Notes under the pieces: model-generated
What the model saw: the letters and a program-made list of their open reading frames with translations, nothing else
Told to the model about the DNA's origin: nothing
The model's database searches: none
Assembly (NCBI GenBank): GCA_018396535.1
Contig: JAGTQC010000003.1
Location: 112,052 to 176,051, forward strand
Length of the DNA: 64,000 nucleotides
Source: Candidatus Bathyarchaeota archaeon
GTDB lineage: Archaea; Thermoproteota; CALKCG01; B24; DRYS01
Reading direction: 5' to 3'
Part shown: positions 1-64,000 of the stretch, piece by piece
Layout of the letters: every line of letters begins with the position of its first letter
How positions within the stretch are numbered: position 1 is the stretch's first letter
Translations under genes and position numbers: made by a program

Positions 1-1381
1 CGCATACTATCTCGTAGCTGATCCAGGTGTATTCCCGCATCCGCATACAGGTATATACATACCTATTAGGGCTGAGTATACGGTTACTACAGCAGGACCT
101 GATGGGAAGCTTGGTGTTCCAGCGGATGCCTTAAAATATGATCTATCATCTGAGAGGTTTATCCCTGTCGGTGAGGGTGTTAAAGCTACGAGTAAGGTTA
201 CCTTTAAGTTTACACTTGGTAAATGGCATCATGGCCAGCCTATAACTAAAGCTGATATACTTTACGGTATAGCAGAGACTTTCAAGGTTACGTTGGAAGA
301 ATCTCCTCTCTACGATCCGGTTGCAGCATCTCCAGGTAGAGTGTTATTTACGAGTTTACTTAGAGGTGTTAAGTTTATAGCTGATGATACGGTTGAAGTC
401 TATGTAGATTACTGGCATGTTGATAGTAGCTATATAGCTAGTATGGCTAGTGTATGGGTTGATACACCGTGGGAGCTGCTAGTATTGATGAATGAAGCTG
501 TCCTCGAGAGGAAGCTTGCATGGTCAGTCGATATGGCTGATGAATGGGGTGTGGATCAGCTGGACTTAACTAAGGGTCCTTCGATAGAGATCCTTAAAGA
601 CATACTGTATAGGCTTGTCGAGGAGAATCGTATACCATCCGAGCTTGAAGGGCTAGTATCTTTGGATGAAGCTAGAGTTAGATGGAATGCTCTTAGAAGC
701 TTCTACGAGGCTAGAAAACACTTCTGGGTTAGTAACGGTCCATACATATTCGGCTCGGCTGATACTGTAGCTCTACAGATGACTTTCGAAGCTTTTAGAG
801 ACTACCCGTTCAGAGCTGATAGATGGGATGGTATGATAACTATGAAGGTTCCAGGTGTACGTGTAGTTAAAGCTCCAGAGGATGTTATCCCAGGGTTGGA
901 GGCTACTTTCAACTTAGCAGTCGAAGTAGAGGGTAAACCATACGATAGAGCGGTAGTGAAATATCTGCTATTAGATAGCTTAGGTAACCTAGTCGCTTCA
1001 GGAATAGCTAAACCTAAAGGTGGAGGAGCCTTCGATATAACCCTTACAGGTATAGAGACTGGTAGACTTGCTTTAGGAACGTATACACTGAAACTTATAG
1101 CTGTAGGAGAGGAGGCGGCTCTCCCATCGACATCATCCTATACGTTCACCGTTACATCTCCGATCGCATACTTCGAACGTCTAGTTAAAGCTACTAGAGC
1201 CGATCTAGAAGCTAGAATTTCGACTATGGAAAGCCGTGTAAACACTATATCTAGCGATATAGACCGTCTATCCACTACTTTAACAGGTATTCAGAGTACG
1301 GTTAACACCGTATTAGCGTTATCGGTGGTAGCTATAGTCGTAGCTGTAGTAGCTATAGTATTATCGCTACGTAGAAGGTAA
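1..1381 (+). CDS. ABC transporter substrate-binding protein (Dpp/Opp family 5, archaeal type), 5'-truncated by window edge; C-terminal Ig-like domain, coiled coil and membrane anchor
   Basis: Frame is open from base 2 (AYYLVADPGVFPHPHTG...KWHHGQPITKADILY) into the 293..1381 ORF; SNGPY motif; hydrophobic C-terminal helix followed by RRR; lies upstream of permeases and ATPases. Confidence 0.85.
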   Translation, partial: AYYLVADPGVFPHPHTGIYIPIRAEYTVTTAGPDGKLGVPADALKYDLSSERFIPVGEGVKATSKVTFKFTLGKWHHGQPITKADILYGIAETFKVTLEESPLYDPVAASPGRVLFTSLLRGVKFIADDTVEVYVDYWHVDSSYIASMASVWVDTPWELLVLMNEAVLERKLAWSVDMADEWGVDQLDLTKGPSIEILKDILYRLVEENRIPSELEGLVSLDEARVRWNALRSFYEARKHFWVSNGPYIFGSADTVALQMTFEAFRDYPFRADRWDGMITMKVPGVRVVKAPEDVIPGLEATFNLAVEVEGKPYDRAVVKYLLLDSLGNLVASGIAKPKGGGAFDITLTGIETGRLALGTYTLKLIAVGEEAALPSTSSYTFTVTSPIAYFERLVKATRADLEARISTMESRVNTISSDIDRLSTTLTGIQSTVNTVLALSVVAIVVAVVAIVLSLRRR

Positions 1382-1454
1382 ATCCACCCTGATCATCCTC
1401 TACTACATTTTTTCTCCTCGACATATTTGTTGCCTACTCGATAGCTAGTGTGGA

Positions 1455-1466
1455 GAAAAGTTTATA
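1455..1466 (+). promoter_or_regulatory. BRE-TATA-like promoter for the permease/ATPase genes
   Basis: GAAAAG-TTTATA about 35 nt before the ATG at 1502; preceded by a T-tract (about 1407-1417) after the binding-protein stop. Confidence 0.5.
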
Positions 1467-1501
1467 GGTTAATGTATTAGCTTATGCTATGGTAAATCGG
1501 T

Positions 1502-2572
1502 ATGCGGCTGCCGCTAGCGATGTTAAAGTATCTAGCTAAGCGTATGATACTGTTATTTGCTACGCTCGTAGTAGCTATATATCTAACCATAATCATAGCT
1601 AACGCTGGCGGTCTTATAGATGATATATTGAAGGCTCAGCTTAGATACGAGATAGCGAGTAATCTAGCTAGATCTCCAGGCTGGTCTCAGCTCACTGAGG
1701 AGGAACAGAGGAGGATTATAGATGAGAGATTTCAATCTGCTATAGAAGCTAAGGGGTTGGATAGACCGTTCCTAGAGCGTACGTTTAAATATCTCATAGA
1801 TGCCTTAACGTTAAGTCTCGGTAGAGCTCTCTTCATAACGAGTGCTAGCGGATCTAAAGCGGTAGGCGATATAATACTGGAGAGGTTGCCGCAAACAGTG
1901 CTATTATTCACTACAGGTACCATACTTTACTCCATTATAGGTCTCCTCCTAGGATTGTATATGGCTAAACGTCCAGGCGGGTTTTTCGATAGGATATTCT
2001 CAGTCTTTGCTGTGGTAACTCAAGTTATACCTCCATGGTTCTTCGGTATCCTCTTCATAATGGTGTTCGCATACTATCTCGGATTAGTACCGTTCGGGGG
2101 CATGGTGAGTGTACCTCCACCTAGGGATCCTCTGAACTATGTACTAGATGTAGCTTACCATATGGCTCTACCGTTATTCACATGGATATTCTCGCTATTC
2201 GGTGCTTGGGCGTATATAGCTAGGAACCTTATAGTTCAGATAGCTGAGGAGGATTTCGTAAACACGGCTAAAGCTAAAGGTCTACCTGAGAATATTGTTA
2301 TGCGTAGACATGTATTGAGACCTAGCCTCCCGCCTATCGTAACGGTTATCTCGTTATCGCTTATAGCTTCATGGCAAGGAGCTATAATAACCGAGACTGT
2401 GTTCAACTGGCCTGGTTTAGGTACGTTATTCTATCAAGCGATAAACTCGTTGGATGCACCTGTAGTTATAGGGTTAACAGTTATATACGCTTACCTACTC
2501 GTAGCTACTGTACTCGTACTAGATCTAGTCTATAGTATACTAGATCCGAGGATAAGAGCTGGGAGGATTTAG
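1502..2572 (+). CDS. dppB: Dpp/Opp ABC transporter permease B
   Basis: EDFVNTAKAKGL EAA loop, ETVFNWPGLG, LDPRIR; multiple TM helices. Confidence 0.9.
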   Translation: MRLPLAMLKYLAKRMILLFATLVVAIYLTIIIANAGGLIDDILKAQLRYEIASNLARSPGWSQLTEEEQRRIIDERFQSAIEAKGLDRPFLERTFKYLIDALTLSLGRALFITSASGSKAVGDIILERLPQTVLLFTTGTILYSIIGLLLGLYMAKRPGGFFDRIFSVFAVVTQVIPPWFFGILFIMVFAYYLGLVPFGGMVSVPPPRDPLNYVLDVAYHMALPLFTWIFSLFGAWAYIARNLIVQIAEEDFVNTAKAKGLPENIVMRRHVLRPSLPPIVTVISLSLIASWQGAIITETVFNWPGLGTLFYQAINSLDAPVVIGLTVIYAYLLVATVLVLDLVYSILDPRIRAGRI

Positions 2573-2575
2573 ACT

Positions 2576-3958
2576 ATGAGTGCATCTAGGGGGTTACAAG
2601 ATGTAGCGGATGCCGTACTAAGATCTAAAACCGGTTTGGTAGGATTATCCATCCTGGTAGCTATGGTGATCTTATCTATCCTAGCTCTAGCATATGTACC
2701 TTTCGACGTAGCTAGGGAGTGGAATAACCCATCATTCTGGCAGCGTAATCCTAGACTTGCCCTACCGAGTTGGATAAATATATTCCTAGGTGGGAGACTC
2801 CCGGAGACTATAACACTCTCTAACGATAGCTTCCGTAAATACTCGTATTATCTTGAAACAGTAGGATTGAAGTATTGTATACTCGAAGCGGATTTATCGT
2901 ATTCGTATGGAGATTTCCCATCCGAACTGCGTCTCCTACTCTATATAAAAGGTGAGGAAGCTTTAACAACGGTGAGATGGATTCAACCTAACGGTGTGGA
3001 TCTAACGGTATGGAAGGGTTCGTTTAAACGTGGTTCTAATACCATCTACATATCACGTCAGATAGATGTGCGTGAATTTATCAGGGATTCTTTGAAAAAG
3101 CTTAATCTTACAATACCATCAACAGTGAATCCTGAGGTAATCCTATTCGTAGATAATACTATGGTTCATAGCGAACTTACACCGGTTAACGGTAGGTATA
3201 GGATTAAGATAGAAGCTGTATCTTCAGATCCGTATACGGATGTAGAAGCTGAATTTATAGTCTATGGTAGGGTCTATGGTTTAGCAGGTACTGATGATAA
3301 GAGGCGTGATCTATTCGTAGGTCTAGTTTGGGGTGCACCTATAGCTTTAGCCTTCGGTTTAATCGCTGCTATAGCTACGAGCCTTCTACAGACGCTTATA
3401 GGTTCGTTGAGTGCGTGGTATGGAGGCTTTATCGATGAAGCTATCCAGAGGGTTACGGATGTATATATGATAATCCCCTTCCTACCTATACTTATCACTA
3501 TATCGGTTATATATAGGATAGATATATGGACTCTTCTACTGGTAGTCGTAGGTTTAAGCTTATTTGGAGGAGCTACTAAGACTGCTAGGAGTATGACATT
3601 CCAGATTATGGCTGAGCAGTATATAGAAGCAGCTATATCCTATGGTGCTAGTCGTAGACGTATCCTTCTCCTATACATACTACCTAGGTTGATGCCTTAT
3701 ACTATGGCTAACATAGTATTATCTGTACCAGGCTATGTATTCCTCGAAGCAGCTCTAAGCGTATTGGGTCTGGGAGATCCTATGATGCCTACATGGGGTA
3801 AGATTATAAGCGATGCCTACTCTGGGGGAGCGGTTGTGCATGGGTTATGGTGGTGGATACTGCTACCATCAGCTCTTATAATACTTACAGCTATCTCGTT
3901 CGCATTCTTAGGGCTAGCTCTAGATAAGGTTGTTAATCCTAGGTTGAGGGAGAGGTAG
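2576..3958 (+). CDS. dppC: Dpp/Opp ABC transporter permease C with large extracellular loop
   Basis: GTDDKRRD, YIEAAISYGAS, PTWGKI, NPRLR motifs. Confidence 0.9.
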   Translation: MSASRGLQDVADAVLRSKTGLVGLSILVAMVILSILALAYVPFDVAREWNNPSFWQRNPRLALPSWINIFLGGRLPETITLSNDSFRKYSYYLETVGLKYCILEADLSYSYGDFPSELRLLLYIKGEEALTTVRWIQPNGVDLTVWKGSFKRGSNTIYISRQIDVREFIRDSLKKLNLTIPSTVNPEVILFVDNTMVHSELTPVNGRYRIKIEAVSSDPYTDVEAEFIVYGRVYGLAGTDDKRRDLFVGLVWGAPIALAFGLIAAIATSLLQTLIGSLSAWYGGFIDEAIQRVTDVYMIIPFLPILITISVIYRIDIWTLLLVVVGLSLFGGATKTARSMTFQIMAEQYIEAAISYGASRRRILLLYILPRLMPYTMANIVLSVPGYVFLEAALSVLGLGDPMMPTWGKIISDAYSGGAVVHGLWWWILLPSALIILTAISFAFLGLALDKVVNPRLRER

Positions 3959-3964
3959 AACTGT

Positions 3965-4924
3965 ATGGATAGCCTCTTAAAGGTTAGGGGTTTGAAGCTA
4001 TACTATAGGACTAGGAGAGGTATCGTTAGAGCTGTTGATGGTGTTAGCTTCGATCTACGTAGGGGTGAAACTCTAGCTATAGTAGGGGAATCCGGATGTG
4101 GTAAATCCTCTATGGCTATAGCTATAATACGGATACTCCCTAGAAATATCGATACGTATGATGGTGAGATAATACTGGATGGGGTTGATATTATGAAGAT
4201 CGATGATGGTAGATTTAGAGAGGAGGTAGCTTGGAGGAGGATCTCTATGGTATTCCAGGGTGCTATGAATGCTTTAAACCCTGTTATGAAGGTTGGATTC
4301 CAGGTTGCGGAGCCTCTGATACTTCATGGTAAAATGGATAAGGGTGAAGCCTTAGGTAAAGCTAGGACATTACTAGGGTTGGTAGGTCTACCTCCGTTTA
4401 TAGCTGATAGGTATCCTCATGAACTTAGTGGAGGTATGAAGCAGAGGGTTGTTATAGCTATGGCTCTAGCTTTGAATCCAGAAATAGTTATACTAGATGA
4501 GCCTACATCTGCGTTAGATGTTATAACTCAAGCTAACATAATGAACCTGCTTAAGAAGCTTAAGAAGGAGAGGGGTCTCTCATACATATTTATAACGCAT
4601 GATCTAGCTCTCGCAAGCGAGCTTGCAGATACAGTCGCGGTTATGTATGGGGGTAAGATAATGGAATATGGGGCTGCAGAACAGTTATACCTAGATCCGA
4701 AGCATCCATACTCTCAGAAGCTACTAGCTAGTATACCTACTTTGAGAACTGATAAGAAGCTTGAATTCATACCTGGTGCTCCTCCAGATCTAGTATCTCC
4801 TCCACCAGGATGCCGTTTCCATCCTAGATGCCCCTACGCTATGCCTGTATGTAGGGAGAGGGAGCCTATACTCGGAGAGGTTGAGAAGGATAGATACGTA
4901 GCATGCTGGCTATACGGTGGGTGA
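3965..4924 (+). CDS. dppD: Dpp/Opp ABC transporter ATPase D
   Basis: [22 protein letters not shown]-terminal GCRFHPRC...C...VACW Fe-S motif. Confidence 0.92.
4025..4104 (+). repeat. 80-bp perfect direct repeat (second copy 5007..5086)
   Basis: gttagagctgttgatgg...ggatgtggtaa is identical in dppD and dppF. Confidence 0.95.
4805..4916 (+). repeat. 112-bp perfect direct repeat (second copy 5778..5889)
   Basis: ccaggatgccgtttcc...tggctatacg is identical at the 3' ends of dppD and dppF. Confidence 0.95.
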
Positions 4925-5897
4925 TTTGAGCATAGCTAATCTACTCGAAGTTCGAAATCTAAGAGTCTGGTTTCCTATAAGAAGGTTGTTTAAAGAACCT
5001 TTATTTGTTAGAGCTGTTGATGGTGTTAGCTTCGATCTACGTAGGGGTGAAACTCTAGCTATAGTAGGGGAATCCGGATGTGGTAAGACGACTCTAGGTA
5101 AGGCATGTCTTAGGCTAGTCGAACCGACATCCGGTTCGATATTATACGATGGGAGGGATATTACTAGTATACCGGATAAGGAATTGAAGTGGTATCGTAG
5201 AGAAGCTCAGATAATATACCAGGATCCATTCAGTAGTCTAAACCCATTCTTCACAGTATACAAGATTCTGGAGGAGCCTCTAATAGTAAACGAGGTTGGA
5301 GATGATAGATCTGAGCTTGTATATAAAGCTCTAGAAGATGTTAAGCTCACACCGATCGAGGAGTTTGTAGGTAAGTATCCGCATATGCTGAGCGGTGGGC
5401 AGAGGCAGAGGGTTGCTATAGCTAGAGCTTTAATCTTGAAACCGCGTTTCGTAGTAGCTGATGAACCAGTATCTATGCTCGATGTATCGGTTAGGGTAGA
5501 GATACTCTACCTTCTCAAAGAATTGCAGGAGAGGTATGGTATAGCCTTCCTGTATATAACCCATGATATAGCTACGGTGAAATACTTCTCAGATCGTATA
5601 GGAGTTATGTATGCAGGTAACTTTGTCGAATCAGGTTTGATTAAAACCGTGGTATCGGATCCGCTACACCCGTATACGAAGGCGTTGATAGAAGCTATAC
5701 CGGATCCGGATCCGAAGAATAGGTTTGTGGAGAGAAAGGTTGTAGCAGGTGAACCGCCTAACCCTATAGATATACCTCCAGGATGCCGTTTCCATCCTAG
5801 ATGCCCCTACGCTATGCCTGTATGTAGGGAGAGGGAGCCTATACTCGGAGAGGTTGAGAAGGATAGATACGTAGCATGCTGGCTATACGATCGGTAG
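4917..5897 (+). CDS. dppF: Dpp/Opp ABC transporter ATPase F
   Basis: [23 protein letters not shown]-terminal Cys motif. Confidence 0.92.
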
Positions 5898-5942
5898 GAT
5901 AACTAAGAAATGGTATGGTTGGAGATTGTTTAAGCTATCCTT

Positions 5943-7064
5943 CTAACCTGTAAGTATTATCTTCTTAACGACGTCTATAATCCTAGCTTGATCGCCAGTC
6001 TCCCTAGCCTCCTCCAGCTCATCTCTCCTAGCGTATATTAGTAGAGCTTTCTTCATCAAGTTTCCGAATATCTCTTTACTAAGCTTCATAGCCTTCACCG
6101 GATCCATCCTATACGTGAATTGATCCTCTCCAAACCATCCATCGTAGCCTATATCTATAGCTGCGTATAGGTAGTCTACGAAACGCCATATATCTCCTGT
6201 ACCGAATACCCTATCTTCATCGTTACTATGTAGTTTAGCAGTATTTATATGGAATCCCACTATGGGTACACCCATACCATGTAATGCGTATACTGTGAAT
6301 GCTGGTTCGACTGCATACATCTGTTCATGCCCATAATCTATGGTTACACCCATAACCTTAGACCCCACCTCCTCGTTCACCTTATAGGCTATCCATCCAG
6401 CTAGGTGTGTTGTAGGAACTATCATATTCCCCTCTTTAGGCTCCTTAAGCTTAGCTTCGACACCGAATTTTAGATCAAGCTCTCTACACCTCTTCGAAGC
6501 TTGTCTACAAGCATCGAGGAACCATTCGAATTTACGTAGATAGTTTGATTCGAAGTTGTAATCCCACCCATCCTGACCTGGCCATAGGCTTAGGCTAGGG
6601 CTTCCAACTTCTCTAGCTAGATCTGCAGCTTGTAGTAGTATTTCGAATGCCCTCTCCCTAACCTCTCTTATAGGGTTTGTTACAGATCCAAGCTTCCATC
6701 TGGGATCTGTGAACATATTTATATTCATATTCGATACCTTGAGGCTAAGCTTTTCGAGGATCGATTTAACCTTCACAACCCTATCCTCATCTATCCTTAG
6801 ATTCTCATCTAGGAATAGTACATCGTGGAACTCAACCCCTTCTATACCTGCTTCAGCTATCCTCTTAAGCTGTGCTTCTATACTCGAATCCAACTCTGGG
6901 AAGTATCCTCTAGTAGCGAATCTATCTAGAAAATCTCCTGCAGACCAGTGTCCAGCTGCGAATTTTATATCGAAATCCTTGAAGAATCTATCCAGTACAT
7001 CGCCTTCAAGATAACCCTTATACTCTGTTTCAAGCTTCGCAAGATTATTCTTAGATACCTTCAA
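5943..7064 (-). CDS. Xylose/rhamnose isomerase-like TIM-barrel sugar isomerase
   Basis: GVEFHD, LWPGQDG, EAKLKEP, GHEQM and DED metal/catalytic motifs; start moved to TTG at 7064, which follows a GGGGTGAT SD (ORF track begins 7106). Confidence 0.75.
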   Translation of the reverse strand: MKVSKNNLAKLETEYKGYLEGDVLDRFFKDFDIKFAAGHWSAGDFLDRFATRGYFPELDSSIEAQLKRIAEAGIEGVEFHDVLFLDENLRIDEDRVVKVKSILEKLSLKVSNMNINMFTDPRWKLGSVTNPIREVRERAFEILLQAADLAREVGSPSLSLWPGQDGWDYNFESNYLRKFEWFLDACRQASKRCRELDLKFGVEAKLKEPKEGNMIVPTTHLAGWIAYKVNEEVGSKVMGVTIDYGHEQMYAVEPAFTVYALHGMGVPIVGFHINTAKLHSNDEDRVFGTGDIWRFVDYLYAAIDIGYDGWFGEDQFTYRMDPVKAMKLSKEIFGNLMKKALLIYARRDELEEARETGDQARIIDVVKKIILTG

Positions 7065-7114
7065 GCCGCTATCACCCCGAATAGAAATTGTCGAATCTTT
7101 AACCAATATTAAAC

Positions 7115-8920
7115 TTACTCCTCCTCGATAGTAGCGGCTGTATAGTAGTATTCACCCATCTCCTTCTGTATCCTATCCAGTCTCGAACCCTCCTTATTAG
7201 CTCTAGGCCTATACGTTTGTCTATCCCTTCTAAACGTTACTCCAAGCTCCTTGAGGAACATATTCATACCACTCCTCATATCCATAGGCTGATGCCCGTA
7301 ACCATCGACTCCAGGTATACCTGAGAATACCATAAGCCTATCAGCTATGAAATCTTGGACTAGTATATCATGCTCGACGACGAAGGCAACCCTACCGAGA
7401 TTTTCTACGATCCTACGAACAGCTCTAGCCATAGCTAACCTCTCCTCTACATCTAGATATGCGCTAGGCTCATCGAGTAGGTATATATCAGCATCCATGG
7501 ATAAACATATAGCTATAGCTAGCTTCTGAAGCTCACCGCCGCTTAGATCTGATACCCTCCTATCTAAGATCTTATCCAATCTGAAGGGTCTATATATCTC
7601 CTCTCTGAAGAAGCTGGACTCCATCCTATCGCCTAGAGTCTTCCTCAATAATACTTCTACAACCCCATCGTAATCCCCGGATATATACTGAGGCTTATAA
7701 CTAACCTTAACTCCACCTGGTAGGGCATCCCCCTCGTCAGGCTTCTCCAACCCGGCTAGAAGCTTAACGAACGTAGTCTTACCGATACCATTCGGTCCTA
7801 GTATACCTATAACCTCGCCTCTACGTATGAATCCAGGTTCAACTCTCAGAGTGAATCCTCCAAGCTTCTTAACCATGAAGCCCCAGCTATACTCTATATC
7901 GATAGACTCAGCTACCTGGGTAGGTGGTTTAACCTGGAATCTTATAGGTTGACTCCTAAACCTTACATTATCGCTTGGAATATATCCTTCGAGAAACATG
8001 TTTATCCCATCTCTAACAGCTCTAGGATAGGATACTATACCGTATACACCTGGATCACCATATAGAACCGATATCATATCAGACATGTAATCCAATACTA
8101 TCAGATCATGCTCAGCTACGACTACCATAACATCCTGTTTAGCTAGCCATCTGATAACCCTAGCTACCTTAATCCTCTGACGTACATCTAGATAGCTTGA
8201 AGGCTCGTCGAATATGTATACATCAGCATCTCTACATACAACCGCTGCTATAGCAACCCTCTGTAGCTCTCCACCGCTAAGTACATCCACCCTTCTATCG
8301 ATAACTTCTCTAAGCTCTAGGATCGATACGATATAATCCATAACGCCCCGCTCATCTAGCTTAGATAGGAGTCTACTAGCTTCGCCCTTAAACACTCTAG
8401 GTATAGCATCTATATACTGAGGCTTATACGCTACTCTAAGATTACCCGAGGCGAGTTTAGCGAAGTAGTCTTTAAGAGATGTACCTCCGAAGTACTCTAT
8501 TATACTATCCCAGTCTGGCGGATCACCCTCCACTACTCCTAGGTTAGGTTTAAGCTTACCTGCAAGTATACGGAGGGATGTAGATTTACCTACACCATTC
8601 TTACCTACTAGACCTAGTACGGTAGATCTAGCTGGTATAGGTAGTCTGAATAGTTTAAACCCGTTAACACCATATCTATGGATACATTCACCTTCAAGCT
8701 CTCCTGGAAGATTAACTATCGATATAGCTTTAAACGGGCATTTATTAACACAGATACCGCATCCTATGCATAGCTCCTCAGATATTATAGGCTTACCCTT
8801 ATCATCCACCTTGATAACTTCGATCTTATTCCTAACGAGTGGGCATAGACGTCTGCATAGTAGTCCACAATCTTCTACACGGCAGCTATCTCTATCTATT
8901 ACAGCAATCCTGTTAGTCAT
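7115..8920 (-). CDS. rli1: Ribosome recycling ATPase ABCE1 (RNase L inhibitor/Rli1)
   Basis: N-terminal 2x[4Fe-4S] (C..CGLLC..LCP, CIGCGICVNKCP), two ABC domains with LSGGELQ; ATG at 8920 after AGGTG. Confidence 0.97.
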   Translation of the reverse strand: MTNRIAVIDRDSCRVEDCGLLCRRLCPLVRNKIEVIKVDDKGKPIISEELCIGCGICVNKCPFKAISIVNLPGELEGECIHRYGVNGFKLFRLPIPARSTVLGLVGKNGVGKSTSLRILAGKLKPNLGVVEGDPPDWDSIIEYFGGTSLKDYFAKLASGNLRVAYKPQYIDAIPRVFKGEASRLLSKLDERGVMDYIVSILELREVIDRRVDVLSGGELQRVAIAAVVCRDADVYIFDEPSSYLDVRQRIKVARVIRWLAKQDVMVVVAEHDLIVLDYMSDMISVLYGDPGVYGIVSYPRAVRDGINMFLEGYIPSDNVRFRSQPIRFQVKPPTQVAESIDIEYSWGFMVKKLGGFTLRVEPGFIRRGEVIGILGPNGIGKTTFVKLLAGLEKPDEGDALPGGVKVSYKPQYISGDYDGVVEVLLRKTLGDRMESSFFREEIYRPFRLDKILDRRVSDLSGGELQKLAIAICLSMDADIYLLDEPSAYLDVEERLAMARAVRRIVENLGRVAFVVEHDILVQDFIADRLMVFSGIPGVDGYGHQPMDMRSGMNMFLKELGVTFRRDRQTYRPRANKEGSRLDRIQKEMGEYYYTAATIEEE

Positions 8921-8959
8921 AGCCGACACCTAGAATGATTCCGCTATAGGTGAATGATA

Positions 8960-9010
8960 GTGGAAAGGGGAAAAAAGGTAACGGAAGGAGTGGAAGGTTG
9001 GGGGGCTAAG
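8960..9010 (-). terminator. Pyrimidine-rich/oligo-U terminator-like tract after the poly-Glu/Trp ORF
   Basis: Minus strand reads CCTTCCACTCCTTCCGTTACCTTTTTTCCCCTTTCC directly after the peptide stop. Confidence 0.5.
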
Positions 9011-9118
9011 CTACCACTCCTCCTCTTCCTCTTCCTCCCACTCTTCCTCCTCCCACTCCTCTTCCTCCCATTCCTCCTCCCATTCTTCCTCCTCTTCCTC
9101 CTCTTCGAATCTGAACAT
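9011..9118 (-). CDS. Unannotated 35-aa acidic micropeptide MFRFEEEEEEEEWEEEWEEEEWEEEEWEEEEEEEW
   Basis: ATG at 9118, TAG at 9011-9013; GGAGGTG SD 7 nt upstream; BRE-TATA at 9169-9182; mixed synonymous GAA/GAG codons all in one frame. Confidence 0.75.
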   Translation of the reverse strand: MFRFEEEEEEEEWEEEWEEEEWEEEEWEEEEEEEW

Positions 9119-9168
9119 GATCTAACACCTCCCCCTTAGCGGGGCTAAAGAAGCATCCCCACCGCTAG

Positions 9169-9182
9169 TTTAAAAACTTTTT
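9169..9182 (-). promoter_or_regulatory. BRE-TATA promoter of the micropeptide gene
   Basis: Minus strand AAAAAG-TTTTTAAA, about 50 nt upstream of ATG 9118. Confidence 0.65.
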
Positions 9183-9213
9183 GATCATGAACGATCGCCA
9201 TACATTCCCTCTC

Positions 9214-9327
9214 AATCTAAACTATACTAGTATGGGATTGGGGTGCTTAGCACACTCAAGATCCCGCTCATCAGGATCGCAAGGGCCAGAGCTGCCATCG
9301 CACCCCGAGACTAGTATATATTAGATT
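9214..9327. ncRNA. Candidate structured RNA or small inverted-repeat element (family unknown)
   Basis: Outer IR 16/18 (9214-9231 with 9310-9327), inner stem GGGGTGC/GCACCCC (9240-9246 with 9300-9306), hairpin GATCC-9nt-GGATC; GC-rich intergenic core. Confidence 0.4.
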
Positions 9328-9335
9328 CTTCTAGA

Positions 9336-10310
9336 TTAGCGTTTCCTCGATACATCGTTCACAGGGTATCTGGGGGGCTCTCCATGTAGAACCCTTAGTA
9401 TATCCTCCACAGCTGTCAGAGCCATCCTCCTCCTACATTCTGAAGTATTGGAAGCTATATGTGGTGTAAGTATTACGTTATCGAGATCTAGTAGAGGATC
9501 ATCTAGGGGTAGAGGCTCCTCCCAGAATACATCTAATCCAGCTCCAGCTATCCACCCCTCCTTTAAAGCCTTTACTAGAGAATCGTGATCCACTATAGGT
9601 CCTCTAGCTATATTAACTAGGATAGCTGTAGGCTTCATAAGCTTAAGCTCCTCCTCCCCTATCATACCGCGTGTATACTCTGTTAACGGACATGATACTA
9701 CTATGAAATCGGATTCTCTAAGTAGATCTTCTAGAGATCTATACTCTACTCCAAACTCTGCTTCTAGCTGAGGCTTCCTAACGATATCGTAGTATAGTAT
9801 CTTCATAGAGAATCCTCTAGCACGTTTAGCTATAGCCGATCCTATCCTTCCTAAGCCTATTATACCTATAACCTTACCCCATACATCCATCCCTACGAAT
9901 AGGAATGGATCTCTAATCCTCCATAACCTAGATTTGACATACTGAGATGATCTACAGATATTCCTAGCTAAGCAGAGTATGTGAGCGAAAGCCATATCCG
10001 CTACGGTTTCATGGAGGACTGGGGTTATGGTAACCCATACCCCCCTCTCGGTAGCAGCATCTACATCAACATTATCGTATCCAACCCCATGCCTAGCTAT
10101 TACTCTAAGCCTAGATGCCGATTCTATAACCCTCCTACTCACTCTCTCTACATTAAGTGTTACGAGTATAGCGTCAGCATCTCTAACCGATTCTATAAGC
10201 TCATCCTCGGTAGGAGGTTTATCGAATACATATACATCAGTATACTTCTTCAATAATTCTAAAGCCTCGCTATGTATGGGAGCTGTTATTACCACATGGT
10301 ATCTACCCAT
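9336..10310 (-). CDS. D-2-hydroxyacid dehydrogenase (glyoxylate reductase/D-glycerate dehydrogenase family)
   Basis: GVGYDNVD, GIIGLGRIG, NIARG, LDVFWEEP, TPHIAS. Confidence 0.9.
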   Translation of the reverse strand: MGRYHVVITAPIHSEALELLKKYTDVYVFDKPPTEDELIESVRDADAILVTLNVERVSRRVIESASRLRVIARHGVGYDNVDVDAATERGVWVTITPVLHETVADMAFAHILCLARNICRSSQYVKSRLWRIRDPFLFVGMDVWGKVIGIIGLGRIGSAIAKRARGFSMKILYYDIVRKPQLEAEFGVEYRSLEDLLRESDFIVVSCPLTEYTRGMIGEEELKLMKPTAILVNIARGPIVDHDSLVKALKEGWIAGAGLDVFWEEPLPLDDPLLDLDNVILTPHIASNTSECRRRMALTAVEDILRVLHGEPPRYPVNDVSRKR

Positions 10311-10446
10311 TCATCCATCCCCCGAATAGTATCCTACTACTTAACCCCATCTACATCATACGGCTAGTACTAGGATAAAGGATTTAACTATAATATCACA
10401 CCGTTAACTTCGATCCAGAACTAGCTAAATCTACTAATATGCATAT

Positions 10447-11736
10447 CTATGTGTAGAGCTTCCTATCGAGTATCTTATAGACGCAGTATTCTCCACACAT
10501 GGTGCATGTACCGCTCCTAGATTTCACTCTCCCATGAATCTCCGAAGCTTTCTCAGGATCCATAGATAGCTTAAACTGTGTTACCCAATCTAGACGTGCT
10601 CTAGCCTCCCCCATAGCTTTATCGATATCTAAAACCCTACCTCCAACCCTGTATAAATCTACAGCGTGAGCTGCGATCTTAGAAGCTATAACACCATGCT
10701 TTATATCTTCAGGTAGGGGTAAGCCTAGATGCTCTGATGGAGTAACTACGCATAGGAAATCTGCACCAGCAAGCCCAGCTATAGCGCTTCCGATAGCAGC
10801 TGCTATATGATCGTATGGGGTTGCTATATCGGTAACTATAGGTCCTAGTAGATAGTATGGGGCTCCTTTACATACAGCCTTCTCTAAAGCTACGTTAGCA
10901 GCTATCTGGTGTATAGGCATGTGTCCAGGTCCCTCAACCATACACTGAACATCCATCCCCCTACTCCTCTCTACGAGCTCCGCTACTGTTAGTAGCTCCA
11001 TATTCTGAGCTATATCGTTCGCATCAGCTATACATCCAGGTCTAAGACCATCACCTAAACTTATACATACATCATATTCTCTAGCTAACTCTAGTATGTA
11101 ATCATAGTTCTCGTATAACGGATTCTCCCTACCATGATGTAGCATCCACGATGCTATGAATGCTCCTCCACGGCTAACTATACCAGCAACCCTTCTACCC
11201 TTCTTCAAAGATTCTAGAGCTTTATAGGTTATACCACAGTGGAGTGTAACGAAGTCTACCCCATCCTTGAAATGCCTCTCTATAGTGTTTAACACATCAT
11301 CCTCGCTCATATCTATGATGGAGCCATACTTTCTAATAGATTCTATAGCAGCTTGGTATATCGGTACAGTACCTATAGGAGAGTCAAGTTCTCTAATAAG
11401 TAGTCTACGAGTATAGTCTAGATCTCCTCCAGTAGATAGATCCATAACCGTATCTGCTCCATATCTCAAACCAATCCTAGCCTTCTCGAGCTCCAGATAT
11501 GGGTCGGATAGATCGACCGAAGTACCGACGTTAACGTTAACCTTCACGGTTAACCCCTCTCCTATAGCTACCGGTTTACCCAGCTTCCTATCCCTAGATG
11601 AATTACACGGTATAACAGCTACACCCCTCGCTACCATACTGGTAAGCTTTTCAGGATTAACCCCCTCTGATCTAGCTACCTCGACTACTATACCCGGTAT
11701 AATACCCCTCCTAGCTTCACTCATGATAGTACCCAT
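10447..11736 (-). CDS. thiC: Phosphomethylpyrimidine synthase (ThiC family)
   Basis: KVNVNVGTS, MDLSTGG, SRGG, SLGDGLRPG, EGPGH, C-terminal CTMCGEYC. Confidence 0.9.
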   Translation of the reverse strand: MGTIMSEARRGIIPGIVVEVARSEGVNPEKLTSMVARGVAVIPCNSSRDRKLGKPVAIGEGLTVKVNVNVGTSVDLSDPYLELEKARIGLRYGADTVMDLSTGGDLDYTRRLLIRELDSPIGTVPIYQAAIESIRKYGSIIDMSEDDVLNTIERHFKDGVDFVTLHCGITYKALESLKKGRRVAGIVSRGGAFIASWMLHHGRENPLYENYDYILELAREYDVCISLGDGLRPGCIADANDIAQNMELLTVAELVERSRGMDVQCMVEGPGHMPIHQIAANVALEKAVCKGAPYYLLGPIVTDIATPYDHIAAAIGSAIAGLAGADFLCVVTPSEHLGLPLPEDIKHGVIASKIAAHAVDLYRVGGRVLDIDKAMGEARARLDWVTQFKLSMDPEKASEIHGRVKSRSGTCTMCGEYCVYKILDRKLYT

Positions 11737-11808
11737 AACTAACCTAGATTAGATCAACCTACATCTCAAGATAAATCTTCCCATAGGCTAGGCGTTGGAG
11801 AATCGACC

Positions 11809-12333
11809 TCACTGTTTAAGCTTCTCTAACGTATAGTATCTAGCTATATATACGATCTCATCACCTCGATATAGGTCTCTTATAACGGCTTCCTCTCTAG
11901 CTCCTAGAACATTCTCATATAATCTACGAGCAGCTTCATTCGAAGAACTCGAGGATACTAGGATTAGTTTAAGCCTAGATCTAGGTTGACGTTCATCTAG
12001 ATATATCTTAAGATAGCCTAACGAATCCTCTATAAGTCTACGACCTACACCTAGCCTTCTAAACTCCGGATCAACAGCTATCTGCTCCAGCTCCCAGACG
12101 GATTCCTCTCTAAACCCACCCTTCTCAACCCAGAGTATATAACCGATAACCCTCCCCCTATACAATGCTACGAAATACTGCATCCTAGGATAAGCTTTCA
12201 TATTACATTCAAACCAGCGTTTAACGAGATCTTCACTACGCATCCCTTTGAAGGATGATAGGTATATCCTAACTACATCATCGATATCATTCTGCTCCAT
12301 AGGTTTAACATAGATTTCAACTACTCCACTCAT
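11809..12333 (-). CDS. GNAT family N-acetyltransferase
   Basis: IAVDPEFRRLGVGRRL acetyl-CoA motif A; NEAARRLYE. Confidence 0.85.
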   Translation of the reverse strand: MSGVVEIYVKPMEQNDIDDVVRIYLSSFKGMRSEDLVKRWFECNMKAYPRMQYFVALYRGRVIGYILWVEKGGFREESVWELEQIAVDPEFRRLGVGRRLIEDSLGYLKIYLDERQPRSRLKLILVSSSSSNEAARRLYENVLGAREEAVIRDLYRGDEIVYIARYYTLEKLKQ

Positions 12334-12488
12334 ATCGATTACTAAATTTTACTATATAAAATTTAAACTATTCTCAAAATCTAATTTTGATATATAACTA
12401 TTCCTTTATAAAATGTATGGAGGTATACTGAAAATACTCTTTAATAGTTAAAAAATATTTTAAGTATATGGTTAGCTCGGTAATATTC

Positions 12489-13580
12489 CTAGACTAGCTT
12501 CACATCCTCGTTACCAACCCTAACCTTTATAGAAACCTCCCCCTCGTATACTCTACCGATAATCCATGCTTTAATCCCCATCTTCTCACAGAAGTCTACT
12601 ATATCCTCAGCTTCACTCTTAGGTGCTATCGTACAGAAGCCTACACCCATATTGAAGGTACGGTACATCTCCCTATCGCTTACACCCCCCAACTCCTGTA
12701 TTAGTTTAAAGATAGGTGGGGGTTTAGGCATAGAATCTAGATAGAAGCCTACTCTAGCTATTCGTGCTAATCTTATAAGCTTACTGAAAGCTCCACCAGT
12801 TATATGAGCTAATCCGTGAACTTCATATCTCTTCAATACATCGAGGATAGGTTTAACATAGATCCTTGTAGGTTTTAGCAACTCCTCACCTATACTACAC
12901 CCGATTTCATCTAGATAATCATCGATTCTATACCTAGATAGGAGTATTCTCCTAGCTAGGGTTAACCCGTTGGAGTGTATACCACTACTAGCTAACCCTA
13001 CGATACAATCTCCGATACCGATCCTATCCCCATAAACGATTTTATCTCTATCCACAACTCCTATACACATAGCTGCTAGATCGAATCCGTAACCATCTCT
13101 AACACCTTTAACGATATCCTTCATCACAGCTGTCTCCCCACCTACTATAGCTACTCCAGCCTCCTCCGCTCCCTTAGCTAAGCCCTCCATTATAGGTACT
13201 ACTAGATCCTCTCTAGGCTCCTCGACTACTAGATAATCTACTAAAGCTACGGGTTCAGCTCCTATACATATAACATCGTTTACACACATAGCTACACAAT
13301 CCACTCCTATAGTATCGTATCTACCCATCATCTGAGCTACGAGGATCTTAGTACCGACGCCGTCGACGTGCATCGCTAACGCTTTACCCCCACCGATATC
13401 TATGAGACCAGCATAATGCCCCACCTCTATCAATACCTCACCCCACCTACCTCTCCTAGTTTTAAACGTCCTCTCCGCTATCCAAGCTATACGTCTATGA
13501 ATCTCAGCTACCCTATCCACATCTACACCTGCTTCCCTATAACTTCTAGGTATACCCATATCCTCACCTAAACTTCTCAC
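12489..13580 (-). CDS. purM: Phosphoribosylformylglycinamidine cyclo-ligase (AIR synthetase)
   Basis: YREAGVD, DGVGTK, GGETA, SSGIHSNG, HITGG, TFNMG; true start may be the ATG seven codons downstream. Confidence 0.96.
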   Translation of the reverse strand: MRSLGEDMGIPRSYREAGVDVDRVAEIHRRIAWIAERTFKTRRGRWGEVLIEVGHYAGLIDIGGGKALAMHVDGVGTKILVAQMMGRYDTIGVDCVAMCVNDVICIGAEPVALVDYLVVEEPREDLVVPIMEGLAKGAEEAGVAIVGGETAVMKDIVKGVRDGYGFDLAAMCIGVVDRDKIVYGDRIGIGDCIVGLASSGIHSNGLTLARRILLSRYRIDDYLDEIGCSIGEELLKPTRIYVKPILDVLKRYEVHGLAHITGGAFSKLIRLARIARVGFYLDSMPKPPPIFKLIQELGGVSDREMYRTFNMGVGFCTIAPKSEAEDIVDFCEKMGIKAWIIGRVYEGEVSIKVRVGNEDVKLV

Positions 13581-14424
13581 CTGTAAGCCTTTCGTAAGCT
13601 TCTATATACCTTCTACTAACCTCTTCTATAAGCTCTCTAGGTAGGCTTGGAGGTTCAGGTATCGGATCCCCCCTCCTCCTAGCTTCCTCTAACCTCCTTC
13701 TATACCCTACCCTATCAAGCCAATCTCTAACAGGCTGTTTATCAAAGCTATCCTGTAGGCGTCCCGGAGCGTAGCTAGATTTAACCCATAACCTAAACTC
13801 ATCTGGACCTATAGAATCGCCTAGGATAATACTATCGCCATACCTACCAAACTCGATCTTCAAATCTGCGAGTATAAACCCAGCTTCCTCAGCCCTCCTA
13901 TTCATAACTTCGTATATAGCTATAGATAGATCCTCTAACATATCATACTCAGAAGATGTAACCCATCCTCTAGCTATAGCCTCCCCCCTGGTTATAGGCC
14001 TATCCTTCTCTTCAAACTTAGTCGTAGGATCCAGTATCGGTTCAGGAAGTCTAGCTGCTAGTACCGGCTCTACAGGTAGATTAACCTCCCCTCTCAGCAT
14101 CCTCTCATATAGGCTTCCATAGATGTAGCCGCGGACGATAAACTCTATAGGTATCATATCTAACCTCTTCACAACCATACAGTTAGGAGGCTCGATCCAT
14201 AGCATATGATGCTTCACTCCAACCCTATCCTCTAGGTATCTAAACCAGAATGCAGCCATCCGACATAGTACCTCACCCTTAAACGGTACGATAGAAGGTA
14301 GTACTATATCGAAGGCTGAAATCCTATCGCTAAAATAGAATAGTAGCCTATCGCTATCTACAAGATAGATATCCTTAACCTTCCCCTTCTTAACCAGCTT
14401 AAACATCGATAGATCGAAACTCAT
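13564..14424 (-). CDS. purC: SAICAR synthetase
   Basis: GKVKDIY, DRISAFD, DLKIEFG, PDEFRLW, DKQPVRDWL. Confidence 0.95.
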   Translation of the reverse strand: MSFDLSMFKLVKKGKVKDIYLVDSDRLLFYFSDRISAFDIVLPSIVPFKGEVLCRMAAFWFRYLEDRVGVKHHMLWIEPPNCMVVKRLDMIPIEFIVRGYIYGSLYERMLRGEVNLPVEPVLAARLPEPILDPTTKFEEKDRPITRGEAIARGWVTSSEYDMLEDLSIAIYEVMNRRAEEAGFILADLKIEFGRYGDSIILGDSIGPDEFRLWVKSSYAPGRLQDSFDKQPVRDWLDRVGYRRRLEEARRRGDPIPEPPSLPRELIEEVSRRYIEAYERLTGEKFR

Positions 14425-14435
14425 AGCAAAACCTC

Positions 14436-14924
14436 CTAGACAGCTTCTAAAGCTTTAGCATCCTCCTCAACCCTACGTTTAAGATTAACCCTATACTGTA
14501 TAAGCCTCTCCCTAACATCAGATCTAGATAAAGCTACTATCTCAGCTGCTAATACCGCTGCGTTAACAGAATTATCGACGCCTACACATGCTACAGGTAT
14601 ACCTGGAGGGGATTGGATAGAGGATAGGAGAGCATCCAAACCCATGAAGCTCCTATTCAACGGTAGCGAAATAACAGGTTTAATAGTATACGCGGCAATC
14701 AATCCGGGAAGCATAGCGGATAAACCAGCTATAGCGATAAATACTTTAACACCGTTAGCATCAGCCTCCTCCACGATCTCCCTTACCCTATCTGGGTGAC
14801 GATGAGCTGAGGCTACTGTCAACAAGTATTTCACACCCAGCTCCCTTAATATTCTACATACCGCTTCCCCATACTCTCTATCAGATAGACTACCCAGTAC
14901 TACTAGAACATCCACATCATCCAA
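14436..14924 (-). CDS. purE: N5-CAIR mutase/AIR carboxylase
   Basis: GSLSD, SAHRHP, AGLSAMLPG, PPGIPVA. Confidence 0.93.
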   Translation of the reverse strand: MDDVDVLVVLGSLSDREYGEAVCRILRELGVKYLLTVASAHRHPDRVREIVEEADANGVKVFIAIAGLSAMLPGLIAAYTIKPVISLPLNRSFMGLDALLSSIQSPPGIPVACVGVDNSVNAAVLAAEIVALSRSDVRERLIQYRVNLKRRVEEDAKALEAV

Positions 14925-14998
14925 GCTATATACACCCGGGAGGCTAATAGTTGAATACCTAGTTTAAAAATATTCGTGAAACCAGTATACGTTAAGCT

Positions 14999-15823
14999 TC
15001 ATAATATATGAAGGTATGTATACTCTACAAGCGTCTTAAAGAATCTAAGACAGTTATCCTCGAGTATGTTATCAAACCTGGTCCAGCTTGGATGTGTATA
15101 TGGGTGGATATACTTCTCAGGATGAGGCATTAAACCTATTACATTACCATCCCTATTACATATACCTGCTACATTATTCATCGAACCGTTAGGATTCCAC
15201 CCCCTAGATATGCATCCACTAGGATCTACATACCTGAATACTATGTATCCATCATCTTCGAGTATATCAAGTATATCAGGTGGAGCTATGAACCTTCCCT
15301 CAGCATGATTTATAGGTGCATGGAGTATAGCTCCAGCTAGATCCTTCAAAGGTTTACAACGTGTAACTTCCTCACACCTAATATATACCCACCTATCTAT
15401 GAAGAATCCCCCCTCGTTTAAAGCTAGAGTCGCTTCCTGCCTACTAAATAACCCGCTCAAACCTGGTAGTAATCCTGCTTTAACTAAAGCTTGAAAACCA
15501 TTACAAATCCCGAGTATAATCCTCCCCTCTGATACAATCCTCTCTATAGGCTTCCTAAGCCTATACTTAAGCTGGCATGCAAGTATCTTCCCAGCTCCGA
15601 GATCGTCTCCATAGCTAAACCCGCCAGGTATGCAGAATATATGATACTCATCCAGGATTGACGGATCTTTTAAGAGACTATTTATATGCTTCACTTCTAC
15701 TCGAGATCCAGCTTCTTCGAATGCTTCGATAGTCTCCTGATCACAGTTAGTACCCGGAGCTCTGAGTATAAGAGTCTTCACCTTCATAGATGCTTCACCA
15801 GTTGAAAGTGGATTTCCAAGCAT
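14999..15823 (-). CDS. purQ: FGAM synthase glutaminase subunit
   Basis: PGTNCD, PGGFSYGD, GICNGFQ, MPHPE. Confidence 0.95.
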   Translation of the reverse strand: MLGNPLSTGEASMKVKTLILRAPGTNCDQETIEAFEEAGSRVEVKHINSLLKDPSILDEYHIFCIPGGFSYGDDLGAGKILACQLKYRLRKPIERIVSEGRIILGICNGFQALVKAGLLPGLSGLFSRQEATLALNEGGFFIDRWVYIRCEEVTRCKPLKDLAGAILHAPINHAEGRFIAPPDILDILEDDGYIVFRYVDPSGCISRGWNPNGSMNNVAGICNRDGNVIGLMPHPEKYIHPYTHPSWTRFDNILEDNCLRFFKTLVEYTYLHIL

Positions 15824-18155
15824 CCTTCAAACTCCATATATCCTCCTCGTATACTCTACCGTTAACCCCATGAATTACAAGCCTCCCCTCTCTCGTAGTA
15901 TACCCGATCCTCCTATATGGAAGATTATAGAATATCCTTTCGAAATAATCCTCCATACCCTTCCTAACCTCGACTATAAACCTAGTATTAGATTCCGAGA
16001 ATAGAATCTTATCATCCCTTACTAAGCCTAGTCTAGGTACCTCTGATAGCCATACCTCCACTCCTAAGCCTCCTGAGAAACTTGATTCGGCTAACGCTAC
16101 TGCTAACCCCCCCTCCGAGCAATCATGACAAGATCTGATACATCCAACATCTATAGCTTCTACGATCCTATCCATGATTAGTTTAGCATTATTCAAATCC
16201 ACAGATGGTATCACACCGCTATCTATACCCATGATAGAGTAGTAGTATGATCCACCTAACTCACACCTAGTATATCCCACAACATATACAGGATTTCCAG
16301 GCTCCTTAAAATCCATAGTTATAGCCTTCCTTATATCCGGTATTATACCTATAGCTGTTATGAGTAGAGTACCCGGTATAGATCTATAACTCCCATCTGG
16401 AAGCCTATACTCGTTGTATAGGCTATCCTTACCAGATATGAATGGTGTATCGAATGCTTTAGCAGCATCATAGCATCCCTTAACAGCTTCGACTAAAGCT
16501 CCGAGTGTCTCCTCCCTCTCAGGATTACCCCAACTGAAGTTATCTAGGAGAGCTATCCTACGTCCACCTACTGCTACGTTATTCCTTATAGCTTCATCTA
16601 CAACCGATAAAGCCATCTTATAAGGATACCTACTATACTTAGGGTTAACACCGCATGAAACAACAACACCTATCCAACTATCCTTTAAAGGCTTTAATAC
16701 GCATGCATCGCTAGGTCCATCTCCATGAATACCAACCATAGGTTTAATAACAACCCTAGCCTGTACTTCATGATCATATTGACGGATAACCCATTCCTTA
16801 CTAGCTACATTTGGATCACTCAATATACGCCTGAGTATATCCATAAGATCTGTAGGCATAGGGAAATCCGGATCCCACTCACGAAGCGGATTCCAATAAG
16901 CTCTCCTCCTAACCCTTGGTATACCCTTAAAGAGGAATTCTAAATCTAGATCACAAACAACCTCTCCTTCATAATATACTCTAAGCTTCCCAGTCGAGGT
17001 AAACCTACCTATAACAGTCGCTTCACAATCCTCCTCTCTGAATATCTTCATCAACTTATCTATATTTCCCTCAGGTACAGCTAGTACCATACGCTCTTGA
17101 GATTCTGAAAGCCATATTTCCCAAGGTTCAAGCCCCTCATACTTCAAAGGTACTAGTGATAATTCCACTTCTGCACCGATTTTTTTCGCCATCTCCCCTA
17201 CAGCTGATGATAAACCTCCTCCACCACAATCGGTTATAGCTGAGTATAATGGTTCACTATATTCATCTCTAGCTCTCATTATAGCATCTAGAAGCTTCTT
17301 CTCCTCTATAGGGTTGCCTATCTGTACAGATATAACTGATACCTTCTCAGATTCAGGTGTAAGTTCCGTACTTGCGAATGTAACACCTCTAAGTCCATCT
17401 CTACCAGTCCTTCCACCCACTAATACTATCAAATCTCCAGGCTTAGGCTTCCTAGTATACCTACTAAACGGCATTATACCTACACATCCAGCATAGACTA
17501 ACGGGTTACATAGATATCCCTCATCAAATCCTATAGCACCGCATGCTGTAGGTACACCCATCTTATTACCATAATCCCTAATACCTGCTACAGCTCCTCT
17601 CATAACCCTTCGAGGATGCATAACTCCTTGAGGAAGTAGCTCGTAAGGATAATCTAGAGGACCGAAGAATAGTACATCTATGGATAGTATCGGCTTTGCG
17701 CCTACACCTATAACATCTCTAAAAACTCCTCCAGTCCCGGTTCCTGCCCCTCCATATGGATCTAAAGCTGTCGGATGATTATGCGTCTCAACCTTAACTG
17801 CTATAGACCAATCACCTTCAAGTCTCACTATCCCAGCGTTATCCTCGAATACTACTAGACACCATGGCTTAGAAAGCTCCTTAGTCACTCTGAATATATA
17901 GCTTTCGAGTAAGTTATCGATAATACCATCGTTTGTCTCTATTATCCCCTTAAAGGTCTTATGATAACAATGTTCAGACCATGTCTGAGCGATGGTGTTT
18001 AACTCTACATCCGTAGGATCTCTACCTATACTTATGAAATATGCTTTTATAGCTTTCATCTCATCCAGCGATAAGGATAACATATAGCGTCTACTAATAT
18101 CCATCAACTCCTCATCTGTAGCTTCTCTTACATGTATTACACTAACCTTCGCCAT
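15795..18155 (-). CDS. purL: FGAM synthase synthetase subunit
   Basis: QTWSEHC, KVETHNHP, DCGGGG, SESQERM, QYDHEV, SGKDSLYN. Confidence 0.96.
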   Translation of the reverse strand: MAKVSVIHVREATDEELMDISRRYMLSLSLDEMKAIKAYFISIGRDPTDVELNTIAQTWSEHCYHKTFKGIIETNDGIIDNLLESYIFRVTKELSKPWCLVVFEDNAGIVRLEGDWSIAVKVETHNHPTALDPYGGAGTGTGGVFRDVIGVGAKPILSIDVLFFGPLDYPYELLPQGVMHPRRVMRGAVAGIRDYGNKMGVPTACGAIGFDEGYLCNPLVYAGCVGIMPFSRYTRKPKPGDLIVLVGGRTGRDGLRGVTFASTELTPESEKVSVISVQIGNPIEEKKLLDAIMRARDEYSEPLYSAITDCGGGGLSSAVGEMAKKIGAEVELSLVPLKYEGLEPWEIWLSESQERMVLAVPEGNIDKLMKIFREEDCEATVIGRFTSTGKLRVYYEGEVVCDLDLEFLFKGIPRVRRRAYWNPLREWDPDFPMPTDLMDILRRILSDPNVASKEWVIRQYDHEVQARVVIKPMVGIHGDGPSDACVLKPLKDSWIGVVVSCGVNPKYSRYPYKMALSVVDEAIRNNVAVGGRRIALLDNFSWGNPEREETLGALVEAVKGCYDAAKAFDTPFISGKDSLYNEYRLPDGSYRSIPGTLLITAIGIIPDIRKAITMDFKEPGNPVYVVGYTRCELGGSYYYSIMGIDSGVIPSVDLNNAKLIMDRIVEAIDVGCIRSCHDCSEGGLAVALAESSFSGGLGVEVWLSEVPRLGLVRDDKILFSESNTRFIVEVRKGMEDYFERIFYNLPYRRIGYTTREGRLVIHGVNGRVYEEDIWSLKDAWKSTFNW

Positions 18156-18182
18156 ACCACACCACCGAGATGGTAAGACTAT

Positions 18183-19286
18183 CTAAATCCAGATTACAGG
18201 TGTTATCCCGAATACTCCTAGATCGACTCTATCTCCCTGCTCGACTCCAGGATACAGTATAACTCTTAAACCTATAGGTCTACCTTTAAGCCTACTCACC
18301 TCGTACAGATCTAGCATTACACCCTCCAACACCTTCTCAGATATATCGATCGGTATGACCACCATATCGACACCCGCTACACAGAAGCATGAAAGAGCTA
18401 CTAGATCCCTTAATCTAAGCATACCCTCACATACCCTCTCCTTAAGTATATTATCCTCAGCTACAGGCAGCATTATTTCGCAAAATCCTGTAGAGGATAT
18501 ACTACACTCGCTAGCTATTCTACGTATGAAGTGGTTAATCTTAGAGATTGTATGCATAGATCCAGGGCTTGGTAGGGCTACCCCAGATAATTCTTCTACG
18601 AGTAGAGCTACAGAATCATCCATCCATGGGGATAGCGAGTAATCTAATCCATAGTAGTCTACACCAATCCTCGAAGCTATACGCTTACCTATGGACTCTG
18701 TTTCTGATAATATCCTACGAACTGCTTCGCTCATACCATTCACCCCTCCACCCCTATAAGCTTCGATTAGATCTCTAGCATAGAGTAAGGCTAATGCAAC
18801 CCCCTCCCCACGCTTCACATTCATAGATAATGGAAAATACGGTGTGAGAAGATCATCTCCTCCAAATAGTATAGCGATTTTAGTCAGCAATATAGGATCT
18901 CTATACGAAATCTTCTTCAACAACCTTACGATCCTACCATAATATTCAGGTGATCCAGGTTTAATCGAAGTATATACGCCTATAGTAGATAAATCCTCCG
19001 CTATCATTGGATCATCGTTTGTTGCATCGTATACGAACCCTGATACCATACTAATACCGATACTCTCGCACACCTCTCTAACTATCCTTGCTATAATAGT
19101 CTTCCCTCCACTAGTATGTAGATGCGATAGAGATATCCTTACACCTCTATCCCATATAACTCCTCTAGATCTAAAATCATCTATAGCCTCTAGGAAGGAT
19201 TGAATTCTACTTTCAAGATATTCCCTTATAGCCAGCGGGCCCCTATCCGCTAGATCTAGAAATAGAGTTACCGCTCTTACCTTCAA
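18183..19286 (-). CDS. DUF711 (UPF0210) family protein
   Basis: MKVRAVTLF start, TPYFP, GLDYSLSP, GFCEIMLPVAED, CVAGVDMV. Confidence 0.75.
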   Translation of the reverse strand: MKVRAVTLFLDLADRGPLAIREYLESRIQSFLEAIDDFRSRGVIWDRGVRISLSHLHTSGGKTIIARIVREVCESIGISMVSGFVYDATNDDPMIAEDLSTIGVYTSIKPGSPEYYGRIVRLLKKISYRDPILLTKIAILFGGDDLLTPYFPLSMNVKRGEGVALALLYARDLIEAYRGGGVNGMSEAVRRILSETESIGKRIASRIGVDYYGLDYSLSPWMDDSVALLVEELSGVALPSPGSMHTISKINHFIRRIASECSISSTGFCEIMLPVAEDNILKERVCEGMLRLRDLVALSCFCVAGVDMVVIPIDISEKVLEGVMLDLYEVSRLKGRPIGLRVILYPGVEQGDRVDLGVFGITPVIWI

Positions 19287-19294
19287 GTCTAAAT

Positions 19295-19780
19295 TTACAC
19301 CGGTGGAAGTATCTTATAATCGTGTATTATAGGATTTGCTAAACATCTTCTAGCGACTAATTCAACTTTATCATAATTTAAGCATCCATTAAGAACGTAT
19401 AGCGTGAAAGTCTCTGCATGCGATAACCTATCGATACCTATGATTCTCGAAGCTTCTAATACGCTAGAAGCTAGGCTATCGAATACACCAGGTTTATACT
19501 TAACCTCTATAATCCATCCATCTAGTCTTATATTGGATTCACCTTCTAGAAAGTATACATACTCTTGGATTATAGGATCATGAAGGAGCTCCTCGCATAT
19601 CAATTTAACATCATCCTCGGAAAGATCCCCATCTAATCTAAAGCCTTGAATAACCTTCACCTTCTCAACCCCCTTTACATCCATATCCCTTATCTCCCAC
19701 TGTATCCTCATGCTAACTGGATCTAGTGTATCCTGCTTATAACTAACATAGACTCTCCAAACTCTATGAGTATCTTGCAT
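19295..19780 (-). CDS. purS: FGAM synthase PurS subunit, two tandem PurS domains
   Basis: Two repeats: VSYKQDTLDP...LLHDPIIQEY and VKYKPGVFDS...LANPIIHDY. Confidence 0.8.
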   Translation of the reverse strand: MQDTHRVWRVYVSYKQDTLDPVSMRIQWEIRDMDVKGVEKVKVIQGFRLDGDLSEDDVKLICEELLHDPIIQEYVYFLEGESNIRLDGWIIEVKYKPGVFDSLASSVLEASRIIGIDRLSHAETFTLYVLNGCLNYDKVELVARRCLANPIIHDYKILPPV

Positions 19781-19785
19781 AGCAG

Positions 19786-21135
19786 TTATACCCCCTCATT
19801 TAAGCTTCTACCTAAAATCGTATTCCTAGGAAACCATATCTCCCTAGCTTCACCTACTGTAAAAACCGATCCTGTAACAAGTATAACATCATCTTCCGAT
19901 GAGAGCTTTTTTGCCATCATAACAGCATCCTTTACATCCTCCACCACCATAGCCTTCCTACCGTAAAACTCTGCTCTAGACGCCAATATATTAGGATCTA
20001 AACCCCTACCCATAACCTTATGTCTACACGCGATTACCATATCTGAAAAGCTACAAAACTCTCTCATCATACTCTCATAATCCTTATCGGAAGATATACC
20101 GACAACTAGTATCACCCTTCTACTTGAGAATAATCTTTCAAACTCCCTTCTAATAGCTGAAGCAGCTCTAGGATCCTTAGCACAATCCAGTATGATCATA
20201 GGCTTTCGTTCGACTATCTCAAACCTACCAGGCCAGAAAGCATTCCCTAACCCTCTCCTAATAGATTCCTCATGTACCTCGATCCCCCTTAACGAAAGGA
20301 GCTCGATAGCACCTACAGCTGTAGCGGCGTTGACTACTTGATGTAACCCTATCATACTTAGGGTTAAATCTTCATATATACCCAGTAAACCCTTCAGATC
20401 GAATACCTCTCCATCTAATCCAGCAGATTTTATGGTAAATACCAAATCTCTACAAACCTCTACGAGCTTTGCTCTCCTCCTTTGAGCTATCATCTCTAGT
20501 ACTCTTAGTGCTTCGATCTTATCAGCAGCTGTGATAGCTAGTCCTTCACGCTTAATTATACCTCCCTTCTCCCTAGCTATCTTATCTACGGTATTCCCTA
20601 GTATATGTGTATGTTCTAGATCTACATTAGTTATGACAGAGACTAGGGGGTTTAAGACATTAGTAGCATCGAGACGTCCTCCAAGACCAACCTCTACCAC
20701 TGCTATATCCACCTTCTCCTCTTCGAATAGTTTAAACGCTATAGCAACCGTAACCTCAAAAAATGAAGGTCTACCATAACGTTTACATCTACTCATCCTC
20801 TCTACGTATGGTAGTATCTCCTCGCATACTTCTAACAGTTTATCCTCCCTTATTGGTTTACCATCTACTACAAACCTCTCCGTATAACTTGATAGATGAG
20901 GTTTGGTAAACATCCCTACATGGAAACCTTCTTCTAGGAGTATGGAGGCTATCATCGATACAGTAGACCCTTTCCCGTTAGTACCTCCTACAAGTATAGA
21001 GTCAAACTTCTCATGCGGATTATCTACAAGTTTAAGTAGTCGCTTTATATTTCTCAGATCAAATTTAGCTCTATCCCTTCTAAGATTGTATATATAGTTT
21101 ACAATTTGATCATAATCAGTTATATTGTACGCCAT
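19786..21135 (-). CDS. folC: Folylpolyglutamate synthase/dihydrofolate synthase
   Basis: GTNGKGS, EVGLGGRLDATN, WPGRFE, TGSVF; ATG at 21135 after GGTGAT SD. Confidence 0.93.
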   Translation of the reverse strand: MAYNITDYDQIVNYIYNLRRDRAKFDLRNIKRLLKLVDNPHEKFDSILVGGTNGKGSTVSMIASILLEEGFHVGMFTKPHLSSYTERFVVDGKPIREDKLLEVCEEILPYVERMSRCKRYGRPSFFEVTVAIAFKLFEEEKVDIAVVEVGLGGRLDATNVLNPLVSVITNVDLEHTHILGNTVDKIAREKGGIIKREGLAITAADKIEALRVLEMIAQRRRAKLVEVCRDLVFTIKSAGLDGEVFDLKGLLGIYEDLTLSMIGLHQVVNAATAVGAIELLSLRGIEVHEESIRRGLGNAFWPGRFEIVERKPMIILDCAKDPRAASAIRREFERLFSSRRVILVVGISSDKDYESMMREFCSFSDMVIACRHKVMGRGLDPNILASRAEFYGRKAMVVEDVKDAVMMAKKLSSEDDVILVTGSVFTVGEAREIWFPRNTILGRSLNEGV

Positions 21136-21152
21136 AGAATCACCAATATTAG

Positions 21153-21809
21153 TCAACCATAATTTAATATCTTAACACGACGCCCTTCAATCCTTATTAT
21201 TCTCTCCTGAAAAATCTTTATAGCTTCGATTAAAGCCTCCTGCTCCTTCTCCTGAACCTTAGCTTTAAGAGTTAACGGCGTATCATCATCGCTTACTTCT
21301 ACAACCTTCTGTATAAGTATCGGTCCAGTATCAACCCCTTCATCGACAAAGTGTAGTGTACATCCTGTAACTTTAACACCGTAATCTAGAATAGCTTTAT
21401 GAACTTCTAGATCCATACCTCCGGAGAAAGCCGGTAATAGAGATGGATGAATATTGAGTATCCTCCATCTAAATCTATCTACGAAAAACTTACTGAGTAT
21501 CCTCATATATCCTATGAGCAATACTAGGTCTATCGGCCCCCTCTTTTCAAGCTCGCCTACGATGATCTTATCATACTCCTCTCTCGAAAGACCCTTAGGA
21601 TCGATGAATATCGCTTCTATTCCGTTCATCCTAGCTCTCTCTAGTATATACGCATTCCTCCTATCGCTTATAACACACACTATCTCTGCATAAAGCTCTC
21701 CACTCTTTATAGAATCTATTATCGCTTGTAGATCAGTCCCCCTAGTGGATCCTAAGACTGCTATTCTTAATGGTCTATCCTTGACTGGGTATATGACATT
21801 TGATTCCAA
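21153..21809 (-). CDS. purN: Phosphoribosylglycinamide formyltransferase (10-formyl-THF dependent)
   Basis: GSTRGTDLQA, NIHPSLLP, GCTLHFVDEGVDTGP. Confidence 0.93.
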   Translation of the reverse strand: MESNVIYPVKDRPLRIAVLGSTRGTDLQAIIDSIKSGELYAEIVCVISDRRNAYILERARMNGIEAIFIDPKGLSREEYDKIIVGELEKRGPIDLVLLIGYMRILSKFFVDRFRWRILNIHPSLLPAFSGGMDLEVHKAILDYGVKVTGCTLHFVDEGVDTGPILIQKVVEVSDDDTPLTLKAKVQEKEQEALIEAIKIFQERIIRIEGRRVKILNYG

Positions 21810-21810
21810 T

Positions 21811-22677
21811 CTACATCAACCCCTGGAGCTTCATAGCTTGGAAGAGGTTATCTACAACCATAGCTACAGTTACCGGACCTACACCTCCAGGTACTGGTGT
21901 TATCATCGAAGCTTTACATCCGACATTCTTGAAATCGACATCGCCTACTATTCTCCCCTCAACTCTGGATATACCTACATCCACCACTACAGCCCCATCA
22001 CGTACCATAGAAGCCTTTATGAGCAGTGGAACACCAGTAGCTGATACGAGGATATCCGCATTAGAGGTATGCGATGGTAGATTTCTAGTTTTAGCATGAC
22101 ATATAGATACTGTCGCAAACCTATTCGTTAAAACCATTGAGAGAGGTTTGCCTACAAGTATGCTATTGCTTACTACACATACCTCAGCCCCTTCTAATTC
22201 CACACTATAGTACTCCAGTATTTTCACAACAGCTCTAGCTCCGCATGGTACTAGAGTCTCATCTCCATGCATAAGCTTACCTAGATTAACAGGTGTTAAC
22301 CCATCCACATCTTTGCTCGGATCTAGGATAGAGAATACTCTATAAGGATCGATATGTTTAGGTAGTGGTAGCTGTACCAATATTCCGTTAATGCTTGTAT
22401 CATCGTTTAGAGATCCTATTATCTCGAGAAGAGTTTTGAGGTCGATCGAATCTGGCTTACGTATAACTATAACGTCTATACCAACTTTTTCGCAATAACT
22501 AACCTTATTCTTGACGAATAGTTTTGAAGCTGGATCATCACCTACCATAACTATAGATAGTCTTGGTTTTAGCCCTCTATGGGCTAACTCTAACACGTTC
22601 TCTCTATGTATCCTACACATATAATCTGCTATAATTCTACCATCCATAATCTTAACCTTACTTTGTTGTCCAATCAT
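21811..22677 (-). CDS. folD: Methylene-THF dehydrogenase/cyclohydrolase
   Basis: [30 protein letters not shown]. Confidence 0.95.
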
Positions 22678-23887
22678 AGATTGGAAACCTCCTACACATA
22701 TCCACTACGTCTTTTCTCACATCCTCTATAGCAGCTTGGTCACCATTATTCCTTATAACATGGTCTATCATCTTAGCGATATCAACCATCTCGCACTCAG
22801 TCATACCCCTAGCTGCTACACAGGGTGTTCCAAGTCTTAGACCGCTAGTAATATATGGAGGTTTATCATCGTATGGTACGAGATTCCTATTAACATATAT
22901 TAATGCCTTCTCTAACATCTTTTGAGCTTTAAGTCCACTCATACCTTTACTCCTTAGATCAACCAACAGTAGATGGTTATCCGTTCCACCGCTAACAATT
23001 CTATAACCTCTATCTAATAGACTTGAAGCTAGAGCTTTAGCATCCCGTACTATTAGGCGTTGATACTCTCTAAACTCTTCTGTAGCCGCTAATTTGAAAC
23101 ATACAGCTTTAGCTGCAATTATATGCATTAAAGGCCCGCTTTGTATACCTGGGAATACTGCCCTATCTACAGCTTCACTCCACTCTTTACGACAGAGTAT
23201 AAACCCGCCTCTAGGACCTCTCAAAGTTTTCTGCGTAGTAGATGTAACGAAATCCGCATATGGTGTTGGATTCATATGTATTCCAGCTGCTACAAGCCCA
23301 GCAATATGTGCCATATCGACCATAAATAGTGCTCCTACCTCATCACATATTTCTCTGAATCTTTTAAAATCTATCTCCCTAGGATACGCACTTGCTCCAG
23401 CGATGATTAGTTTAGGCTTATACTCCCTAGCGATACTCTCTATCTCATCGTAATCTAAAACTTCTGTACTTCTATTTACGCCATAGAATGCGAATTTGTA
23501 AAAAATACCTGAAAAGTTTATAGGACTTCCATGGGTTAAGTGACCTCCATGTGCTAGATCCATAGCTAGTACTCTATCTCTAGGCTTTAACGCTGCAAGA
23601 TATACGGCTTGATTAGCCTGACTACCTGAATGAGGTTGAACATTAGCGTGCTCCGCACCGAATAATCTCTTCGCTCTCTCTACAGCTATCCTTTCTATTT
23701 CATCGTAGTATTCGCATCCACTATAATATCTCTTCCCAGGGTATCCCTCTGCATACTTATTAGTTAGTAGGCTTGCCTGTGCTTCTATAACTGCTTCGAA
23801 TGCATAGTTCTCAGATGCTATAAGATCTATACCATACACCTGTCTTTCACATTCTTTCGTAATCAATTCTGCTATCTCTGGATCCAC
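22658..23887 (-). CDS. glyA: Serine hydroxymethyltransferase, bacterial-type (THF)
   Basis: [56 protein letters not shown]; start uncertain. Confidence 0.95.
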
Positions 23888-23932
23888 ATCGACAAGTTTC
23901 AGAGCATGCTTTACGATAGCCCAGCACCCCCT

Positions 23933-25402
23933 CTACAACTCTATCTTTCCTCTACCTGGTATCCAATCTATACTACGGCCTAGCATACCCTTCCTCTCTC
24001 TATACTGGTATATCTCGCGTACAAGGTCTGCTAGAATCCTCCTCTTCTCTAAAAGTCTAGGAGTACCTATGTCGCTTCTATGGAATAGTCTCCATCCATC
24101 TAAAAGCCTCACGTAGGATATACATCGTTCAGCTATTTCCGAAGCTTCCTCTATACTATCAGCTTCAGCGTATATTTCACATGCTCTAGATCCACCTGTT
24201 AAGAGCTTTCCATCAACCATATCTACAGAGCTCCAGAAAAGCTTTCCCCCCCTCCTAGTTATAGCCTCCTCATCCACAGCTACGGGATGGCCCCTCGCTA
24301 GATCTCTTCTATCAGGATAACCTAATGGAGCTATACATTTAACTACTGTAGCTTTTTCGCGAAATTCGAGTTTAATCTTCGAAAGCTTCCGCTCGAGTAT
24401 AGCTTCGCATATCTCTACCATATCTGTTTCAAGTATTGGAAGGATATTCTCCCCTTCCGGCTGCCCGAATCGGCTATACATCTCTATTATTGTTGGACCC
24501 CACTTATCTGTTAACATCATCTGCCCAGCGATTACCCCACGATAAAGCTCACCTGTCTCACTCTGTACAGCTTCGACCATTTTCCTAACGATCTCAACTG
24601 ATCTATAGTATTCCTCCATAGTTATGAATGGTAGGGTTAATCCTTTACCACATATAGAACCCATACCACCAGTTTCAGGTCCTAGATCATCCTCATATGC
24701 ATGTTTATTATCCTGGACTAGGGGCATGGGAAGTATGGTCTCCCCATCGCTAAAGCATTGAAGTGTATATTCAGGCCCCTCAACCTTCTCTTCCAGTAGG
24801 ATTTTCTCCTCTACATCTCTATAGTCTCTCATATGCTCTTTAACAACTCTCTCAGCATGTTTAGCTTTGACATCCCTCTTCTCTCTAGAAAGGTATACAT
24901 GCATATCCGCTATAACCTTGACACCTTTACCTCCAGCTTGCCTAGCAGGCTTTATAGCTAAGCTCTCAGCATACTCGCTTATGTACGCTATAGCATCCTC
25001 TATGTTTTTGAATGCTTTAAATCTAAGCCTTCCTGGAATTTCATACTTCCACATAAGCTTTCTCATATAGGCTTTAGACATCTCTACTTCAGCTACAGCT
25101 TTACGTGCACCTATACACCCTATACCTCTTCGTTCAACCTCATCAGCTACTCCATGGAATAGAGGCTCCTCAGGACCTACGAATACAAAATCCACGTTCA
25201 GCTCTTCAGCATAGTCTGCCACCTGTACAGGATCTATCGGGGAGCCTCTACGATACCTACCCATGCTCTGTTCGCATATCCTAGCTATCCCAGGGTTGAT
25301 GAGATGCATTAAAGCATAGATTCTAGGCTCCTTTACGCTTCTGGCTAATGCTTCTGCTATCGCATGTTCTCTAGATCCATCACCTACGAGTAGAATTTTC
25401 AT
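23933..25402 (-). CDS. purD: Phosphoribosylamine-glycine ligase
   Basis: GDGSREHA, GPEEPL, GGKGV, GPETGGMG. Confidence 0.93.
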   Translation of the reverse strand: MKILLVGDGSREHAIAEALARSVKEPRIYALMHLINPGIARICEQSMGRYRRGSPIDPVQVADYAEELNVDFVFVGPEEPLFHGVADEVERRGIGCIGARKAVAEVEMSKAYMRKLMWKYEIPGRLRFKAFKNIEDAIAYISEYAESLAIKPARQAGGKGVKVIADMHVYLSREKRDVKAKHAERVVKEHMRDYRDVEEKILLEEKVEGPEYTLQCFSDGETILPMPLVQDNKHAYEDDLGPETGGMGSICGKGLTLPFITMEEYYRSVEIVRKMVEAVQSETGELYRGVIAGQMMLTDKWGPTIIEMYSRFGQPEGENILPILETDMVEICEAILERKLSKIKLEFREKATVVKCIAPLGYPDRRDLARGHPVAVDEEAITRRGGKLFWSSVDMVDGKLLTGGSRACEIYAEADSIEEASEIAERCISYVRLLDGWRLFHRSDIGTPRLLEKRRILADLVREIYQYRERKGMLGRSIDWIPGRGKIEL

Positions 25403-26689
25403 CTAGCTACCTCCACCATCTGGATATACGCCTGTAAAACATCCAAGGCATAGTGAATCTTTAGTTAAGCCTATAGCTTCTACAAGCCTATCCACAGGTA
25501 GGTAACTGAAACTATCTGCACCTATAACATCTGCTATTTCCTCAGGTGTTAATGCCCTACCTATAAGTTCATCCTCTGGTGGGACAGCTGTGCCATAAGG
25601 GCATCTAGCCTTTATAGCAGGGCTACCTATCCTAACATGAACTTCCTTAGCCCCCCTCTTCCTGAGTATATATACGGTATTCCTTAGCGTAGTACCCCTT
25701 ACAACGCTATCATCTATCAAAACAACTCTCCTACCTCTTACGGCACTCCTAATAGGGTTTAGTTTAAGCTGAACACCCATCAATCTCTCAATCTCCGTAG
25801 GCCTTATAGCTGTTCTCATACTTCTTCCAGTCCTATAGAACCCCATTTCTACAGGTATACCTCTAGCTTGAGCATAAGCCATAGCGAATGGTATCGCAGT
25901 CTCTGGTACACCTATAACTACGTCAGCATCTACAGGATCGATATCAGATAAAAATACCCCTATCTTCTTCCTAACATCGTAAACATGTATACCGTTGATT
26001 ATGGAATCTGGCCTAGCATAGTAGACATACTCGAATGAACAGTAGGCTCTCATTCCACTATTTACAACATTTCTCCTTACATCAAACTTCTCGATAACGA
26101 ATACCTCACCGGGCTCTATATCTCTAGATAGATCGGCTCCGACTACGTCTAAAGCAGAAGATTCTGAAGCTAGTATAGCTAGATCGAATCCAAGCCCACC
26201 TATACATAGAGGTTTAACACCTAGTTTGTCTCTTGCTGCCATCATACGTCCATCGCTAGTAATGCATACAAAGCTATACCCTCCCCTAAACTTCTCGATC
26301 GTCGCCTCTCCAGCTTGCTCTGCATTATTCTCTATAAGCTTACTTAGTAAGAATTCCGCCATCCCACGGAAGTTTGCATTGATTAAACCTCCCGAAGCAT
26401 ATAGGATAAGAGTTAATCCATTCTTGGATACGATTAGAGGTCTCCCCATTTTCTTGCTAGTAGCTGTACACCCGCATCCTACGTATCCTTTAAGCCTACT
26501 AATACTGGTTTCTGTGAACCCCTCTTCAACTAAGCCCGCCACTGTCTTAGTATATATCCCCCCTTCCTTCCATGTCGTTATGGAGCTATACTCTTGTCCT
26601 CTATGCTGAAGCCCCATTAGCCCATAGTATATGAATCTAGATACTGACCATAAGTCATCGAATGCATATATGCCTAGAATACCACTCAC
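25403..26689 (-). CDS. purF: Amidophosphoribosyltransferase paralog lacking the N-terminal catalytic Cys
   Basis: LQHRGQE, FEYVYYARPDS, IDDSVVRGTT, CLGCFTG; begins MSGILG rather than MCG. Confidence 0.85.
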   Translation of the reverse strand: MSGILGIYAFDDLWSVSRFIYYGLMGLQHRGQEYSSITTWKEGGIYTKTVAGLVEEGFTETSISRLKGYVGCGCTATSKKMGRPLIVSKNGLTLILYASGGLINANFRGMAEFLLSKLIENNAEQAGEATIEKFRGGYSFVCITSDGRMMAARDKLGVKPLCIGGLGFDLAILASESSALDVVGADLSRDIEPGEVFVIEKFDVRRNVVNSGMRAYCSFEYVYYARPDSIINGIHVYDVRKKIGVFLSDIDPVDADVVIGVPETAIPFAMAYAQARGIPVEMGFYRTGRSMRTAIRPTEIERLMGVQLKLNPIRSAVRGRRVVLIDDSVVRGTTLRNTVYILRKRGAKEVHVRIGSPAIKARCPYGTAVPPEDELIGRALTPEEIADVIGADSFSYLPVDRLVEAIGLTKDSLCLGCFTGVYPDGGGS

Positions 26690-28086
26690 TCCTTAACCCA
26701 CCTCCCACTTAAAATTTTAGGATCAATTTCCATAGGATAGACACCTGTCAGACATGCTAAACAGAGTTCAGATTCATCTATACCTATAGATTCGATCAAT
26801 CCATCTATTGTCATATATGTTAAGCTATCTGCACCTATATTCCTTCTAATATCCTCCATACCTTTATCACACGCTATAAGCTCGTCATATGTCGGAAAAT
26901 CTACACCCATATAGCATGGCGAGACTATAGGAGGACATGTAACTGCTAGATGGACTTCTCTAGCACCAGCCTTACGTAAAATAGATACTAGCACCTTAGA
27001 AGTAGTTCCTCTTACTATACTATCATCAATCATTATTACACGTTTATCTTTCAAAACTTCCCTTATAGGATTGAATTTCATGGTTACATATTCACCCCTA
27101 TCCTCAGGCATTATGAAGGTCCTCCATACGTATCTATTAACACCGAAACCTTCTGCTAGAGGAACCCCGCTTCTTTTAGAAAAACCTAATGCAGCTATCC
27201 TACTAGTCTCAGGTACTGGTATAACTACATCAGCATCTACATTACAGAGCTCTGCAAGCTTTTCACCAAGCCTATACCTCACCCTATATACACTTATACC
27301 CTCTATCATAGAGTCTGGGCGAGAGAAATACACCCACTCAAACATACAATGTGCATGTCTATCACATTTTACCCACTCTACTTCCAGTAGTTCATCATCT
27401 GCTACAATTATCGTACCTGGAGGTATATCTCTAGCGAATTTAGCTCCAACAACATCTAAAGCTGAACTTTCAGATGAGAAAACGTAGTTTGAATAATCTA
27501 TAAGGCCTATACATAGAGGTTTGACCCCGTATTTATCCCTGAAAGCTATCAGTGCACCATTATCAAGGAGGAGTAACGCTGAATAGGATCCAACAAGCTC
27601 CTGCATAGCATATCCGATGGAGTCTATTATACCCCAACCCTTCTTGATATATTTCGATATAAGGTAGCCTATAACTTCTAAATCAGATGTTGTCGAAAAA
27701 CTATACCCTTCACTTTCCAGTTTTTCTCTAAGCTCTCCATAGTTAGCGATATTCCCGTTAAAACATAGTGAAAACTTTTGTGTAGAATTAAACTCCATAG
27801 GCTGGCTATTTTCGATTCTATTCATACCGCGAGTAGAGTATCTTACGTGTCCTATCCCGCATTTTCCATCGAGAAGCTTTAACCTTTTAGGATCAAATAC
27901 CTCTAGCACTAATCCTAAGCCTTTATAAGTATGTATTCTACCGTGATTGATTATACTTATACCTGCAGATTCTTGCCCCCTATGTTGAAGGGCTAATAAC
28001 CCTTGGAATATGACTTCCGCTACGTTTATATTGTTTAGGGTATTGGAAGTTATCCCGAATACTCCACAGCTTTCTCTTAACTTCAA
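26686..28086 (-). CDS. purF: Amidophosphoribosyltransferase
   Basis: ESCGVFG (propeptide plus Cys1), LQHRGQE, GHVRYST, DDSIVRGTT, CLAC. Confidence 0.95.
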   Translation of the reverse strand: MKLRESCGVFGITSNTLNNINVAEVIFQGLLALQHRGQESAGISIINHGRIHTYKGLGLVLEVFDPKRLKLLDGKCGIGHVRYSTRGMNRIENSQPMEFNSTQKFSLCFNGNIANYGELREKLESEGYSFSTTSDLEVIGYLISKYIKKGWGIIDSIGYAMQELVGSYSALLLLDNGALIAFRDKYGVKPLCIGLIDYSNYVFSSESSALDVVGAKFARDIPPGTIIVADDELLEVEWVKCDRHAHCMFEWVYFSRPDSMIEGISVYRVRYRLGEKLAELCNVDADVVIPVPETSRIAALGFSKRSGVPLAEGFGVNRYVWRTFIMPEDRGEYVTMKFNPIREVLKDKRVIMIDDSIVRGTTSKVLVSILRKAGAREVHLAVTCPPIVSPCYMGVDFPTYDELIACDKGMEDIRRNIGADSLTYMTIDGLIESIGIDESELCLACLTGVYPMEIDPKILSGRWVKE

Positions 28087-28261
28087 TCCCCCCGATTATT
28101 AGCCCTCCTCTTAGTAAACCCTATCTGATTAACATTTTACACATATACATGAAAAAACTATATGGAGAAATCTATATGAAAATTTTTATCTACAATAGTT
28201 GCTTCCAGTATATTTTTACACATAAATGTCAATTATAGTCTAGGTAATAATACTTCGACTA

Positions 28262-28900
28262 TTGTATACATGCATCCGTAAATATGATGACCATCAGCGA
28301 TTGCTTACTAGAAAGCTTATGATATACCGACTGGATAAAAGGTATATGGATATGGTTCTCATAAAACGCATAGATTTCTATTTTGATCGCTTCGGCTATG
28401 AAAATACGCTTTACGTGGTAGAGGCTGTTAGAGATAGAGTGAAAGAGCTTGGGTTAAAATGGGTCATAGTGGCTAGTACCAGTGGAGCTACAGGTTTAAA
28501 ATTCGTTGAATCATTAAGAGGTTTAGCAGATGTTATAGTTGTATCATACAAGAGTATGGATAGAAGCTTTGTGGAAAAGATAAGAGAGCTAGGGGGTCTT
28601 ATAGTAGAGAATTGTGATACTCCGCTAAGTAATCCTAGGCTCAAACAAGCTAGAGATACACTGTATCTTATGGGCCAAGGGTTTAAAGTCGCTGTTGAAG
28701 TTGTATTGATAGCTACAGATCTAGGATTAGTAAAGATAGGTGCAGATGTGGTTGGAGTCGGAGGTACTGAAAGGGGTGCTGATACCGCCATAGTGATGAG
28801 GGCAGCCCCCTCAAATAGCTTGTTGAAAGGTCCTGGGGATAGAAGGCCTGTTATCAGGGAGATAATAGCTATGCCTAGAGTTAAAATGTGGTGGTTCTAA
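28262..28900 (+). CDS. Pyruvate kinase C-terminal (alpha/beta) domain-like protein
   Basis: YFDRFGYENT, VASTSGATG, GQGFKVAVE, GGTERGADTA; true start probably a downstream ATG (MDMVL). Confidence 0.75.
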   Translation: MYTCIRKYDDHQRLLTRKLMIYRLDKRYMDMVLIKRIDFYFDRFGYENTLYVVEAVRDRVKELGLKWVIVASTSGATGLKFVESLRGLADVIVVSYKSMDRSFVEKIRELGGLIVENCDTPLSNPRLKQARDTLYLMGQGFKVAVEVVLIATDLGLVKIGADVVGVGGTERGADTAIVMRAAPSNSLLKGPGDRRPVIREIIAMPRVKMWWF

Positions 28901-29891
28901 TCTTAGATTTCATCCTCCAGTAGCTTCTGATTATTTCAGTAGGTTCTCTAAAGGTCAGGGATATGCCAGTCGTACATGTAAGCCAGCATCCATCACAATG
29001 CTCTGCGATACGCATTATCATACTCCGTTCTCTATCTATTATCATTTCCAGCCTCTCCTTAATCAGATTTCCAAGTATTACGTCATCTCTAGTACTACAA
29101 GGTATCACCGCTCCATCTGGTTGTATTGATATGTAAAGTCTTCCTGCATCGCATACTTTATGTATGTTTCCAGACATATAGCTAACCATTCCGTCTATGT
29201 AGCTTTTTGGAAGTGGTACAGGTGTATCGGTTCTCTTTTTAAATTCGTGCAACTCTTCAGCTAGCCTATACGCTAACTTCGCATCTATTATTTGCGGGGG
29301 GTTCACAGGTTGTATAGTAAGGAAATCTACCTTATCACTTATATTATTCCATAGCTCGATTATCCTCCAAATATTATCTCGTGTAACCACAGTATTAACA
29401 CCTACAGTTGCTCCATGCCTCTTAAGTATGGTTATAGCTTTCAATGCTTTATCGTATGCTCCGTCTACGCCTCTTACCTTATCGTGTAATATGCCTATAT
29501 CATCTATGGATATTATTATGTAATCGAAGACTTTGCTAAGTTTTTGTGCGTTACCTTCGTTTACAAGTGTACCGTTAGTATTTATGGATGTTAACATACC
29601 ATAATTCTTTGCTTCGTATGCGAGCTTCACTATATCTAACCTTAAAAGCGGCTCTCCGCCACTAAACCCTAAGCTAGGTATACCTGCATCTCCCACATTC
29701 TTCACTATCCTAGTAGCCTCCTCATAGTTAGCTTCTCTACATGCACTCTGTCTCCATACGCTGCAGAAACTACACCTCAGGTTACACCTTAAAGTAACGT
29801 TGTAAAACGCTGCTAAGGGTTTCCATGCTTTAAGCTTTAACTCCATGTACCTAGCTAACATTCTTATGTATGGAATCATCAATCGCTTCAT
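28881..29891 (-). CDS. Radical SAM protein with SPASM/twitch-like C-terminal domain
   Basis: CNLRCSFC, SGGEP, CDAG...PDGAVIPC...GN...CDGCWLTC. Confidence 0.85.
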   Translation of the reverse strand: MKRLMIPYIRMLARYMELKLKAWKPLAAFYNVTLRCNLRCSFCSVWRQSACREANYEEATRIVKNVGDAGIPSLGFSGGEPLLRLDIVKLAYEAKNYGMLTSINTNGTLVNEGNAQKLSKVFDYIIISIDDIGILHDKVRGVDGAYDKALKAITILKRHGATVGVNTVVTRDNIWRIIELWNNISDKVDFLTIQPVNPPQIIDAKLAYRLAEELHEFKKRTDTPVPLPKSYIDGMVSYMSGNIHKVCDAGRLYISIQPDGAVIPCSTRDDVILGNLIKERLEMIIDRERSMIMRIAEHCDGCWLTCTTGISLTFREPTEIIRSYWRMKSKIRTTTF

Positions 29892-29997
29892 ATAATAATA
29901 CTATTCTTAACTTGTTATTAAGCTAAATTTCTCATAGAGTTATATCAGATCATAGACTACAAATAGAGAAATCTATATGATGGTTATATAAATGCTT

Positions 29998-31833
29998 CTA
30001 GGAGGTTGTATCTATAGAAGTTTCCTCCTCTATCGTCTTAAGCTGCATTCTATACATTTCAACGATCTCTGCGGTTGTGGTAGCATCTTCTGGCCGTTTA
30101 TCTTCTCTAAACCTTATGAGTCTTGGAAACCTTATAGCTAAACCACTTTTAGGTCTTATGATACCAAACCCGCATGTATGCATTGGACTTAGTGTTATTT
30201 CATCGCCTATAACCTCCGCGACGATCGCAGGTATAAACCAGTAATCGGCTTCCATATTGGATTCCACACGTGGATGTTTATGGCTTATAAGATATGGCTT
30301 GAATATCTCAGGTAGCCTTGCAAGATCTTCATCAGTAAAACCTGAACCTAGTTTACATATTGTTTCGAATCTATCCTTTTCCGGATTATATACGGCCATG
30401 AGGAGTGCACCATATGTTCCAGCCCTCTTACCTCTGCCTGCGAATGCTCCTACAGCCACGAGATCTACTGTATCAACCATCTCAGACCTATATGACCTCT
30501 TCCATTTAATCCATTGCCATCCCCTTTTACCTGCCTCATATATACTATCTGGAAGTATAGATTTACATATGAGCCCCTCAGTCCCGTCCTGTATAGCTTT
30601 ATGGAAGAAATTCTCTATCTCTTCAATATTCCCACTTATGATATACTGTGCTAGTTTAACCCTATCCGTTTCTTCGATCACTGTCTCCAACACCTTCTTC
30701 CTCTCTAAGTATGGTTTAACAGTTAAATCAATTCCATCTAGATAAAGGATATCGAAAAGGAATAATGTTACAGGGATTTCTTCAGCATACCTATCTATAT
30801 CATACTTCCTCCTTCTCTGAGCTACAACCTGGAATGGTAATAGTTCTCCTGTATTAGGATCTACTGGTACAGCTTCTCCATCGAGTATAGCTTCACGAGC
30901 CTTTAGACATTTCCTAAGAACTTCGACTATATCTGGAAATTGCTTCGTTATGTTCTCTTGTCTTCTAGAGAAGAGGAGAACGGTTCCATCGGATATATGT
31001 GCTTGAATCCTCAGCCCGTCATACTTGTATTCCGCTATACATTTCCCGTTAAGTTTTCCTAAAATCTCGTTTAATGATGAGAGTCTCTCAGCTAACTGTG
31101 GTTTTATAGGTCTTCCTACAGTTATCCTTATGCTTTTTATAGCGTCTACACCGCCTTCGGCTAGAGCCTTAGCGATGAGTCCTATATCCGACGTTATATT
31201 GTATGCTCTTTCTATTATATCCCTAAGTTCTCTACTACCTCCGTATGCTATCGCTAACGCATCTAGTATAGTCATCTCCGCTACACCAAGTCTAAGCCTA
31301 CCTGATGCTATTCGTGAAAGATACTTAGCTTCCTTTGGTGTAGCATCTGTTAGTAATCCAGCAAATAGCTTAATTTTTGTATCCTGAGCCCCCTCACCAG
31401 AGATTCTACACATTTTTTCAAACGTAGAATAAACCTTCTCGACCGTGAGCGGTTGACTGAATAACGCAGCTTTACGTCTAGTAGAAAGTAGCTTCTCGGC
31501 TACAAGCCCAGAATCCCCTAAAGTTTTATACTCTTGCTCCACCCTACTATCTTGTATACCTGTAGCTAGAGATATCGCTCTCAATACAAGTTTATCTGCT
31601 AATCCTATCTCTAATCCTACATAGGGTGGATAAACTTCACCTAGCGTAAGATATACTACCTTATCCATAAGGTTTGGAGGAGTCTCGCGGAATAGGTGTA
31701 CTAATATATCCATCATAGCAAGTCTACTAGTGGTGGCTTCAAGCTTTTCGAAATGTTCAGTTAATGTTTTAAAAAACATATACCCACCTATCTTATGAAA
31801 TATGATAGTCTGGTCGATATAAGGATTGTACAC
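29998..31833 (-). CDS. lig: ATP-dependent DNA ligase
   Basis: EYKYDG, DGEAV, FDILY, EGLICK, WIKWK, RFPR; true start likely at MFFKTL. Confidence 0.97.
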   Translation of the reverse strand: MYNPYIDQTIIFHKIGGYMFFKTLTEHFEKLEATTSRLAMMDILVHLFRETPPNLMDKVVYLTLGEVYPPYVGLEIGLADKLVLRAISLATGIQDSRVEQEYKTLGDSGLVAEKLLSTRRKAALFSQPLTVEKVYSTFEKMCRISGEGAQDTKIKLFAGLLTDATPKEAKYLSRIASGRLRLGVAEMTILDALAIAYGGSRELRDIIERAYNITSDIGLIAKALAEGGVDAIKSIRITVGRPIKPQLAERLSSLNEILGKLNGKCIAEYKYDGLRIQAHISDGTVLLFSRRQENITKQFPDIVEVLRKCLKAREAILDGEAVPVDPNTGELLPFQVVAQRRRKYDIDRYAEEIPVTLFLFDILYLDGIDLTVKPYLERKKVLETVIEETDRVKLAQYIISGNIEEIENFFHKAIQDGTEGLICKSILPDSIYEAGKRGWQWIKWKRSYRSEMVDTVDLVAVGAFAGRGKRAGTYGALLMAVYNPEKDRFETICKLGSGFTDEDLARLPEIFKPYLISHKHPRVESNMEADYWFIPAIVAEVIGDEITLSPMHTCGFGIIRPKSGLAIRFPRLIRFREDKRPEDATTTAEIVEMYRMQLKTIEEETSIDTTS

Positions 31834-31865
31834 CCAAATATACTCCTCCGAATGTTATCCACGTA

Positions 31866-32987
31866 TTAGTATTTGATCGTAAAGCTGAGTACATCCCTGT
31901 ATCCTAAGGATCTAGCTGTATCCTCTGCTTTATTCAAATCATCGAATTCTGTGTGGATGAGAATTCTACCTTTACTAAATCTTTTAGAGAGCTTGACTAT
32001 ATTGCTAGGTTTAACTCCTAGAAGTACTAAGTTTAATCCAGCTTCCAGTATCTTATCGTATAGATGAAACCAGCATGGGTCATCTACATCAGGTTTCCCA
32101 GCTCCAGGAGTCCATTGTATAGCTTTCAACCCGGGTAGAGAGCAGATCCTATTAATATGCTGGATTTCACCAAGCCCATCGAGATGGTATACAGGATACT
32201 CTAGTCTTTCACATAATCTAGCTAGGGGTTTAAAAGCTAGATCCTCGAATAATGTAGGTGACATATAAACTGAAAGGTCACATTGTATAGGGTATCCTAA
32301 ACCTGGATATAGAATATTCATCCAGCATGACATTACGCTAAGGTTCGAAAGTATCATTTTTGAGTGGCGATTATATACTTCAAGCCATGCATCCACTACT
32401 ATATCTAATAACTTTACTACTTTAGATCTATTCCTAAAGCTATCTATGAATAATCTTTCAACTCCTCTAAGCATACCTGCCACATCGGTAGGTCCACCTA
32501 TATCGGTAATACCTACTATAAATTTCCCCCTCCCTCTTCTACATGCTTCTATGGTAAGTCTATCTGTAAGTTCCCAGTAATCTCCTTTAGGTTTAGCTTC
32601 AAGCTTATCTAAGTAGCTCCAATCGAATCCCCCATCAAACCATACAGTATCTTCCATGAGTATAGGTTTAGCTCCAAGGAAAGCCGAAAGGGCGCCTGGC
32701 CCTAAATTTATCCATAGCCTCGGAAAACCGTCTCCGATAAATACTGTTTTATCCACCCATTCCTCAAATAGATCTATAACCCTATTAGGGTTCTCCCCAT
32801 GTCTGATTAATTTAACTATACTCCATGAATCCCACGATTTCCAAGATCCTATATACATAGGATTGGGTGCCGAGGCTACCAAAAGCGCATCTGTATAGGT
32901 TTCTCCTTCAAACCATGCTTTAAAATCGTCTATTAATCGATTTATATAATCCATTCTGTTATTAGACTTCACTAGTTGACTATCCAT
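31866..32987 (-). CDS. Uroporphyrinogen decarboxylase/cobalamin methyltransferase-like TIM barrel, function unknown
   Basis: DIGGPTDVAGMLRG, IQCD..YMSP, YHLDG, IQWTPG. Confidence 0.55.
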   Translation of the reverse strand: MDSQLVKSNNRMDYINRLIDDFKAWFEGETYTDALLVASAPNPMYIGSWKSWDSWSIVKLIRHGENPNRVIDLFEEWVDKTVFIGDGFPRLWINLGPGALSAFLGAKPILMEDTVWFDGGFDWSYLDKLEAKPKGDYWELTDRLTIEACRRGRGKFIVGITDIGGPTDVAGMLRGVERLFIDSFRNRSKVVKLLDIVVDAWLEVYNRHSKMILSNLSVMSCWMNILYPGLGYPIQCDLSVYMSPTLFEDLAFKPLARLCERLEYPVYHLDGLGEIQHINRICSLPGLKAIQWTPGAGKPDVDDPCWFHLYDKILEAGLNLVLLGVKPSNIVKLSKRFSKGRILIHTEFDDLNKAEDTARSLGYRDVLSFTIKY

Positions 32988-33039
32988 ATAAATCTTACTA
33001 TGATTATAGGTTATGTTTAGGTTATGTTGCTGATATATT

Positions 33040-34536
33040 TTAGCTTAAGCATATCTTAATTTTAGTATCCAAATCTATGTTATCAAATCTAAATGAGACT
33101 ATACTATCTCTAAATGCTGATAGATCCACGTATTCACCATACTTTATCGTATAATGGTCTTCCTCTGCCTTAAGGACTGGTAGACTTACGTCATAAGAAT
33201 ATATGGTAAGTTTAGTATACTTATCCCTCCTTGGATAGATAACGATCCTAGGGTTTTTATAACCGTATAAAGGTATGCCGCCCCATGGCATGTCTCTTAT
33301 ATGTTTACCGAGTAGCTGGAAGTATACAGGTTTAGCTATAGAGGTTAATAGCTTACCCTGATCTAATGCTATAAGTTCTCTCGTACCTGTATCATTAGGA
33401 GTAGCGTCCTCTGCTGCGAGATTTGCTTCATTCGACAGAGCTACGATCAATCTATCACCTATACTTTCGAATCCCGTTATTCTTGCTCCAGCAGTAAACA
33501 CTATACGTGCTATTGGAGGAGTTATGTAAAGTAGTATCGATGGACCAACTATGAAGTTGAAAAACTCTTTAAGCTTCTCTTCAAACTCGTTTCTAGGATG
33601 CACTATTCCATGCGTATAACTATTAAAAGCTACGAGTATACCTCCAGCTATCGATTTAGCCATAGTTCTAGAAGGACTATACCCTGTATATCCGAAATCA
33701 AAGAGTCTTACAAAAGTTAATCCGTCGATATCACCTATAGGATCACCTATTATCGCACCACCTCTAACGAAGAAGAAGATGCGTGAATAGGCTGAGGTAG
33801 CGCATCCGGAATATGGCCACCATACAGTTCCACCATCTATAGACGCCTCTCTGTAGTCTATCTCCTTCACTTCAAGACTCTTAGTAACGAGATCTATCGT
33901 CTGTATAGCTTCAACACCTTTCACCCAACTTCTAGTAACGTCAAAGCATACTTGATCGAGATACCTTGTACCTTTTAAACCAGGTATACAGCTTATACAC
34001 TTCATATAACCCCCCCTTCTATCTATATAGTATATACCTAGATTTCTATGTCCATCAGCTCTACCCATGAATAATCCATCGCCTACAGGATCGTATATTA
34101 TCTCCGATACTTCACCAGTCCATTCTGTTTCATGTCTTATAGAATCTGTCCATAAGACCTTCACCCTATCCTCACATACATTGTATGAATGTAGATGGCT
34201 AAACTTATTATGGAAAAGTATCCTCCCTCTTCTATCAACCTTACCCGAATATATCGCTGGTGCATGGACCCATCCTCCAAAGTATATTTCATCATCTATA
34301 GTCTCAACTGCGTTATACGTATCCCCGCCTGAGCGTGGACCATGCCCCTCTCCCACGAGATCAAATCCATATACTCTACTCCGATTTAATCCTATGAAGT
34401 AGGCTTCAGCTTCAAAAGCCAGCGTGAAGTATAGTATACCCTTATAGTATCTAAGTCCAAATATGCCTCCCGACCCCCATTCAGGACTATATCGTGGATT
34501 ATACCGAAAATCCATTATTCTATCGATTAAATTCAT
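33040..34536 (-). CDS. DUF2139 family archaeal protein
   Basis: PRYSPEWGSGGIFGL, TLAFEAEA, SGGDTYNA, FGGWVHAP. Confidence 0.7.
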   Translation of the reverse strand: MNLIDRIMDFRYNPRYSPEWGSGGIFGLRYYKGILYFTLAFEAEAYFIGLNRSRVYGFDLVGEGHGPRSGGDTYNAVETIDDEIYFGGWVHAPAIYSGKVDRRGRILFHNKFSHLHSYNVCEDRVKVLWTDSIRHETEWTGEVSEIIYDPVGDGLFMGRADGHRNLGIYYIDRRGGYMKCISCIPGLKGTRYLDQVCFDVTRSWVKGVEAIQTIDLVTKSLEVKEIDYREASIDGGTVWWPYSGCATSAYSRIFFFVRGGAIIGDPIGDIDGLTFVRLFDFGYTGYSPSRTMAKSIAGGILVAFNSYTHGIVHPRNEFEEKLKEFFNFIVGPSILLYITPPIARIVFTAGARITGFESIGDRLIVALSNEANLAAEDATPNDTGTRELIALDQGKLLTSIAKPVYFQLLGKHIRDMPWGGIPLYGYKNPRIVIYPRRDKYTKLTIYSYDVSLPVLKAEEDHYTIKYGEYVDLSAFRDSIVSFRFDNIDLDTKIKICLS

Positions 34537-34577
34537 TGAATAAACCTTTCATTAACCTGGTTTTTAATATTTACGGT

Positions 34578-35801
34578 TTACTCTCCATAACCTTTAACCA
34601 TAAATATAAAGTCGTCTACTCCATCAGAGTATATAGAGGCTACTAGTGTATCACCAACTTTTATGATGGTATCAGGCTTCGCTCTTATCCATCTTCCATC
34701 CCTCATAATCGCGACGATCCATACACCTGTACTACTCTGCATACTTATCTCTTTCAAAGTTTTACCAATTATAGGCGACCCTTCTGGGACATCTACCTTA
34801 ACTATTACTTCATCTGCCTCCTCCAAGCTTTTCTTCAATACTGGATGTAGTCCTCGAGCTGAAATCAACGTATCCGCTATTTTAGCTGCAGCATCAGCTA
34901 TTTCTTCAGTTGCTAGGGACATTCTTATTAATCCTAGGACACCCTTTGTATCATCTAGCATAGGCTTCATAGATAATATATATAGCTCAAACTCGGTATG
35001 CTTCTCATCCATATACTCCTCTAAGAATAAAACTTCCTCTGCAAGTTCACTACTACCTAGCAATATCGATGAGTATGCTAGATCTAGCATAAGCTCTGAT
35101 GTATCCTTAAGCTCTACAAGCTTTTTAACAGCTTCCTCCAGCTCCTTAGGAGTAATTCCTTCAATACCTGTATACCTGCACTCCACCTCCTCCCCTACCT
35201 CTTCAAGCTCTTCTATACTTTTAGCAGTCCCCCTCGCGTATAATACATCCCCTTCTATTATCACATCATCTTCATCAGGATCCACTATCAAATTCTTCCC
35301 TCTCCTTATAGCTATTATATCAACGCCTATATCTGATAGTATCTTTGAACCTCCTATTTTCGTACCAGCTAGCTCTGAATCTGTTTTCACTCTAATGCAC
35401 GTAAGCTTCTCGCTTGCACGGCTAAATGCTTCTCTTACTAATGGGTGCACTTTTATCTTCTTGAGAGTGATTATTGCTAAATCTCCAGCTGCATCTGATA
35501 TCTTATCGATAGCCGATGCTATACTAAGTATCGGTAGCAGGTTTTCAGCATCTTTCACACTTCTACTCGCTGCCATACAGTTTATCTGTAGAAGTTTAAC
35601 TAGATAATCCATCCTCTTCTCCAACTCCAACACTTCCTCTGCAAGTTCTTCATCATCGAATAATATCGATGAGTATGCTAGATCTAGCATAAGCTCTGAT
35701 GTATCCTTAAGCTCTATTAGGAGCTCTCTAACAGGTATAGGCTTATAAGAGATCTTCTCCTCATCCTCATTGTGAGAGTTGAATTCTGAAATACGTTTCA
35801 A
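34578..35801 (-). CDS. Duplicated PhoU-like + TrkA-C (RCK_C) domain protein
   Basis: Two copies of ELKDTSELMLDLAYSSIL...ELAEEV, each followed by an RCK_C domain (IIAIRRG / IVAIMRDG). Confidence 0.85.
   Translation of the reverse strand: MKRISEFNSHNEDEEKISYKPIPVRELLIELKDTSELMLDLAYSSILFDDEELAEEVLELEKRMDYLVKLLQINCMAASRSVKDAENLLPILSIASAIDKISDAAGDLAIITLKKIKVHPLVREAFSRASEKLTCIRVKTDSELAGTKIGGSKILSDIGVDIIAIRRGKNLIVDPDEDDVIIEGDVLYARGTAKSIEELEEVGEEVECRYTGIEGITPKELEEAVKKLVELKDTSELMLDLAYSSILLGSSELAEEVLFLEEYMDEKHTEFELYILSMKPMLDDTKGVLGLIRMSLATEEIADAAAKIADTLISARGLHPVLKKSLEEADEVIVKVDVPEGSPIIGKTLKEISMQSSTGVWIVAIMRDGRWIRAKPDTIIKVGDTLVASIYSDGVDDFIFMVKGYGE
35062..35116. repeat. 55-bp perfect intragenic repeat (second copy 35662..35716, exactly 600 bp away)
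   Basis: aatatcgatgagtatgctagatctagcataagctctgatgtatccttaagctcta occurs twice. Confidence 0.95.
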
Positions 35802-35911
35802 TTTACCCTTTTCCTGTTATGATTTTTCGACCCTATCTTCTAAATAAATTTTTAGGTTAGTATTACACCACTACGTCTAGGTCCAGATATCCCCCTAGTA
35901 GAGTACTTAGA

Positions 35912-37108
35912 GTGTGGATCCTAGCTATGACGAAGAGAGTAGATTCGGATGGTAGGAGACTTAAAGTATTCAAAGAGACCTTATTAGCACTTCAAACAGA
36001 CCTAGGGGGTCTCCTTGCTGGTAGTATAGCGGCTCTTTGGATCTCCGCGTTAACAGCCTATTATTGGACTGTGATTCTCTACCCTATGATTTTAAGTGTT
36101 AGAGGGGCTATCAACGGTATTTTAAGCGGAAGACTGAGTACTGGACTGCATCTAAAACTTGTAAACCCGAAGCTTAAGGAGAATACAGAATATTTTCACG
36201 CCATCCTATCTGCTCTATTTACCACAACAATGCTTATGAGTATTCTAGGTAGCTTCATAGTATTCTTACTCTCGCATATACTTTACGGTATAGAACTTCA
36301 ACTTCTCCCTATAATAATATCCGTAGCTATAGTATCGCAGTATGCTACCACTCTAATAACAGAACCCTTAACATCTTTTCTTTCATTTACATTCTATAAA
36401 CGTGGAATAGATCCGGATGTAGTAACTTACCCTATTTCATCTACAATGACTGATATAGTGGTTACCTTCATGTATATTTCAGCAATACTTTCCGCTATAA
36501 AGGGTTATACATGGATCATATTCTTTCTAACATTAGTATTCGTATCTGCAACCATCTACATAATCTTTAGTTTCAGAAAGAATGAGGATTATACAAGGAT
36601 TATACGTGAAGCTTTCTTCGTTGTCTGTATAACCTTGCTTATATCCTCTATTGGAGGAGTGTTTCTATCTAGAATTAGAAGAATTATCGAAGAAAAACCT
36701 GGTGTAGTAGTCGTTTATCCAGCACTTATAGATACGATAGGAGATATAGGAGCAAGCTTTGGATCCATGTGTACTACAAGGATTATGTTAGGTTTAATCG
36801 AATTAAAGATTAGAGGTGTTATAAAGCTTCTATGGGAGATCATTCAGATGGTATCTGCTGCATTGATAATGTTCATACTATACTCGATGTTATCTTTCGT
36901 TGCTGGTGGAGGCTTCGTCTCGATTCTAGCTGTACTTTTAACATTCCTCCTAGTTGCACCGTTTACAATCGTTTTCTCATTTATTATGGCGATAGTTACT
37001 TTTAGATTCGGTTTAGATCCTGATGATTTTGTAATACCTTTAGAAACGACGTTTACCGATATGGCGTTAACTGTTGCTCTATCGTCGATTCTGTACGTAA
37101 TGGCTTAG
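35912..37108 (+). CDS. MgtE-like integral membrane divalent cation transporter (two MgtE membrane domains)
   Basis: RLSTGLHL, GIDPD and GLDPDD motifs, about 10 TM helices; divergent from the PhoU/TrkA-C gene. Confidence 0.8.
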   Translation: MWILAMTKRVDSDGRRLKVFKETLLALQTDLGGLLAGSIAALWISALTAYYWTVILYPMILSVRGAINGILSGRLSTGLHLKLVNPKLKENTEYFHAILSALFTTTMLMSILGSFIVFLLSHILYGIELQLLPIIISVAIVSQYATTLITEPLTSFLSFTFYKRGIDPDVVTYPISSTMTDIVVTFMYISAILSAIKGYTWIIFFLTLVFVSATIYIIFSFRKNEDYTRIIREAFFVVCITLLISSIGGVFLSRIRRIIEEKPGVVVVYPALIDTIGDIGASFGSMCTTRIMLGLIELKIRGVIKLLWEIIQMVSAALIMFILYSMLSFVAGGGFVSILAVLLTFLLVAPFTIVFSFIMAIVTFRFGLDPDDFVIPLETTFTDMALTVALSSILYVMA

Positions 37109-37271
37109 ATATAAGTTCTTTTCCATGCTCAGACACTCTATGATTAATACATATTTTACCTTATATAATACTACAATTTATATTGTATTACTATGGATAT
37201 TTAACTTCTAGATATTCATAGTAACAAGTTTAGTTTCTATAAATTTGTCATTTATTTCAAATCATTAGAAT

Positions 37272-38402
37272 TTATATCAATCCTAGTTCTTCAAATACAT
37301 ATATTTTAATATTCTGTGGTTTTCTAGCTACTTCAGCCATCCTACGGCCTACTACTACATTAATTTTCTTTTTAAGAGCTAGATCAAGTATTCTTTGTGA
37401 TATTACCCCATCGAATACTATAGCTCTTACATTTTCAACAGATTCTAGTCTTTCGGCTAACTGACTTACAGATACCCTTTCCATAACATCACCTTTCTCA
37501 TTTAATAGTAATCCTTCAAGTGTATCCTTCACATCGGATGCAAGTTTCTTCAAGAGATCTACATTAAGTTCTACCCCTCTATAGGCTTCTATGGGTACTT
37601 TCCGTTCTAGAATTTCGAGTATCTCTTTCGGTGTTAGATCTTCAACCTCTCTTCCCGATGGTGCTCTAGCTACATAATCTATTTTAATATCTCTTTGCAA
37701 AAGTTCTTGTAAGATTAGGTCGCCAGCTCTATCACCATCTAAGAGAACAGTAACTTCCCTCTTACTCTTTGTTAATTTAGCTACTGATTCAGGTATCTTA
37801 ACGCCTTCTATAGATACCACATTTTCTATACCTGCTCTAAGTAGGTTTATAACATCAGCACGACCTTCAACAAGTATAAGCGTGTCATCTTGAAGAGCTT
37901 TAGGACCCATAGGTATATCCTCTTCGCCAAACGATATAACCTCAGCTTTACCAGATGCAACCTTCTCCAGTTCTCTACGTATATTCTCTATAGTTGTAGC
38001 CGAATCTATATTCCAACTCTGCAAGATCTCCTTCGCTCTTTTAACGATGAATTTAAGCTTCTCTTCTCTAACATCTTCTATCCTATCTAACTTTATCTCC
38101 GCTTTATATGGACCTACCCTATCTATGCTTTCAAGTGAAGCTGCTATTAGTGCTACCGAAACTCTATCTAGCGAAGTGGGTATTATAACCTCTCCTACTG
38201 TCTTATTCTGCTTCTTCGAAAGTTTTATCTCTATCCTTCCAACTCTACCATTCTTCTGAAGTTCTCTAAGATCGAGTTCAGCCCCAAAGAGCCCCTCAGT
38301 CTGACCGAAAATAGCTCCTACAACATCCGGTTTCTCGACTAACCCATCTACTTCGAACCTAGCGTAAACGATATACTTGAGAGATAAGCTTTGTTCACTC
38401 AT
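37272..38402 (-). CDS. dnaG: Archaeal DnaG (primase-like exosome subunit)
   Basis: VEKPDVVGAIFGQTEGL, VEGRADV, DGDRAG TOPRIM. Confidence 0.96.
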   Translation of the reverse strand: MSEQSLSLKYIVYARFEVDGLVEKPDVVGAIFGQTEGLFGAELDLRELQKNGRVGRIEIKLSKKQNKTVGEVIIPTSLDRVSVALIAASLESIDRVGPYKAEIKLDRIEDVREEKLKFIVKRAKEILQSWNIDSATTIENIRRELEKVASGKAEVISFGEEDIPMGPKALQDDTLILVEGRADVINLLRAGIENVVSIEGVKIPESVAKLTKSKREVTVLLDGDRAGDLILQELLQRDIKIDYVARAPSGREVEDLTPKEILEILERKVPIEAYRGVELNVDLLKKLASDVKDTLEGLLLNEKGDVMERVSVSQLAERLESVENVRAIVFDGVISQRILDLALKKKINVVVGRRMAEVARKPQNIKIYVFEELGLI

Positions 38403-38638
38403 ACCCTACACCAGTATACTGTAAGTTAAGTAGAGATGGAAATCTCGCTAAAAAATATTTTGACTTAAGCATTATGAATCTTAGGTGAACCTCTCGTTCT
38501 GATAACCTTACCTAGATTAAACTAGCATTGTATTCTTACTTTTTCATCAATTACTAAAAATATAACTATATAAGTTTTACTATTGTGTATTAAGTGTATC
38601 TATTCATAATTCTATGTAAATTGGATCATTTAGTTAAG

Positions 38639-38746
38639 TCGGGGGCGGCTGTGTCCCCATACACTAACGGCCAGATTTCATCGACCGGGTGCTCCACCCT
38701 GCTCCATCCGGTACTCTTCGTATGGGGCTTAATACGCCGCCCCCGA
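38639..38746. ncRNA. Candidate structured ncRNA (family unknown), probably minus strand
   Basis: Nested stems: 11-bp TCGGGGGCGGC/GCCGCCCCCGA, 8-bp CCCCATAC/GTATGGGG, ACCGG/CCGGT; GC island within an AT-rich intergenic region. Confidence 0.55.
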
Positions 38747-38786
38747 GATAAAGTTATTAGGGCTCCCTACGAATTAAGGTTTATCT

Positions 38787-39881
38787 TTGAGGGAGATAGC
38801 GGTGGATGTAGAGGATAAACTCCGCATAATCACTAGAGGGCTAGAGGAGGTTATAACAGAATCTAGACTTAGATCGATGCTAGATGAAGGGAGAAAGCTT
38901 AAGGGTTATATTGGCGTGGAACCCTCAGGTTTATTCTCCATCGGATGGCTTATATGGGCTGAGAAGTTTAAGGAACTTGTAGATTTAGGTATAGATATGA
39001 TCTTATTAGAGGCAACATGGCATGCATGGGTAAACGATAAACTTGGAGGTAATCTTGAGAATATAAGACTTTGCGCTGATTACATAGAGCATTGCCTTAA
39101 AGCTATAGGTGTAGATATGAGTAGAGTTCAACTCATCAGAGCTGATAGTATCGTAGAAGATTCAGATTACTGGGCTCTAGTATTGAAAGTCGCTAAGAAT
39201 CTTAGTTTAGCTAGGGTTAAGAGAGCTATAACTATAATGGGTAGGAAATCTAGTGAAGCATCCATGGATTTCTCGAAGCTTATATACCCATGTATGCAGG
39301 TATCCGATATATTTTACCTTGGATTAGATATATGTCTAGGAGGTATGGATCAGAGAAGAGCTCACGTATTAGCTATAGAAATTGCTGAGAAGCTCGGTTA
39401 TAGGAAGCCTATAGCGTTACATACACCGCTCTTAATAGGTTTATCAGGTGTTGGTAGGATGGATGTAGCTAGTATGAGTGAGGATGACTGGGTTTCTGTT
39501 AAGATGAGTAAATCCAAGCCTGAAACCTGCATATTCATTCACGATAGTGAGGATGCGATTAGAGGTAAGATTATGAAAGCATACTGCCCTCCGAGAGAAG
39601 TTAAAGGTAACCCTATAACTGAGATATGTAGACTTATAATTTTTAGAAAAGATGGATATAAGCTTACGGTAAAGAGAAGAAATGCTCCTTGCTTAGAAGT
39701 TGAATCCTACAGTGAACTTGAATCCATGTATATTAAGGGGGATATTCATCCACTAGACTTAAAGGAAGCTGTAGCCGAAGCCTTAATAGAAAGACTTAAG
39801 CCAATCAGAGACTATTTCAATAGTAAGAGCGATGCATATAAGTTACTTAAGGTTGTAGAGTGTATGAGTATAACGAGGTGA
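38787..39881 (+). CDS. tyrS: Tyrosyl-tRNA synthetase
   Basis: GYIGVEPSG, YPCMQVSDI, GGMDQR, KMSKS, HPLDLK. Confidence 0.95.
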   Translation: MREIAVDVEDKLRIITRGLEEVITESRLRSMLDEGRKLKGYIGVEPSGLFSIGWLIWAEKFKELVDLGIDMILLEATWHAWVNDKLGGNLENIRLCADYIEHCLKAIGVDMSRVQLIRADSIVEDSDYWALVLKVAKNLSLARVKRAITIMGRKSSEASMDFSKLIYPCMQVSDIFYLGLDICLGGMDQRRAHVLAIEIAEKLGYRKPIALHTPLLIGLSGVGRMDVASMSEDDWVSVKMSKSKPETCIFIHDSEDAIRGKIMKAYCPPREVKGNPITEICRLIIFRKDGYKLTVKRRNAPCLEVESYSELESMYIKGDIHPLDLKEAVAEALIERLKPIRDYFNSKSDAYKLLKVVECMSITR

Positions 39882-39887
39882 ACCTTA

Positions 39888-40283
39888 TTGAATCGATGTA
39901 TGATGGAACGTTATGAGGAAGCTTATAGAATCCTAAAGGAGATGGAATCCTATTGTAACGGTAAGATTCTTCTAGTAGAAGGTGTTAAGGATCGTGAAGT
40001 TCTTAAAGCTTTAGGTTTGAATTTTAACATTTTAATTATTAGAAATGGTGAAAAACTGGAGAGTATATTTGAAAAATTAGAAAATATGGATGAAGTTGTC
40101 ATACTTACAGATTTTGATCCCCAAGGTGTAGAGTTAGCATACAAGATACTGAATAGACTAGAGTCAGTTGGTGTTAAAGTCAACTTAACATATTGGCTTA
40201 AACTTAGAAATCTATTAAAAAGCGAGATTAAAGATGTAGAGGGTTTAAGAAAGCTACTTGAAGTTCTACCCTTTATAAGGTAA
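39888..40283 (+). CDS. Small TOPRIM domain protein (RNase M5-like/UPF0292)
   Basis: LVEGVKD, ILTDFDPQG, IKDVEGL. Confidence 0.85.
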   Translation: MNRCMMERYEEAYRILKEMESYCNGKILLVEGVKDREVLKALGLNFNILIIRNGEKLESIFEKLENMDEVVILTDFDPQGVELAYKILNRLESVGVKVNLTYWLKLRNLLKSEIKDVEGLRKLLEVLPFIR

Positions 40284-40343
40284 GGTTAACCTTCTCACTC
40301 AAAACATATATAGTCGTTTTAAGCATTATATGATCGAGGAGTT

Positions 40344-40628
40344 ATGATAACGGTAGTTAAAAGGGATGGTAGGAGAGAGGAGTTTATACCTGAGAAGATA
40401 GTCGTAAGCTGTTTGAAATCGGGGGCCTCCCTTGATTCTGCTAGAAAGATAGCTAAGATAGTAGAGGGTAGGATACTAGATCGTGGTTTAACAGAGATTT
40501 CAGCTAGAGAATTAACAAGAATGGTCTTAGATTTATTGAAGAAGGAGAATGAGGAGTGGTATAGAAACTGGATAGTATTTGATAGAGCTGTTAAGAAGAG
40601 AGCTACAGAAGAGGAGATTAAAGCCTAA
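40344..40628 (+). CDS. Stand-alone ATP-cone domain protein
   Basis: VVKRDGRREEFIPEKI. Confidence 0.85.
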   Translation: MITVVKRDGRREEFIPEKIVVSCLKSGASLDSARKIAKIVEGRILDRGLTEISARELTRMVLDLLKKENEEWYRNWIVFDRAVKKRATEEEIKA

Positions 40629-40702
40629 GATAACTAGTGTAAACTAAGATCGTATAGAAATTATGTCTATATCTAGGCTAGATTATCCTAGTGGGATAAG
40701 CT

Positions 40703-41386
40703 ATGTCTAGCTTTGATTCTATCCTAAAATATATTAAGGAGAATCTCAGGCTACCCATAGAATTGTATCTTAAGTTAGCTTCATACATTAGAGATATACT
40801 CGGCTTCGATACTGCTGGTCATGGATGGTTACACATCGATAGAGTTTCTAGATTAGCTATCAAAATAGCATTGAAGGAGGGTGGCGATCTAGACGTTATT
40901 ATACTAGCAGCGCTACTACACGATATAGCTATCCTTAGGGAAATTGATGAAGGTATAGATCATGCTGAGGAAAGCGCTAAGATTGCGTACTCAATCCTCA
41001 GAAACTATAACGTTCCCGATGATATAATCGAGAAGGTCGTCTATAGTATAAGAGTTCATAGATTCGGGGCTGGTATACCTCCAAATACTATCGAAGCTAA
41101 AATTCTTCAAGATGCTGATAGGCTGGATGCACTAGGTGCTGTAGGTATAGCTAGGGCGTTTACTTACGGTGGCTTTAGAAAGCTACCCATGTATATCCCT
41201 GGTGAGAAGCCTGAGGTATACGATCCATTTAAGCTTAAGTCTACTCTTACGCATTTCTACGAGAAGATACTCAGATTAAAGGATGGTATGAATACAGAAA
41301 CTGCTAGGCAGATAGCTGAAGATAGACATAGATTCGTACTAGTTTTTCTAGATAGGCTTCTACATGAAGTTGAGGGTGAGGTCTAG
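40703..41386 (+). CDS. HD-domain phosphohydrolase
   Basis: HGWLH, LLHDI, HAEES, QDADRLDALGAVG. Confidence 0.9.
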   Translation: MSSFDSILKYIKENLRLPIELYLKLASYIRDILGFDTAGHGWLHIDRVSRLAIKIALKEGGDLDVIILAALLHDIAILREIDEGIDHAEESAKIAYSILRNYNVPDDIIEKVVYSIRVHRFGAGIPPNTIEAKILQDADRLDALGAVGIARAFTYGGFRKLPMYIPGEKPEVYDPFKLKSTLTHFYEKILRLKDGMNTETARQIAEDRHRFVLVFLDRLLHEVEGEV

Positions 41387-41388
41387 TT

Positions 41389-42177
41389 ATGCTTAAGCTC
41401 ATAGGGCTGGGACTGAATGTATACGGTATAACACTTGAAGGGTTATCTGAAGCTAGGTCTTGTGATAAAATATACGTAGAATTGTATACGAGTATCATAC
41501 CTAATTTAAACTTAGATACTCTTAGACAAATCATAGGTAGGGACATAACATTACTTAAACGTAGGGATATTGAGGAAGGGTCTGATTATATCATAGAAGA
41601 AGCTGGTAGATATGATGTGGCACTATTAACTCCGGGAGATCCGCTTGTAGCTACTACGCATATATCCCTAGTAATTGAAGCACGCAGGAGAAGCATACCT
41701 GTGAAGATAGTTCACTCCTCCTCTATTATCTCAGCGATCTCTGGTGCTACTGGTCTTCAAATATATAATTTTGGTAGAGTTATAACGTTAACCAGAGCTG
41801 CGGGCGGCTCCCTTCCTTTATCTGTATACGATGTCGTAGAAGATAACCTAGGTAGAGGTCTACATACGTTAATTCTCCTAGATATAGACGTAGAAGCTGG
41901 ATATTGGATGAGTATAAGTGAAGCTGTAGGGATACTAGAAGCTATGGAGAGTATAGTTGGGAAAAACATATTTTCAAATGATAGGCTAACAGTAGGTGTC
42001 GCTAGAATTGGATCTACGGACGCTGTAGTTAAAGCTGATAAGTTATCTAAGATTAAATATTATGATTTTGGAGGTCCTCCACATAGCTTAGTTATTCCTG
42101 GTAGGCTACACTTTATGGAGGTTAAAGCATTAATATGTCTCGCGGATGCTCCTCAGGATCTCTTGAAGATAGCTTAA
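41389..42177 (+). CDS. dph5: Diphthine synthase
   Basis: IGLGL, ELYTS, GDPLVATTH, GLQIYNFG, HTLILLD, GPPHSL. Confidence 0.95.
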   Translation: MLKLIGLGLNVYGITLEGLSEARSCDKIYVELYTSIIPNLNLDTLRQIIGRDITLLKRRDIEEGSDYIIEEAGRYDVALLTPGDPLVATTHISLVIEARRRSIPVKIVHSSSIISAISGATGLQIYNFGRVITLTRAAGGSLPLSVYDVVEDNLGRGLHTLILLDIDVEAGYWMSISEAVGILEAMESIVGKNIFSNDRLTVGVARIGSTDAVVKADKLSKIKYYDFGGPPHSLVIPGRLHFMEVKALICLADAPQDLLKIA

Positions 42178-42425
42178 AGACTAGAGCTTTAAGGTATATA
42201 GAGAATATGCGTAGGATCCTATCGGAGGTTGAAGTTACGCAAACAGCTATAGCTATCGATCCGTTAGAGGTTGAGAAACTATTGGATTGGGTTAGAAATT
42301 ACGTAGAGGACTCATACCATTTCCTAGATAAAGGGGATTTAGCTTCAAGTTTAGTAGCTATATGTTATGCTGAAGGTATAATGGAAGCTTTAAGACTTCT
42401 CGGATTAGCTAGATTCGAGTGGTGA
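42135..42425 (+). CDS. DUF357 family protein
   Basis: YVEDSYHFLDKGD...YAEGIMEALRLLG; conserved position between dph5 and ribL. Confidence 0.8.
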   Translation: MSRGCSSGSLEDSLKTRALRYIENMRRILSEVEVTQTAIAIDPLEVEKLLDWVRNYVEDSYHFLDKGDLASSLVAICYAEGIMEALRLLGLARFEW

Positions 42426-42431
42426 ACATGT

Positions 42432-42872
42432 ATGGGTAGGAGGGTTATAGCATCTGGAGTTTTTGATATAGTACATATGGGGCATATCTACTTTCTAAAG
42501 AAGGCTAAGGAAATAGCTGGCTGTGATGGGGAGCTTATAGTCGTGGTAGCTAGAGATTCTACTGTGAAAGCTAAGACTGGTAGACTACCTATCATACCTG
42601 AGGAGGAGAGGCGTGCGATAGTAGAGGAGCTAAAGTCGGTTGATCGAGCAGTCTTAGGATATGAACCCCCTTCTATCCGTAGGATAATAGAGGAGTATAA
42701 ACCTGATGTGATAGTTTTAGGATATGATCAAGATGAAATCGAGAAAGAGGTTAGAAAGATTGTGGAGGATCTAGGTATTGGTATAGAAATAGTTAAGTTA
42801 GGTAGGTTTACATCTTCAAGTATATTAAGCTCCACTGATATTAGAGAGAGACTTTCATCTTATAGGAGGTAA
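42432..42872 (+). CDS. ribL: FAD synthetase (cytidylyltransferase fold)
   Basis: GVFDIVHMGH, VVARD, LGYDQ, SSTDI; adjacent to riboflavin kinase. Confidence 0.85.
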   Translation: MGRRVIASGVFDIVHMGHIYFLKKAKEIAGCDGELIVVVARDSTVKAKTGRLPIIPEEERRAIVEELKSVDRAVLGYEPPSIRRIIEEYKPDVIVLGYDQDEIEKEVRKIVEDLGIGIEIVKLGRFTSSSILSSTDIRERLSSYRR

Positions 42873-42879
42873 TGGATAG

Positions 42880-43557
42880 ATGATAGATGGTAAGAGGATG
42901 AAGCCTCTATACCTGTTAGCTCTAATCAAGCTTATAGAGTTGGGTGCTCATAGAGGGTTTATCGAGATATCTACAAGAAGACTCGGCTCCACCCTAGGAT
43001 TAAGCCAGCAATCCGCCTCCCGGCTTCTAAGAAAGTTGGAAGCGGAAGGATTAATAGAGAGGAATAGGGAGCTTAGGGGTAGTAGAGTTAAAGTGACTAT
43101 GGAGGGCTTCGTTCCCCTCATAGATCTCTACAATCTACTCAAGAATATCTTAGAGAAGCCATCCGCACTAGTGTTTCGTGGTATAGTCTTCTCGGGTCTA
43201 GGTGAGGGAGCATACTATGTAAGGATATATTCTAAACTTTTCCTAGAAAAGCTAGGCTTTATACCGTATCCTGGTACGTTGAATCTTAAACTCAAAAGCC
43301 TAGATGATATTAAGGTAGCCAGAAGCATACTTATGTTTCCAGCTATAGAGATTAAAGGTTTTAGTAACGGTAGTAGAAGCTATGGAGATGTTAAATGCTA
43401 TAGGGCATATATCAGAAGTGAAGAGGTCTACATAGTATTTCCTGAGAGAACGCATTATAGAAACGATGTAGTCGAGGTCATCTCTGCTGAAAATATTCGT
43501 GAAAAGCTTAGACTTAGAGACGGTGATATAGTGGATGTTGAAGTCCCGGTTTCATAA
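42880..43557 (+). CDS. ribK: CTP-dependent riboflavin kinase with N-terminal wHTH (RbkR)
   Basis: SQQSASR HTH, SGLGEGAYY, PYPGTLN, PERTHY. Confidence 0.9.
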   Translation: MIDGKRMKPLYLLALIKLIELGAHRGFIEISTRRLGSTLGLSQQSASRLLRKLEAEGLIERNRELRGSRVKVTMEGFVPLIDLYNLLKNILEKPSALVFRGIVFSGLGEGAYYVRIYSKLFLEKLGFIPYPGTLNLKLKSLDDIKVARSILMFPAIEIKGFSNGSRSYGDVKCYRAYIRSEEVYIVFPERTHYRNDVVEVISAENIREKLRLRDGDIVDVEVPVS

Positions 43558-44209
43558 TATAAATTTAAGTAAGTTTGAAAATGTTCAAAGAGTAATAGCT
43601 TCTAAGATAATTCTTTCCGATATGTTCCATAAGCCCTTGAGGAGGGTTGCTGGTGTAGATGTAAGTTTTAAGAATAATTTCGGTTGCGCTGCTTCAGTTA
43701 TACTAGATATCCAGGATATGAGTATCGTAGATGTAAGCTATGCTTCAGGTAAAGTTTCAGTACCATACTACCCCGGCTTTCTAGGTTTTAGAGAAATTCA
43801 ATTATCGATGAAATCTATTAAGAAGCTGAATGAATGGTTCGATATACTACTCTGTAATGGTCATGGTATAGCTCATCCTAGATCGTGTGGGTTAGCATCA
43901 CATATAGGCGTAGTACTTAACTCACCTACAATAGGTGTAGCTTTAAATCCTTTAAAGGGGTTTGAATATGAGGAGCCTTCTAAAGATGGAGAATCTAAGC
44001 CTATATTCTATTCAGGTAGACATGTTGGCTATATTCTCCGCCATCATGCAAGATATATCTTCATATCGCCAGGCAATATGGTTTCACTCGACTCTTGCTT
44101 AGAGATTGTTAGATCTTGTATGGATGCACATATACTCCCCGAACCCCTATATCTTGCCCACGCACTTTCCAAGAAGTACATGAATAGCTTATACCCTGGT
44201 TTAACTTGA
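43535..44209 (+). CDS. nfi: Endonuclease V
   Basis: GVDVSF, PYYPGFLGFRE, GHGIAHPR, TIGVA, PEP. Confidence 0.9.
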   Translation: MLKSRFHNINLSKFENVQRVIASKIILSDMFHKPLRRVAGVDVSFKNNFGCAASVILDIQDMSIVDVSYASGKVSVPYYPGFLGFREIQLSMKSIKKLNEWFDILLCNGHGIAHPRSCGLASHIGVVLNSPTIGVALNPLKGFEYEEPSKDGESKPIFYSGRHVGYILRHHARYIFISPGNMVSLDSCLEIVRSCMDAHILPEPLYLAHALSKKYMNSLYPGLT

Positions 44210-44286
44210 ACATGTCAAATATACACGTTTAATATAAAAGTATTTATATCAAAGTTGTCTTATAGAATGGTATCTAGTGAAGATAT

Positions 44287-45591
44287 ATGAAGCTTCATGT
44301 AAAAATGCTAGCTCTAGCTTTAGCATGTCTTATAGTAGGCGGTGTAGTAGGTTATGTTATCGGTAGTACCATCGGTGTAGTCCCAATGGTAGAGTATGAG
44401 AGGATAAAATCTGCGTACGATGATCTATCAGCAAAATATAATAGGTTAATTAGCGACTATAACAATGTTATAGCTGAACTTAATGCTTTGAAGAAACCAT
44501 TAAAAGTTGGCTTTATATATGTAGGACCTGTTCTCGACTATGGATGGACACGTGCTCATGATGATGCTCGTAAGTATCTAGAACAGATATTCCCATGGAT
44601 TAAGACTATAGCTGTAGAAAGTGTTCTAGAAGCCGATTGTCCTAGAGTCATAGATAGGCTCATATTAGATGAGAAATGCGATGTCGTATTCACGACGAGC
44701 TTCGGATTCATGGATGCAACATATGAAGCTGGTGTGAAGTATCCAGATAAGATATTCTTCCATTGTTCAGGTTATAGGAGGAGAGCGAATGTAGGTACAT
44801 ATTTCGCAGAATTCTATCAGTTATACTATCTTAACGGTCTTATAGCTGGTGCTTTAACAAAAACTAATAAGATAGGGTATGTAGCAGCTCATCCGATACC
44901 TGAAGTCGTTCGTCATATAAACGCTTTCGCTCTAGGTGTTAAGGAAGTTAACCCTGAAGCTAAAGTTGATGTTAGATGGCTATTCGAATGGTATAATCCA
45001 TCGAAGGCTAGAGAGGCTGCTGAAGCACTTATATCATGGGGCGCTGATGTTTTAGCGTTTACAGAGGATTCTCCTACAGTTGTCGAAGTTTGTGAAGAAT
45101 ACACTACTAAGCGTGGTAAACCCGTATACTCCTTTGCTCACTATAGTCCTATGCTTAAATTTGGGCCAAACTCATGTGTTAGTGGGCAGCTCGTACACTG
45201 GGAGGTTATATACGCTGATATTCTTTCGAAGATAAGAGCTGGATACTATACCAATAAGAATCTAGAGAATGTAGATTATTGGTGGATGCTTAGGGAGGGT
45301 GCTGTAGAGCTTGGATGCGATTATGGCGTTCCTATAAACCCGAAGTTCATACCTATGCTTAAAGAGAAGTATATAGATCACCCAGAGTTCGGTAGGATAA
45401 GCATATACGATCTAGTGATGAAGAGATTGGAGCAGATGTCCGAGGATACAGTCGTATTCGACCCCTTCACAGGGCCGATCTATGATAATAAGGGTAGGCT
45501 TAGAGTTGAGCCTGGGCGTAGAATGACTCATGATGAGTTATGGACTATAGACTGGTTTGTGGATAATATTATCGCTGAAGTCCCTAGGTGA
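44287..45591 (+). CDS. BMP family ABC transporter substrate-binding protein (nucleoside/purine)
   Basis: VGFIYVGP..DYGW, TTSFGF, INAFALG; N-terminal TM helix. Confidence 0.9.
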   Translation: MKLHVKMLALALACLIVGGVVGYVIGSTIGVVPMVEYERIKSAYDDLSAKYNRLISDYNNVIAELNALKKPLKVGFIYVGPVLDYGWTRAHDDARKYLEQIFPWIKTIAVESVLEADCPRVIDRLILDEKCDVVFTTSFGFMDATYEAGVKYPDKIFFHCSGYRRRANVGTYFAEFYQLYYLNGLIAGALTKTNKIGYVAAHPIPEVVRHINAFALGVKEVNPEAKVDVRWLFEWYNPSKAREAAEALISWGADVLAFTEDSPTVVEVCEEYTTKRGKPVYSFAHYSPMLKFGPNSCVSGQLVHWEVIYADILSKIRAGYYTNKNLENVDYWWMLREGAVELGCDYGVPINPKFIPMLKEKYIDHPEFGRISIYDLVMKRLEQMSEDTVVFDPFTGPIYDNKGRLRVEPGRRMTHDELWTIDWFVDNIIAEVPR

Positions 45592-45637
45592 TCCATACAT
45601 CCTTCCACTCAACCCTCGTCTTTAAATTTCTTTTTAT

Positions 45638-47134
45638 ATGGTGTCTACGGATATGATGGAAGAACTAGTAAGGATGGTAGGGATAACGAAACATTTCTCT
45701 AATGTAGTTGCTAACGATTCTATAGACTTTACGCTGCATAAAGGTGAAGTTCACGGACTGCTTGGTGAGAATGGCGCTGGTAAATCAACTCTCATGAATA
45801 TACTATACGGATTGTATAAACCTGATTCTGGTGAGATCTACTTTGAGGGAAGGAGGGTTTATATAAATTCACCTAGGGATGCTATAAGGCTTGGTATAGG
45901 TAGGGTCCCCCAGATCCCGGAGCTTGTCGAAAGTTTAACCGTAGCCGAGAATTTAGCGATGCTACTACCAGGTCTTACTATGGGTAGAAGGTTAGATTAT
46001 GTGAAGGAGGTAGCAGAAAGGTACGGTATCTCACTCGATTTAGATGCTTTAGTATGTAATCTATCTTTTGGAGAGAAGCATAAGATCGAGCTTATTAAAG
46101 GTATAATGAGAGGATCTAAGGTACTCATACTAGATGAATCTACTACTATGCTTTCACCTCGAGAAATCGATTCACTCTTCGGTTGTATATCTAAGATGAG
46201 GGATGAAGGTAGAGGCATAGTCTTCGTATCGCATAGGATACCTGAAGTCCTAAGGATAGCTGATAGGATTACCATACTAAGAAAGGGTAGACGTATTGCC
46301 TCCGTTATGAGGAATGAAGTGGATGAACATGAACTTGTTAGACTTATGATCGGTACGGATATCGATAAGTCTATAGCTAAAGATAAGGTGAGTTTGGGTG
46401 AGGAAATACTTCGAGTCGAGGACCTTCACGTACTCGATGACATCGGTGGAGAAGCTGTTAAAGGCGTAAGCTTCTCTATTAGAAGAGGTGAAATATTCGG
46501 TATAGCTGGTGTCGCTGGTAATGGGCAGAGAGAACTTGTAGAAGCTATTACAGGTTTGAGAGATATTGAGAAGGGGAGGATTCTTATAAAAGGTAAGGAG
46601 CTATCCTCTCCAAGATGCTTCCGTCTATATGGATCGCATATACCAGATGAACGTATAGGGCTAGGTGTATTACCTTCGCTTACGGTTTTAGAGAATATCG
46701 CTTTAATCTTCTACAAAAGTTTCTCGAATAACGGTTTCATTAGGTTTAATGATCTAAGATCGTATGCCAGAAGACTTATCGAAACATACGGTGTCGTAAC
46801 TCCTAGTCTAGAAATCCTAGCGGGTAAACTTTCTGGAGGTAATATAGCGAGATTAATCTTAGCTAGGGAGCTTTCAGCTGATAAAGATCTAATCGTAGCT
46901 TTTCATCCAACTTTCGGTTTAGATGTTGCTTCAGCCAGTATGATTAGGAGACTTATACTGGAGCTTAGAAGAAAGTCGGCTATACTTCTAGTATCCGAGG
47001 ATCTAGATGAAATACTTCAACTTAGCGATAGAATAGCCGTTATGTATGGAGGAAGGTTTATAGGAGTTATGGATTCAGATGAAGTGGATCTTGAGAAGAT
47101 AGGTTTAATGATGGGTGGTGTTGTAGCTTCATGA
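45638..47134 (+). CDS. CUT2/nucleoside ABC transporter ATPase (two ABC domains)
   Basis: GENGAGKS, GVAGNGQRE, LSGGN. Confidence 0.9.
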   Translation: MVSTDMMEELVRMVGITKHFSNVVANDSIDFTLHKGEVHGLLGENGAGKSTLMNILYGLYKPDSGEIYFEGRRVYINSPRDAIRLGIGRVPQIPELVESLTVAENLAMLLPGLTMGRRLDYVKEVAERYGISLDLDALVCNLSFGEKHKIELIKGIMRGSKVLILDESTTMLSPREIDSLFGCISKMRDEGRGIVFVSHRIPEVLRIADRITILRKGRRIASVMRNEVDEHELVRLMIGTDIDKSIAKDKVSLGEEILRVEDLHVLDDIGGEAVKGVSFSIRRGEIFGIAGVAGNGQRELVEAITGLRDIEKGRILIKGKELSSPRCFRLYGSHIPDERIGLGVLPSLTVLENIALIFYKSFSNNGFIRFNDLRSYARRLIETYGVVTPSLEILAGKLSGGNIARLILARELSADKDLIVAFHPTFGLDVASASMIRRLILELRRKSAILLVSEDLDEILQLSDRIAVMYGGRFIGVMDSDEVDLEKIGLMMGGVVAS

Positions 47135-48216
47135 AGATTAGGATTACACGATATTTAAGAATAGAGAGGAGAGGGGAGCTGGGGTTAATGGGTAGAATAC
47201 TCATGAAGATTCTAGCTATACTTCTCGCCCTCCTCTTTTCGGCTATGATATTTGCTATAAGCGGGGTTGACCCGTGGTATGCATACACGCTTATATTTGT
47301 AAAATCCTTCACATACTCAGGGTTAACCGAGATAGCAACTAAGCTAATCCCTATACTACTATGTACGGTAGGCCTTACTGTAGCGTTTAAAGCTGGTGTA
47401 TGGAATATAGGTGCTGAGGGACAGCTACTCCTAGGAGCTATAGGTGCAACTTGGATAGCTTTATTCGTAGATGTATACGATCAGCTTCGTCTACCTCTAG
47501 CCATACTAGTCGGTATGGTATCTGGGGCTTCATGGGGTCTTATACCCGTAATATTAAAAGTTAGATTAAACGTAAATGAGGTGGTCTCCACGCTTATGAT
47601 GAATTATATAGCTAGTGGGATAGTGGATTACCTAGTTTATGGACCGTGGAAGGGTGCTCGTGAATGGGGATTCCCGTACACAGATAAGTTTCCTGATACA
47701 GCTTGGCTTCCACTCATACCAGGTACAAGGATACATTGGCCTACACTTCTACTTAGCGTACTCTCATCCATACTGGTATACATACTTCTATCTAGGACTG
47801 CTCTAGGCTTCGAAATTAAGGTATGTGGTCAGGGTAAGAGAGTTGCAGACTATCTAGGTATACCATATGGTAGTAGATTGATAATAGCTATGATCATAAG
47901 CGGGGGGTTAGCAGGTTTAGCAGGTGTGGGTGAAGTATGTGGTGTACATAGACGTTTAAGATATGCATCATCGATATCCTCTGGATATGGGTATACCGCT
48001 ATAATAAGTGCATGGCTCAGTGGGTTAAACCCCATCGGCTCAATACCATCTTCATTCTTTCTAGCATTCCTACTAACTGGTAGGGATATAATACAAGTAT
48101 CCCTAGGTCTCCCGTTTGCGACTTCGAATATATTTAATGGTTCGATCCTTATATCAATACTCATAGTAGAAGTTCTAGGTAGGTATCGTATAAGGTGGGG
48201 TAGATGGACTATATAA
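47131..48216 (+). CDS. Nucleoside ABC transporter permease 1
   Basis: WNIGAEGQ, NEVVSTLMMNY, SGGLAGLAG. Confidence 0.9.
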   Translation: MKIRITRYLRIERRGELGLMGRILMKILAILLALLFSAMIFAISGVDPWYAYTLIFVKSFTYSGLTEIATKLIPILLCTVGLTVAFKAGVWNIGAEGQLLLGAIGATWIALFVDVYDQLRLPLAILVGMVSGASWGLIPVILKVRLNVNEVVSTLMMNYIASGIVDYLVYGPWKGAREWGFPYTDKFPDTAWLPLIPGTRIHWPTLLLSVLSSILVYILLSRTALGFEIKVCGQGKRVADYLGIPYGSRLIIAMIISGGLAGLAGVGEVCGVHRRLRYASSISSGYGYTAIISAWLSGLNPIGSIPSSFFLAFLLTGRDIIQVSLGLPFATSNIFNGSILISILIVEVLGRYRIRWGRWTI

Positions 48217-49127
48217 CAGAATTCATCGCTATGATGGTAAGTGCTAGTACACCCATCCTATTAGCCGCTCTAGGCGAGATATACGCTGAGCGTTCAGGCA
48301 TACTGAATCTAGGTGTAGAAGGTATGATGGCTGCAGGTGCTGCTATAGCTTTCTATACAACGCTATTCACGAGAAATATAGTTATTGGGCTTCTCTCAGC
48401 TTGCATAGCTGGTATGCTCCTCTCACTTATACATGGCTTCATCTCGATAACGATTAAATCTAATCAGATAGTATCTGGGTTAGCTCTATCTATGATTGGT
48501 TTAGGTATAAGCTCCCTTATAGGTAGGAATCTTGTAGGTACACCCTTACGTAATTCTCTAGGGATAGTGGAGATAGCTATCCTATCAGATATACCTATTT
48601 TAGGGGCATTCTTTAGACAGAATACTTTAACATACCTATCTTACATACTCACAGCTATCCTATGGTATATACTCTTCAAGACCAAGATAGGTATAGCTAT
48701 AAGGATGGTTGGTGATAATCCTAAATCCGCCGACTCCATAGGTATAAACGTGTACGCGGTTAGATATGGATGCACACTTATCGGGGGGGTTTTAGCAGGT
48801 CTAGCTGGGGCATATCTAAGCGTAGCATATACGCCTACATGGATAGAAGGTATGACCGCTGGTCAAGGATGGATAGCTCTTGCTCTTACAGTATTCTCAG
48901 CATGGAATCCGTTCTACGCTCTTATAGGATCATACCTATTCGGTGGGATAAGAATATTACAATTCAGGTTGCAACCGCTGAAGTTATCTCCTCCACTCCT
49001 ATCAACCCTACCATACCTGTTCACAATAGTAGCACTAGCATTACTCAATATCGAGAGGATTAGGCGGAGGATAGGAGCACCGCAATATCTCGGTAAACCT
49101 TATCATAGAGAGGAGGCGTGGATGTAA
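48204..49127 (+). CDS. Nucleoside ABC transporter permease 2
   Basis: ERSGILNLGVEGMM, GQGWIALA. Confidence 0.9.
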   Translation: MDYITEFIAMMVSASTPILLAALGEIYAERSGILNLGVEGMMAAGAAIAFYTTLFTRNIVIGLLSACIAGMLLSLIHGFISITIKSNQIVSGLALSMIGLGISSLIGRNLVGTPLRNSLGIVEIAILSDIPILGAFFRQNTLTYLSYILTAILWYILFKTKIGIAIRMVGDNPKSADSIGINVYAVRYGCTLIGGVLAGLAGAYLSVAYTPTWIEGMTAGQGWIALALTVFSAWNPFYALIGSYLFGGIRILQFRLQPLKLSPPLLSTLPYLFTIVALALLNIERIRRRIGAPQYLGKPYHREEAWM

Positions 49128-49139
49128 TAAGTATACCGG

Positions 49140-49772
49140 TTAACCTATAAACTTTGATAGAGTATCGATAAGCTTTCTCTTACTCAATTCGAATAGTAGT
49201 TCGCTTTCAGTAGTCTCGACTATCCTTCTAGCTATATCGATCTTATGTCTAAGTTTACCAGATAGAGCTGGAGGCGCTTCTACGAGTAATAGCTCCTCAT
49301 ATATCCACTTCATAACGTTGAAATACTCTTCAGCACTGGTAGGATTTCCTACTCTCAGATACTCTAATATGCATCGCCTAAGTTCACCTACAAGGTCAGC
49401 TAAACCTAATAGGTATATAGATGGGCTTACATCTAAATCCCTCGGTAATCTAGGCTTCTCTCCATCCATGCAGCATATGTATAGGTATGCCTCTACATAC
49501 TCTTGGCATGCTGTCTTATACGATTCAGTCCAGATTACCCCTGGATACGATGATATCAGATTCCTAAGAGTATTCAACCTAGCTTCAGCTTCTCTTAAGT
49601 TTATACGGGCCTTCTCCAGCTCCCCCTTATGACGATTGAGTATCGATAGTTTAGAATACCTTACCACTTCTTTGCAGAGTAATCTAATCTTTTCATCCAG
49701 CTCTAACTCCACGCTTAACTCCTCCTTCAATCTATCGAATATCTCGGTTAAAACCTCACGGCTTACCGTCAT
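49140..49772 (-). CDS. Translin/TRAX family protein
   Basis: QEYVEA, YLLGLADLVGELRR, LRHKID. Confidence 0.85.
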   Translation of the reverse strand: MTVSREVLTEIFDRLKEELSVELELDEKIRLLCKEVVRYSKLSILNRHKGELEKARINLREAEARLNTLRNLISSYPGVIWTESYKTACQEYVEAYLYICCMDGEKPRLPRDLDVSPSIYLLGLADLVGELRRCILEYLRVGNPTSAEEYFNVMKWIYEELLLVEAPPALSGKLRHKIDIARRIVETTESELLFELSKRKLIDTLSKFIG

Positions 49773-49821
49773 ATCGAATCCTATGCTAAGAATGATTGTC
49801 TAGAATAATTAAACCTTTAAA

Positions 49822-50748
49822 CTACTTAGCGAGTAGAGCTACACGGCTAGGTTCGAATATATCCACCAACCTGTAACCGGTAGCTTTAGCCAACTTTTCC
49901 GCGAAACATACCACTTCCCCTAGCGTAGGCATAGCATCCCTAGGTAATCTCCTGGTAGATTCTCCAACCCACATATACGCTTTAGGCTCTACAAAATCCG
50001 GGTTAGCTTTATCTATAAGCTTAGCATATCCATCTATCCGCTCCATATTCCACCCCTTAACTAGGGTTATCCTTATAACCCTCCTGGAGTTTACGAAAGT
50101 AGAGAATACTTCTAAACCTTCCAGCATCCTATTCCATCCATCTGGTATCAGCGGGGTTTCTAGCTTTTTGAATACATCCTCATCTGGGCTACATAGGCTT
50201 ATATATAGGTTCGTCGGATACGATGATAATCGTCGAAGACCATCTGGTACTGTTCCTTTAGTTACAAGAAAGCTTGTCATCCCTCTACGCTTAGTAAGTT
50301 CTATAAAATCAGAAAGATACGGGTATAGCAGGCTTTCACCTATAAGACTTATAGCTACGTTAGTAGGGTTGAAAGCTTCTTCTAACATAGATCTATCGAC
50401 TTTCGGATTACCTTTGAAACCTATTAATAGACTCATCTGAGCTTTAATCATTTCATCTAGAAGTGTTTCAGGTTCATCCCATCTAGCCTCTGATAGCGGT
50501 AGCCCTCTCATACCTTTAAAACTCCTCCAGCAGTATAGGCATCTATTCGTACACCAGTATATCGCTGTACTACACTGTAGGCATCTATGACTCTGAACAC
50601 CGTACCATCTCTGTTTGAAACAATGTCTCCCTCCTCTACTCCTCAACGATTCCTTAGTCCATTCACATATCTTTACAGCACTATGCTTATACAACCCAAC
50701 GATTCTGTATCCCTGCCGGTAGTACACCTCCTCTATACCTTTAAGCAT
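49822..50748 (-). CDS. taw1: 4-demethylwyosine synthase (radical SAM)
   Basis: HSAVKICEW, CFKQRWYG, SHRC, CTNRCLYCWR, KAYMWVG. Confidence 0.93.
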   Translation of the reverse strand: MLKGIEEVYYRQGYRIVGLYKHSAVKICEWTKESLRSRGGRHCFKQRWYGVQSHRCLQCSTAIYWCTNRCLYCWRSFKGMRGLPLSEARWDEPETLLDEMIKAQMSLLIGFKGNPKVDRSMLEEAFNPTNVAISLIGESLLYPYLSDFIELTKRRGMTSFLVTKGTVPDGLRRLSSYPTNLYISLCSPDEDVFKKLETPLIPDGWNRMLEGLEVFSTFVNSRRVIRITLVKGWNMERIDGYAKLIDKANPDFVEPKAYMWVGESTRRLPRDAMPTLGEVVCFAEKLAKATGYRLVDIFEPSRVALLAK

Positions 50749-50848
50749 ATCCCTTCATCCTAATCATTGTACGTAGCTTTAAAGTAAACGTTTTTCTAGA
50801 GCTCCGTAAGCTTATAGCCTACTTAAGGTTATACGTAACTGTTGGGAT

Positions 50849-51919
50849 ATGAAGGTTATCTATGGGGATATACTCGAAGGTGGAGGTCAGATATTACGTT
50901 TTACTCTACCGATAGCAGCCATAGTAGGCTCACCCATAAAGATAGTTAGGATAAGGGCTAAAAGACCTAATCCAGGTCTTAGGAGACAACATATGATTTC
51001 AGTAGAATCCATAGCTAAATTATCAAACGCTAAGGTAGAGGGTTTAGAGCTAGGTTCTCAAGAGTTAACGTTTATACCTGGCTCCCTCAAAGGTGGTAGG
51101 TATACCTTCGATATAGGTACAGCCGGTAGTACTACTCTAGTATTGCAAGCTCTCTTACCTGTGATGGCTTTCACTAACGGTAATGTCGATGTAACCGTAA
51201 TCGGCGGGACAAATAACCCTATGGCCCCCCCGATAGACTATGTAGAGAGGATATTATTACCGGTATTAGTGTCCATGGGTTTTAACCCACGTATAGAATT
51301 GATCCGTAGAGGATTCTACCCCTCAGGTGGTGGTATAGTTAAAGCTACTTCTACACCTATAGAAGATGTATTAAAACCTATACGTATCCTAGAATTCGGC
51401 TATGTTAAACGTATATCTGGGATAGTTTACAGCTCACGTTTACCTCCACATATAGTAGATCGTATGGCATCTACAGTTGAAAAACTACTATCTAAGAAGG
51501 GTTATGACATCGTATTGGAAAGAGAAGTACTTCAACCCTCTAACCCTAGATGCGCTATCAGTCCAGGTTGCGGTATACTACTCTATGCAGAGCTTTCCTC
51601 AGGATTCCGGATCGCCTCAGATAGACTAGGTGTTAAAGGTAAACCTGCGGAGGATGTAGCTGAAGAAGCTGTGAGAGATCTTGAATCGCAGATAGAGGTG
51701 GCGTACCCTGTAGATAAGCATCTAGCAGATCAGCTTATAATATGGATGGCTTTAGCTGATGGCGAATCCAGTATTGCTACATGTGAATTAACTCTCCACA
51801 CCCTTACATGTATAGAACTCGCTAAGCAGTTGTTAGGTGTAGAATTCGAGGTGGATGGAGGGGAGGGTAAGCCTTCTAAAATAACTTGTAGAGGTTTAGG
51901 CTTAAAGATCGTAAGGTAG
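50849..51919 (+). CDS. rtcA: RNA 3'-terminal phosphate cyclase
   Basis: EGGGQILR, RPNPGL..QH, GTAGS, RGFYP.GGG, HLADQ, TLH. Confidence 0.95.
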   Translation: MKVIYGDILEGGGQILRFTLPIAAIVGSPIKIVRIRAKRPNPGLRRQHMISVESIAKLSNAKVEGLELGSQELTFIPGSLKGGRYTFDIGTAGSTTLVLQALLPVMAFTNGNVDVTVIGGTNNPMAPPIDYVERILLPVLVSMGFNPRIELIRRGFYPSGGGIVKATSTPIEDVLKPIRILEFGYVKRISGIVYSSRLPPHIVDRMASTVEKLLSKKGYDIVLEREVLQPSNPRCAISPGCGILLYAELSSGFRIASDRLGVKGKPAEDVAEEAVRDLESQIEVAYPVDKHLADQLIIWMALADGESSIATCELTLHTLTCIELAKQLLGVEFEVDGGEGKPSKITCRGLGLKIVR

Positions 51920-51938
51920 GGCCTCCCTTTATGTATAG

Positions 51939-52322
51939 CTAAGCTTTCTCTACCCGTATCCTCTCCCCGTCTCTAACCTTTCTAAAGATCCTAGGATCGC
52001 CTAAAATCCTAGCGAATACGTTTACAGGACTATAAGCTCTAGGCTTCTCACCTATGCTAACTGGAGTTGGTCCGAAAAATATACATATAGCTCTTCCAGG
52101 AGGCCAGAAAGCTACATCACCTACTTCCACATCCTGTGATGAATTCTCTAACTCGATATCTAACCCTACGCTAAAGTAGACCTCATCACCCCATCTTCTA
52201 GCTACACCTTCGAGTGGTAATGCTCTCCATATAGCTTCGCATGTTCTAGGATTTACATTATCCATGAGTTCAGCATGAACTTCACCTATACTCGTAGATA
52301 TGATCTTCATCAATCTAGGCAT
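51939..52322 (-). CDS. Cyclophilin-like fold protein (DUF369/TM1367-like)
   Basis: WGDEVYF, GDVAFWPPG..ICIFFGPTP. Confidence 0.85.
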   Translation of the reverse strand: MPRLMKIISTSIGEVHAELMDNVNPRTCEAIWRALPLEGVARRWGDEVYFSVGLDIELENSSQDVEVGDVAFWPPGRAICIFFGPTPVSIGEKPRAYSPVNVFARILGDPRIFRKVRDGERIRVEKA

Positions 52323-52422
52323 ATCTGGATCACTATAGCTTTAGTGAACCGGTCATATTAATGTTACATACAGACCCCTACCCAACCTTTTATATTCTAA
52401 TAGTTCTGAAATTCTATACGTC

Positions 52423-54087
52423 ATGTTGAGAAGTAATACCATCAAGTTAGGTATAGAGCGATCACACCATCGTGCTTTACTAAGAGCTCTAGGAATCGAT
52501 TCTAGCGATCTAGGCAAACCATTCATAGGTATAGCATGTAGTTATACAGACTTAGTTCCAGGTCATATGCATCTAGATAGGCTAGCTGAAGCAGTCAAGG
52601 AGGGTGTAAGGGAAGCAGGAGGTGTCCCATTCGTGTTTAATACCATAGCTATCTGTGACGGTATAGCTATGGGTCATATAGGTATGCGTTTCAGTCTACC
52701 ATCTAGAGATTGGATAGCGGATACTGTAGAGCTTATGGTGGAAGCTCATAGACTTGACGGATTAGTAGCTGTAGCTAGCTGTGATAAGATTCTACCAGGT
52801 ATGCTTATGGCTATAGCTAGACTAGATATTCCGAGTATAGTCGTCACGGGTGGGCCTATGCTATCAGGATCGTTCAGTGATAGAACTCATCTAGGTATAG
52901 CATCAGCTGCTGAAGCTGTCGGCCTGTATAAACGTGCTATCATATCTGAGGAGGAGTATAGAATGATAGAGGAGTATTCATGCCCGACATGCGGTTCATG
53001 TAACGGTTTATTCACAGCTAATACTATGGCTTGTCTAACCGAAACTTTAGGGTTGGCTCTACCATATACTGCTACTATACCCGCAGTATATAGTAGAAGG
53101 ATAGCTCTAGCTAGGGAGGCTGGGCGGAGGATAGTGGAGCTTGTACGCGAAGATTTGAAACCCTCCACCATCCTATCCTGGAAATCATTCTACAACGCCA
53201 TAGTTGTGGATATGGCGTTAGGAGGGTCGACCAATACCGTTCTACATCTACCAGCTATAGCTAGGGAATGTGGAATAGATATTCCGCTTGAAATATTTGA
53301 TCAGGTAAGCCGTAGAGTTCCACACATATGCAATCTTATAGGTTTAGGTGGTAGGTATGATATGTTGGACTTCCATATAGCTGGAGGCATCCCAGCTTTA
53401 CTTTCAGAGCTTAAGGATCTACTATACCTAGATGTTATGACAGTTACTGGAAAGACTCTAGGCGAAAATATACGTGAAGCTAAGGTTCTAGATAGACGAG
53501 TTATACATTCTATAGATTCACCGATACATCCTGAAGGTGGTATAGCTATACTTAGGGGGACGTTAGCACCGGATGGAGCTGTATTAAAGACAGCTGGAGT
53601 ACCGACTAATATGATGATGTTTAAAGGCTATGCTAAAGTATGCGATTCTGAAGAAGAGGCTTTAAGATTGGTTATGAATGGGGGTTTAAAGGAATATGAT
53701 ATACTTTTAGTAAGATATGAAGGACCTATAGGCGGACCAGGTATGCCTGAAATGCTTCAGATAACTGCTACGATCACCGGGATGGGTTTAAACGATAAAG
53801 TAGGGTTGATAACTGATGGGAGGTTCTCTGGAGCTACACGTGGATTATGTATAGGTCATGTATCGCCTGAAGCAGCTGTCGGTGGACCTATAGCTTTAGT
53901 CAAGGATGGTGATGTTATAAGTATAGACGTAAAGAGTAGGAGATTGGAGCTAGAGGTTTCTAAAAACGAGTTAGATACTAGGAGAGCGGGATGGAAGCCT
54001 AAGTATAAACCGTTTAAAGGTGTTCTTTCACGCTATGTTAAACTTCTAAAATCCTATATGGATACTTCTGTTAGCCAACTCTCGTAG
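52423..54087 (+). CDS. ilvD: Dihydroxy-acid dehydratase
   Basis: [42 protein letters not shown]. Confidence 0.95.
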
Positions 54088-54974
54088 CCTGGTAATCTAC
54101 CTCTAACTATTTCTTCGAATACTCGTCTTATACTTCTCGTTATAGGCCCCTCACTTCCATCCCCTATTCTCCTCCCATCCACTTCTAGTATAGGTGTTAC
54201 TTCTGCAGCTGTACCTGTGAAGAATGCTTCATCACAGGTGTATAGTTCAACTCTAGCTATAGGTCTCTCGTAAACTGTATATCCTAGGTTTGATGCGATA
54301 TCTATTACAGAAGCTCTAGTTATACCTTCAAGTATATCAGAGTATACGGGTGGTGTATACAGCTTTTCATCCTTAACTATGAATATATTCTCTCCACTCC
54401 CTTCAGATACATAACCTTTATCATCTAGTAGTATAGCTTCATCGTACCCAGCTCTTAGAGCTTCGATTTTCGCTAGAACCGAGTTTATATAATTTCCACA
54501 AGCTTTAGCTTGCGGTGGTAGAGAATATCCAGGTATCCTACGCCATGATGATACACAGCATCGTACACCCTTCGTTGATAAGTACTTACCGAATGGAAAT
54601 ACGGCGATAGCTATATGGATAGGGTTATTGAGCGGGTTTAGACCTATATATCCGTAGCCACGGAATACTATAGGTCTTATGTAGCAATCTTCTCTTATCT
54701 CGTTTATCTTGATCAACTCCACTACTACGCTACAGAGCTCCTCTACAGCATACGGTATATCCATGAAGTATATTTTAGCTGATCTGAATAACCTATCTAT
54801 ATGTTCCTTGAGTCTAAATATATACATCTTGCCATTAGAGGCATAAGCTCTTATACCTTCGAATACACCTGTACCATAATGTAGTGCATGCGTAAGTATA
54901 TGCACTTTAGCTTCACTCCAAGGTTTAAACGTTCCATCAACCCATATCCAATTTGTTTCTTTTAACGCAGACAT
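54054..54974 (-). CDS. ilvE: Branched-chain amino acid aminotransferase
   Basis: [38 protein letters not shown]. Confidence 0.95.
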
Positions 54975-55001
54975 ATCCCCACCTCATACATTAGGATCGT
55001 A

Positions 55002-56294
55002 TCATATTTGTATCTTCAATTCCTTCACTAAGTATTCTAAATAAAAGTATCTGTAGGCCTCATCATCTGTATTGAAGCAGAAGTGTATCTTCTGATAGTT
55101 ATCAGCGAGCGGCTCAGTATAGCATCTAACTTCAGAAGGATTCTTTCTCTCAAGTATGATATCTGCTATAAGTTTAGCTATACTCTCCATGCAATCCTCT
55201 TTCATACCTAGTCTAGTAACCTCTTGTACACCTAATCTTATACCCGATGCTTCTCCTTCATATCGATCCCAAGGTAGGGGTGTAGGGTTGACTATTATAT
55301 TCGCCTCCTCCAACCTATTACTCACACCTGCCGCCCGCCCCTTACCTACATCGATTATCACTTGATGCGATTCTGTAAACCCTATATCTGAGCATAGGAC
55401 GTTTACACCTTCGTTATACAGTGCTTCAGCGAGCTTCTTTGCATTCCTTACAACTTGGTCTGCGTATGCTTCTCCGAAAGCTTGCATCTCACAGGTTGCT
55501 GCAGCTAGGGCTGCTACACGATTTATATGGTGGTTATTTACCAGCTGCCATGCAGAATGATCTATAGTCTCGCTGTAATCCCTCCTACATAGTATTATCC
55601 CTCCTTGAGGTCCGAAAAACGTCTTATGAGTACTACCAGTAACTATATCAGCGCCCTCCCTTAGTGGATCTTGAAATCTTCCACCAGCTATAAGGCCTAG
55701 TACATGAGCTGCATCGTATGCTACTATACAATCCTCCTCCCTAGATATATGTGAAAGCTCCTTTACAGGATGTGGGAATAGGATATCTGAAGCACCTAAC
55801 AATACGATTCTAGGTTTAACCCTTCTAATCAGTCTCTCAGCTCCATCGACGTCGATATTGTAGGATTTATGATCAAAGGGTAGAGGGATCATCGATACTC
55901 CATGTACTAAACTACACTCTCTGAAGCTGCTATGCCCTCCATCCATAACCGATAAAGCTATTATGGAATCCCCAGGCTTCGTAAGAGCATTAATCATTAT
56001 CAAGTTTGCTAGAGTACCGCTTATCGGTATATAATTTACATGTTCAGCTTTGAATAGGGATCTTAGAAGATAACTTGTTAAAGCTTCTATGAGATCTATA
56101 TATTTACATCCTCTGTAGATTCTGGTGTAAAGGAAGCCTATAGCGTATCTATGCCCTAGATCTGTCGATAGAAGTTTTCTAACGAGTGGACTAGCTATAT
56201 TCTCGCTAGCTATCAGGTTTATACATTTAGATCTATAGAGGTGATGCTCTTCTACATAGGATAGTAGATCCATCAAAGCTCTTAGATAATGCAA
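55002..56294 (-). CDS. glyA: Serine hydroxymethyltransferase, archaeal-type
   Basis: INLIASEN, ISGTLAN, YDAAHVLGLIAG..FQDPL, STHKTFFGPQGG, TESHQV. Confidence 0.9.
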   Translation of the reverse strand: MHYLRALMDLLSYVEEHHLYRSKCINLIASENIASPLVRKLLSTDLGHRYAIGFLYTRIYRGCKYIDLIEALTSYLLRSLFKAEHVNYIPISGTLANLIMINALTKPGDSIIALSVMDGGHSSFRECSLVHGVSMIPLPFDHKSYNIDVDGAERLIRRVKPRIVLLGASDILFPHPVKELSHISREEDCIVAYDAAHVLGLIAGGRFQDPLREGADIVTGSTHKTFFGPQGGIILCRRDYSETIDHSAWQLVNNHHINRVAALAAATCEMQAFGEAYADQVVRNAKKLAEALYNEGVNVLCSDIGFTESHQVIIDVGKGRAAGVSNRLEEANIIVNPTPLPWDRYEGEASGIRLGVQEVTRLGMKEDCMESIAKLIADIILERKNPSEVRCYTEPLADNYQKIHFCFNTDDEAYRYFYLEYLVKELKIQI

Positions 56295-56415
56295 GTATGG
56301 CCCCCCAGGATATTGCTAACAAAAAGTTTCTTCAACTATCGTAGGAGGATTTAAGCTTTCCGTATACTCATCGATGTATACCCTTTCTCCCTATATATTC
56401 TAAGAGTAAAATCTA

Positions 56416-58119
56416 GTGTCTCTATACTTTTTACGAACACTTATACTCGTAGCATCATCTTATATGTGGGTTGTAATCCTACAATTAGGTATAGTAGCGT
56501 TGGGTAGTAGCTTCATAAGGCTAGATCTAGTGGATAGCTTATGGAGGAGTTATCTAGGATACTTAGAAGGGAGCCCATACTCTATATCGAAGCTTATACG
56601 CAGCTTATCCCCGCGTTATACAATCCATAAGACTGAGTATGTGAGGATCGAACGTCTATCGTATACACTGTATAGTTTTCAAGAAAAGATCTTAGAACGT
56701 ATAATGGGTGATACACTTGTAGTAGGTTTACCTACGGGTTTAGGTAAAACGTATATAGCGGGGGCATTCCTCAGTAGGATGAGTATAGAGAAGCCTATAA
56801 GAGTTCTATTTCTCGTCCCATCTGTACCACTCGGTGTTCAACAAACTCTATTTGCTAGAGAGAAACTCAATATCGATGCGTATTTCATATCTGGAGAGCT
56901 ATCTAGGGATAGAAGGGTTAAACTTAAAGTGTGGAATGCTGGCTTCGTTGTATGCACTCCTCAAACATTCTTCAACGACATACTATCAGATTATCGTGGG
57001 ATACTTATAGATGCTAGAAGAGTTGAAGATCCTATCAAATTCCTAAGAGATAATGGCCTGAATGATTTCCCCTACGATATCGTCGTAGCAGATGAATGCC
57101 AGAGGTATATCGGGCTAACCGATGGGTATTCCATACTCCTAGCTGCTAAGGCATCGGGTAGTAGGATACTTGCCTTAAGTGCTACTCCACTACTTCATGA
57201 TCCTGTAAGGTACGGTGAGCTTAGGAAGGTATTCGATAATATACAGGTGTTTACAGTAGAGGATTCTGAGATAAGGAAATCCATACCTAAGAGGATACTT
57301 AAGATAGTGGAGGTTGATCTACCATCTAGAGTTAAACTACTCTACGATACCCTGATAGGGATAGCTAACGATATTATACGTGAGGTTAAAGAATCCTATG
57401 GAGCTACTCACGACTATATGAAGTGTAGTGAGCATGAGGAGTGTAGGAAAGCTAAATCGCTTAAGATTCTCGCATTTAGACTAGTGGAGGATGGAGCAAG
57501 CAGCCTTATACACTACCAGACTTGGCGTCTACCAGAGATTAAGGTTAGATCACCTAGTATCGATGTATCCCCCTATAGATTATTCCTAGATGTTTTGAAG
57601 GAATCCCCGAATCATAAATTCGACGCCCTCCTCGCTATATTATCTAGGAGTAAATATGAGAAGGCCATAGTATTCGTGGAATCTATAGAGGCTGCTAGAC
57701 AGATAGGTTTAGCTTTTCAGAATATGTATGGCATGGATGATGTAGCGATCCTTGTAGGTAAAGAATTGATGGATCTTGCGCAGCAAACTGCAGCTCTGAT
57801 ACACTTCAAGAGAAGAGCTAAGATACTGGTAGCTACATCTGTAGCTGAGGAGGGGTTGGATATACCCTCAGCTGATCTAGAGGTATGGGTAGATCCACCA
57901 TCTAATCCTAGGAAGTGGATTCAAAGATTTGGACGCATACTTAGGCAGCATGGAGGTAAAAGAGAAGCTGTTACCTATGCTATAATATCTAGAGGTACTC
58001 ATGAAAGGGCTAAGCTTAACTCTATATCTAGAAAGACGGTTAGATACTATGGATTCACCCAGATAATAGTGGAGGAAGATATAGGTAAGCAGAAGTATTT
58101 AACGGAGGATATGACTTAG
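56416..58119 (+). CDS. SF2 DEAD/DEAH-box helicase, Hef/FANCM-like, without nuclease domain
   Basis: LPTGLGKT, DECQ, LSATP, ATSVAEEGLDIP, IQRFGR; start uncertain. Confidence 0.75.
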   Translation: MSLYFLRTLILVASSYMWVVILQLGIVALGSSFIRLDLVDSLWRSYLGYLEGSPYSISKLIRSLSPRYTIHKTEYVRIERLSYTLYSFQEKILERIMGDTLVVGLPTGLGKTYIAGAFLSRMSIEKPIRVLFLVPSVPLGVQQTLFAREKLNIDAYFISGELSRDRRVKLKVWNAGFVVCTPQTFFNDILSDYRGILIDARRVEDPIKFLRDNGLNDFPYDIVVADECQRYIGLTDGYSILLAAKASGSRILALSATPLLHDPVRYGELRKVFDNIQVFTVEDSEIRKSIPKRILKIVEVDLPSRVKLLYDTLIGIANDIIREVKESYGATHDYMKCSEHEECRKAKSLKILAFRLVEDGASSLIHYQTWRLPEIKVRSPSIDVSPYRLFLDVLKESPNHKFDALLAILSRSKYEKAIVFVESIEAARQIGLAFQNMYGMDDVAILVGKELMDLAQQTAALIHFKRRAKILVATSVAEEGLDIPSADLEVWVDPPSNPRKWIQRFGRILRQHGGKREAVTYAIISRGTHERAKLNSISRKTVRYYGFTQIIVEEDIGKQKYLTEDMT

Positions 58120-58140
58120 ATATGATCAGAAATCTAAGAG

Positions 58141-59037
58141 TTGAGTCTGAGACTTAGTCTTAATGCGTATAATCGATTAGAGGATGAGGACTTCAAAGTC
58201 TTAGCAGCTATAGAGTTAGGTATGTCTAGCCATGCCTTTACACCTGTAGACTATATAGCTAGAGTTAGCGGTCTGCATGAGAAGGAGGTATCCTATAGGC
58301 TACGTAAACTAAATAAGCTTAAATTAATCTTATCTCGTAGACTTCCACGAGTTGGGTTCGCTATAAATTCTATTGCATATGATTGTCTTGCTATACGTTC
58401 TATGGTTAAATCCGGTATCCTTAAAGCTATCGGTGATGCTCTAGCCGAGGGGAAGGAATCTGATGTGTATCTAGGCTTATCTCCTGAAGATATTAAGCTA
58501 GTCTTAAAATTCCTACGCATAGGTCGTACGAGTTTCAGACAGACGAGAAGATTGAGGAGTTATGTAGAGCAGCGTGATCATATATCATGGCTCTATCAAT
58601 GTAGATTAGCTGCTAATAAAGAGTACGAAGCTCTATCTATCCTATATAAGCTCAGGGTTAGAGTACCTAAGCCTATAGCTTGTAACCGTCACCTCATAGT
58701 CATAAGCTTCTTCGATGGTGTTGAACTAGCATTTTGTAAAGAAATCGAGGATCCAAGTAGTATTCTACTAGATATTTTAAGTGAAGTTAGAAGGGTATAT
58801 ACCGAAGCGTCCATTATACATGGTGATCTAAACGAGTATAATGTCCTTATATCATCTGATGGCGATATATGCATAATAGATTGGCCTCAGTATATAACGT
58901 TAGATCATCCTGGATCTATAGAGTATCTTAGAAGGGATATTAGGAATATCCTATCGTTCTTTAAGAGGAAATACGATGTAGATGTGGATTTAGATAGAGC
59001 GATAGGGTATGTTACAGGTTCATCTTCTATGCTATAG
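58141..59037 (+). CDS. rio2: RIO2 family serine/threonine kinase
   Basis: N-terminal wHTH, GKESDVY, RIGRTSF, IHGDLNEYN, IIDWPQ. Confidence 0.93.
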   Translation: MSLRLSLNAYNRLEDEDFKVLAAIELGMSSHAFTPVDYIARVSGLHEKEVSYRLRKLNKLKLILSRRLPRVGFAINSIAYDCLAIRSMVKSGILKAIGDALAEGKESDVYLGLSPEDIKLVLKFLRIGRTSFRQTRRLRSYVEQRDHISWLYQCRLAANKEYEALSILYKLRVRVPKPIACNRHLIVISFFDGVELAFCKEIEDPSSILLDILSEVRRVYTEASIIHGDLNEYNVLISSDGDICIIDWPQYITLDHPGSIEYLRRDIRNILSFFKRKYDVDVDLDRAIGYVTGSSSML

Positions 59038-60270
59038 GATATCTCCCCTCAGCTAGTTCCATACAGAACTTATCTATATTATCCAATTCTTCTGCTACAC
59101 AATTCTTCACATCGTCTTCTATCTCCTTTAAATCCACCCCATCTTCTAGGATTAGCTGTACAGCAGCTATCTTAGGCTCATTTATAGGCTCTCCTATCTG
59201 ACTTAGAAGCCAGACGTACACTTCCTGTAAGCCATTTATACTCGTATAGATTCTACTAGCTATCTTATGTGTAAGTACATTGTATATCTTACCTATATGG
59301 GAGACCGGATTCTTACCGGCTGCAGCTTCAGAACTTATAGGTCTATTAAGAGGTATAACCCCGTTTACTCTATTCCCCCTGCCTACTTGACCTGAATCAG
59401 CACTATCAGCTGAAGTACCTAGAACTGTAAGGTATAATCCTTCTATACCTCTCCCCATTCTATCTAGCGTATTCAGTTTAACTTCAAACTCATCGAAGTA
59501 TCCCTTCGAGGATAAGAGTTCTATAAGCTCTTCTAGAACCTCCTCCTTCCTCTTGAAGTAGGTGTATTCAGAATCTATGAATCTATCTACAAAAGCCATC
59601 GATACCGTAAGATCGAGTTTATCACCATATCTTAACCCCATCACTTTAACATCCTCCCCAGTTTCTGGATGCCTCTTTTTGAATTCCGATGAATTTAAGA
59701 ACCTTTCAACCTCGTATACTATACGTTCTACTCTACTCATAGGAGCGTAGCCTACAGCTGCGGATGTATCGTTAGCTTCTAGATATTTACCTCCTCTAGC
59801 GAATATATCTCTTAAAGCCTGTGATCCAGGTCTAATCTCTACCTGGTATACGACATGGGTATCTGGATCTATAAACCTCATATTATTCTTAAACCACTCC
59901 TTAGCCGCTGAGATCGCTATCTCATCTACAGGTATGGTATCACCATCTATACTCCATGTAGCTCTATCACCGAATACAAGCTTCATGGGCTTCTTTATAA
60001 TACCGCCGCCGAACCTATTTTCAGCTTCACCTGCAGCTAGTAGACCCTTATCTATGTTATGGTGTAGTATCTGCCCATACTTCTTCAGATATTCTAGACT
60101 AAGCTTGACGGATACGCTATCCATTATAGCATCGCATATATAGTCTGGGTGACCTAGGCCTGTGAGGGCTATCTAACCCAAGCGAGTTAGATAGCTTTCC
60201 TCTCGACTATCTCTACTTTACGCTTCTCTACTGGTTCTCCTCTCAATCTCTCGACGACTATTCTAGGCAT
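59027..60270 (-). CDS. mat: Archaeal S-adenosylmethionine synthetase (MAT), two exons: 60270..60197 + 60161..59027, 402 aa after splicing
   Basis: Exon 1 [25 protein letters not shown] joins [10 protein letters not shown]; [39 protein letters not shown]; the ORF track catches only the part from Met38. Confidence 0.93.
60162..60196 (-). other. Candidate 35-nt bulge-helix-bulge-type mRNA intron in mat
   Basis: GAGG-AA^A-GCTATCTAAC-TC-GCTT-GG-GTTAGATAGC-CCTC-AC^A-GGC; removal gives AGG AAA GGC CTA GGT CAC (RKGLGH). Confidence 0.85.
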
Positions 60271-60344
60271 ATCGCCCTCATGCCTCCATATATGATGATA
60301 ATTTAGCTTATACCTTTAAGCTTAAATATATTACTCTGTATACC

Positions 60345-60575
60345 TTAGGCTTCGAAGGATATGTAGAGTATATTGCTTCCCCTTATGAATATCCTCCCAT
60401 AGTTGACTTTAGGCTCTCCATCCCTATACTCTTCTGCATCGTCGAGTAGGAGATTCATGTAGGTGTCGCATGAAACTATAACACCAGAGTATTCAGCGTT
60501 ATTCTTAAGCCTAATTTTAACACGTGAATTTCTTAGTTTCGCTAATACATTCATCGGTTTAACTCCTGAAGACAT
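60345..60575 (-). CDS. Sm/LSm-like archaeal RNA-binding protein
   Basis: Sm1 (IRLKNN..YSG....DTYMNLLL) and Sm2 (IFIRGSNI). Confidence 0.92.
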   Translation of the reverse strand: MSSGVKPMNVLAKLRNSRVKIRLKNNAEYSGVIVSCDTYMNLLLDDAEEYRDGEPKVNYGRIFIRGSNILYISFEA

Positions 60576-60650
60576 GCTCCCACCATCTAGATGGCATACC
60601 GTCTAGACTAGCCTTATTCTAAAAGTTTCTTCGATTCTATAGATAAACGT

Positions 60651-61496
60651 TTAGCCTGGCTTCGAAGGTTTCTCAATAAGCTTCCTCTTAGATAGGATCT
60701 CCCCCTTACGGTTATGTGGTGATCTATAGACTGTATCCAACCCCTTCTCTATCTCTCTAGCTTCAGAAGCTTGTTTAGCAGCATAGCTCATAAGCTCGTG
60801 TGCTGCTGCTACTATCGATGTATATTCTACCCAATCCTCTATCTTGAAGCACCCCTCGACTGTTAGATCTGCAACTTTAGCAGCAGCTTCGTATGCGGCT
60901 ATAGCTTTAGCCTTAGCATACGGGTTAGTGAATTGACCCGCTTCTACTGCAACCTTCCTATCTACTACAATCTTAGGTAGCTTCAACTCCTCCCCCTTCT
61001 TCAAGTATTCTATCACTCTATCTAACTCAATCTGTATAACTCTGAATGCACCCGTAGCTGATAGAATTTTTATCAGATCGGCGTTATATATAGCCATCTC
61101 TACCGGATCTAGGAACTCTCTCCTAGCACCTATCATAGAATCTCCTAAGACTATTATGTATCCATAGCCCCCCTCATCAAGCTCTTTTACAATCCTCCTA
61201 GATGGTGCATCCGATACGATGATCGTAGGTATATTCGCATCCTTAAGTAAACTTCTCAATCTTCTAGGTCCAGGTAGACCTGCATTAGGACTTACCGCTA
61301 CAGCTAAATCTGGTTTAAACTCTATTAAGGCTTTAGCTACATCTTCTGCATCCTTCTCTCCCATCTTAGCACCGGAGGAAACGACTCTAACTACTAGATC
61401 ATCCCTATCAGCTCTCTCATCTAATAGATATTCTATCAGAGGGGATGAAGCTATACAACCAAGCTTACCGAAACCTACAGTTACAACCTCCTTCAT
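60651..61496 (-). CDS. mtd: F420-dependent methylene-H4MPT dehydrogenase
   Basis: KLGCIA, LLDERADR, SGAKM, SPN, DSMIGARREFLDPVEMA, NPYAKAKA, AAHE, RSPH. Confidence 0.93.
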   Translation of the reverse strand: MKEVVTVGFGKLGCIASSPLIEYLLDERADRDDLVVRVVSSGAKMGEKDAEDVAKALIEFKPDLAVAVSPNAGLPGPRRLRSLLKDANIPTIIVSDAPSRRIVKELDEGGYGYIIVLGDSMIGARREFLDPVEMAIYNADLIKILSATGAFRVIQIELDRVIEYLKKGEELKLPKIVVDRKVAVEAGQFTNPYAKAKAIAAYEAAAKVADLTVEGCFKIEDWVEYTSIVAAAHELMSYAAKQASEAREIEKGLDTVYRSPHNRKGEILSKRKLIEKPSKPG

Positions 61497-62468
61497 ACCG
61501 TTTATGGTAATTCCCCACTCCGCCTATATAGAACTTTCCTATATATTAGACTAACATAATATAGATCGAACTACAATCTAGTCTACGACTTTGTAGAAGA
61601 TAGTAGAATTCTAAACTAGGTATTAAATTTGAGTATAATAAAGTATCCTTGAGGGAAATAATCGATTATTCTAGCCCAATCTATAGTGAAAGGTTAAAGA
61701 TAATAAAACGTATACTCTAGTATCCTAGGCTAAAGGCTAATAGAGTAGTTATAGAAGGTGGGTCAAGCTAGACTTATACCGTAATTGGTTTAAATCTATC
61801 TGATCAATTACTATAATTTATCATTAATTTGTTCAAACTTTTCAAAATAGTTTATGCTCGTTGAAAATTTAAAAGAAGTATGTTTGATCTTAGATTTAAA
61901 AAGATTAACTTAGATTTAGTCAAAAAGAATTATAAAGAGAGTTTGTAATATATTCTTATGTATGGGTTATATTCAACCAGAATTTTTCACTAATATTTTT
62001 GAGATAAATATTGAGCTCAATCCTTACTGTATAATATATGATTTTGTAGTCTTCAGAGATTCATTAGAAGGGTACAGGATTTATCCGGTAAAGTCTATTC
62101 AGGTATTGCAGACCGATATTTAATAGTTTTTGCATCTTGCTTTGTGAAGATACGTCCATTTCTTTGGGGACTATTAAGCTCATTATTAAGCCGAGACTTT
62201 CTATGATGCCCTCCATTTTAGTGGGTGGAAGATTAATCAAGATAGAAGTACCCCATCAGATCTCTAAGCATCTTATCAACTACTTTTTCATGAATTGGAG
62301 TGATGGTTAAATGTATACTTGGGGGTATACTCATCTCTGAGACCCCTCTCTGGGCTAGGAAAAGCCTATTCATCTCTAAATGTTCTATAGAAATGAGATC
62401 GCGTCGATAAAGATTCTATAGACAACAGATGAACTTCTAGAAGAAGCATACAAAGCATCCTTCTTTGC

Positions 62469-64000
62469 TTATCGGCGGCGCAAGATTAGGATCACGGCTA
62501 CAATTACGATCACTGCAAAAATTATGGCTGCAACCATCAGTAGCGTTGGGAATACCTCCGTGACGGTAACTGTTATACTATGAATACCAGCGTTTCCAGC
62601 ATGGTCCTTCACGGTTAGGGTTACCGTGTAAGTTCCAGCTTTCCTATAGATGTGCGTTACTTTCACACCAGTTCCACTTTCCCCATCTCCAAAATCCCAT
62701 TCGTAGCTAGCTATCCCTATATTATCCGTTGATGCGCTTGCATCAAAGACCACTGTGTCACCAACGTTTACTTTTCGATCTTGCCCAGCATTTGCGATAG
62801 GTTTACTCTTATCCAGCTTTATGCCAGTTATAAATTTATGAGCCTCCTCGTTCCCAGCCTTATCAACGCTCCAATATTCTAGAGTATTATTAGCACCCTC
62901 CACAGTTATGAGTGGATGACCATCAACACTAACTTTCTTCACTGGACCATTATTTATTCTATAATAGGTTTCCGCGACCCCACTCATATCATCGTTAGCC
63001 TTCAAGGTTATGGTGAAGTCCGCGTTATGCCATATGTCCTCATATAAAGCCCTGGTTACTGGAGGGTTGACGTCTCTCTTCTCAATAACTCGGCAGGTAT
63101 GTTCTTGCGATATGATGTAATTGCCAACATTATCTATTGCGATGACTCTCCAACTAATTCTTGAGCCAGCGTGCTGAGCGGGTATTTTACCTACATATGG
63201 TTCTTCACTGAAACCGTAACCACATATTGGCTCAACTACATATCTTCTCTCTAAATCCATATCTATGTAATTCCATTCGCCACCGTTAATACTATAAGCT
63301 AACAAGGCTCTGTATATTCCACTCCTACTATCATAGATGTTTGCCCTCACAACAAGATCCTCTCCCTCACATACTTCGCTCGCCGCCCCTGCAGAGACAA
63401 TAACCGGCTTTTCGGCGTCATGAAGTTTATAGAGCAATATTCTATCATATGTATAAAATACGGCATAAATCCTACCATAGGCTATACTTACCTTTGGAGA
63501 AATAGCCCCCTCCCCGAAATAAGTCAGATTAAAGATGGGAGTTATACCCCTCCATAATAGGTAGAGGCGACCGTACCTCTTACCGTATACTGGGAGAGCC
63601 AAGATCTTTTTAGCGGCTACTGCAATTCCGTAAGGCTCATGGAAACGCTCCTCCTCAGGCAAATCGAACTTACCTATATCTCTCCCTTGGAAGTCGAGTA
63701 CGGAAACCCTTCTACTATCAACTACGTAAATAGCGTCTTCTCCTACAGAGAAACTTTGAACTCCTATTTCCTTTCTCCATACCACTGTGCCGTCCGGCGA
63801 GAGCCCAATTAACCTCCTATTATATTCCTTAACTAAAACCAAGTTATTTTTGAATGCCACTCCTGACAAATAGTCGTCTCCATTAAATGTCCAAACGGAC
63901 TCACCGTTTTCAGCGCTTAATGCATAAAGGCTTTTGCTATATTCAAGGTTCACGTAAAGCCTACCGTTGCCATAAGCTAAATCCACAACAACCTTATTCT
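62469..64000 (-). CDS. Surface protein: PQQ-like beta-propeller, Ig-like repeats, PKD domain, C-terminal membrane anchor; 5'-truncated by window edge
   Basis: LYAL..ENGE.VW repeats, YWSVDKAGN, YEWDFGDG PKD motif, TM helix plus RRR; frame stays open to 64000. Confidence 0.8.
   Translation of the reverse strand, partial: NKVVVDLAYGNGRLYVNLEYSKSLYALSAENGESVWTFNGDDYLSGVAFKNNLVLVKEYNRRLIGLSPDGTVVWRKEIGVQSFSVGEDAIYVVDSRRVSVLDFQGRDIGKFDLPEEERFHEPYGIAVAAKKILALPVYGKRYGRLYLLWRGITPIFNLTYFGEGAISPKVSIAYGRIYAVFYTYDRILLYKLHDAEKPVIVSAGAASEVCEGEDLVVRANIYDSRSGIYRALLAYSINGGEWNYIDMDLERRYVVEPICGYGFSEEPYVGKIPAQHAGSRISWRVIAIDNVGNYIISQEHTCRVIEKRDVNPPVTRALYEDIWHNADFTITLKANDDMSGVAETYYRINNGPVKKVSVDGHPLITVEGANNTLEYWSVDKAGNEEAHKFITGIKLDKSKPIANAGQDRKVNVGDTVVFDASASTDNIGIASYEWDFGDGESGTGVKVTHIYRKAGTYTVTLTVKDHAGNAGIHSITVTVTEVFPTLLMVAAIIFAVIVIVAVILILRRR

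Follow-up and report, generated by a model that had tools for sequence, protein, structure and literature searches.

A Glu/Trp micropeptide gene beside the ribosome-recycling ATPase gene ABCE1 in Thermoproteota

Just upstream of the ABCE1 gene of a Candidatus Bathyarchaeota archaeon, the minus strand carries a frame of 35 codons that is rich in Glu and Trp. Is this frame a gene, and if so, what might its product do next to a recycling factor? Few proteins of archaea and eukaryotes are as conserved and essential as ABCE1, and ribosome recycling in archaea is commonly described as requiring no more than aRF1 or aPelota together with ABCE1. We examined the locus in a 64,000-nt stretch of DNA (GenBank assembly GCA_018396535.1, contig JAGTQC010000003.1, positions 112,052 to 176,051 of the forward strand), hereafter called the window, and compared it with related loci. 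All coordinates below are those of the window.

Micro-gene, expression signals and coding evidence

The ORF (9011..9118, minus strand), as read from the sequence, consists of 35 codons followed by TAG, and direct translation gives MFRF-E8-W-E3-W-E4-W-E4-W-E7-W with 26 Glu and 5 Trp. It is the sole Glu/Trp-rich ORF in the 1.41-Mb genome (whole assembly, 41% GC). Ahead of it on the minus strand, a purine-rich BRE-like AAAAAG followed by the TATA-like TTTTTAAA forms an archaeal promoter-like element (9169..9182; the TATA-like TTTTTAAA alone occupies 9176..9169). This element is unchanged in three congeneric species, while the DNA further upstream has diverged. A Shine-Dalgarno (SD) sequence GGAGGTG (9132..9126, minus strand) is separated by a 7-nt spacer from the ATG at 9118..9116, and a T6 run located 35 nt past the stop (8976..8971, minus strand) is a candidate archaeal terminator of the micro-gene. 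A scan with bacterial sigma-70 promoter and hairpin terminator models gave no match, an outcome to be expected since the host is an archaeon and these models are not applicable to archaea.

We also considered RNA structure around the ORF. A 5' UTR hairpin occluding the SD was rejected, as it folded no better than shuffled sequences (z -0.2). Folding suggested that the pyrimidine-rich (CU-rich) trailer (8977..9010, minus strand) can base-pair with the 3' end of the ORF, which is purine-rich; the fold of 8960..9060 reached -42.2 kcal/mol vs -35.8 +/- 3.5 kcal/mol for shuffles (z -1.8). Across 116 loci, ORF-trailer pairing was no stronger than that with control trailers (P 0.10). An attenuator-type pairing, modest at the window locus and absent family-wide, was therefore rejected, and the pairing between the ORF 3' end and the trailer is probably a non-conserved element.

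The ABCE1 gene (7115..8920, minus strand) encodes the ribosome-recycling ATPase with an N-terminal 2x[4Fe-4S] domain and two ABC domains, and is the syntenic partner of the micro-gene. Its ATG at 8920 lies 90 nt past the micro-ORF stop on the same strand and aligns with the starts in relatives. The assignment is supported by matches to the archaeal ABCE1 structures 3bk7/3j15 (E about 1e-208) and to human ABCE1 and yeast Rli1 (E about 1e-183 to 1e-180). The upstream neighbor of the micro-gene in the window is a 2-hydroxyacid dehydrogenase gene. The nearest public relatives of the locus, among the matches listed, are hot-spring Bathyarchaeia MAGs with ABCE1 proteins 86-87% identical to that of the window.

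Among three congeners the peptide shows no difference. The ORF has 18 variable columns, each of them a third codon position (GAA/GAG), and zero indels; 18/18 columns on one codon position has a probability of about 3e-9 under a uniform expectation. In the trailer, 66/104 columns are variable, with indels. Read in the antisense Leu/Phe/Pro frame, every one of the 18 changes would be a Leu/Phe replacement. The three congeners each use a different stop codon (TAG, TAA or TGA). In five Pyrobaculum species, in which the gene is unlinked to ABCE1, 14 of the 16 variable columns are at third positions with one amino-acid change, and the flanks of the micro-gene are nearly saturated with differences. 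AT-rich lineages use GAA throughout. Because the stop codon varies within the genus and the AT-rich lineages are GAA-only, the constraint acts on the peptide and not on the RNA. The free choice between GAA and GAG likewise excludes a conserved RNA sequence (e.g., an SD-like GGAGG array), and together with the GAA-only AT-rich lineages it ruled out an RNA-level "anti-SD sponge" made of GGAGG repeats.

It is extremely improbable that the tract is an untranslated purine-rich microsatellite or RNA element, open in one frame by chance: Tandem Repeats Finder does score it as imperfect repeats (period 9-24) and sequence-similarity tools gave no matches, but the variation is confined to third positions without indels, the free GAA/GAG choice speaks against a conserved RNA, and the frame, start and Trp-stop are kept in >100 genomes of wide GC range and codon choice. 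Judged by these substitution patterns, the 35-codon frame is a genuine, previously unannotated protein-coding gene and not a microsatellite, and the Glu/Trp micro-gene is almost certainly a real translated gene. The original prediction had proposed a minus-strand frame under protein-level selection, furnished with a complete expression cassette and situated immediately upstream of ABCE1, and had named frame-preserving conservation in relatives as a test; all of these proposals held up. Its suggested roles (nucleic-acid mimic, chaperone of basic proteins, metal chelator) are conceivable but gained no specific support. It had not anticipated that the family extends through the whole phylum, that the C-terminal Trp is invariant, or that the ABCE1 linkage outlasts inversion into a divergent orientation.

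The gene had further been described as hidden, which proved correct in part. Pfam and NCBIfam scans of five family members (E up to 10) gave no match, none of the 1557 candidates of a word-seeded phmmer search scored, and an exhaustive hmmsearch with a 30-sequence profile returned 0 matches. The blank HMMER results say little, because composition-bias correction probably blinds HMMER to this micropeptide family. Ten orthologues are missing from a collection of 15 billion proteins. Against the description as hidden, the ESM Atlas contains the window peptide letter for letter as a predicted protein; a feature search of the same resource gave chance-level neighbors only, at 0.80 or below. Literature searches on the motif, on acidic microproteins near ABCE1 and on crenarchaeal small proteins found no description of the family. 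To the extent of these searches, in which no Pfam or NCBIfam model, HMMER match or paper was found, the Glu/Trp micropeptides belong to no known family and have no published description.

Distribution, peptide anatomy and genomic linkage

The C-terminal signature (Glu)4-Trp-stop was found in 153 of 400 genomes of the phylum, vs about 14 matches for a reversed control pattern, and positive genomes mostly carry exactly one copy. The signature is unevenly distributed among families: 23/23 (a family that we take to be Thermoproteaceae), 21/25 and 13/16 (presumably Desulfurococcaceae) genomes were positive, and 0/57, 0/24, 0/17 and 0/17 in other families. We then scanned 185,579 species genomes for the longer signature (Glu)5-Trp-stop, and the following figures apply among the matches listed. 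All 31 titled small-ORF matches are from Thermoproteota (in the GTDB sense), and there are at least 44 such loci. The carrier groups are Bathyarchaeia, Thermofilales, Desulfurococcales, Sulfolobales, Thermoproteales, Methanomethylicia and "Nitrososphaerota" MAGs; the bacterial and Thermococcus matches are C-termini of larger proteins. A search anchored on ABCE1 in 30 relatives, in which an acidic small ORF just upstream was sought with no Trp criterion, detected such an ORF in 18 loci spanning the order and several other families. In 18/18 of these acidic ORFs the reading frame ends in a terminal Trp-stop.

The 106 distinct peptides collected range from 18 to 64 aa (median 30) and consist of 66% Glu, 14% Trp and 2.7% Asp; their net charge has a median of -20. 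The commonest spacing between aromatic residues is 5-6 residues. The first acidic run is preceded by a median of 3 residues, and the longest runs measure 6 residues at the median and 15 at most. A bulky hydrophobic residue is present at positions 2-5 in 78% of the peptides. Internal aromatic positions vary among W, F or L, and the only invariant residue is the terminal Trp, with Glu before it. All collected orthologues have Glu in the penultimate position (partly by construction for those found by pattern), and the antepenultimate residue is Glu, with Asp in two loci.

A TATA-like box and an SD precede nearly every orthologue. TTTAAA/TTTATA boxes are located 25-60 nt ahead of the start in nearly all of them, and GGAGGTG/GAGGTG 5-9 nt ahead of the start in most; Pyrobaculum and Thermoproteus instead show a layout of the leaderless type, with a TATA box about 25 nt ahead of the ATG. 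A T-run is found 15-40 nt past the stop in most orthologous gaps. As far as codon-level comparison can tell, the Glu/Trp micropeptide gene is kept under protein-level selection across Thermoproteota.

We next sorted 118 distinct loci by their position relative to ABCE1. In 52 of them ABCE1 lies ≤400 nt downstream on the same strand, in 7 it lies further downstream with an inserted gene, and in 11 it is divergent from the micro-gene; 39 loci are without ABCE1 within the fetched DNA and 9 are uninformative. In the least biased subset, namely the loci among the matches listed for the pattern alone, ABCE1 is present in 26/30. The micro-gene and ABCE1 are 30-50 nt apart in a family that is probably Sulfolobaceae. 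Gaps before ABCE1 usually contain a T-run soon after the micro-gene stop, and also a TATA-like box that precedes the ABCE1 start by 25-45 nt, which makes separate promoters for the two genes probable. A Zn-ribbon protein of 92-108 aa is encoded between the micro-gene and ABCE1 in Desulfurococcales and in one further family; in an alternative layout within the same groups, the Zn-ribbon protein heads an ABCE1 operon divergent from the micro-gene.

The unlinked loci of Pyrobaculum and Thermoproteus have an AdoMet decarboxylase gene about 200 nt downstream, and unlinked loci elsewhere are accompanied by a convergent aEF2 gene or by genes for a PhoU-like protein, a proteasome subunit or a tRNA-binding protein. 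Neighbors other than ABCE1 thus differ between lineages. The suggestion that the peptide is the precursor of a modified peptide found no backing, as no recurrent modifying enzyme (e.g., radical SAM, ATP-grasp or protease) was present among the neighbors in the lineages examined.

Several comparisons were made on the ABCE1 side. A Rosetta-stone test showed that no ABCE1 ends in acidic-Trp, neither in lineages that have the peptide nor in those lacking it, and ABCE1 residues or charge (including Lys/Arg columns) did not clearly track peptide presence. The net charge of the ABCE1 Fe-S domain was +4.2 in lineages with the peptide vs +1.7 in those without it, a comparison that has n=6 for the lineages without the peptide and is confounded by phylogeny. 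Complex prediction of ABCE1 and the peptide, both supplied as alignments, gave a score of 0.00, which is evidence neither way. Taking linkage and expression signals together, we concluded that the Glu/Trp micropeptide probably has a functional tie to ABCE1 or to translation.

Proposed docking in trans and competing explanations

The explanation we lean toward, at a little short of an even chance, is a free, disordered polyanionic docking peptide acting in trans in the ABCE1 pathway. A trans-acting product tied to ABCE1 is favored because the linkage outlasts inversion, the expression signals are independent and peptide-level selection is undiminished in unlinked loci. A micro-gene with its own promoter, RBS and probable terminator would give rise to an intrinsically disordered polyanion of ∼20-60 residues. 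The peptide starts with a short bulky or aromatic N-terminus, continues with runs of 3-8 Glu between which Trp (sometimes Phe) is placed, and finishes with a C-terminal Glu-Glu-Trp and its free carboxylate. A specific docking model can be drawn from this layout and seems possible, if rather doubtful: the Glu runs would grip a cationic surface and the terminal Trp-carboxylate would plug a pocket, the target being ABCE1 (e.g., its basic Fe-S domain) or the working site of ABCE1 on the ribosome, and the recycling factor would be tuned or escorted as a result. An acidic tail with hydrophobic tip acting on ABCE1 has been described, since the tail of aP1 binds NBD1 of ABCE1 and activates its ATPase (PMC6125642), and the C-terminal Trp of Lto1 provides a precedent for an acidic tail with an aromatic tip in ABCE1 maturation (PMC4523923; PMC10245660).

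The 39 of 118 loci that are located away from ABCE1, among heterogeneous neighbors, stand against the docking model. The shared neighborhood may also reflect co-regulation instead of contact, because so simple a peptide could bind many cationic partners.

A different explanation is that the act of translation could be the function, and not the product, because nascent chains with a poly-acidic stretch near the N-terminus cause translation to abort in both bacteria and eukaryotes (PMC9718836; 10.1101/2021.02.02.429294). The poly-Glu chain would destabilize the ribosome that translates it (intrinsic ribosome destabilization, IRD), and completion of the ORF would set the read-through of the T-run or re-initiation into ABCE1, thereby coupling the ABCE1 level to ribosome stability or to the recycling capacity at the ORF stop codon. 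Such a cis-acting leader or sensor is attractive because the ORF is an extreme poly-acidic case adjoining a ribosome-splitting ATPase. The acidic run begins at codon 5 and the entire chain fits in the exit tunnel, as would be the case for a textbook IRD inducer, and IRD is relieved by ABC-F ATPases in bacteria (PMC11162784). Chain length works against IRD, as do bulky residues at the tunnel entrance (10.1101/2021.02.02.429294; PMC9718836), so that the aromatic N-terminus and the periodic Trp would become explicable; the same features may keep the poly-Glu sequence translatable even under the trans model. The same-strand arrangement of 52/118 loci with a T-run in between, and the capacity of the window ORF 3' end to pair with the CU-rich trailer ahead of T6, also fit a cis-acting leader. 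However, the 11 divergent and 39 unlinked loci retain the promoter, the SD and a peptide under purifying selection, ABCE1 probably has its own promoter as indicated by the TATA-like box in most gaps, the hairpin is not conserved across the micropeptide family, and IRD alone does not require an invariant terminal Trp. Nor do we know of an archaeal leader-peptide attenuator that could serve as precedent. On balance a cis-acting leader, proposed by analogy with IRD, is unlikely.

There is also a small chance that the product is a generic polyanion unrelated to ABCE1, such as a nucleic-acid mimic, a polyamine/Mg2+ buffer, or a heat-stable peptide that chaperones or "shields" basic proteins, with the synteny being a frozen accident of an ancient neighborhood. 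Glu would then supply the charge and Trp the cation-pi contacts. The extreme composition and low information content of the peptides are in line with this explanation, as are similar Trp-ending E/W tails on unrelated domains (TBP in Thermococcus, a LysW-like Zn ribbon in Methanomethylicia and Anaerolineae), the location of the Thermoproteaceae gene about 200 nt upstream of the gene for AdoMet decarboxylase, a polyamine-synthesis enzyme, and the mostly thermophile lineages of the named carriers among the matches listed. On the other hand, many families retain linkage to ABCE1, even across rearrangements (same strand, inserted gene, divergent), beyond what is expected of a neutral neighborhood, and a specific partner is suggested by the strictness of the terminal Trp and the single-copy state.

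An Fe-S delivery tag, the archaeal analogue of the Lto1 C-terminal targeting signal, is very unlikely. The Glu-Trp-carboxylate would dock on a DUF59/Cia2-like assembly protein and the Glu runs would hold the basic apo Fe-S domain of ABCE1. The analogy is drawn from eukaryotes, in which ABCE1 depends on an adaptor of its own that contacts the CIA targeting complex through a conserved C-terminal Trp; Lto1 belongs to this Yae1-Lto1 adaptor, which serves Rli1/ABCE1 only (PMC4523923). The CIA signal is [LIM]-[DES]-[WF]-COO- (PMC10245660), and in the pocket that receives it, built largely by Cia2, the aromatic side chain and the terminal carboxylate account for most of the binding energy (10.64898/2026.04.06.716496). 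Without exception, the archaeal peptides terminate in Glu-Trp-COO-, and the genome encodes one stand-alone DUF59 protein. DUF59 matches were also found in 13/14 control genomes, and its presence says little because DUF59 is near-universal. Cia1 and Met18 are eukaryotic, which counts against a delivery tag as well. Further points against it are the antepenultimate Glu in place of an aliphatic residue, the multiple internal Trp and the unlinked loci, which it leaves unexplained, and the report that archaeal orthologues of CIA clients are without the tripeptide (PMC10245660). A Yae1_N profile search detected no Yae1/Lto1-type domain in the genome; its single match, rejected as a candidate, is the GYxxGY linker of a solute-binding protein. 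We see a slim chance, by analogy, that the micropeptide is an archaeal counterpart, possibly a forerunner, of the eukaryotic "acidic-Trp-COO-" signal that would escort apo-ABCE1 to a DUF59/Cia2-type protein. If true, client recognition by a terminal Trp would be older than eukaryotes, with ABCE1 served first.

A phylum-wide, strongly expressed-looking micro-gene beside ABCE1 in TACK archaea points to an unrecognized player, which might modulate ribosome splitting, escort the oxygen-sensitive Fe-S domain or sense ribosome stability. The micro-gene is also an extreme natural test case for ribosomes translating N-terminal poly-acidic sequences. It is directly testable, as the probable Sulfolobaceae carriers include genetically tractable species and the peptide is easily synthesized. 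Standard gene callers overlook this conserved gene in well-studied genomes, which presumably include the complete genomes of Pyrobaculum, Thermoproteus and Staphylothermus type strains.

Comparison with known systems

LysW and other amino-group carrier proteins are similarly small and very acidic, with Trp in an acidic C-terminal tail. A LysW-like Zn ribbon with a Trp-ending E/W tail was found in Methanomethylicia and Anaerolineae, and only a 95-aa Methanomethylicia protein matches PF21344. The window peptide differs in having no Zn-ribbon domain (no Pfam match to Zn_ribbon_LysW) and in ending with Trp and not with the carrier Glu; LysW ends EDWGE. No lysX/lysZ-type neighbors are present at the window locus.

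The C-terminal tail of aP1 (P1/P2 in eukaryotes) is, like the micropeptide, a flexible Glu-rich segment with a hydrophobic or aromatic tip, and it binds ABCE1. The aP1 tip is an L..LF helix, whereas the micropeptide is free, ends in Trp and is without this motif, the stalk dimerization domain or Lys. The aP1 of the same genome ends LEGLAALFG after a mixed Lys/Glu spacer, and the micropeptide ends E7-W. With 35 aa in total, the micropeptide has neither the L..LF/LFG motif (PMC6125642) nor a Pfam match to the Ribosomal_60s stalk domain at E up to 10.

The CIA targeting tripeptide of Lto1 and other clients shares with the micropeptide an acidic residue followed by a C-terminal Trp with free carboxylate, and serves the ABCE1/Rli1 adaptor. 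Of the three positions of that signal, the micropeptide carries the C-terminal Trp/Phe and the penultimate Asp/Glu/Ser, and it has Glu at the antepenultimate position where the signal has Leu/Ile/Met. It has no deca-GX3 domain, its poly-Glu/Trp body has no counterpart in the clients, and the receptor Cia1-Cia2-Met18 is not known in archaea. By these sequence comparisons, the micropeptide is a member of neither the aP1 tail group nor the Lto1 signal group.

MgtL-type leaders are also very short ORFs with acidic residues right after the start, upstream of a gene related to ribosome or cation homeostasis (10.1101/2021.02.02.429294). Acidic residues follow directly after the start in the 106 peptides, too. 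Unlike such leaders, the micro-gene has its own promoter, SD and T-run, is kept when divergent or unlinked, is much longer, ends in an invariant C-terminal Trp, and has no conserved alternative RNA structures in its family.

DSS1/Sem1 is a tiny free-standing acidic disordered protein of eukaryotes with Trp in acidic runs, which can act as a mimic of single-stranded DNA and binds several complexes at their basic grooves. Five members of the micropeptide family gave no match to Pfam DSS1_SEM1 at E up to 10, and DSS1 has no known ABCE1 link. Although far simpler in composition, the micropeptide resembles DSS1/Sem1 in being free, tiny, highly acidic and putatively disordered, with Trp placed among acidic runs.

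Leader and neighbours of the micro-gene

The 5' leader of the Glu/Trp micro-gene (window 9119-9165, minus strand) spans ∼45 nt from the TATA box to the ATG and is nearly unchanged across the three species of the window's genus; its predicted fold was not better than those of shuffled sequences. In Pyrobaculum and Thermoproteus (L061:2430-2816, minus strand; likewise loci L071 and L072), an S-adenosylmethionine decarboxylase gene (PF02675) is located ∼200 nt downstream of the micro-gene on the same strand, and the divergent direction holds a 200-aa ORF without an assigned family and, beyond it, a gene of the aconitase family.

A Zn-ribbon protein near ABCE1

A gene for a Zn-ribbon protein was found next to the micro-gene and ABCE1 in loci L100 (2656-2931, minus strand) and L077 (3249-3572, plus strand), and the protein was seen in 20 more loci. 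It is 92-108 aa in length, with an N-terminal Zn ribbon of the RPB9/TFS type, a Lys-rich middle part, and an acidic C-terminus carrying a DYY.VFLE motif. The gene is placed between the micro-gene and ABCE1, or is the first gene of an ABCE1 operon divergent from the micro-gene; these arrangements occur in Desulfurococcales and one other family. The protein scored below the TFS and TFS4 cut-offs and has no dedicated family. Possibly, the neighbourhood of ABCE1 thus includes a third member.

The Glu/Trp tail on larger proteins

One Pyrobaculum-type genome (G046, 1,826,402 bp) carries the tail three times (L063:3047-3397, minus strand; L064 at ∼2580-2933, plus strand; and L065), as the free micropeptide and in two proteins of 116-125 aa, in which a Cys-containing N-terminal part without a family in Pfam or NCBIfam precedes the same kind of Glu/Trp/Phe tail as in the micropeptide.

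In Thermococcus MAGs (L121, L159, L162, and L213), a ∼190-aa protein terminates in the acidic tail LIEEEEEW; its C-terminal part, judged from sequence, reads like TATA-binding protein. The feature shared with the micropeptide is the ending, poly-Glu with a terminal Trp.

Yae1 and LysW comparisons

A Yae1 homologue in the window's own genome was rejected. The Pfam Yae1_N (deca-GX3) match, which exceeds the cut-off there and is absent from all 14 control genomes, is a motif look-alike at contig C7:53897-54010 (L227:1354-2784, plus strand), in the GYxxGY-repeat N-terminal linker of a membrane-anchored solute-binding protein.

LysW-like proteins of 95-112 aa with the Glu/Trp tail were detected in Methanomethylicia (L086:3021-3308, minus strand, identical in sequence to L126 and related to L198) and in Anaerolineae (L116, L156, and L183); their Zn ribbon is LysW-like (PF21344, E = 3.5e-7, matched by the 95-aa Methanomethylicia protein of L086; also FYDLN_acid). 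Whereas LysW ends in its carrier Glu, these proteins end in a long Glu/Trp tail with Trp as the last residue.

Follow-up and report, generated by a model that had tools for sequence, protein, structure and literature searches.

A probable tRNA-type pre-mRNA intron in the single SAM synthetase gene of a Candidatus Bathyarchaeota archaeon

The mat locus and the fold of its insert

The window analysed here is a 64,000-nt stretch of contig JAGTQC010000003.1 (GCA_018396535.1) from Candidatus Bathyarchaeota archaeon, and all coordinates are positions within it. On its minus strand lies a MAT gene, coding for an archaeal-type SAM synthetase (PF01941), which runs from an ATG at 60270 to a stop codon at 59029..59027. 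The gap between the stop codon of an LSm gene and the mat ATG measures 74 nt and contains an A/T-rich, TATA-like box and a GGAGG motif that may serve as promoter and ribosome-binding site, respectively (Table 1). Boxes resembling the former (AACCTTTAAT and TTTAAAAG) are located at equal distance from mat in relatives, and GGAGGC is kept upstream of mat in the two same-genus genomes. The LSm and mat genes are adjacent at 22 of 30 loci, and since 11 of these 22 are intron-less, the gene order is old synteny that is not tied to the intron.

The coding sequence of mat falls into two parts that are separated by 35 nt. The 25 codons of exon 1 match positions 2-26 of the PF01941 profile, exon 2 matches about positions 25-394 (E = 5.5e-157), and the two exons therefore abut on the profile. 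The intervening insert is located inside the coding frame and breaks it, as do introns of the cbf5 type. Re-reading and translating the sequence bore out the first-pass annotation of this DNA, which had claimed that the gene starting at ATG 60270 has its conserved ERK-GxGHPD motif split by a 35-nt insert, that the insert is not a multiple of 3 and carries an in-frame TAA, and that the unspliced product is a 27-aa peptide; in the unspliced frame, the final K of exon 1 is followed by AI and then by the TAA. Its further claim, that cuts at AA/A and AC/A yield an intact enzyme, agrees with the abutting exons: deleting the insert in silico gives a protein of 25 + 377 = 402 aa in which ERK-GLGHPD is restored and the whole Pfam profile is covered. 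Because an A is present at both borders, the limits of the insert can be set at 60196..60162 or, shifted by one A, at 60195..60161, with an identical product in either case.

Table 1. Positions of the mat exons, the insert, its predicted structural elements and the putative upstream signals in the 64,000-nt window.
Feature	Position	Strand	Remarks
TATA-like box, A/T-rich, AATATATTTAAG	60321..60333	-	~50 nt upstream of ATG; putative promoter
GGAGG, ribosome-binding-like motif	60283..60287	-	ahead of mat start codon; putative
Exon 1	60197..60270	-	starts with ATG; 24 codons + AA of Lys-25 codon; ends VEIVERK
Central helix, 5' strand GAGG	60199..60202	-	codons GAG AGG of ERK; fold and comparison
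5' bulge AAA	60196..60198	-	predicted cut between 60197 and 60196
Intron, 35 nt	60162..60196	-	in-frame TAA at 60187..60189
Inner hairpin, 12 bp, loop GCUU	60168..60195	-	10 Watson-Crick pairs, then U-G, C-G; fold and RNAalifold
Central helix, 3' strand CCUC	60164..60167	-	intronic; fold and comparison
3' splice-site triplet ACA	60161..60163	-	predicted cut between 60162 and 60161
Exon 2	59027..60161	-	third base of Lys-25, then GLGHPD..., 377 codons + stop

Folding of 81 nt around the insert gave a minimum-energy structure in which GAGG pairs with CCUC, followed by a 3-nt AAA bulge and a 12-bp hairpin with a GCUU loop. The predicted energy is -28 kcal/mol (z = -2.9), and equally good folds arose in 2 of 200 shuffles. 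The AAA bulge is unpaired both in this structure and in the RNAalifold consensus and is invariant among relatives, while the last A of the ACA triplet completes the Lys codon of mat. In pre-tRNA introns the anticodon pairs with the intron to form the central helix, and each strand is arranged as helix, then bulge. The same order is seen in the mat insert, where the helix precedes the bulge on each strand.

On its 5' side the insert has the H-B-h' arrangement of a 4-bp central helix, a 3-nt 5' bulge and an inner helix. The strict hBHBh' form, in which the second bulge is closed by an outer helix, is not found. Two exon bases (GA) remain unpaired across from ACA, and further out a U-G and a C-G pair are all that is kept across relatives. 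A conserved exon-exon outer helix was rejected on these grounds, as the two pairs adjoin a 2x3 internal loop and are both coding-constrained. RNAalifold proposes instead a long-range helix, GUCG/CGAY, that reaches 30 nt into exon 2 and has zero covariation. Since comparison does not support an exon-exon helix, the 3' splice site is predicted to lie in a loop, not in a strict bulge, and as this site is without a conserved outer helix the motif is best described as relaxed (BHL / HBh'). The fold that was originally proposed is thus upheld for its central helix, AAA bulge and hairpin, all of which recur in the minimum-energy structure, but not for its weak exon-exon helix, which comparison contradicts; the original assignment to a relaxed BHB/BHL class agrees with ours, the 3' side being the relaxed one. 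An Rfam search of the insert region returned zero family matches. A group I or group II intron or an intein was rejected, since the inserts are just 29-40 nt long, do not preserve the frame and have stops inside. Self-splicing introns, by comparison, need a ribozyme core of hundreds of nt, and an intein is inserted as protein in frame.

Conservation of the insert among relatives

The GTDB class to which this genome belongs comprises 16 species genomes in four families and carries the NCBI label Candidatus Bathyarchaeia. An insert is present at the same codon boundary, between ERK and GLGHPD, in 11 of the 16 (families f1, f2 and f3). Both genomes of the fourth family, f4, have an uninterrupted mat, and in the remaining three the relevant part of mat is unassembled. 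Two extra copies came from public assemblies, one of 40 nt in SRR14241346 and one of 29 nt in GCA_038852745.1. The 13 inserts measure 35, 34, 37, 31, 33, 33, 33, 32, 32, 29, 29, 40 and 29 nt, and with lengths that range from 29 to 40 nt the mat reading frame is not preserved; all three 33-nt inserts contain in-frame stops. The 25-aa exon 1 ending in VEIVERK is common to all 13 sequences, and in every one of them a product joined by cuts after the second nucleotide of each triplet has its frame and motif restored.

A covariation test was carried out on 11 aligned insert-bearing sequences. In the inner helix, nine of the ten aligned pairs have changed on both sides across relatives. Pairing is possible in 89.7% of cells, compared with 31-54% after a shift of the 3' partners by 1-3 columns, and a covariation score as high as that observed was reached in none of 500 shuffles. 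RNAalifold independently recovers both the inner hairpin and the central helix. The latter pairs in 100% of cells of the 11 sequences (two G-U), and it is without double-sided covariation because its 5' strand is coding. Its intronic strand, CCUC, is replaced by CCUU in one genus and by CCCC, with an A.C mismatch, in one further assembly. Whereas GAGAGG-AAA at the 5' end is kept, the sequence of the hairpin turns over freely yet stays paired, and the 3' triplet reads A-N-A in all relatives, with an invariant first and third A and C, A, U or G in the middle. The codons used for ERK also differ with the presence of the insert: GAGAGGAAA encodes it in all 13 genes that have the intron but in none of 18 relatives without it, where the Lys is mostly AAG. 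It is mainly this comparison across relatives, with same-position inserts and compensatory changes among the 13 sequences, that argues for more than a chance hairpin.

Beyond the class, a pattern scan of one genome per species (185,579 species) returned only nine MAGs of this class, each titled Candidatus Bathyarchaeota or Bathyarchaeia archaeon (B24, SKYB62, QZM_A2_bin_24, DRTY-6 and others), and a single outlying hit. The latter lies on a 2.7-kb contig from a MAG with the title Candidatus Woesearchaeota, and its MAT shares only 42-49% identity with all the others. Its insert is 32 nt long and AT-rich and has the same boundary and the same GAGAGGAAA...CCUU-AGA frame, and an insert was found in none of 120 other genomes sampled from the order of that MAG. 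This copy could have arisen by convergent gain or by transfer, or its contig could be mis-binned; the boundary is a favourable site for convergent gain because the ERK codons already provide half of the motif. Across 400 genomes of the phylum, the hits of a pattern scan were all false positives, namely a helicase, two bacterial-type MetK and chance upstream ERK codons.

In the MAT tree the intron-less family f4 falls within the class, a placement that is weakly supported (80/79). On this tree, one gain plus one loss cannot be distinguished from a gain after f4 had split off. No other copy of the mat intron, as might point to a repeat or mobile-element origin, was detected in the same genome.

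Further interrupted genes and the splicing enzymes

The genome was scanned with a pattern of a 4-bp helix, two A-N-A triplets and an inner helix, with two open frames joined across it. Besides mat, four further convincing cases of genes interrupted by a hairpin were obtained, and the identities of their exons were confirmed by Pfam. The intron of cbf5 (34 nt) interrupts GGTL-D within a G/AT codon; that of EF-2 (32 nt) lies between SQIR and NIGIIAHVDHGKT; that of aIF5A (35 nt) separates SKPG from KHGSAK at the hypusine lysine codon; and that of a radical-SAM enzyme (21 nt) separates NPIE from KKPFYHYWPG. The cbf5 junction falls between bases 1 and 2 of the catalytic Asp codon, which is the published position of the intron in that gene (PMC2738675). 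In the radical-SAM gene the central helix shows a compensatory change between families (CGAG/CUCG vs AGAG/CUCU), and the distribution of the aIF5A intron among families differs from that of the mat intron. A 72-nt candidate from the scan, on contig C9, was rejected as a mere spacer between two genes, and looser versions of the scan were dominated by chance hits.

All five introns are built as H - A[A/G]A - hairpin - H' - A-N-A and lie in the first quarter of their respective genes, and none is a copy of another. They are found at or beside conserved motifs of translation, RNA-modification or SAM-related proteins. The mat intron may belong to a lineage-wide group of EndA-dependent mRNA introns that individual families gain and lose independently.

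Two paralogues of the splicing endonuclease EndA (PF01974) are encoded in the genome. The best solved relative of the first, of 187 aa, is the alpha subunit of the Aeropyrum pernix enzyme (3P1Z_B, E = 7e-48), and its GKPRG aligns with EKPRG of that subunit, so that its Lys and Arg coincide with K44 and R46 of the Crenarchaea-specific loop. Mutagenesis and loop grafting have shown that this loop, and K44 especially, enables cleavage of BHL introns and of introns at non-standard positions (PMC3241643). The second paralogue, of 189 aa, has AAKYLV where the alpha subunit has HAPYLV, so that the catalytic His is replaced, and it is matched best by the non-catalytic unit of the Methanopyrus enzyme. 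The RNA ligase RtcB is also encoded (E = 1.4e-179). Judged by these alignments, the host appears to possess a two-subunit, broad-specificity EndA together with RtcB. The first-pass annotation had pointed out that crenarchaeal-type enzymes accept relaxed motifs, and the alpha/beta paralogues, with the loop Lys and Arg kept, are in line with this.

Interpretation of the insert and comparison with known systems

If the RNA were left unspliced, an intact enzyme might in principle be made by programmed translational bypassing, with the ribosome taking off at the Lys codon and landing past the hairpin. A stable hairpin does follow the would-be take-off codon immediately, and in 5 of the 13 sequences exon 2 is preceded by AAA, a repeat of the take-off codon. 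In the other eight, however, the would-be landing triplet is ACA, AUA or AGA. The codon after take-off is GCU, GUU, ACC or AUC and never a stop, and the conserved pairing of CCUC with exonic GAGG would have no role in hopping. The same layout is also found in cbf5, at a site for which splicing has been demonstrated experimentally in other archaea. We consider bypassing to be very improbable.

We give the same slight chance to the product that automatic annotation reports. The first-pass annotation had foreseen that the gene would be mis-annotated, and public records of close relatives indeed list a truncated, 365-aa MAT without the GHPD histidine. Such a protein would result from a restart at an internal Met (MDSVSVKL...), would be missing its N-terminal 37 residues and might be accompanied by the 27-aa peptide. 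It would be without ERK and GLGHPD. Of the 120 best public homologues, 109 have the latter motif in place and the other 11 have truncated or read-through N-termini; none of these 120 is a spliced-type MAT protein of the lineages studied here. The 12 codons before the internal Met are conserved and open in all intron-bearing genes, and the sequence between the intron's stop and GLGHPD is devoid of an in-frame start codon. Exon 1, too, evolves as coding sequence, with differences at the three codon positions in the ratio 544:391:890 (13 sequences), that is, mostly at third positions.

Less credible again is a decaying pseudogene, with SAM obtained by uptake or from a second gene that escaped assembly. 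The assembly (1.41 Mb) is 93% complete, so that a second gene could in principle lie outside it; it contains neither a second PF01941 match nor a bacterial-type MetK (PF02773), and the relatives have one MAT match each. MAT is therefore single-copy in the assembled genome. Signs of decay are equally missing. Between intron-bearing genomes the dN/dS of exon 2 is 0.06-0.07, which indicates purifying selection, and no other lesion was found across the 377 codons of exon 2 in any of the 13 copies. The supposed lesion, moreover, has stayed in the same place in three families, and its sequence has been renewed there through compensatory changes. Since there is no second MAT in the assembly, dN/dS is low, exon 1 is conserved and no in-frame start is available downstream of the insert, a functional MAT needs the insert to be removed. 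On this sequence evidence, splicing of the mat transcript is almost certainly required.

It could further be supposed that EndA cleaves the transcript and the ends are not rejoined, the insert acting as a site of decay or down-regulation in the manner of the TSEN-initiated mRNA decay of yeast. Eukaryotic TSEN does cut some mRNAs that are left unligated (review PMC10485636). Such an arrangement would, however, yield no functional MAT from the only gene and would leave unexplained why frame and motif are restored exactly in 13 copies with inserts of 29-40 nt, and we judge it as doubtful as the pseudogene. Finally, an assembly or sequencing artefact can be dismissed, as homologous inserts recur in many independent assemblies from different studies, among them the NCBI MAGs B24, SKYB62, QZM_A2, DRTY-6 and GCA_038852745.1 and the Logan assemblies of SRR14241346, ERR12264623 and ERR12264627.

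We conclude that the 35-nt insert is very probably a tRNA-type (bulge-helix-bulge-like) pre-mRNA intron of the only SAM synthetase gene. In the mechanism that we propose, the 4-bp central helix would be formed by GAGG from the end of exon 1 and CCUC from the intron's 3' end, and the AAA bulge together with the stable 12-bp intron hairpin would define the 5' site (H-B-h'). The 3' site would be the A-N-A triplet directly after the central helix, in a loop that has no firm outer helix. EndA, composed of a catalytic alpha and a non-catalytic beta subunit, would cut after the second nucleotide of each triplet (AA/A and AC/A, positions that are ambiguous by one A), in keeping with the rule of cleavage after the second bulge nucleotide (PMC2738675). 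RtcB would then join the exons and probably circularise the intron. The spliced mRNA, ...GAG AGG AAA GGC CUA GGU CAC..., would encode the intact 402-aa enzyme with ERK-GLGHPD. The predicted junction joins GAGAGGAAA to GGCCUAGG and can also be given as GUCGAGAGGAAA joined to GGCCUAGGUCAC. The spliced junction was also sought in JGI metagenome contigs, in one genus-specific and one class-wide scan that were both run without a positive control, with 0 hits. The interpretation offered by the first-pass annotation, that a central enzyme here relies on tRNA-type splicing, is supported by these computational checks, from which we infer the splicing itself.

Within the searchable literature, a requirement for tRNA-type splicing is known for one archaeal coding region only, that of cbf5. 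With an intron conserved in the only gene for SAM synthesis, central metabolism would be tied to EndA and RtcB. It is conceivable, though in our view unlikely, that these introns are non-neutral and that the supply of SAM and translation factors depends on or responds to the tRNA-splicing machinery, as a prokaryotic splicing checkpoint. With several of its essential genes interrupted, this small class looks like a natural system in which to study the spread of protein-spliced introns into mRNAs, a process that is relevant to ideas on the origin of introns. Because gene callers truncate such genes, metabolic reconstructions and completeness estimates of these lineages can be wrong.

The remark in the first-pass annotation that a described mat intron is not known accords with full-text literature searches, which found no report of an intron in an archaeal mat. 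According to Schwarz 2020, cbf5 is the only other mRNA with a BHB intron besides HVO_1309 with its 5' UTR intron (PMC7714728), and a 2023 review counted two spliced archaeal genes and expected more.

Several known systems resemble the mat insert in part. As in gene 60 of phage T4, a short untranslated insert with a hairpin and a stop interrupts an essential gene. The T4 bypass is ribosomal and requires that the take-off and landing codons match and that a stop codon directly follows take-off. In mat, unlike T4 gene 60, a consistent match between take-off and landing is lacking, as is the adjacent stop. With HAC1 / XBP1, mat would share a short non-spliceosomal mRNA intron, a protein endonuclease, a tRNA-type ligase and a change of frame. 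There the endonuclease is IRE1, not EndA/TSEN, and splicing is a regulated stress switch; in mat the enzyme would be EndA, and the regulated switch is a feature of HAC1 / XBP1. With regard to the ligase, a passage in one source (PMC8718801) has RtcB taking part in XBP1 splicing.

Closer parallels are found among the archaea. HVO_1309 of Haloferax volcanii has a BHB intron in its 5' UTR (Schwarz 2020, PMC7714728) and so provides a case in which, as is predicted for mat, the archaeal splicing endonuclease acts on an mRNA and not on tRNA or rRNA. Its intron lies in an untranslated leader, has a canonical motif and is cut by a homodimeric EndA, whereas in mat the frame is broken, and the host encodes an alpha/beta EndA. 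The non-canonical tRNA introns of Crenarchaeota (BHL / HBh') are cut by an (alpha-beta)2 EndA by means of the Crenarchaea-specific loop (Hirata 2011, PMC3241643). Like these, the mat insert combines one good bulge and a central helix with a second site in a loop, and the Lys and Arg of the enzyme's loop are kept. It differs in being part of an mRNA, with a central helix built from codons and no tRNA body for positioning.

The cbf5 intron is the nearest counterpart. A cbf5 pre-mRNA intron reportedly occurs in Sulfolobales and Desulfurococcales (Watanabe 2002; Yoshinari 2006; Yokobori 2009). For other archaea, spliced cDNAs and in-vitro cleavage of the cbf5 intron are on record (Yokobori 2009, PMC2738675). 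Both introns are short and lie within the coding frame, both have a relaxed BHB-like motif with predicted cuts after the second nucleotide of each 3-nt bulge, both occur in hosts with a two-subunit EndA, both interrupt a codon of a catalytic motif, and the presence of both varies by lineage. Unlike cbf5, the host gene here encodes SAM synthetase, a central metabolic and not an RNA-modification enzyme; the host belongs to a small class with the label Bathyarchaeia and not to Sulfolobales or Desulfurococcales; and splicing is experimental for cbf5 and inferred for mat. The mat gene is thus a new host gene, in a new lineage, for mRNA introns of the cbf5 type.

Inserts in aIF5A and a radical-SAM gene

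The aIF5A gene of the Bathyarchaeota genome is split at SKPG|KHGSAK, the codon of the hypusine-modified lysine, by a BHB-type insert; exon 1 covers IF5A-like_N positions 4-35 and exon 2 encodes the eIF-5a OB fold. The insert is found in all three genomes of the genus, with compensatory changes among them. A different insert occupies the same position in family f4 of the class, and none is present in families f2 and f3.

A radical-SAM enzyme gene (PF04055) is interrupted by a shorter insert, with the junction NPIE|KKPFYHYWPG. Families f1, f3 (genus g6) and f2 (genus g5) all retain this insert, and its central helix shows a compensatory change (CGAG/CUCG versus AGAG/CUCU). The 21-nt insert is absent from G003. 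In two other relatives (G004:C66 and G012:C5; loci L093 and L094), radical-SAM residues 1-29 and 20-271 lie approximately 1 kb apart within a single 621-aa open frame. This arrangement points to a large insertion that keeps the frame and may be an intein.

Locations of inserts, introns and mat neighbours (C, contigs of GCA_018396535.1; L, loci)
Feature	Position	Locus position	Strand
aIF5A BHB-type insert, 35 nt	C7:48986-49020	L063:287-321	+
Radical-SAM BHB-type insert, 21 nt	C11:41481-41501	L064:382-402	+
cbf5 intron, 34 nt	C1:62867-62900		+
EF-2 intron, 32 nt	C9:125139-125170		-
Rio2 kinase	window 58141-59037		+
LSm protein	window 60345-60575		-
F420-dependent methylene-H4MPT dehydrogenase (Mtd, PF01993)	window 60651-61496		-
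Distant MAT with insert	JAHWIT010000149.1, bases 485-539	L106	-

Neighbourhood and annotation of mat

The gene order Mtd-LSm-MAT-Rio2 is conserved among relatives. The LSm-MAT adjacency is old synteny, since it is shared by many intron-less members of the phylum. Intron-bearing MAT genes are mis-annotated by gene callers (public protein records P0002-P0006, P0012, P0014, P0041, P0086, P0105): the product is either truncated to an internal Met, giving 365-372 aa, or extended across the intron in the exon-2 frame, with a false N-terminus as a result (for example MRGKP...).

An AT-rich 32-nt insert also interrupts a distantly related archaeal-type MAT (42-49% identity, 31% GC), on a contig titled Candidatus Woesearchaeota archaeon YT3_932, and lies, as in mat, between ERK and GLGHPD. 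Its frame, GAGAGGAAA...CCUU-AGA, is that of the mat introns. Of 121 genomes sampled from the order of YT3_932, this is the only one with the insert, which may reflect convergent gain, transfer or mis-binning.

cbf5, EF-2 and the set of proposed mRNA introns

All five verified mRNA introns of the genome fall within the first quarter of the host gene. Those of cbf5 and EF-2 have the same layout as mat, H-A[AG]A-hairpin-H'-ANA (central-helix strand, bulge triplet, inner hairpin, opposite strand, 3' triplet). The EF-2 intron lies immediately upstream of the NIGIIAHVDHGKT P-loop, and that of cbf5 is at the published position, the G|AT Asp codon.
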